Origin: an uncultured Candidatus Saccharibacteria bacterium
GTDB taxonomy: Bacteria > Patescibacteriota > UBA1384 > DATEAH01 > CAYPSR01
Direction: 5' to 3'
Length of the DNA stretch: 42,456 nucleotides
Assembly: GCA_964413595.1 (NCBI GenBank)
Contig: CAYPSR010000002.1
Coordinates: 1-42,456, forward strand
The position numbers were made by a program, and so were the translations under genes. The notes under the pieces are model-generated. The model saw only the letters and a list, made by a program, of their open reading frames with translations, was not told the DNA's origin and made no database searches. Shown here piece by piece: positions 1 through 42,456 of the stretch (positions are counted from its first letter, which is position 1; the number at the start of each line of letters is the position of its first letter).

Positions 1-909
1 GAAGTTTTTGATACAGTTTTTCCAAAACTTGTTGATGCTTGGGTTAATCAGCGCGGAGTATTTGAAACAGGTGTTTATTTGCCACAAAATGAAATTTATG
101 ATTTGGGGCTTGACAATGTAGCTCTTGACAATGCTTTATTTTATTTAAGTATTGCCACTCTTCACGGAAAGTCGTCTGATTTAATCTATCAAGAGGTTGC
201 TAAATCAATAATACAGGATCCAGAAAACCTAAAATTATTCGAAACTCAATATATCGCATCTTATTTAGAAGATGATTTTGCAGACAAATTATTAGCATCT
301 GGTATTCATAGGCAAAATGAAATTGCTGATCGTTGGAAAGCTACCGCTGATTATTTAAACTCACTTGGTATTATTAGACCATCTGAATTGATTTTGCAAT
401 TAGGAAGTATTACCCAATTTTTAAAAGACCACTCGCTAAAGCAAAACGAAAAACGAGGCACTGGCATTAAGGGGATTTCTGGAAAAACCGGATCTCTTTA
501 TGTTGTATTTTGTCAGGAACAAGGATGGTTGAAAAGTATTAAAAACGCTTTCCCGGTTGACGTTTGGATTTCCAGAATTTTAATACAAATTGGAGCCATT
601 AAAGGAATTGGTTATTGGGAAGTTGATGAGATGGAATTGCACTTACGTGAAATTTTGTGTGAGTATTATAATGAAAAAGGAATTTATGTTTCACACTTAA
701 ACGGTGCCTTGTGGAGATTAGGTGCAACGCTTTGTACAAAGGCTCCAACATGCTATCAGGATCTTTGCCCGATTCCAGACGATTGCTTGAGTATAATTCG
801 GGGAATTACTGAAGGGAAGCCTGGAAAACGAGGCGTTGATTTTGATTTGCTATATAATGAAGATGGTAAATCAAGATTTAAACCAGTTTATCGACAATTT
901 GAAATTTAA
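1..909 (+). CDS. Endonuclease III-like HhH-GPD base-excision repair protein (5' end runs off the window)
   Basis: The frame is open from nt 1; the track's M at 79 is a TTG. HhH-like GIKGISGKTGSLYVVF is followed by FPVDVWISRIL (compare Nth LPGVGRKTA...VDTHV.RV). C-terminal Cys4 cluster CTKAPTCYQDLCPIPDDC. Confidence 0.45.
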   Translation, partial: EVFDTVFPKLVDAWVNQRGVFETGVYLPQNEIYDLGLDNVALDNALFYLSIATLHGKSSDLIYQEVAKSIIQDPENLKLFETQYIASYLEDDFADKLLASGIHRQNEIADRWKATADYLNSLGIIRPSELILQLGSITQFLKDHSLKQNEKRGTGIKGISGKTGSLYVVFCQEQGWLKSIKNAFPVDVWISRILIQIGAIKGIGYWEVDEMELHLREILCEYYNEKGIYVSHLNGALWRLGATLCTKAPTCYQDLCPIPDDCLSIIRGITEGKPGKRGVDFDLLYNEDGKSRFKPVYRQFEI

Positions 910-968
910 TAATTTTTTAAAGTTATCAATATATAATTGTTTTTTAAAAATATTATGATAGAATTAAA

Positions 969-1005
969 CTATAGGGCATTTCGTGAGAAAGTGTCTAAGG
1001 AGTTT
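969..1005 (+). repeat. GNRA-hairpin + CTAAGGA element, copy 1
   Basis: ctataGGGCATTTC-GTGA-GAAAGTGTCTAAGGAgttt. Near-identical to 1273-1309. Its AAGGAG lies 9 nt upstream of the ATG at 1012. Confidence 0.7.
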
Positions 1006-1011
1006 AAAAAA

Positions 1012-1278
1012 ATGAAGATAAACATAATCTCAAAAAAATTAAAAGCAGTTTCAAGTTTAAAAAGATTATTAATTATTAGAAAATTAAAGTCTTCAAAAAG
1101 ATCCACTAATTCAGAGATTGCAAGTTATATTAATCTTTCTTACAAAAGTACAAATCGGCATTTGCAAGTTTTAATAAATTCTGAAATTATAAATAATGAA
1201 ACCGTAAATGGATATGTAGTTTTTTTTCTAAATAAAAATCAAGAAGGTTTTATCAAAAATGTTATTAAGAACCTATAG
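1012..1278 (+). CDS. Small winged-helix (ArsR-like) transcriptional regulator
   Basis: LKRLLIIRKLKSSKRSTNSEIASYINLSYKSTNRHLQVLINSEII resembles an ArsR/SmtB HTH. ATG at 1012 with AAGGAG upstream is preferred over the track's TTG at 937, which reads through the repeat. Confidence 0.45.
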   Translation: MKINIISKKLKAVSSLKRLLIIRKLKSSKRSTNSEIASYINLSYKSTNRHLQVLINSEIINNETVNGYVVFFLNKNQEGFIKNVIKNL

Positions 1279-1309
1279 GGCATTTCGTGAGAAAGTGCTT
1301 AAGGAATTT
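1273..1309 (+). repeat. GNRA-hairpin + TTAAGGA element, copy 2
   Basis: ctataGGGCATTTC-GTGA-GAAAGTGCTTAAGGAattt. It overlaps the TAG stop of the wHTH gene, so the gene is bracketed by direct copies. Confidence 0.7.
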
Positions 1310-1325
1310 GAGTTAAATATATTTT

Positions 1326-1847
1326 ATGAAATTATTAGTTGTGGCTTATCCTATTAGATTATATATTGATAATGTTTTTTATCATCTTTACCATGCCGAT
1401 GCTAGTGTTCAGCCAATTATTGACGCATATAATGGTTTAATTGACGGGGAATATAGACAAAAAGGATATAAAATTTGCTTTCTTTTGCCGAAAGCTCACA
1501 GGGTTGATTCAAAAGAAAGAGGCATGGATTCGCGCATTAAGGTTTTTGATCAAGACATTATTCTTTATGGGAATAGAACAATGACGCAAAAAGACATTGA
1601 TAATGGAGCAGAAGATCATCTAGATTTTCAAATGATGCCAGAATATTTTAATCAACCAAATAATGAAATAGTTGTTTGCGGTTTTCATCGGTTAAATTGT
1701 GTTCAGAGAATATTTGAAGAATTTATGGAAACAGGAAGTGTTGTAGCGATCGATAAGTCCTTGACTGATTATCACTTTGAATATTCAGTAGCTAGAGAGT
1801 GGGAAAAGTTATTACAAGAAAGCAATGTCCGGGAAGGGGCAATATAA
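1326..1847 (+). CDS. Hypothetical protein (possible cysteine-hydrolase/isochorismatase-like fold, weak)
   Basis: 173-aa ORF abutting tgt (TAAATG junction). The only hint to function is IVVCGFHRLNCVQRIFEEF. Confidence 0.5.
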   Translation: MKLLVVAYPIRLYIDNVFYHLYHADASVQPIIDAYNGLIDGEYRQKGYKICFLLPKAHRVDSKERGMDSRIKVFDQDIILYGNRTMTQKDIDNGAEDHLDFQMMPEYFNQPNNEIVVCGFHRLNCVQRIFEEFMETGSVVAIDKSLTDYHFEYSVAREWEKLLQESNVREGAI

Positions 1848-2993
<1,146 letters not shown>

Positions 2994-3002
2994 AACAAAC
3001 CA

Positions 3003-3068
3003 TCTTGTTACACCTCGTAGGTGCGTTTTTTAGCCTCAGGATTTGTCTTGTTACACCTCGTAGGTGCG
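3003..3068 (+). repeat. Two 23-bp direct repeats, each with a small hairpin
   Basis: tcttgttaCACCTcgtAGGTGcg at 3003-3025 and 3046-3068. The first copy is followed by TTTTTT, so it may act as the tgt terminator. Confidence 0.6.
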
Positions 3069-3096
3069 AGTAGATGGTTAGACTTTATTTTTAATC

Positions 3097-3126
3097 TTGA
3101 CACCTTATAATCTTCGGGTCTATTAT
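3097..3126 (+). promoter_or_regulatory. Sigma70-like promoter for the R-M operon
   Basis: TTGACA-N18-TATTAT within the recurring tcTTGACAcc context. Confidence 0.45.
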
Positions 3127-3262
3127 GAGATAACAAATAAATAATTTCTTGATCTCTCAAAATTTATAAACTTATTGGGATTTGATGAAGAAATAAAGGA
3201 TTTGATTTTTGGGACTAAAAGAAATAAGATTGAATTAATAACTCGAAAATAAAATAATTACT

Positions 3263-4534
3263 ATGAAGCAAAAAATTATATCTGATTTTAGTAAGGTTAT
3301 GATTGATTATTCATGGTCTTTTTCTGATAAAACTAGAAAAGATACGGCTTATATTACGCACGGTTACCATCGCTACCCTGCAAAATTTATTCCTCAAATA
3401 GTTTCTCGTTTAGCAAAAAAATACACCAAAGAAGATGATTTAATTGTTGATCCTTTTGGCGGTTGTGGCACAACTCTTGTTGAATCAAAAGTAATGGGAC
3501 GGCTATCTGTTGGCGTTGATATAAACCCTGTTGCTGTTTTGATTACTAAAGCAAAAATTACTCCAATTGATCCAGAAAAAATTGAAAAAGCATTAATGAT
3601 ACTACAAAAAAAACTAGACACATATAGCAAAGATATAAAGATACAAACGCCCAAACACGAAAGAATTGATTATTGGTTTAAGCCGGAAGAAAAAAGAAAA
3701 CTTGCTTTTATTTTTGCTGAAATTTCAAAATTAAAAAATCAAGACATTAGAGATTTTTTTTATTGTGGATTTTCTAACATTTTGAAAAATTGTTCAATTT
3801 GGCTACAAAAAAGTAATAAGCCAACAAGAGATTTGAATAAAAAACCTGCCGACCCGATACAAACTTTTTATAGGCAGATTAAAATGATGATGAGGGGAAA
3901 CGCTCGTTTTTATGAATTGTCAAAAGAAAAAAAACATTTTAAAATATCAAGCCAAGTTTATTGCACAGACGCAAGAACAATTCCAGTTAAAGATAATTCT
4001 GTTAGTTTAATTATTACCTCACCTCCCTATGTTACTTCCTACGAATATGCTGATTTGCACCAATTAACTGCTTTGTGGATGGGACATACAAAGAATTTAA
4101 GTGTTTTTCGTAAAAGATTTATTGGCACTTCCTATCACAGCAAAGAATATTTGGTTTTAAATAGTACGCTTGCTGAAAAAATAAGAAATGAACTATTGAA
4201 AAAAGACAGAAAAACTGCGGAGGAAGTTTCGGCCTATTTTAGCGAGATGAATCAAGTTTTTGTAGAAATGAAAAGAGTTTTAAAAGGGGGTGGAAAAACC
4301 TGCATAGTTATTGGAAATACAAGCTTAAAAGGAGTTAAAATATTAAATGCTGAAGTTTTTGCTGAGCAATTACAAAATTTAGGATTGAAAATTGCTGATA
4401 TTATTAAAAGAGAAATTCCGTCAAAAAATCTACCAACTGCCAGAGATAAAAAAACAGGCAGATTTGCGAAAATCAGCGATAAAAATAAGGTATCTGCTTA
4501 TCCTACAGAGTATATATTAATAATGGAGAAATAA
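3263..4534 (+). CDS. DNA amino-methyltransferase (N4-C or N6-A), alpha-like motif order
   Basis: Motif I DPFGGCGTT (aa 63) and motif IV TSPPY (aa ~253), with about 190 aa between them. Confidence 0.8.
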   Translation: MKQKIISDFSKVMIDYSWSFSDKTRKDTAYITHGYHRYPAKFIPQIVSRLAKKYTKEDDLIVDPFGGCGTTLVESKVMGRLSVGVDINPVAVLITKAKITPIDPEKIEKALMILQKKLDTYSKDIKIQTPKHERIDYWFKPEEKRKLAFIFAEISKLKNQDIRDFFYCGFSNILKNCSIWLQKSNKPTRDLNKKPADPIQTFYRQIKMMMRGNARFYELSKEKKHFKISSQVYCTDARTIPVKDNSVSLIITSPPYVTSYEYADLHQLTALWMGHTKNLSVFRKRFIGTSYHSKEYLVLNSTLAEKIRNELLKKDRKTAEEVSAYFSEMNQVFVEMKRVLKGGGKTCIVIGNTSLKGVKILNAEVFAEQLQNLGLKIADIIKREIPSKNLPTARDKKTGRFAKISDKNKVSAYPTEYILIMEK

Positions 4535-4538
4535 GAAT

Positions 4539-5207
4539 ATGACTATAAATGATTTAATCAAAATTTATGAAACGAAAAAGAAAAAATACGGTATGCAAGC
4601 ATACAGACACATTTCAAATGTTTTAAAAGAAGCAAAAGAGCAACACAAAAAAGACTTTATGGGTAGTGACCATGAACAATCATGGCGTGCTTTTAAAGGT
4701 AAAAATTTAGAAAAACTAATTGAGTATATTATTACTGACGAAGTTCTGGCTTTAGGGTTAAAAGTTGTTAATGGAAATAGTTTAGAGAGGACAAATAGTA
4801 CTAATTTATCGAAAGAATTAAGTTTGGTAAAAAGAAATTTGATCGTTGATTATGGCGAATTTGGTTCTCATTTACCCGATGTTGATTTAATTATTTATGA
4901 CCCAAAAGCAAGCAATGTCGTAGCTGTTTTATCAAGTAAAGTAACTTTACGAGAGAGAATTGCCCAAACAGGTTATTGGAAAATTAAACTTGCATCTGAT
5001 GAAGCGACTAAGCATATTAAGGTTTATTTTGTGACTCCCGATGAGGATGGAACTTTGACAATTAAAAAGCCAACAAAAAAAGGTAGAGCGATTGTTGAAG
5101 TAGATACAGACGGTAGTTATGTTTTAAGCGAAACAGATATTGAGGAAAGTAATAAAGTAAAGATGTTTGATAAATTTATTGATGATCTTAAAAAATTACT
5201 TAAATAA
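4539..5207 (+). CDS. Putative type II restriction endonuclease (PD-(D/E)xK-like)
   Basis: LPDVDLIIYD...VAVLSSKVTLRERIAQTGYW. Lies 4 nt downstream of the methyltransferase. Confidence 0.5.
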   Translation: MTINDLIKIYETKKKKYGMQAYRHISNVLKEAKEQHKKDFMGSDHEQSWRAFKGKNLEKLIEYIITDEVLALGLKVVNGNSLERTNSTNLSKELSLVKRNLIVDYGEFGSHLPDVDLIIYDPKASNVVAVLSSKVTLRERIAQTGYWKIKLASDEATKHIKVYFVTPDEDGTLTIKKPTKKGRAIVEVDTDGSYVLSETDIEESNKVKMFDKFIDDLKKLLK

Positions 5208-5208
5208 T

Positions 5209-5454
5209 ATGACACAATTACAAATAAAATTAGAGTGGAAAAAAGTTTTGGAAGAAACTCATAAAATTTATAATTTGGATTTATATAAGAATAAACTAAA
5301 ACGATATCAACAGATTGTTATACTTAGGGAGCTTCTTTTATTTTGCCAAGTTGTATTAGAAAAAATTAAAACAGGTAAAAATAATGCTTTTAACGAAACG
5401 ATTTATAAAAAAAATATAAATTTTTATTGTACACAAATAAAAAGATATGGCTAA
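5209..5454 (+). CDS. Small hypothetical protein in the R-M operon
   Basis: 81 codons. ATG lies 1 nt after the nuclease stop and the ORF overlaps the next gene by 8 nt. No motif recognised. Confidence 0.35.
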   Translation: MTQLQIKLEWKKVLEETHKIYNLDLYKNKLKRYQQIVILRELLLFCQVVLEKIKTGKNNAFNETIYKKNINFYCTQIKRYG

Positions 5455-6142
5455 AGATTTAATTTTAGAATCCACCACTCTTTGGGATTATCCAACTCAA
5501 AATTATGGCGATAAACCACATGGTAATAATATATACAACGGCGTTACGCCAGCTTTTGTAATTTGGAATTTACTTCAGCGATATACAAAAGAGGGTGATT
5601 TAGTAGTTGATCCGATGTGTGGAAGCGGAACTACAATCGATGTTGCAAAAGAATTGAAGCGCGAAGTGATAGGATATGATCTTAATGTTACAAGGCCTGA
5701 AATAATCAAAAACGATTCTCGGAAAATTCCGCTGAAAGATGATTCTGTTGATTTTGTTTTTATTGACTCGCCATATTCGGACAATATCAATTATTCTAAT
5801 GACAAAAAATGTATTGGAAAAATTTCGTGCGAAAAAACAGAATTTTATGACGAATTAGAAAAAGTCGCTTCTGAAATTGCTAGAATTTTAAAATCAGGAA
5901 AAGTGATGGGTTGGGTTATTGCAGATCAATGGATTAAAAAGAAATTTACAGCTGTTGGATTTTTACTTTGGCAAAGATTAGAAAAATATTTTGAACCAAT
6001 GGAAATAGTTTGCTTGACAAGACACAATCAAACATCAAATACTGGAATTTGGCACAGCAGGGCAAGGCAGTATAATTTTTATTTACGAGGTTTTAAATAT
6101 TTGTTTATAATGAAAAAGCCTTCAAATATAATTAAGAAATGA
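5447..6142 (+). CDS. Small SAM-dependent DNA (or RNA) methyltransferase, gamma-like motif order
   Basis: DPMCGSGTT (aa 55) and an atypical motif IV, FIDSPY (aa 105-110). Confidence 0.7.
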   Translation: MAKDLILESTTLWDYPTQNYGDKPHGNNIYNGVTPAFVIWNLLQRYTKEGDLVVDPMCGSGTTIDVAKELKREVIGYDLNVTRPEIIKNDSRKIPLKDDSVDFVFIDSPYSDNINYSNDKKCIGKISCEKTEFYDELEKVASEIARILKSGKVMGWVIADQWIKKKFTAVGFLLWQRLEKYFEPMEIVCLTRHNQTSNTGIWHSRARQYNFYLRGFKYLFIMKKPSNIIKK

Positions 6143-6807
6143 AAAAAATGAATAAACATGAAAAAGAATTTTGGGATCAATATAAAAGATGGTATCTAGA
6201 TGATATTGAGCGATGTTTTAAAAGTAGTGCTAATTTTGCCACAATGACCTTAATATTAACAACTATTGATTCTCTTGGTGGATTTTATAATGGATTAATA
6301 AAAACAAAAATAACAAAAATTTATAAGTGTAGCAGTTGTGAAGTGATCAAAAAAATAAAAAAGAAAAAATGGCTAGTGCCGTTGGGTGGTAAAAGATTAA
6401 AATTAGCAAAAGAGATCTATAATATTAAAGGGCATAGCTATGAAGTTTCTGGCAATCGTGATGTTTTTGTGAATTTTATAAAAAACTATATGAATAACTT
6501 CTATCAAAAAGTATTACAAGGTACAAAAGAAAAGCGAGCAGTGGAAATTCTTTATTCACACTTTCGAAATGGGTTTGTTCATGAGGGTGGGCCGAAGTTC
6601 GGAACAGGAATATATAAAAGTGATTCCTCGGAGTTATTTAAGCCATATCCTAAAATAGGAATTTTTATGGCAATAAACCTAACTTCTTTTTACAAGTATT
6701 TTAAAAATGCTTTTGCTGATTACGAAAATGATTTATTTGACATAAAACAACCAGAGAGATTAGATAGGTGGAGAGTAAGAATGAATTATTTATTAGGATT
6801 CAAGTGA
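6139..6807 (+). CDS. Hypothetical protein with HEPN-like Rx4H motif
   Basis: ATGA overlap with the upstream methyltransferase. ILYSHFRNGFVHEG (R-N-x3-H) in a helical-looking protein. Confidence 0.35.
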   Translation: MKKMNKHEKEFWDQYKRWYLDDIERCFKSSANFATMTLILTTIDSLGGFYNGLIKTKITKIYKCSSCEVIKKIKKKKWLVPLGGKRLKLAKEIYNIKGHSYEVSGNRDVFVNFIKNYMNNFYQKVLQGTKEKRAVEILYSHFRNGFVHEGGPKFGTGIYKSDSSELFKPYPKIGIFMAINLTSFYKYFKNAFADYENDLFDIKQPERLDRWRVRMNYLLGFK

Positions 6808-6808
6808 T

Positions 6809-6961
6809 ATATTTTCTTGACCCTATGAATCTTATCTTTCGCCTTTTGGGGAAAAAATAAGAAAGTAGCCTCAATCGCCTGCTGGCTCTTGAGGAGATTC
6901 CTCGCCAGTCGTTCGGAATGACAATATTTCTTGACCCTTCTAATCTTGTCTTTTGCCTTTT
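6809..6961. repeat. Pair of ~38-bp direct repeats (period 115 bp)
   Basis: atattttcttgaccctatgaatcttatctttcgcctttt versus atatttcttgacccttctaatcttgtcttttgcctttt. Confidence 0.7.
6894..6922 (-). repeat. GTCATTCC...GGAATCTC hairpin repeat unit
   Basis: The reverse complement reads GTCATTCCGAACGACTGGCGAGGAATCTC. Confidence 0.65.
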
Positions 6962-7029
6962 CAGTATTATTCATACACGGCTCAAGATGCGATTTTAGCA
7001 GGGTCTGCAAATTTGGCTTTGCCAAATTC

Positions 7030-7058
7030 TTGACACCCACATTTTTTTATTTTATTAT
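7030..7058 (+). promoter_or_regulatory. Promoter-like element
   Basis: tcTTGACAccc-N17-TATTAT. Confidence 0.35.
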
Positions 7059-7108
7059 ATAACTATAAGTTAATAAAAAACCGGTAAAAAGTCTGGTCTC
7101 AGACAAGC

Positions 7109-7137
7109 TTGACACCCTGTTATTATTTTGATATCAT
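7109..7137 (+). promoter_or_regulatory. Candidate tuf promoter
   Basis: gcTTGACAccc; TTGACA-N17-TATCAT, about 225 nt upstream of tuf. Confidence 0.45.
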
Positions 7138-7297
7138 TTAAAGCATGTATGTAGTATTTGGTATATGGTATTTAGGAAAAACATAAACTAAAAATCACAA
7201 AACATAGTAATATATAAAATATTAATCAAAAAAATTATAACAAAATAGAAATTTATGTTCTCAATTTCATTCGAACAATAAATTTCTTATTAATACG

Positions 7298-7345
7298 ACC
7301 CCAGTGAAATCCGCTTCGCTAATTTCTGCGAAATATTTCACGGGG
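7298..7345 (+). promoter_or_regulatory. Nested hairpins in the tuf leader
   Basis: CCCCAGTGAAAT...ATTTCACGGGG encloses ATTTC-TGC-GAAAT. Ends about 8 nt before the AAGGAAGGA Shine-Dalgarno. Confidence 0.4.
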
Positions 7346-7361
7346 CAAGGAAGGAAATAAA

Positions 7362-8543
7362 ATGGCTGAAAAATTTGACAGAAACAAACCTCATTTAAAC
7401 ATTGGTACAATTGGTCATGTTGATCACGGTAAAACTACTTTAACCGCGGCAATTTTGCACTACTTGTCAAAAACAGGTCAAGCAAAAGACACAAAGGTTG
7501 ATCAAATTGACAATGCTCCTGAAGAAAAAGATCGTGGCATCACTATTAACATTTCTCATCAAGAGTACGAAACCGAGAAAAGACATTATGCTCATATTGA
7601 TTGCCCGGGTCATGCTGATTATATTAAAAATATGATTACTGGTGCCGCTCAAATGGACGGTGCTATTTTGGTTGTTGCTGCAACAGACGGAATAATGCCT
7701 CAAACAAGAGAACATATCTTACTTGCAAAACAAGTTGGCGTTCCAGCAATAGTAGTTTACATGAACAAAACCGATCAAGTATCGGACCCAGAATTACTGG
7801 ATTTGGTTGAAGAAGAAATCAGAGAACTTTTAGACAAACAAGAATTTAATGGAAAAGAAACTCCAATAATTAGGGGATCAGCGCTTAAAGCATTAGAAGA
7901 TGATGCTGATGCATTAAAATCAATTGAAGACCTTTTAAAAGGAATTGATGATTTTATTCCAGAGCCAAAAAGAGACACTGAAAAACCATTTTTAATGGCT
8001 GTTGAAGATGTATTTACAATTTCAGGTCGCGGAACAGTTGTTACTGGTCGAGTTGAACGTGGAATTGCAAAATTAAATGACGAAATCGAAATTGTTGGAC
8101 TTAAAGCAACTAAAAAAGCAGTTATTACTGGAATTGAAATGTTTAGAAAACAACTAGACGAAGCCCAAGCCGGTGATAATGCTGGAATTTTGCTTCGTGG
8201 AATTGAAAGAGATGATGTTGAGCGTGGTCAAGTTTTGGCAAAACCAGGATCAATTACACCACATAGTGAATTTGATGCGGAAGTATATGCTTTAAAGAAA
8301 GAAGAAGGCGGAAGACATACTCCAATTATGAATGGTTATAAACCACAATTTTATGTTCGAACAACTGATGTTACGGGCGAGGTTGCACTTCCAGAAGGAA
8401 CAGAAATGATTATGCCGGGCGATACAGCAAATTTGAAAGTGAAACTTATTCAACCAGTTGCTGTTGAAGATGGAATGAGATTTGCTGTTAGAGAAGGTGG
8501 TAAAACTGTGGGTGCTGGTGTAGTTACAAAGATTTCAAAATAA
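7362..8543 (+). CDS. tuf: Elongation factor Tu
   Basis: [22 protein letters not shown], full-length 393 aa. Confidence 0.98.
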
Positions 8544-8553
8544 ATTACTGATT

Positions 8554-8582
8554 AAGCCCCTGATTAGAATAGGGGCTTTTTC
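8554..8582 (+). terminator. Intrinsic terminator after tuf
   Basis: AAGCCCCT-loop-AGGGGCTT followed by a T-run. Confidence 0.75.
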
Positions 8583-8673
8583 TTGAGATTATATTATTAA
8601 ATTGCCATGAAGTTAAATAAATATACTTCATGGTTGTACCCCTGAAGTATGCGCAAGCTTAGCTTTAGGGTAA

Positions 8674-9012
8674 ATGCGAGAAGTAAAAATGGCTGAAAAA
8701 CAAGCTTCAAAAAGCAAAATTCGCATTAAGTTGCGAGCCTATGACTATCGAATAGTCGATAAGTCAGCACAAAAGATTTGTGATACAGCAGAACGAACCG
8801 GAGCAATGGTTACTGGTCCGATTCCTTTACCAACCGAAAGAAAGTTGTACACAGTTTTAAGAAGCACATTCGTTAAAAAAGATGCAAGAGATCAGTTTGA
8901 AATGAAAACTCATAAAAGGCTGATCGATATTGTAAATCCAACAAATAAAACGATTGATGCTTTAATGTCGCTTGATTTACCTACCGGTGTTGATATTGAA
9001 ATAAAAATGTGA
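8674..9012 (+). CDS. rpsJ: 30S ribosomal protein S10
   Basis: [15 protein letters not shown]...[10 protein letters not shown]. An alternative ATG at 8689 is possible. Confidence 0.95.
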
Positions 9013-9104
9013 TCAGCAAATAACAAGTAAAAGATAATAGGTTGAAAACATAGTATCATTTCTGATAAATATAGAAAAGTTCGAAATATTCAATCTTATA
9101 TATA

Positions 9105-9131
9105 AAAATCCCGCTTAAAACGGGATTTTTG
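9105..9131 (+). terminator. Intrinsic terminator after rpsJ
   Basis: AAAATCCCG-cttaaaa-CGGGATTTT followed by T. Confidence 0.65.
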
Positions 9132-9193
9132 AATAAAACCTATGTTTTTTTAATGCTACATAAGTTTCGAAACATATTAGACAAAATAAGATT

Positions 9194-9406
9194 GTCATTC
9201 TGAGTGCAAGCGAAGTCCCGACATAAAGTCGGGATCCCGTATCCTCGCTATGCGAGGCATCGGGAAATCCCATTTTTACTAACAGGCAGGTTTCGCGTAT
9301 GCGAGTCAATCCTGAAACAAGTTCAGGGATCCCTTTCTACGCTCGGGATGACAAAATGTCAGCTTAGAGATCCCTCGTCATTTCATTTTTCAAGATGACG
9401 AGAGCC
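9194..9406. repeat. Cluster of at least 5 short GC-rich hairpin repeats
   Basis: Hairpins seen: GTCATTCTGAG.., TCCCGAC/GTCGGGA, CCTCGC/GCGAGG, CCTGAA/TTCAGG, ATCCC..GGGATGAC, CTCGTCAT/ATGACGAG. Confidence 0.8.
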
Positions 9407-9495
9407 TTAACTCTTAAAAGTCTAATATGTATGGGACGGATACAGGGTCTTGCAAAATAGATTTTAAAATCATATTATAGAATTAAGGAGATAAT

Positions 9496-9618
9496 ATGGC
9501 AAAAACAAAAGCAGGCAAAAAAATTGTTGAAGTACATTCTCACAAGAGAAAATGTTCAACATGTAAAACAAAAAAATCAACTAAAGTTCGCGAGTACAGA
9601 AGATCAACCCCAAATTAG
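9496..9618 (+). CDS. 40-aa highly basic protein
   Basis: MAKTKAGKKIVEVHSHKRKCSTCKTKKSTKVREYRRSTPN. Strong Shine-Dalgarno (TAAGGAGataat-ATG). Not in the ORF track because it is too short. Confidence 0.5.
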   Translation: MAKTKAGKKIVEVHSHKRKCSTCKTKKSTKVREYRRSTPN

Positions 9619-9672
9619 GCATGGTTATAAGTTTTGATAAGAAATTAAAAAACGAAATTTAAACAAATAAAA

Positions 9673-9861
9673 ATGGAAAAAAAAGAAAGAAAAATTGCAA
9701 CAGTTTTAGGGCTATCAATATTGTTCGCAGTATTGATATTTGCTGTTTATTTTGTCATGAAAGGTTTTAAGGCCTATGCTGACACTCTTATCGATTATGA
9801 AAGTTCGGTTATTTCTGAATCAAACGCTGACACTTCAACTTGTGCAACATGTAATCAATAA
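9673..9861 (+). CDS. Small single-pass membrane protein
   Basis: Hydrophobic segment ATVLGLSILFAVLIFAVYFV. Followed by a terminator. Confidence 0.5.
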   Translation: MEKKERKIATVLGLSILFAVLIFAVYFVMKGFKAYADTLIDYESSVISESNADTSTCATCNQ

Positions 9862-9884
9862 GAATTGACAAAATAAAATTTTTC

Positions 9885-9911
9885 AAAGCTTAGTACTTGC
9901 TAAGCTTTTTT
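9885..9911 (+). terminator. Intrinsic terminator
   Basis: AAAGCTTAG-tacttg-CTAAGCTTT followed by a T-run. Confidence 0.75.
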
Positions 9912-9966
9912 ATTTTATTGAAAAAATTAACAAAGGTATTATGTTAAATCATTTAATCTAACTGGT

Positions 9967-9993
9967 GGCACTTTCTCACGAAAGTGCCTAAGG
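9967..9993 (+). repeat. Hairpin + CCTAAGG element, copy 4 (loop inverted)
   Basis: GGCACTTTC-TCAC-GAAAGTGCCTAAGG. Same arms as the other copies; the loop is the reverse complement of GTGA. Confidence 0.65.
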
Positions 9994-10125
9994 CGACCTT
10001 TGATTTCTATTGAATTTAAAGCTAAAAGATGGTAAAATAATGCATATAAAAAAATTTTAAGCTAAGGTAGCTTTTAAGATACGATCGGATGTTAATTGCT
10101 ACCTTGATAAATAATTATATTTGCT

Positions 10126-10599
10126 ATGTCTGAGGAATTACCAATTAAAGAACAAAAAGTTGATATTAGGAATTTGACAAATATTTTGTATTTGAATAAT
10201 GAGCAAAGGCAATTATTGTCTGATCAACTCGTTGTCAACCAAGGTAGCGCAAGGGTTATAATGCATCTTTTTAATAATTCTTATTCAGACGAGGACTATC
10301 AAGATAAAACCATTCCTGTTTTAGAAAAATCAATTAGAATGCATACCCCAATAATTTTTGGAATTCGTGAATTTGAAGACATTGATTTGGCAGACTTTTT
10401 TAATGAGCATTTTGGATATTTGCCAGAAAATATTTATTATTATCGAACAATTTCTGATGATTCTATGCCTTATTTTCATGGATGTACAAATTCTATGCTG
10501 AATTGTGAGATAGAATATCAATATGCAATGGCATGGAGGGTTTTTGCTGATATTTTAAAAAGTTTAGGAGTAAAGAAATTGGTTTTTTCAGGTATCTAA
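10126..10599 (+). CDS. ORFan pair A, part 1
   Basis: 157 aa. A single in-frame TAA (10597-10599) separates it from part 2 in the same frame. Paralogous to 10905-11429. Confidence 0.55.
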   Translation: MSEELPIKEQKVDIRNLTNILYLNNEQRQLLSDQLVVNQGSARVIMHLFNNSYSDEDYQDKTIPVLEKSIRMHTPIIFGIREFEDIDLADFFNEHFGYLPENIYYYRTISDDSMPYFHGCTNSMLNCEIEYQYAMAWRVFADILKSLGVKKLVFSGI

Positions 10600-10644
10600 A
10601 ATGTTTTTAAAAAAGAAAACATTGAATTCTTAAGAAAAATTGCG

Positions 10645-10905
10645 TTGTCTAGTAATCCAAAATTTAGTAACATACGACAAGAAATAGCGACATCACCCAC
10701 CTATTTGGGTGTAGAATCTTTTTGGGAAGATCGAATGAGAAGAGGAGCAAAAAAATGTGAATATAATCCGACTTTTTGTGTTGGTCGTGCATATAGAATA
10801 ATGTCAAAATATTTTAATTGTTACGTATCACATTTTGCTTATCCTGATGGCAGGAAAAAACAAATGATGTTAGAAGGTACTTTGCCTAGAAAAAAGGTAA
10901 AATAA
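10645..10905 (+). CDS. ORFan pair A, part 2 (TTG start or continuation of part 1)
   Basis: Same frame as 10126-10599. No ATG and no Shine-Dalgarno. Its stop overlaps the next ATG (TAATG). Confidence 0.4.
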   Translation: MSSNPKFSNIRQEIATSPTYLGVESFWEDRMRRGAKKCEYNPTFCVGRAYRIMSKYFNCYVSHFAYPDGRKKQMMLEGTLPRKKVK

Positions 10906-11429
10906 TGTCTGAATTTGGAGCAGAACAACATGATCCAACAAATCTTGAACAAGAACCTCAAACCGGTCAGGTTTTGGAATTGTTTTGGTTGCGAAGAAAT
11001 CAAGAAAAAACCTTGATCGATGAAATACAACAATCAGGCTATATAGTCAGAGCTTGGACTCATCCATTTTATGCCGAAGGATCTAGATTATTTACTAATA
11101 AAGAAAATGAGGCATATTTAGAATATTTAAAAAGAATAGGTGCAATCTATAAAAACCCAATTAAAAATCCAACTTTTGTTTTTGAGGCTAAATCAAAAAT
11201 TGCTGAAACTAAAAAAAGATTAGCAAGAGACTATCCGAATCAGAAGTTTTATATTATTTCAACATTTGAAGAAGATGGTTGGACTAATGAATTTCATGGA
11301 CGCTCTATGCTTATTGATTCTGATGATTTAACCGAGAGTGAGAAAGCAGAAATCAGACAAAAAATGACAGACAAGCTTGATGATTTAGGGGTAGGGGTAT
11401 TATATTTCAAGGTGTATATGTGGCGTTGA
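10905..11429 (+). CDS. ORFan pair B, part 1
   Basis: 174 aa. FYIISTFEEDGWTNEFHG and LDDLGVGVLYFK align to part A1. Confidence 0.55.
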   Translation: MSEFGAEQHDPTNLEQEPQTGQVLELFWLRRNQEKTLIDEIQQSGYIVRAWTHPFYAEGSRLFTNKENEAYLEYLKRIGAIYKNPIKNPTFVFEAKSKIAETKKRLARDYPNQKFYIISTFEEDGWTNEFHGRSMLIDSDDLTESEKAEIRQKMTDKLDDLGVGVLYFKVYMWR

Positions 11430-11719
11430 TTGATAATAATGATGGCAACAGCCAGCACAGTTATGCTCTTATGCGATTTGAAACTGATTTTAAGGGAAAA
11501 TTTATGGATCCGGGTTGTGAATTGGGTATGTACGGATGTGTTTTTGAAACAATGAGACATTTTTTAGGAAACTTTGATCTTAGCCTTTCAAACGCAACAT
11601 TTCCAAATACTAGAATGGATTTTAATCATTATTTTTCAGATATGCCATACAGGGGTTATAGTATTGATGAATATGAATATAGATTGATGAATGCAAGCGC
11701 TAATTATGATAAGAAATAA
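11420..11719 (+). CDS. ORFan pair B, part 2 (GTG start, -1 frame relative to part 1)
   Basis: Overlaps part 1 by 10 nt. AAGGTG lies 5 nt upstream of the GTG. YGCVFETMRHFLGNF aligns to FCVGRAYRIMSKYF of A2. Confidence 0.45.
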   Translation: MALIDNNDGNSQHSYALMRFETDFKGKFMDPGCELGMYGCVFETMRHFLGNFDLSLSNATFPNTRMDFNHYFSDMPYRGYSIDEYEYRLMNASANYDKK

Positions 11720-11752
11720 TTATGCCCAAAATACCAAAATTCGTAATTTATC

Positions 11753-11781
11753 TTGACAAACAAGTTAAAATAGAATAAAAT
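11753..11781 (+). promoter_or_regulatory. Candidate promoter for rplC and the downstream operon
   Basis: tcTTGACA-N17-TAAAAT. Confidence 0.5.
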
Positions 11782-11944
11782 TAGAGCATAAATGAATATA
11801 TTTATGTCTGGAAAATGCTTTGCAAGGCAGAGTAATTCTAGGCAATTGTTTTTTTATAATACAAATTAGTACAAACAATACAAATATATATTTTGAAAAA
11901 ACATAAATCATTTGTAAATTTGTATAAAATATTTGTACATTATT

Positions 11945-12568
11945 ATGGCTAAAATGTTAATAGGCAAAAAATTAGGAATGACATCGGTATTTATTGATGA
12001 AAAAGCAGTCCCGGCAACAGTGATAAGCCTTGGGCCATGTTTTGTTTCACAAATTAAAACTGAAAAAAAAGATGGTTATAATGCAATTCAGCTTGCATAT
12101 GGTAAGTCAAAATCTGTTAATAAACCTCAGAAACAGCACCTTAAAAAAGCAAAGTTAGCCGAAGACCTAAAGTCTCAATACGAATTTAGAACTGGTGATA
12201 CATCAAAATTTGAGCCAGGAATGGAAATTAAATGTGATATTTTTGAAACTGGCTTAAGTGTTGATGCAACATCAATTTCAAAAGGAAAAGGTTTTCAGGG
12301 AACAGTTAAAAGGCATAATTTTAACACTGGGCCAAAAACTCATGGGTCAAAGAATTATCGTAAACCAGGTTCGATTGGTGCGACTGGTCCACAAAGAGTT
12401 TTAAGGGGCAAAAAAATGGCTGGACATATGGGAAATCAAAAAGCAACAATTAAAAATCTTAAAATTTTAGAAATAGATATTGAAAAAAATGTCATGATAT
12501 TAAAAGGTGCAATACCTGGAATAAATGGAAGCACTATGGTAATTAAAGATTCAATACCAAAAAATTAA
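11945..12568 (+). CDS. rplC: 50S ribosomal protein L3
   Basis: MAKMLIGKKLGMT..., FQGTVKRHNF. ATG at 11945 is preferred over the track's TTG at 11933. Confidence 0.95.
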   Translation: MAKMLIGKKLGMTSVFIDEKAVPATVISLGPCFVSQIKTEKKDGYNAIQLAYGKSKSVNKPQKQHLKKAKLAEDLKSQYEFRTGDTSKFEPGMEIKCDIFETGLSVDATSISKGKGFQGTVKRHNFNTGPKTHGSKNYRKPGSIGATGPQRVLRGKKMAGHMGNQKATIKNLKILEIDIEKNVMILKGAIPGINGSTMVIKDSIPKN

Positions 12569-12573
12569 ATAAA

Positions 12574-13272
12574 ATGCCTACAAAGACAAAAATAATAAAA
12601 AAAGTAACAAAAAAAGAAATCCAATCAAAATTGACTATAATTGATATTGAAAAAAATGCTAAAAGGCAAATTACACTTCCTGATTTTTTAAAAACAAAGT
12701 TTAACCCAGATCTTTTTGCTAAAATAATAAGAAGTTTAAGATTAAATGCTATTAATACATCTGCTCAGACCAAGCAACGATCACAAGTACGTGGTGGTGG
12801 CGCAAAACCATTTCGTCAAAAAGGAACAGGGCATGCAAGAGCAGGGTCAAATAGAAGTCCTTTGTGGCGTGGTGGTGGAATTATTTTCGGACCAAAAAAT
12901 AAGAAAGCTTTTCATTTAAAAACAAATAAAAAAGAAAAACAGCTTGCATTATCTATGACGCTAGCAGATAAGTTTAATAATAAATTGTTGTTAGTTGTAA
13001 AAAACATTTCTGTAAAAAATCCAAAAACAAAACAGTTTATAGATTTATTGATTAAGATTTCAAAATATGATGCTGAAATTTTAAACAAAAAGATTTTGTT
13101 TATTACAAGTAAGATAGATAAAAATACCTATCTTTCAGTAAGAAACATCCAAAACATCAATTATTCAAATCACAATAAAGTCAATTTATTAGATTTAGCA
13201 TCAAAAAATACTATTATTTTAGACGAAGAAACCTTAAATTTTTATGCCGAAACTTTAAAGGTTAAAAAATAG
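12574..13272 (+). CDS. rplD: 50S ribosomal protein L4
   Basis: RGGGAKPFRQKGTGHARAGSNRSPLWRGGG; synteny. Confidence 0.95.
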   Translation: MPTKTKIIKKVTKKEIQSKLTIIDIEKNAKRQITLPDFLKTKFNPDLFAKIIRSLRLNAINTSAQTKQRSQVRGGGAKPFRQKGTGHARAGSNRSPLWRGGGIIFGPKNKKAFHLKTNKKEKQLALSMTLADKFNNKLLLVVKNISVKNPKTKQFIDLLIKISKYDAEILNKKILFITSKIDKNTYLSVRNIQNINYSNHNKVNLLDLASKNTIILDEETLNFYAETLKVKK

Positions 13273-13273
13273 A

Positions 13274-13570
13274 ATGAATATATATCAAGTTATAAAAAAA
13301 CCGATTATTTCTGAAAAATCATATACACTAGCTCAAGTTGGTAAATATTCATATGTGGTTGATAAGCATGCAAACAAATATCAGATTATTAATGCTTTTA
13401 AAAAAACATATGGTGTTGATGTAGTTGGTATTAATATATTAAATTATAAAGGTAAACACAAAACCACGAGAACCAAAAAAGGAACTTTTAAATCAGTAAA
13501 ACCAAATATTAAAAAAGTTATTATAAGTATTAAAAAAGACCAAAAAATTAAAGATTTTGAGGTCAAATAA
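13274..13570 (+). CDS. rplW: 50S ribosomal protein L23
   Basis: Synteny, size, N-terminal IKKPIISEKS. Confidence 0.9.
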   Translation: MNIYQVIKKPIISEKSYTLAQVGKYSYVVDKHANKYQIINAFKKTYGVDVVGINILNYKGKHKTTRTKKGTFKSVKPNIKKVIISIKKDQKIKDFEVK

Positions 13571-13572
13571 AC

Positions 13573-14415
13573 ATGAAAAACTTAAAAGCTTTAAAACCAA
13601 CAACTCCAGGACGAAGAGGAATGACTCGGGCTGATTTTAAATCTATAACAACTAAAAAACCAGAGAAATCTTTGGTTAAAGGTATAAAAAGACATGTCGG
13701 AAGATCAAATGGAAAAGTTTCCGTAAGACACAAAGGAGCAGGACATAAAAAAAGTTATCGACTTGTTGATTTTAAAATGATTAAGTCTGGCGTTCCTGCC
13801 AAGGTTGCTCAGATTGAATATGATCCATATAGAAGTGCTAGAATTGCTTTATTGTATTTTAAAGATGGTGAAAAAAAATATGTAATTGCTCCAAGGCATT
13901 TGCATGTTGGAGATGAAATAGCATTTGATCAGAAAAAAATTGAAAAAGGAAACAGATTAATGTTAAAAGATATTCCAGAAAATACAGCAATTTATAATAT
14001 TGAAATTAATCCTGAAAGAGGTGGGCAAATGGTACGATCTGCTGGAACACATGCTACAATTTTAGGAAAAGAAGGAAAATATGCTGTTATTCAACTTCCG
14101 TCAAAGGAAATTAAAAAGTTTTTATTAACATGCCACGCCAATATTGGCAGAGTGTCAAATAGTCATCATAATGAAATAGTTATTGGAAAAGCTGGCAGAA
14201 AACGCAGAATGGGAATTCGCCCAACTGTTCGTGGTGTTGCCATGCATCCCGATGCACATCCTCATGGAGGTGGTGAAGGAAGAAGCGGAATCGGTTTTGC
14301 TGGTCCAAAAACACCTTGGGGAAAACCTGCGCTTGGTGTAAAAACAAGAAAGAAAAAACAATCTGATAGATTAATTGTAAAAAGAAGGCCAGCTAAAAAG
14401 AGAAAGGGAAAGTAG
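13573..14415 (+). CDS. rplB: 50S ribosomal protein L2
   Basis: MHPDAHPHGGGEGR; synteny. Confidence 0.97.
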   Translation: MKNLKALKPTTPGRRGMTRADFKSITTKKPEKSLVKGIKRHVGRSNGKVSVRHKGAGHKKSYRLVDFKMIKSGVPAKVAQIEYDPYRSARIALLYFKDGEKKYVIAPRHLHVGDEIAFDQKKIEKGNRLMLKDIPENTAIYNIEINPERGGQMVRSAGTHATILGKEGKYAVIQLPSKEIKKFLLTCHANIGRVSNSHHNEIVIGKAGRKRRMGIRPTVRGVAMHPDAHPHGGGEGRSGIGFAGPKTPWGKPALGVKTRKKKQSDRLIVKRRPAKKRKGK

Positions 14416-14486
14416 GATTTTAAATCAATGTTATATTGTCAATCGTTAAACTATAAATTAAAACTTAAAATTTAAAATTAATAATT
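14416..14486 (+). repeat. AT-rich intergenic repeat, family C (short copy)
   Basis: ...ataaattaaaacttaaaatttaaaattaataattATG. Shares its 3' block with 15168-15263 and 18930-19052. Confidence 0.55.
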
Positions 14487-14810
14487 ATGTCTAGATCATT
14501 AAAAAAAGGTCCATATATTGACCAAAAATTATTGAAAAAAATTAAAAATGCTGACAAAGAAAGTAAAACAGCCATTAAAACATGGGCAAGACATTCTGTT
14601 ATTAGCCCTGAGATGATTGGTTATACTTTGGGGGTTCATAATGGTAAAATACACGTGCCAGTATTAATAGTAGAAGAAATGGTGGGTCATAGGCTTGGAG
14701 AATTTTCCAAAACAAGAAAATTTGTCAGACATGGCGGAAGAATAGCAAAGGAAGAAGAATCATCTCAAGGTGCAAAACCCGGACCATTATCTGAAGATAA
14801 AAAAGAATAA
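14487..14810 (+). CDS. rpsS: 30S ribosomal protein S19 (C-terminal extension)
   Basis: [28 protein letters not shown]. Confidence 0.95.
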
Positions 14811-14828
14811 TATAAAATAATAATCGTT

Positions 14829-15167
14829 ATGGAATTTAATGCTATTTCAAAACACAGGAGAATATCACCCTTGAAAGCAAGGTTAGTTTTACCTTTAATT
14901 AAAGGTAAAAAGGCACAAGATGCTATTGATATTTTGAGATATGCGAATCAAAAAGCAGCAAAAATGATTTACAAAACTCTTCAATCTGCAATCGCTAATG
15001 CAAAGCAAAAAAATGTTGAAATCGATAATCTGATTGTTAAAATTGTTAAAATTGATGTTGGCCCGGTTTACAAAAGAGGTTTAATGGGATCACGAGGGCA
15101 AATGAAACCAATAAAAAAACCAACTAGTCATATTACGATTATTTTGTCAGATGATAAATCAAAATAA
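14829..15167 (+). CDS. rplV: 50S ribosomal protein L22
   Basis: ISPLKARLVLPLIKGKKAQDAIDIL; synteny. Confidence 0.93.
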   Translation: MEFNAISKHRRISPLKARLVLPLIKGKKAQDAIDILRYANQKAAKMIYKTLQSAIANAKQKNVEIDNLIVKIVKIDVGPVYKRGLMGSRGQMKPIKKPTSHITIILSDDKSK

Positions 15168-15263
15168 TTTTAAATAACAAATTCCAAATTTTAATTCAAT
15201 ATTAAATTATAAATTAAAACATTTATTTAAAACTAAAAATTTAAAAATTAAAATTAAATTACC
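15168..15263 (+). repeat. AT-rich intergenic repeat, family C
   Basis: About 90 nt alignable to 18930-19052 (aaattttaattcaatatYaaattataa...aaaactWaaaatttaaaaattaaaatta..ttaccATGG). Confidence 0.7.
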
Positions 15264-15884
15264 ATGGGACAAAAAGCAAATCCAAAATCAGTTAGAATAG
15301 CCGTAACAAGGAAATGGCCATCCAAATGGTTTTCTGATAAAGAATATGGCAAGTTTTTAGAGGCTGACCTTATAATAGAAGACACTGTTAAAAATCAATA
15401 TCCTAAAGGAACGATTGCCGAGGTTAGAATTGAAAGAAATAGAAATCAAACTTTGATTAAAATATATGCAGCAAGACCAGGTGTTGTTATTGGTAGAAGC
15501 GGTAAGGGAACCGAAGACTTAGTAGAGCTTATTAATTCAAAAATAGAAGGGTTAAAAGCAAAAGTAGAAGTATTTGAGGCTAAGAATGCAAATTCAATAG
15601 CATATGTGATTGCTGAAACAGTTGCCTTCCAAATTGAAAAAAGACTGAATTATCGGAAATCTGTAAAAATGGCTATTGAAAAAGCCAAAGAAGCTGGTGT
15701 TGCCGGAGTTAAAATTAGAGTTTCAGGAAGATTAAATAATGTTGATATTGCAAGAAGCGAATTATATTCATGGGGGTCAGTACCAACCCAAACTTTAAAA
15801 GCTGATGTTGATATGGCCGATGTTGAAGCTAAAACTGCTACGGCTGGCACAATAGGAGTTAAAGTTTATACTTATCATAAGTAA
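15264..15884 (+). CDS. rpsC: 30S ribosomal protein S3
   Basis: MGQKANPKSVRI...; synteny. Confidence 0.96.
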   Translation: MGQKANPKSVRIAVTRKWPSKWFSDKEYGKFLEADLIIEDTVKNQYPKGTIAEVRIERNRNQTLIKIYAARPGVVIGRSGKGTEDLVELINSKIEGLKAKVEVFEAKNANSIAYVIAETVAFQIEKRLNYRKSVKMAIEKAKEAGVAGVKIRVSGRLNNVDIARSELYSWGSVPTQTLKADVDMADVEAKTATAGTIGVKVYTYHK

Positions 15885-16013
15885 ATTAAAAACCAAAGAT
15901 TAAAAATATAAATAATAAATTATATAAAAACAAAATCAAAAATGTCGCAAACGAGCGACTAAAATAAATAGAATTTGTAAAATTATTAAATAATTAGTAA
16001 ATTAGTTGGTCCA

Positions 16014-16424
16014 ATGCTTACACCAAGAAAACAAAAATTTAGAAAAATGCAAAGAAGAGGAAAACCAGGAAGAATTACAAGCAATTCTCATGTTTTGAAT
16101 TTCGGAAAATTTGGTTTAAAATCATTGGAAAGTGCATTAATTACAGCCCGCCAAATTGAGTCTGCCAGAAGAACAATGACAAGATATATTAAGCGTGGTG
16201 GACAGATTTGGATAAGAATCTTTCCAGATAAACCAATGACTGCTAATCCTGCCGAAATGGGAATGGGTGGTGGAAAAGGTTCGGTTGATCATTATGTTGC
16301 TAAAATAAAAGCCGGAAGAATACTTTTTGAAATGGACGGAGTAGAAAAAGAAATTGCCCTTGAAGCGCTAAGATTAGCATCTTACAAGCTTCCTGTTAAA
16401 ACCAAAATAATTACAAGAGATTAA
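16014..16424 (+). CDS. rplP: 50S ribosomal protein L16
   Basis: [24 protein letters not shown]. Confidence 0.96.
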
Positions 16425-16650
16425 ATTACATCACCCAATACATTAATTTCAAAGAAAATACATTATCCCATCTATTCCTACAAATATACGAATAAATAAG
16501 AATATTACTAATAATACAATAAAACATAAAATTAAAATAAAACAAAAGATTAGTAAAATCCGTAACAATTAGTAAATTGGTAGACCAATATAGTCAACGA
16601 AAAGATATTATCACGAATTACTAAAATTAGGTTAATAAATAATAAAAAAT
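16425..16650. repeat. AT-rich intergenic repeat, family A (imperfect long hairpin)
   Basis: Shares acatcaccc..aaagaaaatac..atctattCCTACaAATATACGAATAAATA.gAATATTAC with 17670-17857. Its distal arm aattagtaaattggtag is roughly complementary to the proximal arm. Confidence 0.65.
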
Positions 16651-16968
16651 ATGAAGAAAATTGATGAGTTAAAAGAATTAAAAAAATTGGATGAAGCGGG
16701 ATTGATTAAAGAATTAAATTCTAGCCAAGAGAAGTTATTTGAGAACAAAAAAAAGTTAAGTCTTGATAAATTAAAAAATACTTCTGAGATTGGTAAGATA
16801 AAAAAAAGAATTGCAAGAATACAGACTATTTTACAAGAGAAATTAACCGAAAGTATAGTCAATGAAACTGCTAAAAAACTGTTAGCTGAAAAAACAAATA
16901 AACAAAAATCAATTAAAAAAGCTCCTACTCTTGATAAAACTCCAGCGAGCAAGACTGAGGATAAATAA
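16651..16968 (+). CDS. rpmC: 50S ribosomal protein L29 (long C-terminal tail)
   Basis: ELKELKKLDEAGLIKEL...KIKKRIARIQTIL; synteny. Confidence 0.9.
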   Translation: MKKIDELKELKKLDEAGLIKELNSSQEKLFENKKKLSLDKLKNTSEIGKIKKRIARIQTILQEKLTESIVNETAKKLLAEKTNKQKSIKKAPTLDKTPASKTEDK

Positions 16969-16969
16969 A

Positions 16970-17254
16970 ATGCATAAAAAAATCTTAAAAGGAATTATTT
17001 CAAGCGATAAAATGGACAAATGTGTTGTTGTTTCAGTTTTAGAAGTTAAAAAATTAAAAAAATATCATAAATCATATACTTTCAACAAAAAATATATTGT
17101 TAAAGATGAAAAAAATACTGCCAAAAAAGGAGATTCTGTAACAATAGTTGAAACAAAACCTTTTTCAAAAAAAGGAAAATGGCTTTTGGTAGATAATAAA
17201 TTAGAGACCAAAAATAAGAAAGATAAATTAAATATTAAAAAAAATAAAAAATAA
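16970..17254 (+). CDS. rpsQ: 30S ribosomal protein S17
   Basis: ATG at 16970 (the track starts at TTG 16931). KILKGIISSDKMDKCVVVSV...GDSVTIVETKPFSK. Confidence 0.93.
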   Translation: MHKKILKGIISSDKMDKCVVVSVLEVKKLKKYHKSYTFNKKYIVKDEKNTAKKGDSVTIVETKPFSKKGKWLLVDNKLETKNKKDKLNIKKNKK

Positions 17255-17303
17255 AAAACTTCATAAACTTAATATTCTTATTTAACTTAATTTAATATAA
17301 AAA

Positions 17304-17669
17304 ATGATTCAACCAAGAACAAGATTAAAAGTAGCAGACAATACAGGTGCAAAAGACGTAGAATGCATCAAGGTTTTAGGTGGCTCACGAAGACGCTATG
17401 CTGGTATTGGAGATATAATAGTTATTTCTGTCAAGGTTGCTATCCCTCACGGTAATGTCAAGAAAAAAGCCGTTGAAAGAGCCGTAGTTGTTCGTACAAA
17501 AAATAATTTTAGAAGAGCTGATGGTTCGTATATTAAGTTTGATGAAAATGCTGTTGTTATAATTGATGGTTCAGAACCAAAAGGCACAAGAATTTTTGGA
17601 CCAATTCCAAGAGAACTGCGCGAAAAAGGATTTACAAAAATTGTATCATTAGCTAAGGAAATTTTATAA
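17304..17669 (+). CDS. rplN: 50S ribosomal protein L14
   Basis: [17 protein letters not shown]. Confidence 0.97.
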
Positions 17670-17857
17670 CCATCATCCGATAAATCATTCCAAAGAAAAT
17701 ACTATAATTTCATCTATCCCTACTAATATACGAATAAATACTAATATTACGGATAATGAAATAAAACAAAAAATGAAATAAAAAACAATACAAATATATA
17801 ATAAATTAATAAAACAAATTGGTACATTTGTAAAAACATTTGTACATTAGTAGGTAT
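17670..17857. repeat. AT-rich intergenic repeats, family A followed by family B leader
   Basis: The 5' half matches 16425-16520. The 3' half (17781-17857) matches the rplC leader (11871-11944). Confidence 0.7.
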
Positions 17858-18163
17858 ATGAAAATCAAAAAAAATGACAAAGTAAAGATTTTAGCAGGAA
17901 AAGATAAGGGAAAAACCTCTACTATAGTTAAAGTATTTCCTAAAAGAGGAAAAGTTTTGGTAGAAGGAATTAATATTGCTAAAAAACACGTAAGGCCAAC
18001 GAAAAAAATGCCTCAAGGTGGCACAATTGATCTTCCTGTTCCAGTTGATATTTCAAACGTATCACTGATTTGTCCAAAATGTGAAAAAAGCACAAAAGTT
18101 GGTTATATGATATCAGCAAAGAAAAAAAACAGAATTTGTAAAAAATGTAAACAGGTAATATAA
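17858..18163 (+). CDS. rplX: 50S ribosomal protein L24
   Basis: MKIKKNDKVKILAGKDKGK. ATG at 17858 is preferred over TTG at 17840. Confidence 0.95.
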   Translation: MKIKKNDKVKILAGKDKGKTSTIVKVFPKRGKVLVEGINIAKKHVRPTKKMPQGGTIDLPVPVDISNVSLICPKCEKSTKVGYMISAKKKNRICKKCKQVI

Positions 18164-18164
18164 A

Positions 18165-18719
18165 ATGACTTTTTCAAATGATTATTTTAAAAAACAAATC
18201 CTCCCAGATCTTAAAAAGAAATATAGTTTTAAGAATGATCTTCAAGTACCAAAAATTGAAAAAATAGTTATTAACGCTGGAATTGGGAATTTAGTAAAAG
18301 AAAGTAAAGATAATCTTGATATTATTTTAGCTGATATGGTAAAGATAGCTGGCCAAAAACCGCAGGTAATTAAATCAAAAAAAGCAATTTCAGGGTTTAA
18401 ATTGAGACCGGGAGATGTTGTTGGTTTAAAGGCAACACTCCGAGGCGACCGAATGTATGATTTTTTAGAAAAGTTAATTAAAATCGCATTTCCTAGAATT
18501 AGAGATTTTCGTGGAATTAAAAAATCAACAGTTGACAAAAACGGGAATATTAATATTGGTATTAAAGAACATTCAGTTTTTCCAGAAATAAAAATAGAAG
18601 AAGTCAAAAAGGTATTTGGCTTGCAAATATCAATAAAAACAAATGCTAAAACAAAAATGCAAGCTTTAAATTTAATTAAAGCATTTGGTGCAGTATTTGA
18701 AAAACCAGCAAAAAAATAA
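18165..18719 (+). CDS. rplE: 50S ribosomal protein L5
   Basis: VPKIEKIVINAGIG, FPEI; synteny. Confidence 0.96.
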   Translation: MTFSNDYFKKQILPDLKKKYSFKNDLQVPKIEKIVINAGIGNLVKESKDNLDIILADMVKIAGQKPQVIKSKKAISGFKLRPGDVVGLKATLRGDRMYDFLEKLIKIAFPRIRDFRGIKKSTVDKNGNINIGIKEHSVFPEIKIEEVKKVFGLQISIKTNAKTKMQALNLIKAFGAVFEKPAKK

Positions 18720-18743
18720 ATATAAACAATAAATTACATTATT

Positions 18744-18929
18744 ATGGCAAAAAAATCTTGGATAGTAAAAGCTGGCAGAAAGCCTAAATATTCTTCGCGA
18801 AAGATTACAAGATGTTTTAGATGTGGAAGAAAACGTGGTTATATGAGTGATTTTAATATTTGCAGAATTTGTTTTAGAGAATTAGCAAGCCAAGGAAAGT
18901 TACCTGGAATAAAAAAGGCAAGTTGGTAG
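18744..18929 (+). CDS. rpsN: 30S ribosomal protein S14, zinc-binding type Z
   Basis: 61 aa. [25 protein letters not shown]. Confidence 0.95.
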
Positions 18930-19052
18930 TCATCATATAAATTTTAAATAAACAAATTTAAAATTTTAATTCAATATCAAATTATAATTTAATAAATATA
19001 TTAATTAAAATTCATTTAAAACTTAAAATTTAAAAATTAAAATTACTTTACC
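18930..19052 (+). repeat. AT-rich intergenic repeat, family C (longest copy)
   Basis: See 15168-15263. Ends ...aaaacttaaaatttaaaaattaaaattactttaccATGG. Confidence 0.7.
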
Positions 19053-19439
19053 ATGGACACAATTTCAAACATGTTTACAACAATTATGAATGCTCAGAAT
19101 ATAAATAAGCCAGACACGCTGACGCCATTTTCTAATATTAAAATGTCAATTTTAAGAATTTTGAAAGATGATGATTATATTAGAGAGTATAAAAAAATTG
19201 AAAATGAAGGCAAGGGCTATATAAAAATTGTTTTGAACTACCAAGAGAATAAACCGGCAATTTCTAAAATTACTCGAGTATCAAAGCCTGGCAGAAGAAT
19301 TTATATTAAAAATAATCAAATTCCAAAAGTTTTAAATGGATTTGGTATCGCAATTTTATCAACTCCAAAAGGCATTTTATCTGGATCAGATGCGAAGAAA
19401 AGTGGAATTGGCGGTGAATTAATCGCTGAAATTTGGTAG
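19053..19439 (+). CDS. rpsH: 30S ribosomal protein S8
   Basis: DTISNMFTTIMNAQ; synteny. Confidence 0.95.
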   Translation: MDTISNMFTTIMNAQNINKPDTLTPFSNIKMSILRILKDDDYIREYKKIENEGKGYIKIVLNYQENKPAISKITRVSKPGRRIYIKNNQIPKVLNGFGIAILSTPKGILSGSDAKKSGIGGELIAEIW

Positions 19440-19524
19440 AATATTAATGATTCAATTTATAGTGAAATAATTTATATTAATAAATTAAAAAGTAAGTCAA
19501 TAAAAACAATTATATTAAAATATT

Positions 19525-20085
19525 ATGTCAAGATTAGCAAAAAAACCAATTATAATTCCGGAAGAAGTAAAGATTGAAATTGAACCAAGGACAATCAAAA
19601 TAACCGGACCAAAAGGAAATTTAAGCTTTGATAAAAAAAGCTATATCAATTTTGAATTAAAAGAAAATGAATTAATGGTTAGTTCAAAAAGATCTGGGCC
19701 AAAAGTTCGAGCGCTTTTGGGAACATATGTTGCTTTAACAAAAAACAATATTAAAGGAGTTACTATTGGTTTTCAAAAAGACCTCGAATTTAATGGCGTT
19801 GGTTTTAGGGTTACTCCTAGTGGTCCGCAAAATATTACATTAAATTTGGGCTTTTCTCACCCAATAGAATTTAAAGCACCCGACGGAATTGAGATAAAAG
19901 TTGAAAAAAACATTATAAGTGTAATAGGTATTGATAAAAATATGGTAGGTTTAACAGCAGCAAAAATTAGGGATTTAAAAAAACCTGAGCCTTATAAGGG
20001 CAAAGGGATTAAATATGTTGATGAGGTTATTAGAAGAAAACCAGGAAAAGCCGCGGCAACTGCTTCTAAAGAAGGTGGTGAATAA
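19525..20085 (+). CDS. rplF: 50S ribosomal protein L6
   Basis: SRLAKKPIIIPEEV, EPYKGKGI. Confidence 0.95.
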   Translation: MSRLAKKPIIIPEEVKIEIEPRTIKITGPKGNLSFDKKSYINFELKENELMVSSKRSGPKVRALLGTYVALTKNNIKGVTIGFQKDLEFNGVGFRVTPSGPQNITLNLGFSHPIEFKAPDGIEIKVEKNIISVIGIDKNMVGLTAAKIRDLKKPEPYKGKGIKYVDEVIRRKPGKAAATASKEGGE

Positions 20086-20435
20086 TGAAAAATATTAAAG
20101 AAATAAAACGAACAATTAGAAGAAAAAGAATACGAAAGTTAATTAAGGGCACTACGAAGCGTCCAAGATTGGTTGTTTTCAGAAGTCTTAAAAATATTTC
20201 AGCCCAAATTATTGATGATATAACAAAAAAGACAATTGTTTCAACGACAAGCCAAGAATTTAATGATTTAAAACAAACAAAAGCACAAGCATCTGAAAAA
20301 GTGGGTGAATTAATAGCACAAAAAGCGATAAAAAAGGGAATCAAAGAAGTGGTTTTTGATAAAGCAGGATATAAATATCATGGCAGAGTTAAGGCTTTGG
20401 CTGACTCAGCCAGAAAAAACGGATTAAGTTTTTAA
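20085..20435 (+). CDS. rplR: 50S ribosomal protein L18
   Basis: RPRLVVFRSLKNISAQII, YHGRVKALADSARKNGL. Confidence 0.94.
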   Translation: MKNIKEIKRTIRRKRIRKLIKGTTKRPRLVVFRSLKNISAQIIDDITKKTIVSTTSQEFNDLKQTKAQASEKVGELIAQKAIKKGIKEVVFDKAGYKYHGRVKALADSARKNGLSF

Positions 20436-20525
20436 CCATTATACGATTATTCATTCTAAAAATCACATTTATTTCATAAAATCCCATAGATATACAAATG
20501 ATATTAATAGAATTAATTAAAAAAT
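20436..20525. repeat. AT-rich intergenic repeat, family A-like (short)
   Basis: ccattatacgattattcattctaaaaatcac... parallels the 5' ends of 16425 and 17670 (ccatcatccgataaatcattccaaagaaaatac). Confidence 0.45.
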
Positions 20526-21080
20526 ATGAATCAAAATTTTAGAGAAATTGACAATCGACAACGAGACGAGTTTGAAGAATCTATAATTCAAGTAGATCGC
20601 GTCACTCGTGTTTCAGCCGGCGGAAAACGATTAAGATTCCGTGTTACTTTAGTTGTTGGAAATAGAAATGGTAAAGTTGGAATTGCATCTTCTAAGGCGA
20701 CTGAGGTTTCTGAGGCTGTAAAAAAAGCTGCAAAGAAAGCTAGAAAAAACATAATTACCGTTCCAATTATTAACGGAACAATCCCTCATCGAGTAAGAAC
20801 TTCATTCGGAGCCGCTAAAATAATTATTAAACCAGCACCATTGGGTTCTGGAATAATTGCTGGTGGATCAATTAGAGTTTTGGCTGAACTTGCTGGAATT
20901 AAAAATCTTTCTTCTAAGATCTTAGGAACACAAAACAAACTAAATAATCTTAAGGCTGGGATAAAAGCTTTCCAAAGTTTTTTGCCAAAATCACTTAAGC
21001 AAAATCCCAAATTCCAAGAAACAAAAATCAAACAAATTCCAAATCTAAAAGATGATCAAAATAAAATAAATAAGGAATAA
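20526..21080 (+). CDS. rpsE: 30S ribosomal protein S5 (C-terminal extension)
   Basis: [30 protein letters not shown]. Confidence 0.95.
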
Positions 21081-21081
21081 T

Positions 21082-21504
21082 ATGCAAGAAAACTTAAAAA
21101 AGATTAAAAAAACAAAAAAAAGAATTGGTCGAGGAATGGGTTCTGGGACTGGAAAAACTTCTGGCCGTGGACACAAGGGCCAACTTTCAAGAACTTCAAG
21201 TGGAAATATTCCCCGCGGTTTTGAAGGTGGTCAAACTCCTTTAAAAATGAGATTGCCAAAGAAAAGAGGTTTTAGATCTATTAGAAATAAAAATATTGCG
21301 ATAAAATCAAGCGTTATTAATGCAGGTTTTAAAACTGCAAAACTAGAACTCAAAGATCTTATTAAAAAAGGTTTTGCAACTAAAAAAAATAATGTTAAAA
21401 TTATCCTTGATGAGCCCTTAAAAATTGTTAAAGAATTTGGAGAAGGGGTTAAAGCAAGCAAAGGTGTTTTAGCATCTATTAAGAAATTAAAAGTTAAAAG
21501 TTAA
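21082..21504 (+). CDS. rplO: 50S ribosomal protein L15
   Basis: [19 protein letters not shown]. Starts 1 nt after the rpsE stop, so there is no rpmD. Confidence 0.95.
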
Positions 21505-21528
21505 TAGCTATTAGCCAATATATTTATT

Positions 21529-21975
21529 ATGTCAGAAATAGTTCCGGTCGAACAATCTGAACAAGTTGATTTGGAAAAATTAACTCCAGAACAAAGAGTT
21601 TGGAGGAGAATTTTGATCTCTAATTGCATCAATAGACTTCATCGAAGAAGTAATTGTGCATTATCGAAAATTGATTATTATTTTATTAACTTAGATGGTT
21701 GTGAATTAGCTAGAGGATTAGTCACAAAAACAGAACATAGACTTAAAAATAATGCCCAGCTGCTATTGGATGCTATAACCAGACTTAGTGATGAAGAAAA
21801 TTTTAATAGACACTATAATAACCCTGCCGAGATGCTTGAGGCTCAAATATTAATAATTAATTCGCTTCCAGAATTATTGTTAAATATTGGCGGTTCAGTA
21901 TCTCCTGAAGAAATTAATCAAAAAAATCCAAATCTTGATTCTGATAATTTCGAGCTTGATATTAGAAGAATGTAG
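21529..21975 (+). CDS. ORFan paralog family (EQR-motif), copy 1
   Basis: LEKLTPEQRVWRRILI and NIGGSVSPEEINQKNPNL blocks are shared with four other ORFs. Inserted between rplO and secY. Confidence 0.65.
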   Translation: MSEIVPVEQSEQVDLEKLTPEQRVWRRILISNCINRLHRRSNCALSKIDYYFINLDGCELARGLVTKTEHRLKNNAQLLLDAITRLSDEENFNRHYNNPAEMLEAQILIINSLPELLLNIGGSVSPEEINQKNPNLDSDNFELDIRRM

Positions 21976-21998
21976 TATTTATTATTTGTATAAAGTCC

Positions 21999-23306
21999 AT
22001 GAATTTTACAGGATCGGTTAAAAAATTTTTCTCATATCCTGATCTAAGAAGAAAAGCTATTGTTCTCATTCTTTTAATTATTTTTATTCGCATACTCGGA
22101 CATATTCCACTTCCTGGTGTTAATTTGGAAATTCTAAAAGAGTTTTTTAATAAAAACCAGATTTTTGGATTGTTAAATATGTTCTCTGGCGGAACCATGG
22201 AGAATTTTTCTATTATTTTAATGGGTGTTGGCCCATATATCACTTCTTCAATTATTATCCAGCTTTTAGGAATGATTATTCCGTCTTTGGAAAATCTTCA
22301 AAAAGAAGGGGAATACGGTCAGAAAAAACTAAATTCATACACTCGGCTTTTAACAATTCCGCTCGCAATTATCCAGGGTTATGCAATGATTACGCTTTTA
22401 TCAAAAGGTGGAGCAGGATCTGCAATTACCATTGGTTCGCTGTCAGGGATAAATTTAATCACAGCGCTTATTGTTATTTGTGCAGGATCAATGTTTTTAA
22501 TGTGGCTTGGAGAAATTATTTCAGAAATCGGGTTTGGAAATGGTGTGTCATTAATTATTACAATCGGAATTTTAGCTGGCTTTCCAGAAATGATCAGAAA
22601 TACTGGCGCTATTCTTTTTACTGGTGGCATAGTTGATTGGAACAAGATGATTGGCGTTTTGATTTTTGTTTTAATTTTTATAGCTGTAATCGTTTTTATT
22701 GTGGCAGTAACTGAGGCTGCTCGCAATATACCTGTCTCTTATGCGCGACAAGTCAGGGGAATGAATAATTTTGGTAGGGTTGATACAAACATTCCATTTC
22801 GCGTAAATCAAGGTGGAGTTATTCCAATTATTTTTGCCCTTGCGATTATGATTTTTCCAACTACCTTAGCCAACTTATTTCAGAGCTCGAATATAGTGCT
22901 TTTATCTAAAGCATCGCATTGGGTTTTGGCAAACCTGTCTCAGGGGAGCCTACTTTACGGAATTATTTATTTCTTGCTTGTTTTTGCTTTTAATTATTTC
23001 TATACAGCAATTGTGTTTAATCCTAAAAATGTAGCTGAAAACTTGCAAAAACGTGGCGGATTTATTCCAGGAATTAGACCTGGAATTGATACAGAAAAAT
23101 ATCTTGGATCAGTATTGGTAAGAATTAACCTTTTTGGAGGATTATTTTTGGCGATTATTGCAATTTTGCCTTATATTGTTCAATCAATAGTTAAAATTAA
23201 CACGCTTTATTTGGGAGGTACTGGAATTTTGATCATTGTTGCTGTTATACTAGAGACAATGAGACAAATCAAATCTCAATATTTAATGCGTTCATATGAA
23301 TACTAA
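21999..23306 (+). CDS. secY: Preprotein translocase subunit SecY
   Basis: 10-TM pattern, GIMPYI-like GVGPYITSSIIIQLL; synteny. Confidence 0.96.
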   Translation: MNFTGSVKKFFSYPDLRRKAIVLILLIIFIRILGHIPLPGVNLEILKEFFNKNQIFGLLNMFSGGTMENFSIILMGVGPYITSSIIIQLLGMIIPSLENLQKEGEYGQKKLNSYTRLLTIPLAIIQGYAMITLLSKGGAGSAITIGSLSGINLITALIVICAGSMFLMWLGEIISEIGFGNGVSLIITIGILAGFPEMIRNTGAILFTGGIVDWNKMIGVLIFVLIFIAVIVFIVAVTEAARNIPVSYARQVRGMNNFGRVDTNIPFRVNQGGVIPIIFALAIMIFPTTLANLFQSSNIVLLSKASHWVLANLSQGSLLYGIIYFLLVFAFNYFYTAIVFNPKNVAENLQKRGGFIPGIRPGIDTEKYLGSVLVRINLFGGLFLAIIAILPYIVQSIVKINTLYLGGTGILIIVAVILETMRQIKSQYLMRSYEY

Positions 23307-24060
23307 TAACTATTTCGAAGATATCAAAAAAGTTAAGAAACAGCCAGAAAGCCATGACATTGAAACAGATACACTAAAAAACACAAAAGGGGCTGATCAT
23401 AGCTCTAGATGGGTTTGGATTATTTATATTTTGGTGGCTATTATTTCAATATTTGTTGCTTTGTATGTTGGGTATTATATTGGAAAAAACAAAGGCATAA
23501 ATATTGGATATTTTCAGGCTAAAAGCGGAGAGCAAACCAATCAAAGCCAGGACGATACAACAAAAGAACCAGCATCTCAGTCTGCATCAAGCGCTGAAAA
23601 GGCGGCTGATAAAACTTATAAAGTTCAAGCTGGGGACACATTATTTGCGATTGGCTTGAAATTTAATGTTCCTTGGACTACAATAGCAGAAGCAAATGGA
23701 TTAAGTGAAAATTCAGTTATTAAAGAAGGCGATAAATTAAAAGTTCCAGTTGACGCCAAAGAAACTAATGAAAAGACTTATGTGATAAGTGAATCAGGGC
23801 AACAAAAATATCAGAATAATGTTGATGATGGTTTAGAAAAATGGCGACTTGATCCAGTTGAAGTTTGTAAGCGCACAATTCCAAACGATCTTGAAATTAC
23901 AAAATCAGATATTTACACTTTAACAAATCAAAATACAGAGATTGGTGAAGCAAGTGTTGAAATCACTCATGCTGGACAGATTTTTAAAGCAACCTTAAAA
24001 CAACCAATTACAAAAGGAGAAAAAGGGATTTGGGCGGTTGAAAAAGTAACTAATCAATAA
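23296..24060 (+). CDS. Membrane-anchored LysM-domain protein
   Basis: TM segment WVWIIYILVAIISIFVALYVGYYI. LysM domain YKVQAGDTLFAIGLKFNVPWTTIAEANGL...GDKLKVP. Confidence 0.75.
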   Translation: MNTNNYFEDIKKVKKQPESHDIETDTLKNTKGADHSSRWVWIIYILVAIISIFVALYVGYYIGKNKGINIGYFQAKSGEQTNQSQDDTTKEPASQSASSAEKAADKTYKVQAGDTLFAIGLKFNVPWTTIAEANGLSENSVIKEGDKLKVPVDAKETNEKTYVISESGQQKYQNNVDDGLEKWRLDPVEVCKRTIPNDLEITKSDIYTLTNQNTEIGEASVEITHAGQIFKATLKQPITKGEKGIWAVEKVTNQ

Positions 24061-24087
24061 ATTAGCTGAAAAAGGTTGGATATACTT

Positions 24088-24134
24088 GTCATTCCTGACT
24101 TGATCAGGAATCCCCGCCTGCCGGCGAGGCAGGC
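24088..24134 (+). repeat. Two hairpin repeat units
   Basis: GTCATTCCTGA-cttga-TCAGGAATCC, then GCCTGCC-ggcga-GGCAGGC. Translated spuriously at the start of track ORF 24076. Confidence 0.75.
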
Positions 24135-24177
24135 AAGAAAGAAAATTATTATAAAAGAGAGGGCTGAAAAGGATAAA

Positions 24178-24729
24178 ATGGTATCTAGAGAAGTAATGGA
24201 CCAAATCGCTTTAAAAACAATTCCGTCTGAAAACGAGCGACTGATGGAGCAACTTAATCTGTTAACACCTGAACAAAAAGCAATGAGATTGCATACATTG
24301 ATTTTGTCAAATAAAGTATTTTTTGATTTTGTAAAAAGAGTTTATGAACCCTTAACCAATCCATTCAGTGAAGATTGAAAAACTAGAAATAAATATTTAA
24401 GAGACAACGAGCGAAATGATTATTTAATCGGGACTTTTTGTGAAGATGGATTTATAGATTTTCAGAATATTATAATTGAACAAGACCCAGAAGATGTTAT
24501 TGGCTACACATTAAGTCTATTCAATCAAAGTTGTGCTGCGCGATTAGGGGTTCCGAGACAATATCCAATTGCTATTGCTCAAAGCGAGTTGGTTTATTTA
24601 TTGAATCATAGTGAAAAAAGAGAAGTATTTGGCAGACCATTTCAAGTAAGTGAAATTGGTAATATGCCACTGATAGAATCTATGGTTTTAGCTATTCCAG
24701 AAATAAGAGATAATTTAACGCGGGGGTAA
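24178..24729 (+). pseudogene. ORFan paralog family, copy 2, with in-frame TGA at 24376-24378
   Basis: ATG at 24178 (AAGGAtaaa upstream). The same frame stays open for 117 codons past the TGA, to the TAA at 24727. Has both family blocks (LNLLTPEQKAMRLHTLI; FGRPFQVSEIGNMPLIESM). Confidence 0.6.
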
Positions 24730-24731
24730 GT

Positions 24732-25229
24732 ATGGTATATTTACCTTGTTCAATGCGACGCGAAACAAATCAAGTTCCATATCCAGAACCAGAAAAGACA
24801 CCTCAAAAATATTTGCAAGATTTAATGGAGTTGCCAAAACCACAGCGCATTTTAAGGTTATATGTAATTAGTTTAATGCAATATAAAATTGCACATGTTA
24901 AATATTCTTTTATGCAAGAAAATGAACAGGTTTTTGCTGAAAGACTTAAAAATGCAAACACCATTATGCATTTTATTGAAGAAGGCCAGCATATTGATCA
25001 AAGGTCTCGTTCACAAGCATTTAATCGGCTACTTACCCAACCCAGAAATCCGAGAGAAGACTTTATAGGAAACCCAGCCGATAACCATCAAATAGCAGAT
25101 TATATTATAAATGACTTAGGTGATGCGTTATCTTGTTTAGAATTAGGCGGAATTCCTTTGGAGCCAGATGAAATTATGAGTTTGCCAATAGATGAGGAAT
25201 CTGTGGCTAGAATGTTAGAATTAGAATAA
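24732..25229 (+). CDS. ORFan paralog family, copy 3
   Basis: YLQDLMELPKPQRILRLYVI; LGGIPLEPDEIMSLPIDEE. Confidence 0.65.
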   Translation: MVYLPCSMRRETNQVPYPEPEKTPQKYLQDLMELPKPQRILRLYVISLMQYKIAHVKYSFMQENEQVFAERLKNANTIMHFIEEGQHIDQRSRSQAFNRLLTQPRNPREDFIGNPADNHQIADYIINDLGDALSCLELGGIPLEPDEIMSLPIDEESVARMLELE

Positions 25230-25264
25230 TATTTAATTAAGGAGGGCTAGATCCGTCTCGATAA

Positions 25265-25786
25265 ATGAGTCGAGACAAGGGAAAAATTATGTCAAATTTA
25301 CCAAAAGAGACAACTGGTCCAGCGCCAGCGCAAGAAACCCAGCCGAAAACACCAGAAATGTATTTGGAAGATTTGATGGCACTGCCAAAAGAACAAAGGG
25401 CATTAAGATTATATTTTATAGCCGAAGTACGAACTAAGTCAGCGCTAGCATCGCGTTCTGCGGGCATAACATCTGACGAGATAGATCAATCGTTCAGAAT
25501 GGGTGAATTACTAATAAGACAATATCCCTCACTCATATCGATCAGTGCATCATTTTTAGATTTATTTGGTTTGGTGAACCCAATTATTGAAGCACATCTA
25601 CCTTCTACGCATTTAAATCCAGACATAAATAGATATATTGAACTTTTTACAGGCTATTTTAATAATCCTAATTATAACATCGAACAATATATTGGGCATG
25701 AGATTGATGCACAAGAAGTTAAAAGCTTTCCATTATCTCCAGAATTAATTGAAGAAACATTAAGAGCCTATGAACAAACTTCCTAA
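25265..25786 (+). CDS. ORFan paralog family, copy 4
   Basis: YLEDLMALPKEQRALRLYFI; IGHEIDAQEVKSFPLSPEL. An alternative ATG at 25289 has better AAGGGA spacing. The 3' end overlaps adk. Confidence 0.65.
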   Translation: MSRDKGKIMSNLPKETTGPAPAQETQPKTPEMYLEDLMALPKEQRALRLYFIAEVRTKSALASRSAGITSDEIDQSFRMGELLIRQYPSLISISASFLDLFGLVNPIIEAHLPSTHLNPDINRYIELFTGYFNNPNYNIEQYIGHEIDAQEVKSFPLSPELIEETLRAYEQTS

Positions 25787-26429
25787 TTTAATTATTTTAG
25801 GACCGCAGGGATGTGGTAAAGGAACTCAATCACAAATACTTGTGCAAAAATTTGAATATCAAGCAATGTCATCTGGTGATTTAATTCGTGAAAGAATTGC
25901 CCAAAATGATGATTTTGGTAAAAGGTTATCTGAAAAAATCAATACAGGAAAATTAGCTGACGATCAGGATTTAATTAAGTTAATTGAGGATAAACTATCG
26001 CAATTAGATTTATCAAAGCCTCTAATTTTTGACGGTTTTCCAAGAAATAAAGAGCAAAAAGTTTTTATTGACGATTTAATTTACAAATTAAACTTATCAA
26101 ATTTTAAAGTTTTATATATCAATATTGATGAACAGGAATCATTAAAAAGAATTGCCACTAGAAAAATTTGTCCAAAATGCAATGCAATATACTTTCCAGA
26201 AAAAGATGGGTTTAAAGAAGGCAAATGTACAAAATGCAATTCTCAATTAATAGTTCGAGCTGATGATACCGATGATGCTGTCAAAGAACGATTAAAAATT
26301 TTTAAGGAAAAAACTTTGCCAATTATTGAATTATATAAAAAAGAAAGAAAGCTAATTGAAATTAATGGTATGCAATCTATAGAAAAAGTGGCAAAAGATA
26401 TCGCAGAAGGGATAAAAAATCATGGATAA
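25770..26429 (+). CDS. adk: Adenylate kinase (zinc-lid type)
   Basis: ILGPQGCGKGTQ. Lid motifs CPKCNAIY...CTKCNSQL. Confidence 0.96.
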   Translation: MNKLPNLIILGPQGCGKGTQSQILVQKFEYQAMSSGDLIRERIAQNDDFGKRLSEKINTGKLADDQDLIKLIEDKLSQLDLSKPLIFDGFPRNKEQKVFIDDLIYKLNLSNFKVLYINIDEQESLKRIATRKICPKCNAIYFPEKDGFKEGKCTKCNSQLIVRADDTDDAVKERLKIFKEKTLPIIELYKKERKLIEINGMQSIEKVAKDIAEGIKNHG

Positions 26430-27174
26430 CGAGAAATTAAAGATCGCAACAGAAGCCGGAAAGATTTTATCTGATATTTTAAAAATAATATATAGCGAGC
26501 TAAAAGTCAGTATCTCAGCAGAAGAGATTGATAATAAGATACACAAACTGATTAAGGAAAAAAAAGCTGAGCCATCTTTTTTGCATTATCAAGGTTTTCC
26601 AAACTCAAGCTGTATTAGCTTTAACGAAGAAATAGTTCATGGAATCCCAAACGACAGAAAAATTAAAGATGGAGATATTATAAAAGTAGATGTTGGATTA
26701 TATTTCAAGGGAATTCATGTTGATGCAGCATTTTCTAAGGGAATTGGCAATATTTCTGAAAATGATAAAAAAATGATAAGAATATGCAAAAATGCTTTAA
26801 ATATTGCAACCGATGCAATTTCTATCAATCATACAACTGGTGATATGGGGGATAGGCTTCAAGAATATATTGAGAAAAATGGTTTTTCAGTGGTTCGAGA
26901 TTATTGTGGTCATGGAATTGGCGAAAAGCTACATATGGCGCCTAGTTTGCCTAATTTTGGGAAATCAGGCACGGGCCAAAAATTTGAAAATAGCTGTATG
27001 TATGCAATTGAGCCTATGATTACAAATGGGAATTACGAGACTGTTTTGGATAAAAATCACTGGACAGTAAAAACAAAGGATGGTTCCAGAAGTGCCCATT
27101 TTGAGACTACTTTTGCGTTATTTAATAACAAACTAGTTAATCTGGTACCTTTTATACTTTCAAACAAAACATAA
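26422..27174 (+). CDS. map: Methionine aminopeptidase type I
   Basis: VHGIPNDRKIKDGDIIKVDVG, HGIGEKLH, EPM. Confidence 0.95.
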   Translation: MDNEKLKIATEAGKILSDILKIIYSELKVSISAEEIDNKIHKLIKEKKAEPSFLHYQGFPNSSCISFNEEIVHGIPNDRKIKDGDIIKVDVGLYFKGIHVDAAFSKGIGNISENDKKMIRICKNALNIATDAISINHTTGDMGDRLQEYIEKNGFSVVRDYCGHGIGEKLHMAPSLPNFGKSGTGQKFENSCMYAIEPMITNGNYETVLDKNHWTVKTKDGSRSAHFETTFALFNNKLVNLVPFILSNKT

Positions 27175-27217
27175 TTTAGCCTTAAATGCGTGAATGTAGT
27201 GGTTTTGCAAAATACCC

Positions 27218-27246
27218 TTGCAAACGCCAAAAAAATATGCTATTAT
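27218..27246 (+). promoter_or_regulatory. Candidate promoter upstream of infA
   Basis: TTGCAA-N17-TATTAT. Confidence 0.4.
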
Positions 27247-27304
27247 TAATATATATTATTGAGTTTAAAACTCGTTAATTTTTATATTAGGGGGATAAAA
27301 TTTT

Positions 27305-27523
27305 ATGTCTGAAGATAAACAAAACATCATTGTGGAAGGAACAGTAATTGAAGCGTTGCCAGCAGCTAATTTTAAAGTAAAGTTAGACAATGACCACGAG
27401 GTTTTGGCGCATCTTTCCGGTAAAATGCGCATACATTACATAAAAGTAATTCCAGGTGATAAAGTTTCTGTTGACCTGTCACCATATGATTTAACTAGAG
27501 GAAGAATAACCAAGAGGCTGTAA
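27305..27523 (+). CDS. infA: Translation initiation factor IF-1
   Basis: 72 aa. [18 protein letters not shown]...[16 protein letters not shown]. Confidence 0.97.
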
Positions 27524-35771: not shown

Positions 35772-36728
35772 TTATATTTTAATTTCTTCTATTTTTAAAT
35801 TAATATTTTTGGGATATTTATTTACGATATTTGTCTGGGAACCGGTTTTTTGAACAACTTGAGCCGCACTATACGCGCCATATTTTAAGGCAGACACTTC
35901 ATCTTCTGTTTTTAATATTCCAGTTAAATATCCTGATCCAAACGCATCTCCAGCTCCAGTCAAATCTTTTACTTTTGCTGTGATAATATTACTCTTAATT
36001 ACTTTATCTTTTTTAATTAAATATGTGCCATTTTCCCCATCATTAATCAAAAATACATTTTTAACAATAGATTTTGCCTTATGTAAAACAACTTTTAAAT
36101 CCGTTGTATCAAATAATTTCTTAGCTTCATTTAAATTTAACTGGACAACATCTGAATGGTTAAGATATTTCATGATTGATGAGTTTATTATTTCACGATA
36201 TCCTGGGTTAAAAAATATCTTAATTTCATTGTTATTCGCGTGAGAAAAAATACTTTCTAAAATTTGGAAATTTCCAGCCAGAGATGTAACATAAAGCCAT
36301 TTTGTTTGTAATTTATTAAAGTCAATTAATTTTTCCGATAAAGATTTTTCGGAACCTCTAAAAATAAAAATTGTTTTTTCTCCAGTAGAATTTAATATTA
36401 CTACTGATGTCGGAGATTTTATTTTTTTATCAACTTGGATATATTTTGTATCAACTCCATTTTTATAAAAATTATTGAGTATTCTTTTGCCAAAAGCATC
36501 TTGGCCAATTCGAGAGATAACCCCGACTTCTAATCCATGTCTAGCAAAAGAAATGGCACTATTTGCTGCACCTCCACCAGGCAAAATATTTAGTTTATTA
36601 AATTCAATTTTTGAACCAACTTCAATTTTATCAAAATCACTAGTTTCGACAAAAGACTCATTTGATGAATCAAATTCAGATAAAAATATGTCAAACGAGC
36701 TATTCCCTATACAAATTACATCAAACAT
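35772..36728 (-). CDS. PfkB-family carbohydrate kinase
   Basis: GGGAANSA, DLTGAGDAFGSGYL. ATG at 36728 with AAGGAG upstream; the track start at 36773 overlaps fba. Confidence 0.85.
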   Translation of the reverse strand: MFDVICIGNSSFDIFLSEFDSSNESFVETSDFDKIEVGSKIEFNKLNILPGGGAANSAISFARHGLEVGVISRIGQDAFGKRILNNFYKNGVDTKYIQVDKKIKSPTSVVILNSTGEKTIFIFRGSEKSLSEKLIDFNKLQTKWLYVTSLAGNFQILESIFSHANNNEIKIFFNPGYREIINSSIMKYLNHSDVVQLNLNEAKKLFDTTDLKVVLHKAKSIVKNVFLINDGENGTYLIKKDKVIKSNIITAKVKDLTGAGDAFGSGYLTGILKTEDEVSALKYGAYSAAQVVQKTGSQTNIVNKYPKNINLKIEEIKI

Positions 36729-36741
36729 AAGATTCTCCTTA

Positions 36742-37569
36742 TTATGCTCTATTTGCAGAACCAAATATATCAATTTTATACTCTACATTTTTTTTAACTT
36801 TAAGTGATGCAAACCCAAGTATTTTTCTATAATCAATTTCATCAGGATGATTTTTTAAATATTGTTCCAAACCATTTGTAAAACTAATTCTCAGATCAGT
36901 ATCAATATTAATTTTTGAAATTCCGTGTTTAATTAATTCTTTGATATTTTTAATCGGAGTTGAGGAGGCTCCGTGATAAACTAGCGGAACTTTTGTTATT
37001 TTATTAATCTTTTTCAACAAATCAAAATCGATTTTTTCGTTTTTTTCTGGCATACCATGAGTATTACCAATCGATATTGCAAGTGTGTCATTTTTAGTTT
37101 TTTCGCAAAAATCGATTATCTTTTCAGGATTAGTAAACATATTTTGCTTTGTCAAACCAGAGACGTGACCCAGTTCAAGTTCACAAGATGCACCATGAAG
37201 ATGTGCGGTTTGGCAATACTTTCGAGAAAGTCTAATATTGTTATTATAATTTAATGATGAGCCGTCAAACATAATAGATTTATAGCCATCCAGGAGACAC
37301 CTCTTGGCAGTTTTAAAGTTGTTTCCATGGTCATAGTGTAATATTATTGGTACAGCTGAATTTTTAGCTATTTCAATGATTGTTTTGTTAAATTCTAGGC
37401 CTAAATATGAAAAAGTTTTATCAGTTATAGCTAAAAATATTGGAGAATTTTTTTCTTCCGCCGCTATTATAGTTGAAATTGCACTTTCCAAATTTCCAAT
37501 GTTAAAATGACCAATTGCAAAATGGGTCATTTTGGCATGTTTTAAGTATTTCAAAGGATTAACAATCAT
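36742..37569 (-). CDS. fba: Class II fructose/tagatose-bisphosphate aldolase
   Basis: HFAIGHFNI, ILHYDHG, MFDGS, GNTHG, VYHGASS. Confidence 0.88.
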   Translation of the reverse strand: MIVNPLKYLKHAKMTHFAIGHFNIGNLESAISTIIAAEEKNSPIFLAITDKTFSYLGLEFNKTIIEIAKNSAVPIILHYDHGNNFKTAKRCLLDGYKSIMFDGSSLNYNNNIRLSRKYCQTAHLHGASCELELGHVSGLTKQNMFTNPEKIIDFCEKTKNDTLAISIGNTHGMPEKNEKIDFDLLKKINKITKVPLVYHGASSTPIKNIKELIKHGISKINIDTDLRISFTNGLEQYLKNHPDEIDYRKILGFASLKVKKNVEYKIDIFGSANRA

Positions 37570-37592
37570 ACAAATTTACTCCTACCAATAAT

Positions 37593-37622
37593 ATCCCGAT
37601 TCCTTCGGAATCGAGGATCCCA
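37593..37622. repeat. Hairpin repeat unit
   Basis: atcccGATTCC-ttc-GGAATCgaggatccc. Confidence 0.6.
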
Positions 37623-37648
37623 ATAACTATATTAAAATAGTTAAATAT

Positions 37649-37745
37649 CGGGATAAATCAATACTAATATACAAATAAAAGCTATAAAACAAAAAAATGA
37701 ATTCGTATTTTAGTAAATATTTGTAATCTTTGTATTACTTATTTG
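37649..37745. repeat. Family A-like AT-rich repeat outside the r-protein cluster
   Basis: cgggataaatcaatACTAATATACaAATAAA...aaaacaaaaaaatgaattcgtattttagtaaat parallels 17680-17760 and 30930-30985. Confidence 0.45.
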
Positions 37746-37900
37746 ATTTTAAAGCTGAATTTTGATAAATTTAAATTGCTTATAATTTAATTATATCATA
37801 TAAATTAGAAACAAATAAACCAATGTGCCCGTCCCATATAAATTGGATTTTTAAGGATTTGATGATTGTGCAATATGTTTTGTAACTTATACCAACTAAT

Positions 37901-38239
37901 ATGAAAAAATATAGAATTGATCAAATTAACGAATACATGAGGCATGAAATAGCTTTGTTTTTGTCAAAAACAAAAAACCCAAAGTATCTAGTCACAATAA
38001 CTTTAGTAGAAGTTTCAAGAGATTTAAACAATGCAAATATTTATGTTTCGGCTATTAAGCTAGATAAAACCAAAATTGATGAAAGAGAGATTATTGATTT
38101 TCTAAATGAATATAAAGAAGAAATTCATAAATATCTTTTAGATAGGTTAGATTTTAAAAGAATTCCTAAACTTCATTTTAGATTAGATAATACTGCAGAA
38201 CATGCAATGAAAATTGATAAGCTTATTGACAATCTGTAG
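37901..38239 (+). CDS. rbfA: Ribosome-binding factor A
   Basis: RIDQINEYMRHEIALFL, VTITLVEVSRDLNNANIYVS, IPKLHFRLDNT. Confidence 0.85.
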   Translation: MKKYRIDQINEYMRHEIALFLSKTKNPKYLVTITLVEVSRDLNNANIYVSAIKLDKTKIDEREIIDFLNEYKEEIHKYLLDRLDFKRIPKLHFRLDNTAEHAMKIDKLIDNL

Positions 38240-38280
38240 TTTGTATTTAAAAATAAGTAATTTTGTGTTAAAATATAGCT

Positions 38281-38646
38281 ATGGGCAAACGAGGGTTTTT
38301 TGCAATTTTAATTATCGCGACACTAATATCACTGGCTGTATTTTTTATTATTTTTTATCTTGTAAATCCATATACAACAACATGGATTACAATATTAGTT
38401 TTTTATTCAGATTTAATAATACTTTTAACATCAGTTTTAACAATTATCATCTTTTATTTTCGATCAAATGCCTTGTCTGGTCAGACCAACCAATTGCCAT
38501 TTTCACAATCTTTACGCCAAGGATTTTTAATATCAATTGTTGGAATTGGTTTATTGCTACTAAAAGCAGGAAGAATTTTAAATTTATGGGATGGGATTTT
38601 ATTAATTATAGTAGTTATTTTAATCGAATTTTATTATAAAAAATGA
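38281..38646 (+). CDS. Small integral membrane protein (3-4 TM segments)
   Basis: Hydrophobic segments FFAILIIATLISLAVFFIIFYLV, ITILVFYSDLIILLTSVLTIIIFYF, ISIVGIGLLLL, ILLIIVVILIEFY. Confidence 0.6.
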   Translation: MGKRGFFAILIIATLISLAVFFIIFYLVNPYTTTWITILVFYSDLIILLTSVLTIIIFYFRSNALSGQTNQLPFSQSLRQGFLISIVGIGLLLLKAGRILNLWDGILLIIVVILIEFYYKK

Positions 38647-38794
38647 ATGTAAGTTTTAAATTTTAAAAATCAAATTTTACTTTCCCGATGTTCAACTATC
38701 AGATTATCAATTGCTAAATTATAATTTCCCGAAATAAATCTTATTAATTTTAACGAGACAAATAAAATTCATTTAAAAATAAAAATTATTAAAT

Positions 38795-39505
38795 ATGGCA
38801 CATCTTCATCCAATTACACAGTTTTTCCGTGGAGTTATAAAAGAATTTAAAGATTCTGGTTTTGAGATTTATGAAGGACCACAAAAAGAAACAGAATGGT
38901 ATAATTTTGATTCACTTAGAATGCCTGATAATCATCCTGCTCGTGACATTCAAGACACTTTTTGGTTAAAAGATGGAGAGGTTATGAGAACTCAAACTTC
39001 TGCGGCGCAAGTACGGTCAATGGAAAAAAGAACTCCTCCGTCTAGAATCATTGTGCCAGGTCGTTGCTTTAGACGAGAGTCTACTGACGCATCACACGAG
39101 CATACTTTTTATCAACTCGAAGGAATGGTAATTGATAAAAACATAACAGTTTCCAACATGATTGGAACACTAGAAGATATGGCAAAAAAAATCTTTGGAA
39201 ATGATATTAAATTTAGAATTAGAACGAATCTTTATCCTTTTGTTGAACCAGGTTTTGACATTGATATTACATGTTTAATTTGTTCTGGCAAAGGTTGCAA
39301 TGTATGTAAAAAAACTGGTTGGCTTGAAGTTATGCCGTGTGGAATGATACACCCTGTAGTTTTAAAAAATATGGGAGTTGATACTAAAAAGTATTCAGGG
39401 TTCGCTTTTGCTTTTGGAATTGACAGGTTAGTAATGCTCGATAAAAATATAAAAGATATCAGATTATTTTATTCGTCCGATTTAAGATTTTTAAAACAAT
39501 TCTAA
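38795..39505 (+). CDS. pheS: Phenylalanine-tRNA ligase alpha subunit (catalytic core only)
   Basis: HPITQ..., NFDSLRMPDNHPARD, RTQTS, FRRESTDASH, FYQLEG, GFAFAFGIDRL. 236 aa, so the usual N-terminal helical arm is missing. Confidence 0.93.
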   Translation: MAHLHPITQFFRGVIKEFKDSGFEIYEGPQKETEWYNFDSLRMPDNHPARDIQDTFWLKDGEVMRTQTSAAQVRSMEKRTPPSRIIVPGRCFRRESTDASHEHTFYQLEGMVIDKNITVSNMIGTLEDMAKKIFGNDIKFRIRTNLYPFVEPGFDIDITCLICSGKGCNVCKKTGWLEVMPCGMIHPVVLKNMGVDTKKYSGFAFAFGIDRLVMLDKNIKDIRLFYSSDLRFLKQF

Positions 39506-39506
39506 T

Positions 39507-41645
39507 ATGAATATAACTTTATCAAGTCTAAAAAAACTTGTAGATATTAAAATGCCAATTAATAAACTCGCGGAAGAATTAACCCGAGTTGGTTTAGAAG
39601 TTGAAAAGATTTTGGATTATAAAGGAGAACGAGTATTAAAGCTTGATATTTCTCCAAATCGTTATGATTGTCTGTCAGCACTGGGAATTTCCAGAGAAAT
39701 TACCATGCTTGAAAAAAACAAGATTAAATTAGAAGAAGTTAAAATTCAGGAATCAGATATTGAAAAAAAGCTACAAGTTGAAATCGAAGATAAAGAAATT
39801 GTTCCAAAATATTATTATTATATAATCGATAATATCAAAATTTCAGAGTCACCAAAATGGATGCAAAAAGAACTAGAAGCATATGGCTTTCGTGTGCTTA
39901 ATAACATTATTGATATTACTAATTATGTGATGATTATGCTTGGCCAGCCACTTCACGCTTTTGATTATGATAAAGTTGTTTCCAATAACCCAGAAAAGAA
40001 AATTATTGTCCGACGTGGTAAAAAAGGCGAAACAGTTGCAACATTAGACGGTAAAATATGGGATGTTGATGAAAAAACAATTGTTATTTCAAAACCAAAC
40101 GGAGAGTTGATCGATTTGGCAGGAATTATGGGTGGATTAAAATCTGAGATAGATGCAAATACGAAAACTATTGTTTTGCAAGCCGCACTTATGGATTCAA
40201 AATTAATTCGCACAACTAAAAAAAGACTTAATCATGATACGGAAGCAGCTTATAGATACGAGCGAGGCGTTGACCATTCAATGGTAAAATATTCTTTAAA
40301 ATATGCAGCTAAATTAATTCAAGACTTGGCAAACGGGAAAGTTGTTAAATTAAATAAAATTAATAATATAAAATATCCTACAAAGGTAATTAAAACATCA
40401 TCAATACAATTATCAGATTTTGTTGGACACAGGTTTACATCAGAAGAAATTAAAAAGATGTTAGAATTACTTGGATTTGATGTTGAAACTGATTCTGAAA
40501 ACATAACCATAACTATTCCGACGTGGCGCGAGCTCGATATTAATTGGTGGCAAGATATTGCCGAAGAGATAATCCGGGTTTATGATATTTCAAAAATCAA
40601 ACTCATTCCGATTCAGCATGATTCTGCGTTAATTCAGCGTAATTCTGCAATTCTGTCAAATTGGGAGAAAAAAGAGGTAATAAAAGATGAGTTATTTAAG
40701 CTTGGACTAACAGAAGTTTACAATTATTCATTTATTGGTGATGATGATTTGGAAAAATGTAAAAGTTCAACAGGCGAAGTTGATAAAAAAGACCTATTTG
40801 AGCTGGCTTATCCTTTGTCGCCAGAATTAAAATATTTAAGACAAAACCTGGCAATTGGTTTTTTAAAAACTATTGCTAAAAATCCTCAGGCAGACAAAAT
40901 TGAGATTTTTGAAATTGAAAACGTTTTTCAAAAACTAAACTGTCATCCTGAACTAGATTCAGGATCTCATATAAAGCAAATTTCTGAGATTCCGGATCAA
41001 GCCTGGAATGACAATAATTCCAACAGTGAATCAACGAGAATTGGGATTGCTTGCGCTGGAGAGAAATCACAAAATGCAAGTGATTTGATGACAAAATTAA
41101 TAAAAGTTTTTGGAATTAATTGTCATTCCGACGAGCATAACGAGGAAAAATCCCAGAATCAAAATGAGATTTCTCACTTTGTTCGAAATGACATGTTAAA
41201 AGTTTTTAATATAAATCCTGAACTTTTAAAACAATATAAAATTAGAAAGCCTAATGTTTCAATTTGTGAAATAGATTTTGGTGATTTTTTGAAATATGCG
41301 AAGTTTGATGGCAAGTCATTAAATTGGCACCCATCATCAAAATCTCAATATCGTGACCTATCACAATTTCCAACCGTCGAACGCGACCTAGCAATTATAT
41401 TAGACAGAAATATTGAAAATGAGAAAACCAGGCAAATAATTATGAGTACTTCTGACCAAATAATAAGTTCTGACCTATTTGATGAATTTGCAAATGATAA
41501 GTTTGGTGAAAACAAAAAATCTGTTGCTTATCATATTTCTATGCAATCACCTGATCACACCTTGACATCTTCTGAGGCTGAGAATATAATTAAGAAAATT
41601 TTAGAAAATATTAAAAATGAACTTGGGGGAGAGTTAAGGAGATAA
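39507..41645 (+). CDS. pheT: Phenylalanine-tRNA ligase beta subunit (no OB tRNA-binding domain; carries repeat insertions)
   Basis: DISPNRYDCLSALGISREI, B3/4 region LHAFDYDK, C-terminal FDX-ACB-like LSQFPTVERDLAII...SVAYHISMQ. Confidence 0.92.
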   Translation: MNITLSSLKKLVDIKMPINKLAEELTRVGLEVEKILDYKGERVLKLDISPNRYDCLSALGISREITMLEKNKIKLEEVKIQESDIEKKLQVEIEDKEIVPKYYYYIIDNIKISESPKWMQKELEAYGFRVLNNIIDITNYVMIMLGQPLHAFDYDKVVSNNPEKKIIVRRGKKGETVATLDGKIWDVDEKTIVISKPNGELIDLAGIMGGLKSEIDANTKTIVLQAALMDSKLIRTTKKRLNHDTEAAYRYERGVDHSMVKYSLKYAAKLIQDLANGKVVKLNKINNIKYPTKVIKTSSIQLSDFVGHRFTSEEIKKMLELLGFDVETDSENITITIPTWRELDINWWQDIAEEIIRVYDISKIKLIPIQHDSALIQRNSAILSNWEKKEVIKDELFKLGLTEVYNYSFIGDDDLEKCKSSTGEVDKKDLFELAYPLSPELKYLRQNLAIGFLKTIAKNPQADKIEIFEIENVFQKLNCHPELDSGSHIKQISEIPDQAWNDNNSNSESTRIGIACAGEKSQNASDLMTKLIKVFGINCHSDEHNEEKSQNQNEISHFVRNDMLKVFNINPELLKQYKIRKPNVSICEIDFGDFLKYAKFDGKSLNWHPSSKSQYRDLSQFPTVERDLAIILDRNIENEKTRQIIMSTSDQIISSDLFDEFANDKFGENKKSVAYHISMQSPDHTLTSSEAENIIKKILENIKNELGGELRR
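40942..41012. repeat. Two GTCATYC-type hairpin units in-frame within pheT
   Basis: GTCATCCTGAActagaTTCAGGATCTC (40942-40968) and the inverted unit GAGATTCCGGATCAAGCCTGGAATGAC (40986-41012). Confidence 0.75.
41122..41192. repeat. Two more hairpin units in-frame within pheT
   Basis: GTCATTCCGACGAGCATAACGAGGAAAAATCCC (41122-41153) and GAGATTTCTCACTTTGTTCGAAATGAC (41166-41192). Confidence 0.7.
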
Positions 41646-41648
41646 CAA

Positions 41649-42425
41649 ATGGACGAAAGGTGTGTTGAAAAAAAAGATGCTGGTGATGTAGAAATCAGAA
41701 GACAAAGACAAAAAGAAATCGATTTAGTTTTGCCACGCGAGTTTACTCATGACCCGGTTTATATGTGCGAAAGATTAATGATAATCGCTGAATTGTATCA
41801 ATTTGTATTTATGCAAATGCCACAGATAAGCGATCAAAGTAATCCCGAATTTCTAGAAAAATCTCAGAAAAATATTGTTGATTATAATGCACTTTATACT
41901 GCGTTTACGTCTTTCAGGGGTGTGCCTCAAGCAACATCGCATGCTCAATATAATACTCACTCACAAATAGCGTGTACCAAAATTGATCCCAGTTTAAAAT
42001 TTGAAACAACTCTTGATGCCTGTCAATATGCAACTGAAATGGTTTGTCACTTACGAGAAGATACAAGCATCAATAAACAACTAGAACTAGCACAAGCCAT
42101 TGTGGTTTATGACCCTAAAATGAATTATCTTTTAGAATTTGCTGGTAGATATAGTATAAATTATCTAAATATTTTACAAAGACGCCTGCGGGGATTACAG
42201 GATATTCAAAATAAAACTCATATGCCTATTATACAGCCTGACGGTTTTAATGAAACAGAAGCCTTGCAACGTGATTTAAATGATGCAATTATGCAAATGC
42301 CATATAATTTACAAACATGCCAAATGATTAAGGCAGGTTTTGAGCCGAGATTAATAGCTTATAATGCTTGTTCGGGAACAATATTTGTTGGCGATGCGTG
42401 GAAATATCATAAAAGTGAAGAATAA
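41649..42425 (+). CDS. ORFan hypothetical protein (258 aa)
   Basis: Starts 3 nt after pheT. Rich in Q/C/M/H/Y. No motif recognised. Bracketed by a duplicated pheT 3' segment. Confidence 0.6.
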   Translation: MDERCVEKKDAGDVEIRRQRQKEIDLVLPREFTHDPVYMCERLMIIAELYQFVFMQMPQISDQSNPEFLEKSQKNIVDYNALYTAFTSFRGVPQATSHAQYNTHSQIACTKIDPSLKFETTLDACQYATEMVCHLREDTSINKQLELAQAIVVYDPKMNYLLEFAGRYSINYLNILQRRLRGLQDIQNKTHMPIIQPDGFNETEALQRDLNDAIMQMPYNLQTCQMIKAGFEPRLIAYNACSGTIFVGDAWKYHKSEE

Positions 42426-42428
42426 ATA

Positions 42429-42456
42429 TTAAGAAAATTTTAGAAAATATTAAAAA
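42429..42456 (+). repeat. Second copy of the pheT 3' segment (runs off the window)
   Basis: ttaagaaaattttagaaaatattaaaaa is identical to 41591-41618 inside pheT. Confidence 0.85.

Follow-up and report, generated by a model that had tools for sequence, protein, structure and literature searches.

The four small open reading frames (ORFs) at positions 10126-10599, 10645-10905, 10905-11429 and 11420-11719 of the window, i.e. the whole stretch of 42,456 nucleotides of DNA that we analysed, are parts of two disrupted genes, which we refer to as A and B. Two recent and independent inactivating mutations have probably hit these redundant paralogues and turned them into two young pseudogenes. In A this is a sense-to-TAA nonsense substitution at 10597-10599 and in B a 1-nt deletion of its own at 11392/11393, both acquired in this species and fixed in the sampled natural population, and the most likely consequence would be a loss of function within a decaying array of paralogues. 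Since the lesions in A and B are genuine and differ from each other, while all relatives are single intact genes, ordinary decay is the most likely explanation.

Organization of the A and B loci

Genes A (10126-10905) and B (10905-11719) are located in a 2.9-kb insert, which is bordered upstream by rpsJ encoding ribosomal protein S10 (8674-9012; Pfam PF00338, E = 3e-36) and downstream by rplC encoding ribosomal protein L3 (11945-12568; Pfam PF00297, E = 4e-17); all features described here lie on the forward strand. The insert is lineage-specific and accessory, and the host is an uncultured, CPR-like bacterium. The N-terminal part of gene A (A1, 10126-10596, 157 codons according to the ORF list) carries the invariant His of the protein family described below (VIMHLF) and breaks off behind the conserved KKLVFSGI strand. 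It is followed by the in-frame TAA codon (10597-10599) and by a C-terminal continuation in the A1 frame (10600-10905), which consists of 15 open codons and the annotated A2, starting from a TTG at 10645, and which contains the invariant Cys (FCVGRAY). The N-terminal part of gene B (10905-11392) is read in frame 0 up to DDLGV and harbors the invariant His in WTHPFY, and its C-terminal part (11393-11719), which begins with RGIIFQGVYVALI and runs through CVFETMRHF to the stop, is encoded in the -1 frame and supplies the conserved strand as well as the invariant Cys. The end of the annotated B1 ORF (11393-11429, GVLYFKVYMWR followed by a stop) is an out-of-frame tail, which had been described as an "LYFKG strand" in the first-pass annotation. 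Apart from this, we could confirm the layout given there, i.e. the four ORFs, the TAA with the 15 open codons up to the TTG, the -1 frame of the second part of B, the AAGGTG 5 nt upstream of a GTG at 11420 and the overlap of A2 and B1 as TAATG at 10903-10907. A and B are paralogues in tandem, coupled in translation, and belong to an unannotated alpha/beta family with a single domain.

A promoter-like site precedes gene A (10010-10038, TTGAAT-17-TAAAAT with an upstream TG), which is to be read as a consensus match only. Another one, which is near-consensus with 11/12 matches (TTGACA-17-TAAAAT), is located between B and rplC at 11753-11781, and such a motif is also present in L089, from JGI 3300037810, between the A-like gene and rplC. 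In L001, which carries an intact orthologue of B, a further paralogue starts directly after B, whereas the window has just a short, weakly similar ORF at this place; we regard the missing paralogue as a sign of array decay.

The protein family of A and B

A profile search for the A/B family retrieved 200 representatives at E ≤ 1e-3, which correspond to about 200 clusters at 50% identity. The members have a length of 205-290 aa and share an invariant His in an HP motif in the N-terminal half, an invariant Gly closing the strand KKIIIGG and an invariant Cys in a CVG motif in the C-terminal half. Judged from sequence comparisons, the family is unannotated and without a counterpart in the Pfam, NCBIfam, PHROG or PADLOC profile libraries; searches against these profiles and a sequence-profile search of the PDB returned noise only, and neither 60 family members nor A and B themselves matched Pfam.

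Almost all of the representatives (147 of 148) cover both halves of the family, the sole exception being the window's own fragment. The suggestion that homologues might be split at the same place was thus not borne out, as there is no representative consisting of only the N- or only the C-terminal half besides the window's own pieces. By being interrupted, both A and B depart from this single-polypeptide form. An intact single-ORF orthologue of B, P0001 (268 aa, encoded on L001), is 81% identical and stems from a relative in SRR31239917, and an A-like single ORF, P0004 (263 aa, 39% identical), aligns continuously across the stop of A. The ancestral form of each gene was therefore one ORF of about 260 codons, as across the whole family. 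Intact near-identical copies of A or B were not found among 5.8 billion protein clusters, and word-indexed protein searches with the fused A and with the 60-sequence family alignment returned only the window's own pieces and P0022. Likewise, a scan of GTDB genomes with the B/P0001 alignment gave no relative, and in a genome scan with L3 the identities did not exceed 52%. No partner gene is conserved next to other members of the family (L002, L090 and L091-L093), and their neighbourhoods hence provide no functional clue.

The paralogy of A and B, which had been proposed from aligned segments, holds when it is judged with the family profile but not by pairwise alignment alone. BLASTP of A versus B only gave E = 0.067 and 0.18, and Smith-Waterman scores were 5.5-6.2 sd above those of shuffled sequences, with none of 1000 shuffles scoring as well. 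On the basis of the E value of 0.067, and given that a hidden Markov model (HMM) built from B and P0001 alone did not separate A from shuffles, one could argue that A and B are not paralogues and that their likeness arose by chance. In contrast, an HMM of 142 other family members, built without A, B or their nearest relatives, scored A with 97.9 bits and B with 117 bits, and each half matched the corresponding half of the profile in collinear order: A1 at positions 12-168 (60 bits), the C-terminal part of A at 170-234 (37 bits), B1 at 9-161 (72 bits) and the C-terminal part of B at 164-230 (29 bits). The invariant His, Gly and Cys are common to both, as H47, G156 and C218 in A and as the equivalents of H50, G167 and C209 of P0001 in B, and AF2 models of P0001 and of A read through its stop show an identical order of secondary-structure elements. 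In the MAFFT alignment, A was entered as one row with an X at the stop. The scores of the 142-member HMM effectively refute a chance similarity, to which we assign practically no probability. A further proposed link, between the N-terminus of A1 and the "EQR" block of a five-copy family, found no support in either direction, since an HMM of the five ORFs gave A and B scores that shuffled sequences reach as well, and the five ORFs did not match the HMM of the A/B family.

Nature and position of the two lesions

The DNA alignment with L001 revealed that the break in B is not located directly after LYFKG, as had been assumed, but is a 1-nt deletion at 11392/11393 (GT-A in the window versus GTTA in L001; TTAGGGG-TAGGGGT versus TTAGGAGTTAGGGGT over the surrounding stretch). 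The deletion lies 9 codons upstream of the earlier placement, the true peptide of B being DDLGV followed directly by RGIIFQGVYVALI; the sequence GVLYFKV, and with it the "LYFKG strand", is an out-of-frame reading of RGIIFQG. The stop in A corresponds to position 170 of the family profile and the shift in B falls between positions 161 and 162, from which it follows that the two breaks are close but not at the same position, being 8-9 profile positions apart on opposite sides of one conserved beta-strand. As the lesion in B had been misplaced by 9 codons, the premise of a single spot is weaker than originally stated. The chance that a random pair of lesions lies this close is about 7-8%, and both lesions adjoin the most variable loop of the family; their position on either side of the same strand is best taken as a moderate coincidence. 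Opposite the TAA of A, a Tyr codon (TAT) is found in B and P0001, and P0004 has a Leu.

Both lesions recur in other assemblies. The same TAA is present in four distinct contigs besides the window (L003/L005, L004, L006 and L007), and the frameshifted gene calls of B, with 174 aa and 99 aa, recur in two contigs (L004 and L008). The sequences L003-L008, which represent five distinct contigs as one JGI contig occurs as both L003 and L005, originate from three or four samples, i.e. two from ENA, one from JGI and the Logan run SRR8437287, the reads of which may be those of the JGI sample. All match the window at 99.9-100% identity and share its TAA, its frameshift or both. SNPs at three positions (10314, 10854 and 11157) and an indel of 23 nt distinguish them, which shows that the lesions are common to at least three haplotypes. 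Two of the SNPs are synonymous and one is non-synonymous, numbers too small for judging selection.

From this recurrence we conclude that the lesions are genuine. Sequencing or assembly artefacts in genes that are in reality intact would be conceivable for B, where a single-base indel lies beside the repeat GGGGTA GGGGTA, and contigs of metagenome-assembled genomes can carry errors in general. Yet the TAA is found in four and the frameshift in two other contigs from different samples and pipelines (MEGAHIT k141, JGI and Logan), the SNPs tell apart at least three haplotypes, and the ribosomal protein genes of the window are of normal length without any sign of frameshifts, which makes such artefacts very improbable. 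According to the first-pass annotation, uninterrupted homologues together with reads revealing sequencing errors would refute its observation; the homologues are indeed uninterrupted, but the lesions are not errors. Its notion of two independent lesions is supported, given that a nonsense codon and a 1-nt deletion are different in kind and both recur in independent assemblies. As is demanded of pseudogenes, the ORFs of both A and B are reproducibly interrupted where the homologues are intact.

In the comparison of B with L001, dN/dS amounts to 0.106 upstream and 0.137 downstream of the lesion, at a dS of about 1, which renders a recent event invisible. As the downstream ratio is as low as the upstream one, there is no positive sign of relaxed constraint on B; the low downstream value fits a recent lesion and fits continued function as well.

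Alternative explanations

A conserved or recoded two-part architecture had been put forward as the alternative to two lesions, and in its recoded form full-length proteins would arise from A by readthrough of the TAA and from B by -1 ribosomal frameshifting. The architecture of the family would be recovered in such products, the downstream part is an intact ORF in both genes, and immediately behind the TAA of A there is an AU hairpin of 9 bp. However, two paralogues would need two different mechanisms, and neither event is conserved: homologues are uninterrupted (147 of 148 representatives, P0001 and P0004), the orthologue P0001 on L001 is one ORF and has one base more at the site, and where A has its stop, P0004 and every other homologue carry a sense codon. 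Direct reading of 11385-11427 (TTA GGG GTA GGG GTA TTA TAT TTC AAG GTG TAT ATG TGG CGT TGA) revealed no slippery heptamer of the type X_XXY_YYZ, and the region 11396-11475 does not form a stimulatory structure, with a minimum free energy z of +0.38 and 126 of 200 shuffles folding as well or better; after the site in A, z is -1.78 and 13 of 200 shuffles are as good. The context of the stop is TAA-A, and TAA is an ordinary stop codon in this window of 31% GC, where it terminates A2 and B2 and where TGA terminates rpsJ; conserved genes nearby end in both of these codons, and stop codons are not reassigned. We therefore consider recoding highly improbable.

A more serious competitor, although still an unlikely one, is a tolerated fission, in which each paralogue broke where a split is permissible, on one or the other side of the strand preceding the variable loop, and the halves reassemble into an active protein. 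The N-terminal half with the His and the C-terminal half with the Cys would then be made separately, A2 by re-initiation and B2 from the GTG at 11420. The lesions lie within 9 profile positions beside the most variable loop, which is of low pLDDT, both are fixed across haplotypes, the stop of B1 overlaps the GTG of B2, which is preceded by a Shine-Dalgarno-like AGGTG (-6.4 kcal/mol, comparable to real genes here), and dN/dS is low in the downstream part of B. On the other hand, no other family member is split, all but one of the 148 representatives being single chains, and the separate products would be incomplete: A2 from its TTG, for which there is no Shine-Dalgarno sequence, would be devoid of residues 159-173, which are structured in the AF2 model, and B2 from the GTG would start after the conserved strand RGIIFQGVY, leaving this strand encoded in neither product. 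The codon of the candidate GTG is GTC in the orthologue on L001, and with the nearest relative at a dS of about 1, the dN/dS argument is blind to a recent event. The more demanding version, according to which both putative enzymes independently became two-chain proteins with breaks that flank one and the same strand and separate a His from a Cys module, and were retained as the halves assemble, is less likely again.

Implications

In the annotation, two disrupted genes should take the place of the four small "hypothetical proteins" at 10126-11719, with the junction in B at 11392/11393. The biological point under the preferred reading, i.e. the decay of both paralogues, is a modest one: a real, population-fixed decay in an accessory insert of the rpsJ-rplC junction in an uncultured lineage. 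If A and B were instead two-chain proteins, this would be a case of gene fission that was convergent and tolerated in a CPR-like bacterium with a reduced genome, and functional halves would provide a neat example from nature of proteins split by convergence, in a Cys/His alpha/beta family not described before. The unannotated family itself, with its invariant His and Cys and its confident single-domain fold, could be worth defining as a domain and studying biochemically.

Predicted structure and comparison with known systems

As envisaged earlier for the fused sequences, A read through its stop was predicted by AF2 as one confident, compact domain (pLDDT 87.5), in which residues 159-174 are structured and the codons between the TAA and the TTG form structured elements. 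P0001 was likewise predicted as a single compact domain (pLDDT 81.7). The modelled fold appears Rossmann-like alpha/beta and weakly isochorismatase-like. The top Foldseek match of the P0001 model is the nicotinamidase 6kua (E = 5e-3, probability 0.97, TM 0.31/0.46), and the matches of the A model include 4h17, 5hwg and 8rkz (probability 0.57-0.85); unrelated Rossmann-like folds score similarly.

With the isochorismatase-like cysteine hydrolases (the nicotinamidase PncA, maleamate amidase and the N-domain of EntB; PF00857), the family appears to share a three-layer alpha/beta arrangement with parallel strands and a strand that closes with a Gly, behind which a Cys begins a helix, and matches to these enzymes recur weakly in Foldseek (6kua, 8rkz, 4l07, 2fq1, 3hb7, 4h17 and 5hwg). 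This could point to a putative Cys/His hydrolase-like chemistry. It differs from them in TM-scores of only 0.25-0.46, without a Foldseek match at E ≤ 1e-3, and in a variable insert of 30-60 residues between the Gly strand and the Cys. In the isochorismatase fold, the catalytic Asp of the Asp-Lys-Cys triad closes the first core strand; the A/B family has its invariant His at this place, and an invariant or conserved Lys was not identified. Neither a Pfam match to PF00857 nor an isochorismatase among the PDB profile matches was obtained for the family. The program hhalign aligned the family motif W..L...LGVKKIIIGG with LLNWLRQRGVDEVDVVGI of PncA from M. tuberculosis over 28 columns and at a non-significant E of 0.058.

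As in programmed -1 frameshifting (dnaX, IS elements) or readthrough, the downstream ORFs of A and B encode the rest of a conserved domain; unlike in these systems, a slippery heptamer and a stimulatory structure are lacking, the interruption is not conserved and two different mechanisms would be needed. Naturally split genes resemble A and B in that the breaks lie near a variable surface loop between halves with one invariant residue each, but here the split is unique to this species, and with the proposed restart sites structured or conserved elements would be lost. Compared to bacterial pseudogenes that arose by point nonsense or frameshift mutations in recently duplicated or accessory genes, the lesions of A and B are unusual in being fixed across the sampled haplotypes, in lying close together in the alignment and in the absence of further visible decay downstream. 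Otherwise these pseudogenes provide a close parallel: a single small lesion separates each of A and B from an intact ORF, intact orthologues or homologues exist, the two genes form a redundant tandem pair within an accessory insert, and their lesions are of independent kinds.

Genomic setting of the rpsJ-rplC insert

The window (31% G+C) carries the str/S10/spc ribosomal gene cluster with EF-Tu at 7362-8543, S10 (rpsJ) at 8674-9012 and L3 (rplC) at 11945-12568, and an insert of 2.9 kb separates rpsJ from rplC, which comprises, in this order, a hairpin-rich stretch of higher GC content, two tiny ORFs, a terminator-like hairpin and the ORFs A1, A2, B1 and B2. The stretch (9190-9400) contains several hairpins, including GTCCCGACATAAAGTCGGGATCC and CCTCGCTATGCGAGG, and gave no match in Rfam; a resembling hairpin (GTCCCGA...TCGGGATCC) is located upstream of rplC on a related contig, L089 (about 1110-1150), and these hairpins may represent a lineage-specific palindromic repeat element. 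The tiny ORFs between rpsJ and gene A, both called as genes in the L004 assembly and both without a Pfam match, encode a highly basic, Cys-containing peptide of 40 aa (9496-9618; MAKTKAGKKIVEVHSHKRKCSTCKTKK...) and a peptide of 62 aa (9673-9861), whose hydrophobic stretch suggests a membrane segment. The hairpin following them (9885-9908) is the only terminator-like one of the region.

A near-consensus sigma-70-type promoter-like site (TTGACA-17-TAAAAT, 11753-11781) upstream of rplC is kept in L089, which suggests that, in this lineage, transcription of rplC and the genes after it does not depend on rpsJ. On L089, the gene of an intact A-like protein (P0004) directly precedes rplC and is followed by the same motif. 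From this we conclude that members of the A/B family at the rpsJ-rplC junction are characteristic of this group.

Across 185,579 GTDB species genomes, the nearest L3 reaches only 52% identity. The host therefore belongs to a deep uncultured lineage, which is probably CPR-like. Only one base separates S5 (20526-21080) from an L15-like ORF (region 20526-21504), which was recognised by a motif and missed by Pfam at E ≤ 0.01; the two leave no room for L30, and the gene is absent between them. A missing L30 is typical of CPR/Patescibacteria. Just upstream of the EF-Tu region, a restriction-modification cluster (3263-6142) consists of two N6/N4 DNA methylase ORFs, at 3263-4534 and at 5447-6142, with a BsaWI-like type II endonuclease (4539-5207) between them. 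Five paralogous "EQR" ORFs (21529-21975, 24076-24378, 24732-25229, 25265-25786 and 28277-28747), scattered among ribosomal protein, adk/map and S13/S11 genes, have in common the motif L..L..EQR..RL and, later, IGG...P.E, and none of the five matches Pfam. The N-terminus of A1 had been likened to this group, but an HMM of the five retrieved only these same ORFs in the window, and A and B have no relationship to them.

A and B are interrupted paralogues of a larger family

The ORF coordinates and reading frames of the first-pass annotation hold: A1 (10126-10599) stops at an in-frame TAA (10597-10599), its frame remaining open as far as 10905 (A2, 10645-10905, TTG start), and B1 (10905-11429) continues in the -1 frame to 11719 (B2, 11420-11719, GTG start), A2 and B1 overlapping as TAATG. 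Compared directly with each other, A and B show hardly any similarity (BLASTP, E = 0.067; Smith-Waterman, 5.5-6.2 sd above shuffles), and their proposed paralogy is firm only via the family profile. A search of 1.84 billion proteins with a profile made from P0001, A and B retrieved 200 cluster representatives at E ≤ 1e-3. A family HMM rebuilt from 142 of them, from which A, B and their closest relatives were left out, scored A with 97.9 bits and B with 117 bits, placing A1 and B1 on its first two thirds and A2 and B2 on its last third. P0001, found with frame-corrected B, is a single ORF of 268 aa with 81% identity to B, encoded on a 1081-nt Logan contig (L001), where this intact orthologue of B stands in tandem between the C-terminus of an A-like gene and the first part of a third paralogue. 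Right after B, a short ORF (11722-11778; MPKIPKFVIYLDKQVKIE and a stop), which overlaps the promoter-like site of rplC, shows a weak DNA alignment to the start of this third paralogue (L001 998-1081; MSEIPIIQSNPEQEPQLGQVLEFFH...) and may be what remains of a third copy that was deleted.

The lesions are genuine and flank a conserved strand

In the DNA alignment with L001, the window is one base short in B (TTAGGGG-TAGGGGT vs TTAGGAGTTAGGGGT). Codon bookkeeping places this deletion between 11392 and 11393, and the true peptide across the lesion therefore reads ...DDLGV|RGIIFQGVYVALI... The first-pass annotation had both genes break at the same alignment position, having aligned "GVLYFKV" of B with "KKLVFSGI" of A; the codons concerned encode RGIIFQGV, of which "GVLYFKV" is a reading in the wrong frame, and the idea of a shared position stood in part on this reading. 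What stands is that both lesions lie near one strand: because the shift in B falls between profile positions 161 and 162 and the TAA of A at position 170, the conserved strand (consensus VKKIIIGG) has one lesion before and the other after it. Two random lesions would come this close with a chance of about 7-8% (246-position profile), which is noticeable, but not compelling.

Further assemblies, retrieved by exact-protein look-ups, were 99.9-100% identical to the window with few differences. Both lesions are present in L004 (ENA ERZ27248937, 5184 nt, spanning EF-Tu to L3), that of B in L008 (ERZ27248920), and the TAA of A in L003 and L005 (JGI 3300028191), L006 (ERZ27248920) and L007 (Logan SRR8437287). 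SNPs at 10314 (T>A, synonymous), 10854 (G>A, synonymous) and 11157 (C>T, Pro to Ser) and a 23-nt indel between the window and L008 (11854/11855, B-rplC spacer) separate these contigs from the window; both lesions are thus common to at least three haplotypes. Over 5.2 kb, the two SNPs distinguishing L004 (10314 and 11157) both lie within A and B. The same reads may underlie some of these assemblies (L007 begins at the same base as L003 and has one SNP in common with it), but several samples and pipelines are still involved. A protein index of 5.8 billion clusters contained no intact copies closer than 81% (B) or 39% (A). Recurrence of the same TAA and frameshift speaks against sequencing errors; the lesions are genuine, and A and B are tandem paralogues with real interruptions.

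Decay, fission or recoding

A conserved two-part architecture, as considered initially, is not found in the family: both halves lie in one chain in 147 of the 148 listed representatives, the sole exception being the window's own A2 fragment, and P0004 (263 aa, 39% identical to A over 250 residues) aligns uninterrupted across the stop of A and across the 15 codons that separate TAA from TTG. Programmed recoding is very unlikely, since it would demand two different devices in two paralogues, conserved nowhere else. The only stretch in which a -1 shift could rescue B (11385-11427), read directly, lacks an X_XXY_YYZ heptamer, and shuffled versions of the RNA downstream fold just as well (z = +0.38). 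In A the stop reads TAA-A, and the AU hairpin behind it is weak (z = -1.78, matched by 13 of 200 shuffles); nearby genes use both TAA and TGA as normal terminators.

Pseudogenisation of both genes is the likely course of events. Between B and its orthologue (dS about 1), dN/dS is 0.106 before the lesion and 0.137 after it. Over most of the history since the orthologue split, purifying selection acted on the downstream part; this fits a recent lesion and is also compatible with continued function. A functional fission, in which the separately made halves still work, seems improbable, even if both lesions are fixed, the breaks lie near a variable, low-confidence loop and an SD-like AGGTG precedes the GTG of B2. 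With its start at TTG, A2 would be without residues 159-173, which the model of full-length A folds into strand plus helix with a pLDDT of about 89-90; B2 from 11420 would begin past the conserved strand, which B1 has only out of frame, and other split family members were absent. Arguments from ribosome binding are weak both ways, because SD motifs, missing from more than half of the genes in this genome, are dispensable. Ordinary decay of redundant accessory genes is the most likely explanation, and the residual interest lies in a possible natural fission and in the pointer to an unannotated protein family.

Predicted fold and possible chemistry

AF2 confidently predicted single domains of alternating beta-alpha units both for P0001 (pLDDT 81.7, pTM 0.81) and for A read through its stop (pLDDT 87.5, pTM 0.85). 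The family invariants are a His, a Gly and a Cys (H50, G167 and C209 in P0001); a core strand (residues 44-49 of the P0001 model) ends at the His, and a helix has the Cys at its N-terminus. Gene neighbourhoods of other members are mutually unrelated, and scans of Pfam, NCBIfam, PHROGs and PADLOC, a PDB profile search and hhalign against PncA yielded no significant match. Foldseek gave no PDB match at E ≤ 1e-3; isochorismatase-like cysteine hydrolases recur among its hits (nicotinamidase 6kua, probability 0.97, TM 0.31/0.46; 8rkz, 4l07, 2fq1, 3hb7, 4h17 and 5hwg), generic Rossmann-like folds reaching similar scores. Our best guess is that the protein may be a hydrolase or amidase with a Cys nucleophile and a putative relationship to the isochorismatase fold.

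Follow-up and report, generated by a model that had tools for sequence, protein, structure and literature searches.

Genes and repeats between pheT and aspS

The window, i.e., the whole 42,456-nucleotide stretch of DNA that was analyzed (positions 1 to 42,456 of its contig), ends inside a repeat of the pheT 3' end, with pheS and pheT upstream of the insertion point; our view of the region downstream derives from other contigs and brings the available sequence to 49.8 kb in total. The gap between pheT and aspS holds five mutually unrelated ORFans (258, 176, 177, 143, and 42+123 aa), arranged in tandem on the same strand, and the 5.4 kb downstream carries aspS and the genes for a conserved 426-aa protein, a PBP, and FtsX. 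The features at the window end are as follows.

39507..41645, plus strand: pheT, phenylalanyl-tRNA synthetase beta chain, 712 aa; its tail is the source of the repeat
41562..41590, plus strand: predicted promoter of sigma-70 type within pheT, matching the consensus at every base (TTGACA at 41562-41567, 17 nt, TATAAT at 41585-41590)
41589..41645, plus strand: tail copy 1, 57 nt (ATTAAG…GGAGATAA), encoding IKKILENIKNELGGELRR*; found by direct reading and as repeat family D2
41634..41645, plus strand: Shine-Dalgarno (SD) block TTAAGGAGATAA, which includes the pheT stop; 3 nt separate it from the ORF258 ATG downstream
41649..42425, plus strand: ORF258, the cassette next to pheT, encoding a soluble, acidic ORFan product
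42428..42456, plus strand: tail copy 2, truncated where the window stops; L001 carries it in full at 2146-2202, followed by the A-ATG of ORF176

The pheT product contains the Pfam domains B3_4, B5, tRNA_synthFbeta, and FDX-ACB, and its C-terminal tail can be aligned with those of relatives. An initial annotation of the window had pointed to a 28-nt string that occurs twice. The string is indeed present in two exact copies, the second at 42429-42456 as described and the first at 41590-41617, one base to the left of the position claimed; including the preceding A, the exact repeat spans 29 nt (41589-41617 and 42428-42456). No further match occurs in the window even with up to three mismatches, and none is expected by chance (100 dinucleotide-preserving shuffles). 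The loose likeness noted to the left of both copies is real, though weak (AGAATATA-ATT versus AGAATAAATATT), and the copies do enclose the end of pheT (…NELGGELRR*, stop at 41643-41645) and the 258-aa ORF at 41649-42425.

The proviso that the repeat might stop at 28 nt can be set aside, since the window end cuts it. In L001, an independent MEGAHIT contig with 2 mismatches to the window over 2174 shared nt, copy 2 continues to …GAGTTAAGGAGATAA and is 54/57 identical to copy 1 without gaps; a longer alignment covers 66 nt at 92% identity with one gap. Copy 2 is a 57-nt duplicate of the last 19 pheT codons plus stop, and the displaced pheT tail sought beyond the window is present there, still reading IKKILENIKKELGSELRR*. 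The duplicated pheT 3' end bracketing an inserted ORFan is therefore genuine. It does not, as had been assumed, delimit a single element, since the ORF258 unit is the first of five or six, each behind a more decayed tail. Copy 1 aligns with copy 2 at a score of 105 and with copy 3 at 54 (null maximum, 30); copy 3 retains roughly 80% identity over about 48 nt, and copies 4 and 5 are two 12-nt SD-only copies ahead of the next genes. Identity to the pheT tail thus drops with distance from pheT, from 100% or 95% to roughly 80% and then to the SD block only, and the last two copies could perhaps be just the optimal SD context of this genome. A candidate sixth remnant before aspS (score 27, P about 0.02) overlaps an 11/12 promoter match and is treated as unproven. 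Furthermore, copy 1 retains the N and G residues common to the closest relative, P0003, whereas copy 2 has lost both.

With respect to expression signals, the -10 box of the predicted promoter overlaps the first two bases of the repeat. This is the sole 12/12 sigma-70 site on either strand of the 49.8 kb, yet 15% of shuffles hold a perfect site, and no consensus promoter is found at the equivalent position in the relative L010. Among the tail copies, -35 and -10 boxes are confined to copy 1; weaker promoter-like matches occur in the array interior, and no plus-strand terminator was found within the array. Tail copy 1 provides stop codons in all three frames as well as the SD for the next gene, and the frame-2 TAG of a tail copy serves as the stop codon of ORF176. 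Across the array the SD block sits 1 to 3 nt upstream of the next ATG, and it is found ahead of all 5 array genes but of only 2 (at 9483 and 32821) among the roughly 55 other genes (Fisher P about 4e-6). The tail is thus predicted to form an expression module, consisting of a promoter in pheT, a short leader with three-frame stops, and an SD.

Unrelated single-gene units and their variation among strains

Each unit consists of a single ORF of 0.4 to 0.8 kb that starts 1 to 3 nt past the repeat, and, judged from the sequence, the array comprises five or six unrelated, promoterless, single-gene ORFan cassettes. Their products are soluble, mostly acidic, and similar in size. The ORFs are genuine coding sequence of native composition and codon usage, and they are weakly constrained, with 11 nonsynonymous versus 6 synonymous changes and a SNP density well above that of aspS.

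Similarity among the cassettes was not detected at the protein level (z < 1.3 in all 15 pairs in Smith-Waterman comparisons with shuffles; BLASTP empty) or, beyond the leaders, at the DNA level. The motifs NPEF and L..NP…IE, seemingly common to ORF_X (a further cassette, see below), ORF143, and ORF258, occur at chance level. The ORFan status of ORF_X, ORF176, ORF177, ORF143, and ORF165 is based on exact look-up plus profile and PDB scans. Exact look-up returned clusters of 1 to 5 near-identical members, with the partial ORF_X product being absent from the exact-match protein collection. ORF176, ORF177, ORF143, and ORF165 had no significant match in Pfam, PHROG, or PADLOC, and PDB scans of ORF_X, ORF176, ORF177, and ORF143 were negative. 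An Rfam scan of the array yielded nothing credible.

ORF258 recovered only itself among 5.8 billion proteins, and likewise in an exhaustive phmmer search of 1.84 billion representatives. It has no match in Pfam, PADLOC, or PDB and one nonsignificant match in PHROG (E = 0.027). Its codon usage is native and frame specific, and an open frame of such length has a chance probability of about 7e-11. The single-sequence AlphaFold2 model (mean pLDDT, 39.9) suggests, at low confidence, an all-helical protein.

Four contigs, each from a different sample (L001, L002, L004, and L005), run through pheT, ORF258, the tail, and ORF176 in that order, and L003, from a fifth sample, likewise crosses from pheT into ORF258. 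The four comprise a JGI contig (L002 and L006 being one and the same) and ENA contigs named k141, presumably MEGAHIT with k = 141. The spanning contigs agree with one another and with the window at an identity of at least 99.8% over shared regions. In L003, ORF258 is followed by a perfect tail copy (57/57) and then by a different ORFan, ORF_X; therefore, cassette content varies at the repeat (L001 versus L003), and the locus is polymorphic. A mis-join across the 29-mer in L003 could in principle have occurred, and even then ORF_X would adjoin a perfect tail copy. L016, from the same sample as L003, opens at the right half of a copy of the copy-2 type and continues into ORF176. It belongs to a second assembly and begins exactly where the window stops, at the end of the 29-mer, and an assembly break at a repeated, polymorphic site fits this shared break point. 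The distal array is invariant in 8 contigs from 7 samples, with the strain differences falling at the pheT-proximal copies.

We observe the array in one species only, in two arrangements, and no contig joining pheT directly to ORF176 or aspS was found in that species, nor one extending past ORF_X. In the closest relative, P0003 (pheT 52% identical), the insert is absent: synteny is the same, pheT and aspS are 1 nt apart, and the aspS SD lies inside the pheT tail. Relative to P0003, the array is an insertion. The pheT-aspS-PBP backbone also occurs in L027, and L026 has an independent GC-rich insert at the same junction, with an imperfect flanking repeat of about 21 nt that overlaps the pheT stop. 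Scans of metagenome and genome contigs for the pheT of close relatives returned only the same JGI contig and outgroups of about 26 to 30% identity.

Origin of the array

We lean, by a small balance, towards a history in which single-gene cassettes were serially added and lost by recombination between copies of the pheT-derived module. Serial addition at the pheT end would be the simplest history: each addition would duplicate the tail, as in the Campbell-type insertion of a small circle carrying one tail copy, and cassettes would be lost through recombination between neighboring copies, the recombination being either homologous or due to an unseen recombinase acting in trans. The duplicated junction leaves the pheT C terminus intact, terminates any ORF running into the copy, and supplies an SD to the displaced downstream gene; this would explain how insertions survive between two essential, translationally coupled genes. 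The sequences themselves show the anatomy, the insertion relative to P0003, the decay gradient, the strain polymorphism, and the lack of paralogy, of hairpins, and of any evident integrase, whereas the order of events, the route of recombination, the activity of the promoter, and whatever the cassette proteins may do are inferred. The model accounts for shuffling but not for the initial joining of a foreign ORF to a tail.

A broader version of this history, which we regard as rather unlikely, would make the pheT 3' end a dedicated gene-capture and expression platform, combining a promoter in an essential gene with a portable leader as recombination substrate. ORFans would enter beside the promoter as mini-circles and shift outward with age, in an integron-like manner, the system either lacking an integrase or relying on one supplied in trans.

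The initial annotation had instead suggested an integrative element that targets the 3' end of a gene and carries a replacement end. Of that reading, the duplication, the displaced tail, the insertion, and the polymorphism stand, whereas no recombinase was found among the ORFs screened and the unit is one promoterless 0.8-kb ORF of native composition. In its general form, an integrase would have targeted the pheT 3' end, with attL and attR as the repeats, and an array of att-flanked remnants would have been left as one integration after another decayed, possibly into CIME-like derivatives. The protein-coding target, first described as unusual, is not new, since integration of ICEs and IMEs into such 3' ends is well documented (PMC5704250). 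The direct repeats derived from the target's 3' end (57 nt, 54/57 or 57/57), the polymorphic proximal site, and the independent L026 insert with its imperfect repeat at the same junction are all consistent with site-specific integration. Moreover, tandem copies with an age gradient are reminiscent of tandem accretion (PMC5704250), and the layout resembles the partial-tRNA arrays of Prochlorococcus islands (10.1101/2020.12.28.424599).

The absence of mobility functions from the sequence searched argues against this reading. As first reported, no integrase is seen within the window (no recombinase in a Pfam screen of its 10 large ORFs), and the recombinase that might have followed the duplication is missing from the 5.4 kb downstream. 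The six cassette ORFs gave no significant match to an integrase or integrase fragment in Pfam, PHROG, or PADLOC, and neither remnants of integration or transfer genes nor a partner element were found in the 49.8 kb. Composition within the array is not foreign, blastn of the array against 50,697 phage records gave no match, and in IMG/VR we found neither relatives of ORF258 or ORF_X nor the leader. The units are single ORFs beginning 1 to 3 nt from the repeat, and identity runs through all 57 nt to the SD, with no short core between divergent arms. A reading of the 29-mer, by eye, as an Xer/dif module was rejected, as it has no dif-like 11-6-11 dyad and the homology covers 57 nt in direct orientation. 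Site-specific integration, including decayed derivatives, thus appears unlikely, and a cassette array fits the structure better than one attL/attR integrative element does.

A true integron-like platform with its recombinase elsewhere, in which cassettes would recombine at the tail copies and the pheT tail would take the roles of attI and Pc, would account for the predicted promoter directly upstream of the insertion point, the promoterless one-gene cassettes in one orientation, and the position of the newest, variable cassettes nearest the promoter. We nevertheless consider it very improbable, because no intI was found among the ORFs screened in the 49.8 kb available from this incomplete genome, because the copies are direct and without imperfect-palindrome or hairpin potential (no attC-like hairpins in single-stranded DNA folding of copies 1 to 3 on both strands, z between -0.9 and +0.4), and because the repeat lies 5' of each ORF and bears its SD, unlike attC.

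No more credence is given to tandem duplication of a tail-plus-gene unit with subsequent divergence, in which the ORFs would be fast-evolving paralogs, with selection or gene conversion having kept the leaders alike. Such a history would predict genes in tandem on one strand behind shared leaders, the high polymorphism and weak constraint of the cassettes, and the shared solubility, mostly acidic character, and similar size of the products. The proteins, however, share no similarity (all z < 1.3), nor does the DNA past the leaders, and a noncoding leader with 95 to 100% identity beside wholly dissimilar coding sequence is incompatible with simple duplication and divergence.

Finally, an assembly artefact (contigs wrongly joined, or repeats collapsed, at the low-complexity, AT-rich 29-mer) is barely credible despite the coincidence of the window end and the L016 start at the 29-mer end and the records of the 49.9-kb source contig, from which ORF176 is absent and where ORF177 appears only as a 159-aa product, since four contigs from four samples span pheT-ORF258-tail-ORF176 with at least 99.8% agreement and a real repeat with strain variation would give contig breaks here.

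Known systems and implications

The array is closer to the PeSL shuffling of T4-type phages than to an island driven by an integrase. PeSLs are repeated regulatory cassettes that flank ORFans in hyperplastic regions (PMC2839356, Arbiol et al. 2010; PMC4122927, Comeau et al. 2014); recombination between neighboring cassettes, proposed to yield ORFan mini-circles able to reinsert, has been partly demonstrated, with crossovers mapping between the -10 box and the SD and mini-circles detected (PMC2839356). In both systems short repeated regulatory cassettes flank ORFans and bound indels or replacements between close relatives, and the crossover span from -10 to SD is the span of the pheT-tail repeat. 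The pheT module differs in that it originates in coding sequence, at the 3' end of an essential gene of the cell. Furthermore, a PeSL combines a strong promoter with a stem-loop terminator and occurs genome-wide in the phage, whereas the pheT array has a predicted promoter at copy 1 only, no stem-loops, and a single chromosomal locus in a CPR bacterium.

CIMEs and tandem accretion occur at the 3' ends of protein-coding or tRNA genes, e.g., the ICESt1 family in fda (PMC5704250), and tycheposon islands contain arrays of partial tRNAs (bioRxiv 10.1101/2020.12.28.424599). As in the pheT array on the favored reading, repeats of the target's 3' end separate the inserts, newer ones push older ones outward, and units may lack an integrase. 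These islands, however, are made of kilobase-long units from integrase-bearing elements, with recognizable remnants and short att cores, whereas the pheT units are single ORFs of native composition with no integrase or remnant seen.

With integrons the array shares a predicted promoter by the insertion point, seemingly promoterless cassettes in the same orientation, proximal variation, and many ORFan cassettes; it differs in the lack of a visible intI and of attC hairpins, in a repeat that lies 5' of the ORF and supplies its SD, and in having the end of a housekeeping gene as its platform. Orphan toxin/immunity modules after cdiA and rhs offer a further comparison, as displaced 3' copies of the upstream gene pile up there in tandem and permit recombination. 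The repeat in those loci is the conserved coding region before the variable toxin tip, so that cassettes replace the C terminus of the gene, whereas the array described here leaves the pheT product as it was and holds its cassettes as genes in their own right.

CPR/Patescibacteria genomes are small and ORFan rich and have few recognizable mobile elements, and the acquisition and turnover of their accessory genes are poorly understood. The locus offers a concrete, testable anatomy, in which unrelated genes lie between two essential, normally coupled aminoacyl-tRNA synthetase genes, a 57-nt module at each separation preserves the translation of the neighbors, and turnover is visible between co-occurring strains. 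Such arrays are probably underreported in MAGs, because repeats break short-read assemblies at the variable genes. Should the less likely platform reading be true, it would mean that strain-level ORFan diversity is generated in a streamlined symbiont genome, and the L026 insert at the same junction would then point to a lineage-wide hotspot. If recombination between copies of the module is indeed responsible, the regulatory-cassette shuffling of T4-type phages would extend to a cellular chromosome, and the locus would show how essential operons tolerate insertions.

Copies of the pheT tail in and beyond the window

The window holds exactly two occurrences of the 28-mer near the end of pheT (41590-41617 and 42429-42456); counting the preceding A makes it an exact repeat of 29 nt (41589-41617 and 42428-42456). 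The initial annotation had the duplication and its second coordinates right, with the first copy, given as 41591-41618, one base off. We found no additional match in the window at up to three mismatches, and zero matches in 100 dinucleotide-preserving shuffles. Copy 1 sits in the final codons of a genuine pheT, whose product has B3_4, B5, core, and FDX-ACB domains. As described initially, between the two copies pheT ends and a 258-codon ORF follows:

41589-41645: copy 1, the 3' end of pheT itself
41649-42425: ORF258, 258 codons, between the copies, after the end of pheT
42428-42456: copy 2, cut by the window end

ORF258 is present on five further contigs from five samples. L001, a 9.5-kb contig of the same species with 2 mismatches to the window over 2,174 shared nt, extends 7.4 kb past it. 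Read beyond 42456, as had been proposed, the duplication is longer than 28 nt and a displaced pheT tail is present: copy 2 (ATTAAGAAAATTTTAGAAAATATTAAAAAaGAACTTGGGagcGAGTTAAGGAGATAA) matches the pheT tail at 54/57 positions (92% over 66 nt if one gap is allowed), and its pheT frame still reads IKKILENIKKELGSELRR*. It is followed in L001 by one base, the ATG of a 176-aa ORF (ORF176), ORFs of 177, 143, and 42+123 aa, two inverted-repeat elements, and aspS. The initial observation is confirmed, and the locus is larger than described.

Upstream of every array ORF in L001 stands TTAAGGAGATAA, followed by 1 to 3 nt and ATG. This 12-mer precedes 5/5 array genes versus 2 of ~55 others (Fisher P ~4e-6); its two sites elsewhere in the window are each an RBS. 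The array leaders were also aligned locally with the 79-nt pheT tail.

Local alignment of array leaders with the pheT tail
Copy 2, leader of ORF176: score 105
Copy 3, leader of ORF177: score 54, ~48 nt aligned
Copies 4 and 5: score 24, 12-mer alone
Null distribution, 992 windows: mean 16.4, maximum 30

The closest pheT protein among 5.8 billion proteins (P0003) is 52% identical; it shares N and G with copy 1 at positions where copy 2 has K and S, so that copy 1 is the tail in functional use, and copy 2 is non-coding and drifting. Across six contigs of this relative, the neighborhood GAPDH, PfkB, aldolase, rbfA, 121-aa protein, pheS, pheT, aspS, ~407-aa protein, PBP, and ftsX is common to both. 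There, the aspS SD lies within the final pheT codons (…aaaataAGGAGctaatATG), so that encoding the SD of the next gene in the pheT tail is an ancestral habit; since only 1 nt separates the pheT stop from the aspS start, the ~2.9 kb with five ORFs is an insertion into the pheT-aspS junction. Among more distant relatives, L027 retains pheT-aspS-PBP and L025 has pheT-PBP without aspS. In L026 (pheT 37% identical), this junction holds a 2.7-kb insert unrelated to the array (7290-10000; GC 49% versus 37% for pheT), with unannotated ORFs of 253 aa (minus strand) and 193 aa (plus strand) and, at its flanks, an imperfect ~21-nt direct repeat overlapping the pheT stop codon (GATTTTTGATCTCTAAAAATG / GAGTTTT-AACTTTAAAAATG); this hints faintly that the junction has been hit repeatedly. 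We hold the anatomy of the locus, as described, to be very likely correct.

Cassette genes and the tail as a putative expression module

ORF258 retrieved only itself in a word-indexed search of 5.8 billion proteins and in an exhaustive phmmer search of 1.84 billion representatives. The L001 array ORFs gave nothing significant in Pfam, PHROG, or PADLOC, those run against PDB were also without a match, and their 90% clusters hold 1 to 5 near-identical members. A simple paralog array is excluded at the sequence level, with a top z-score against shuffles of 1.25 across 15 pairs (including a sixth gene, ORF_X of contig L003) and no DNA similarity found between cassettes outside the leaders. The cassettes are genuine coding sequences, and they are adapted to the genome that carries them: GC3 is 0.22 to 0.29 versus 0.22 to 0.23 for pheS and pheT, codon-adaptation scores are 0.58 to 0.64 in frame and 0.40 to 0.55 out of frame, and an open frame of 258 codons has a chance probability of ~7e-11. 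Their products are soluble and mostly acidic (pI 4.4 to 6.5). Population SNPs are denser in cassettes than in flanks (9 sites in 534 nt of ORF177 and 5 in 432 nt of ORF143, but none across 440 nt of aspS), and the 11 nonsynonymous and 6 synonymous cassette SNPs argue for weak constraint. The distal cassette (ORF42/ORF123, L001 3862-4447) is a single gene that a frameshift at a C-run near L001 3965 divides in two. All 8 contigs covering it, from 7 samples, show the identical break, so it is not a sequencing error but either a fixed pseudogene or a case of programmed frameshifting.

Read directly, the 57-nt tail holds a stop for each alternative frame (TAA at bases 3-5, TAG at 14-16) besides the pheT TAA at its end, and ORF176 terminates at the TAG of copy 3 that matches the tail's TAG. 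The final 12 nt form an optimal SD. A promoter scan placed TTGACA-17 nt-TATAAT at window 41562-41590, within pheT, its -10 box overlapping the repeat by two bases at the repeat's start; this is the sole 12/12 site in 49.8 kb (window plus downstream extension from L001). Because 15% of shuffles hold a perfect site somewhere, the argument rests on position rather than existence, the chance of such a site within 30 nt of the repeat being roughly 1e-4. Sites of at least 11/12 are enriched (10 observed versus 4.9±2.2 expected) and several are intergenic, so that the organism probably uses the sigma-70 consensus; one 11/12 match lies upstream of aspS. In copy 2 the -35 box is missing and the -10 is degraded, leaving copy 1 as the only candidate promoter among the tail copies. 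The relative (contig L010) has no such site at the equivalent position, and terminator-like sites on the plus strand were not found within the array.

Inverted-repeat elements and other features of the window

The coding sequence of pheT, an essential gene, contains two in-frame insertions, MITE-like inverted-repeat elements of ~73 to 81 nt:

~40930-41020: element 1, termini TGTCATCC (40941) and GGAATGACA (41005-41013)
41121-41193: element 2, termini TGTCATTCC and AATGACA

They contribute ~27 and ~24 pheT residues missing in all relatives, and element 1 is polymorphic, with L004, a contig of the same species, carrying an empty site (NVFDK/IESTR) that equals the relative's NVFDK. They recall the palindromic elements of Rickettsia, which occur in coding genes. 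More copies with termini TGTCATTCC / GGAATGACA lie at L001 4499-4600, between the last cassette and aspS, and at window 6915, 11975, and 24087. With the aspS start chosen by the gene caller (L001 4576), the frame runs through one copy; aspS probably begins instead at L001 4621, with MLKTHYV… like the relative. An extra GGAATGACA at L001 3952, right before the ORF42/ORF123 frameshift, has its inverted-repeat partner at L001 4488-4507.

Elsewhere, a repeated block of 23 to 51 nt (…CTATAGGGCATTTCGTGAGAAAGTG.CTAAGGA…) at window 955-1005, 1259-1309, and 2739-2761, just before or at the beginning of consecutive genes at the left end, may represent more duplicated leaders or a conserved regulatory motif. 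Intergenic promoter-like blocks of 2 to 3 repeats each occupy 2944-3197 and 6813-6961 (TCTTGACAC…TTATTGGGAT… and TTTCTTGACCC…), with 11/12 sigma-70 matches nearby at 3097, 7030, and 7109. Two restriction-modification-like gene pairs are adjacent in 3263-6807:

3263-4534 and 4539-5207: N6/N4 DNA methylase and BsaWI-type endonuclease
5447-6142 and 6139-6807: second methylase and unannotated 222-aa ORF

Variation at the repeat and a possible route of cassette turnover

In L003 (sample ERZ27248937), the tail copy after ORF258 equals the pheT tail at 57/57 positions and is followed, one base later, by ORF_X (MRKESTDSGAESESES…; at least 171 aa, its frame running off the contig end) in place of ORF176. 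L016, an independent contig from the same sample and thus not from that of the window, begins AAAAAGAACTTGGGAGCGAG…ATG-ORF176, the right half of the copy-2 type; its position 1 and the window end at 42456 both fall at the end of the shared 29-mer. On the source contig (49.9 kb), ORF258, ORF143, ORF42, and ORF123 are recorded, ORF176 is not, and ORF177 appears only as a product of 159 aa truncated at its 5' end. Probably the record has a gap or an unresolved stretch immediately past the window end, as expected from a repeat plus strain variation in short-read assembly. The repeat structure as an assembly artifact is excluded, with independent assemblies concordant. The distal array is identical in all contigs compared; variation is thus confined to the pheT-proximal end, where the youngest-looking copy (100%) lies.

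The att-like reading initially proposed holds in that a duplicated target end surrounds an inserted gene at a polymorphic site, but not as to kind, with neither an integrase (among the ORFs screened) nor a discrete element seen. Integrons share with this locus the logic of a promoter (here a candidate) adjoining the insertion point and of cassettes that lack one (here putatively so); of the defining features open to testing, intI was missing among the ORFs screened, and hairpins of the attC kind were not found. Tandem accretion, CIMEs, and tycheposon islands likewise have target-gene-derived repeats with older inserts pushed outward, and originate from integrase-bearing elements (PMC5704250; bioRxiv 10.1101/2020.12.28.424599); no trace of such an element was seen at the locus (cassette ORFs, large window ORFs screened, downstream 5.4 kb). 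The closest functional precedent is the hyperplastic regions of T4-type phages, in which PeSL repeats (promoter/terminator/SD) flank ORFans and bound differences between close phages, and recombine to yield ORFan mini-circles, with crossovers mapped to the span between -10 and SD (PMC2839356). The locus appears to work alike without being a member, because the defining composite of promoter and stem-loop was not found.

The data fit serial accretion, with loss, by recombination between tail copies, which we regard as moderately probable. A new cassette would insert at the pheT tail, each entry duplicating the tail, as expected from a Campbell-type single crossover with a circle of one ORF and one tail copy. 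Older cassettes would shift toward aspS while their leaders, SD excepted, decay, and neighboring copies could recombine to delete a cassette or release it as a circle. The copy between ORF258 and ORF_X (57/57) would be the youngest and that before ORF176 (54/57) older; the L001 arrangement would then derive from loss of ORF_X via a crossover in the shared left part, and the reverse, an ORF_X circle inserting into copy 2, would fit equally well. Homologous recombination over 57 nt would be enough in principle; a recombinase encoded elsewhere may also be the agent, as the visible part of the genome is 49.8 kb only. Accretion covers the gain and loss of cassettes, not the first joining of a foreign ORF to a tail copy. 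What the locus holds is a row of cassettes, one gene each, with copies of an expression module derived from pheT between them; the cassette proteins are accessory, weakly constrained, and probably co-expressed, and a part in host or phage interaction is speculation.

Follow-up and report, generated by a model that had tools for sequence, protein, structure and literature searches.

The gene pheT, which encodes the phenylalanyl-tRNA synthetase beta chain (712 aa), occupies positions 39507 to 41645 on the forward strand of the window, i.e., the whole 42,456-nt (42-kb) stretch of DNA analysed here. Its source organism is an uncultured lake bacterium belonging to the Patescibacteria. The gene was identified from the Pfam domains of its product (B1, B3_4, B5, tRNA_synthFbeta, and FDX-ACB) and from its homologues, which are patescibacterial PheT proteins of ~625–645 aa. 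Among the top 120, homologue length was 618–676 aa versus 712 aa for the query, with longer ones carrying an extra tRNA_bind domain. The closest homologue (P0002) is 56% identical in an alignment of 17 homologues and 52% identical by BLASTP. Comparison of the PheT model with solved bacterial PheRS beta chains gave E-values of 1e-53 to 1e-45, and the alignment to 2IY5_B stops at FEvGRVF(579), immediately ahead of the first of two inserts.

Both inserts are 73-nt blocks built as dimers, in which a forward unit (TGTCATYYC..GRRATCYC) and a reverse unit are separated by a short spacer with the tags pointing outward; the length from TGTCAT to ATGACA is exactly 73 nt in each. Block 1 (40941–41013) corresponds in frame to C479–D502 plus the first base of N503. 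It consists of forward unit 1 (TGTCATCCTGAACTAGATTCAGGATCTC, 40941–40968; perfect 8-bp stem in DNA folding, E = 0.0025 under the covariance model described below), a spacer read from the sequence as 17 nt (40969–40985), and unit 2 on the minus strand (TGTCATTCCAGGCTTGATCCGGAATCTC, 40986–41013; strict pattern, model E = 2.7e-8). Block 2 (41121–41193) corresponds to C539–D562 together with the A that opens the M563 codon and contains a degenerate forward unit 3 (TGTCATTCCGACGAGCATAACGAGGAAAAATCCC, 41121–41154), an 11-nt spacer, and unit 4 on the minus strand (TGTCATTTCGAACAAAGTGAGAAATCTC, 41166–41193; strict pattern, model E = 2.4e-7). Unit 3 matched the relaxed pattern only and scored 5.9 bits under the covariance model, with only its ends matching. 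Identity between the two blocks is only 47%, and all four units carry the TGTCAT tag. The forward-strand segment between them (41014–41120, NNSNSESTRIGIACAGEKS...LIKVFGIN) is native pheT that aligns with homologues, as had been proposed from the sequence, and its IACAGEK motif is conserved with P0002.

Reading through both blocks keeps the frame without a stop codon; of the three frames across a dimer, two are open. An earlier note on this DNA had described two blocks of two units each, in frame and free of stops inside pheT, and both sequence and codon alignment confirm this, with its block coordinates and quoted translations correct. Predicted peptide stretches across the blocks include CHPELDSGSHIK and EISHFVRNDM. 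The note's term “hairpin” suits the units unevenly. Unit 1 is the sole strong hairpin of the four (−6.4 kcal/mol, 8 bp, z = −2.7 in DNA folding), whereas units 2 to 4 fold weakly with standard DNA parameters and form 5–7 pairs with mismatches. Terminal stems can form in the pheT blocks in folding.

Alignment with related PheT proteins, which the note had proposed as a check, delimited both segments. They are inserts because they are absent from every aligned homologue: both blocks are gaps in 17/17 homologues and likewise in the codon alignment with P0002. Since the closest orthologue is only ~52–56% identical, the insertion borders are approximate. No target-site duplication was visible at either block, the empty site being known only from this ~52–56% identical orthologue, and no empty-site allele (pheT without an insert) was present among the contigs of four lake-water metagenome runs. 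Contigs of the same four runs span block 2 whole and both junctions of block 1, and confirm both blocks; block 1 is a breakpoint in the assemblies of these metagenomes and has matches in many unrelated contigs. The locus was not present in any RNA run. In the AlphaFold model of PheT, a pLDDT below 50 is confined to the inserts (residues 478–505 for block 1 and 541–560 for block 2) and two other loops, in keeping with the note's expectation that the inserts would map to loops. Both inserts are thus predicted by the structural model to add floppy, disordered loops to the protein. Two other PheT proteins, P0033 and P0030, had been suspected of unit-derived inserts, and the covariance model found no unit in either. 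By eye, P0030 also has no unit, and in P0033 all that can be seen is one compact inverted pair, CGTCATCGCG...CGCAATGACA.

The repeat is a family in the window. The strict pattern GTCATYYC-N6-20-GRRATCTC had four matches compared with none in 100 shuffles, and a relaxed pattern had 11 matches where 3.1 ± 1.8 were expected. No Rfam family was found in the window at gathering thresholds. The published search string for Ssn-related motifs (SRM), HGTCWYN(0-2)YYVSBRHN(0-5)WNVSBRGN(0-2)RNCYNB, gave 0 matches; therefore, we built our own covariance model, solely from 72 units of other phyla. It recovered six window units at E < 0.01, three in pheT and three intergenic, in agreement with the earlier claim that the unit is repeated outside the gene. 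The intergenic units lie upstream of tuf, itself identified by Pfam (6894–6923, minus strand; E = 9e-10), at 24087–24114 on the plus strand (perfect 8-bp stem, E = 1.4e-6, fold z = −3.9), and adjoining the gap gene (34619–34647, minus strand; strict pattern, E = 0.004). Thus, the sites listed earlier at 6894, 24088, and 34602–34646 are units, whereas a GTCAT tag is missing from the hairpin at 37593. The cluster reported at 9194–9406 (9193–9400 here) contains three relaxed-pattern units (9193–9219 on the plus strand, 9326–9353 and 9368–9400 on the minus strand) and further hairpins, but all its units are weak under the model (E 1.4–9.3). Over 34 kb of loci from the closest relative, the covariance model found no match.

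A unit begins with a 5' TGTCAT tag, continues as a stem that starts with A-T and then T-A, and ends in a 3' ATCYC tail. All units start AT...AT, and the 3' tail is CTC or CCC. Among ten credible window units, the tag is TGTC in nine and CGTC in one; unit 1 shares with the unit at 24087 an 8-bp stem and a 5-nt loop. Units from other phyla were gathered with a pattern that had itself been drawn from the units of the window, and therefore the ends of the model match by construction; the independent evidence in this work comes only from the unit interior and from the association with Ssn genes described below. Covariation in the helix interior gave a score that was reached by none of 500 shuffles. 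The commonest genome-scan variant (GAGCGAAGCGAGG interior) also misses the SRM string in a hand check; the string therefore covers less than the whole repeat superfamily.

The dimer arrangement recurs in other phyla. Of 56 close unit pairs there, 39 have their tags outward, as against 8 with tags inward, and the spacers are mostly 14–28 nt (mode), for which the block 1 spacer is of typical length. Intragenic copies in other phyla occur in unrelated proteins and are read through. Long stop-free stretches around units in three high-GC loci (L032, L091, and L114) were rejected as low-complexity artefacts that are not genes.

Chenal et al. 2025 (PMC11893778) described HGTCWY-tagged SRM and the NTS-ssnA-NTS module, in which SsnA is a GIY-YIG single-stranded DNA nuclease and NTS/SsnA modulates transformation in N. 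meningitidis; the IS-like architecture of such modules is put forward there as a hypothesis only. SRM are characterised there by their position beside genes of single-domain GIY-YIG (cd10448) nucleases and by binding and cleavage, in single-stranded form, by the cognate Ssn. Our unit type is associated with Ssn-like genes, and one such locus comes from a Patescibacteria genome. Among genome loci, three genes that lie between a forward and a reverse unit are GIY-YIG genes as assigned by Pfam domain. Among 70 metagenomic Ssn-like genes with full flanks, a forward unit lies upstream of 46 and a reverse unit downstream of 48; 36 (51%) have units on both sides in the same outward polarity, and 12 have no flanking unit. 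With a background of 0.038 per flank, the enrichment is ~20-fold and polarity specific, the orientation counts being 60 and 65 versus 16 and 21. Units beside Ssn-like genes are identical to pheT units 1 and 2 at 25/27 bases, unit 1 being matched by the unit that flanks the Ssn-like gene in locus L200. Named matches include Ssn-like proteins of Woesebacteria, Kuenenbacteria, and a “Patescibacteria group” genome, and the Kuenenbacteria locus (L207) reads unit, gene, three reverse units. No Ssn-like gene lies within the 42-kb window.

Since the units bracket Ssn-family genes in the same polarity, the pheT blocks look like miniature unit-ssn-unit modules devoid of the gene. We consider it probable (roughly 80%) that the blocks are dimers of tagged REP-type palindromes, gene-less miniatures of this module, which are tolerated in loops of PheT. 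Two different family members would have landed independently in two loops of the catalytically inactive B6/B7 (CLM) module. The blocks would persist because the frame is kept, no stop codon arises, and extra disordered residues are tolerated there, so that the inserts are presumably neutral passengers. Spread may proceed via single-stranded hairpin DNA, which an Ssn-type nuclease would recognise and cut in trans, and the flanking pattern suggests that such a nuclease mobilises the units. No Ssn nuclease is known to catalyse transposition.

The alternative with most weight, unlikely as we judge it, is that the dimers spread by another enzyme, such as an IS200/IS605-type or RAYT tyrosine transposase or an IS110-type recombinase, or by copying during recombination or repair between repeats, and that the Ssn genes are simply located among the repeats or have them as targets. 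CGTC REPs were concluded to lack a dedicated transposase (Di Nocera 2013, PMC3733652), Ssn is known to cut single-stranded DNA only and not to join it (PMC11893778), and both the lack of an ssn gene in the window and the 12 of 70 Ssn-like genes without a flanking unit fit such a view. Against it stand the ~20-fold, polarity-specific enrichment around Ssn-like genes and the polarity that the dimers share with the gene-bearing module, and the units lack the GTAG tag of RAYT-linked REPs. An improbable reading is that the inserts have been put to use, either as Ssn cutting sites within pheT that limit recombination or transformation at the locus, like NTS in Neisseria, or as functional surface loops of PheRS. 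NTS/SsnA does affect transformation of N. meningitidis (PMC11893778), and two insertions in one essential gene, with three of the six confident units of 42 kb in pheT, could hint at a role. Absence from all aligned homologues, the 47% identity between blocks, the decay of unit 3, the predicted disorder of both blocks, and the occurrence of intragenic copies in unrelated proteins in other phyla speak against one.

That the segments are lineage-specific PheT loops with a chance resemblance to the repeats, or a chimera of assembly at repeated sequence, is hardly credible. The assembly breaks at block 1 with its many unrelated matches, and the weak folding of units 3 and 4, would suit this, but model E-values reach 3e-8, both blocks share the 73-nt architecture and keep the reading frame, and independent contigs from four runs cross block 2 and both block 1 junctions. 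We give equally little credence to the idea that the protein lacks the blocks because they are removed like an intron or skipped by translational bypassing. Nothing direct favours it beyond the terminal stems that the blocks can form, whereas the frame is kept without stops, the window holds no Rfam family, and this type of unit is read through in unrelated proteins elsewhere.

With these blocks, translated selfish palindromes in essential genes, as in Rickettsia, extend to the Patescibacteria, a very large group whose members have small genomes and are mostly uncultured, and coding insertions are tied to the recently described Ssn nuclease modules. Inserts of this kind lengthen proteins, break metagenome assemblies, and may pass for lineage-specific domains. 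A broader proposal, which we hold to be rather doubtful, is that Ssn-bracketed repeats are active mobile DNA in the Patescibacteria and that gene-less dimers are a recurrent source of the extra surface loops of proteins in this group, even in essential translation enzymes; reading frames giving CH(S/P)... and ...EI(S/P)xxxxND would then mark such insertions across the proteome. Should the complete genome hold an ssn gene, the pheT locus would offer natural substrates for the question of Ssn mobilisation.

Several known systems resemble the pheT blocks in part. In REPIN-RAYT systems (Bertels & Rainey 2011), the mobile unit is likewise an inverted doublet of hairpin repeats, and a single small repeat-flanked gene is the proposed mobilising enzyme, but the tag is GTAG rather than the TGTC of the window units, and the enzyme is a Y1 (IS200/IS605-like) transposase and not a GIY-YIG nuclease. 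Bacterial MITEs such as QMITE1 of Coxiella (PMC10969869) are also short and non-autonomous, with terminal inverted repeats and a capacity for in-frame fusion to host genes. The pheT blocks end in TGTCATYYC...GRRATGACA, and unit-ssn-unit modules share these ends and their polarity; no target-site duplication is visible at the approximate borders of the blocks, and the related gene-bearing element encodes a nuclease instead of a classical transposase. In NTS/SRM repeats, too, an HGTCWY tag precedes a hairpin and then ATCY, and the repeat-gene-repeat order with tags outward is shared. They differ in that the window units fail the published degenerate search string, and in that NTS are rarely intragenic (2% in N. 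meningitidis), with in-frame coding copies not discussed (PMC11893778).

The parallel with Rickettsia palindromic elements (Ogata et al. 2000, 2002) extends to in-frame palindromes in conserved genes, absence from orthologues, and fold-compatible sites, whereas the phylum is another and RPE-1 is longer (~150 bp). This parallel, drawn in the earlier note, is closer than was thought there: the CGTC/TGTC-tagged REP superfamily of Di Nocera 2013 (PMC3733652) includes, according to that paper, R. conorii RPE-4 and RPE-6 alongside Neisseria dRS3/NTS, and it is by this statement that the pheT units are linked to them. By their features, the window units fit this widespread superfamily and are not specific to one lineage. 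In its members, CGTC is replaced by TGTC in many repeats, stems of 8–9 bp start with complementary A-T residues and enclose loops of 4–5 nt, and dimers are common (PMC3733652). The unpaired (C/T)GTC tag, the A-T stem start, the short 3' tail, and the inverted dimers (spacers of 20–100 nt in REPs, 17 and 11 nt in pheT) are shared. The pheT tail is C(T/C)C, in contrast to CCA, which is the consensus of “most” REP 3' tails and no requirement; several window stems are shorter or mismatched, and the host belongs to the Patescibacteria, whereas the described hosts of CGTC REPs are Proteobacteria, Chlorobi, Bacteroidetes, Spirochaetes, and Thermotogae (PMC3733652). Literature searches found no link between Patescibacteria and REP, REPIN, or dRS3, and those with raw sequence or peptides as strings yielded nothing but primer noise. 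Intragenic in-frame REP dimers coding for 20–30 residues, some of them in twice-hit genes and some in tRNA synthetase genes as in pheT, were already described in 2013 (PMC3733652); what is new here is the lineage, Patescibacteria, and the tie to Ssn nuclease modules.

The pheT gene (39507-41645, plus strand) encodes 712 residues with B1, B3_4, B5, CLM, and FDX-ACB domains and is preceded by rbfA, a 121-aa ORF, and pheS, a gene order matching that of relatives. Downstream lies a 258-aa ORF without Pfam match (41649-42425), where the related loci L001 and L125 carry aspS. Two blocks of equal length, 73 nt from TGTCAT to ATGACA, are located within the CLM (B6/B7) module. In block 1 (40941-41013), a forward unit (TGTCATCCTGAACTAGATTCAGGATCTC) and a reverse unit, each of 28 nt, are separated by a 17-nt spacer; in block 2 (41121-41193), the forward unit is degenerate and 34 nt long, the spacer measures 11 nt, and the reverse unit is again 28 nt. 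They share a reading frame in which forward units are translated as CH(P/S) and reverse units as EI(P/S)....ND, and the insert peptides quoted in the earlier note match the translation of both blocks exactly. With only 47% identity between them, the blocks are thus distinct members of the family rather than products of a duplication.

Alignment with PheT relatives, which the earlier note had proposed as a check, identified both segments as inserts, as they are gapped in all 17 aligned homologues. The best 120 homologues were Patescibacteria PheT proteins, several labelled Berkelbacteria, with lengths of 618-676 residues except for those with an added tRNA_bind domain. Both segments are absent from the closest homologue, P0002 (56% identity in the 17-homologue alignment, 52% by BLASTP), and a codon alignment with its gene is gapped at both blocks as well. 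The AlphaFold model of PheT is of high confidence overall (mean pLDDT 83), with the score dropping under 50 at the two inserts (residues 478-505 and 541-560). Compared with solved bacterial PheRS beta chains, the model matches at E values of 1e-53 to 1e-45, and the sequence alignment with the Thermus enzyme stops at FEvGRVF(579), directly ahead of insert 1.

In four lake-water metagenome runs, independently assembled contigs extend across block 2 and across each junction of block 1, and no contig from these runs joined pheT without a block. Contigs in the same runs break at block 1 (40941-41019). Unrelated contigs of up to 208x depth match the repeat alone, which indicates an abundant repeat family in these lakes that fragments the assemblies.

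The strict unit pattern (GTCATYYC-N6-20-GRRATCTC) has four matches in the window and none in 100 shuffles, and a relaxed pattern has 11 compared with 3.1 +/- 1.8 in shuffles. A covariance model built solely from units of other phyla gave six window matches at E < 0.01, although its ends match by construction because the scan pattern behind it was derived from the window's own units. These comprise three of the four pheT units and intergenic copies at 6892-6924, 24086-24116, and 34617-34648, in agreement with the earlier note, which had described the unit as also intergenic. The fourth pheT unit preserves its ends alone. Applied to loci of the closest relative (34 kb), the model had no match at E < 0.01. 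The hairpin ATCCCGATTCCTTCGGAATCGAGGATCCC (37593-37621), assigned to the same unit type in the earlier note, has the ATCCC ends but lacks the GTCAT tag. Another untagged palindrome, ATTCCAGGAATTAGACCTGGAAT (23064-23086), lies inside a 435-aa ORF (21999-23306) and resembles a dRS3-like core, which may be a chance resemblance (model E = 0.24). The normally adjacent rpsJ (8674-9012) and rplC (11933-12568) are separated by ~2.9 kb (9013-11932) containing a hairpin cluster (9193-9406) and ORFs without Pfam match (10126-10599, 10905-11429, and 11420-11719), possibly an insertion into the S10 operon.

A scan for GTCATTCC-N9-15-GGAATCTC in one genome per species listed matches from Dehalococcoidia, Bacteroidia, Acidobacteriota, Verrucomicrobia, several Proteobacteria, Nitrospirales, Spirochaetes, Patescibacteria, and others. 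By our own arithmetic, ~2,000 matches are expected by chance in this collection, so the match count by itself is no proof. Nearly all listed matches have an interior that is palindromic or carries a GA mismatch, and the observed helix co-variation score was reached by none of 500 shuffles. Close unit pairs in other phyla have their tags outward, as in the pheT blocks, in 39 cases versus inward in 8, with spacers mostly of 14-28 nt. About 7 of 207 sampled relaxed-pattern units from other phyla lie in frame within credible genes, including ones assigned by eye from sequence as MutS2-like (EIPGQAGNDA), methylmalonyl-CoA mutase-like (GDSRLRGNDN), and an RsgA-like GTPase (CHSELVEESL). This frequency is in line with the intragenic share of 2% given for N. 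meningitidis (PMC11893778), which makes the event uncommon per unit, yet an established outcome.

In a genome bin labelled Nanoarchaeota (L029, 1510-1583), an in-frame dimer MDSCFRRNDAIQDANNSVIPAQAGIQ lies in a 584-aa ORF with the look of a DNA methyltransferase, reflecting either cross-domain spread or a mis-binned contig. A Cryomorphaceae contig (L082, 3883-4549) has four same-orientation units ~160 nt apart with similar flanks (..ccgcgcGTCATTCCGAAC..tttgtag), suggesting that a longer repeat containing the unit is arrayed in tandem. The Patescibacteria PheT homologue P0033 (L124, 3212-5242) has an insert of ~30 aa between B5 and CLM (residues ~331-362), whose DNA holds a compact inverted pair, CGTCATCGCG...CGCAATGACA. 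The covariance model detected no unit in this insert, which might be a dimer of the type seen in the pheT blocks that has collapsed.

A GIY-YIG ORF of ~95-130 residues, resembling the ssDNA nuclease family Ssn, is present in 3 of 120 genome loci, with a forward unit immediately 5' of the start and a reverse unit immediately 3' of the stop. In a set of 80 metagenomic loci coding for proteins related to these, 70 genes had full flanks. A forward unit lay in the 200 nt upstream of 46 of the 70 genes and a reverse unit in the 260 nt downstream of 48; 36 genes had both and 12 had neither, against a background rate of 0.038 per flank. Opposite orientations were three to four times rarer. Two units beside such genes are identical to pheT units 1 and 2, the two halves of block 1, at 25 of 27 bases. 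Named relatives of the proteins come from Woesebacteria, Kuenenbacteria, and a "Patescibacteria group" genome. The Kuenenbacteria locus (L207) is arranged as a unit, the gene, and three reverse units; downstream of the gene, a 49-nt segment with one reverse unit occurs in at least three tandem copies (3990-4160). Several Ssn-like ORFs (L126, 3001-3315; L128, 930-1244; L200, 602-907) run into the downstream reverse unit, and the element end supplies the stop codon, the TGA of the ATGACA tag.

No ssn gene was found in the 42,456-nt window. In their ends and polarity, the pheT blocks correspond to the unit-ssn-unit module, but they lack its gene and are thus like miniature derivatives of it; a link to Ssn modules is plausible. 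Two independent dimer insertions into pheT would explain the blocks, with spread probably proceeding through single-stranded hairpin DNA on which an Ssn-type nuclease encoded at another site acts. We know of no demonstration of transposition by Ssn. Of the three frames in which a dimer can be read, one is closed by the TGA inside ATGACA, and selection on the essential pheT would have removed insertions that broke the frame, added a stop, or struck a structured region. Near-copies in the same metagenomes are many for block 1, some at much higher depth, and almost none for block 2, which together with its one decayed unit makes block 2 look older.

The earlier note's observation of in-frame unit pairs in pheT is borne out, and its parallel with Rickettsia palindromic elements is supported, as R. 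conorii RPE-6 and RPE-4 belong, with Neisseria dRS3, to the CGTC-tagged REPs defined by Di Nocera et al. 2013 (PMC3733652). In that family, the TGTC tag is frequent, A-T pairs open the stem, and inverted dimers are the main arrangement. Members also occur inside genes, the majority as dimers or groups that encode 20-30 residues; the targets include tRNA synthetase genes, and some genes are struck twice (PMC3733652). Novelty is therefore modest, the phenomenon being known and the lineage new; our literature search found no paper connecting these repeats with Patescibacteria. Chenal et al. 2025 (PMC11893778) described ssnA genes flanked by a longer NTS form CGTCATTCCCGCG..GCGGGAATC and by Ssn-related motifs (SRMs), the 94-residue GIY-YIG nuclease SsnA cutting ssDNA adjoining its motif and the NTS-ssnA-NTS layout resembling an insertion sequence. 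The window units share the tag, stem start, and tail with both the tagged REPs and the SRMs, but the degenerate SRM string as published does not match them, and they are thus placed in the broader tagged-REP superfamily as SRM-like.
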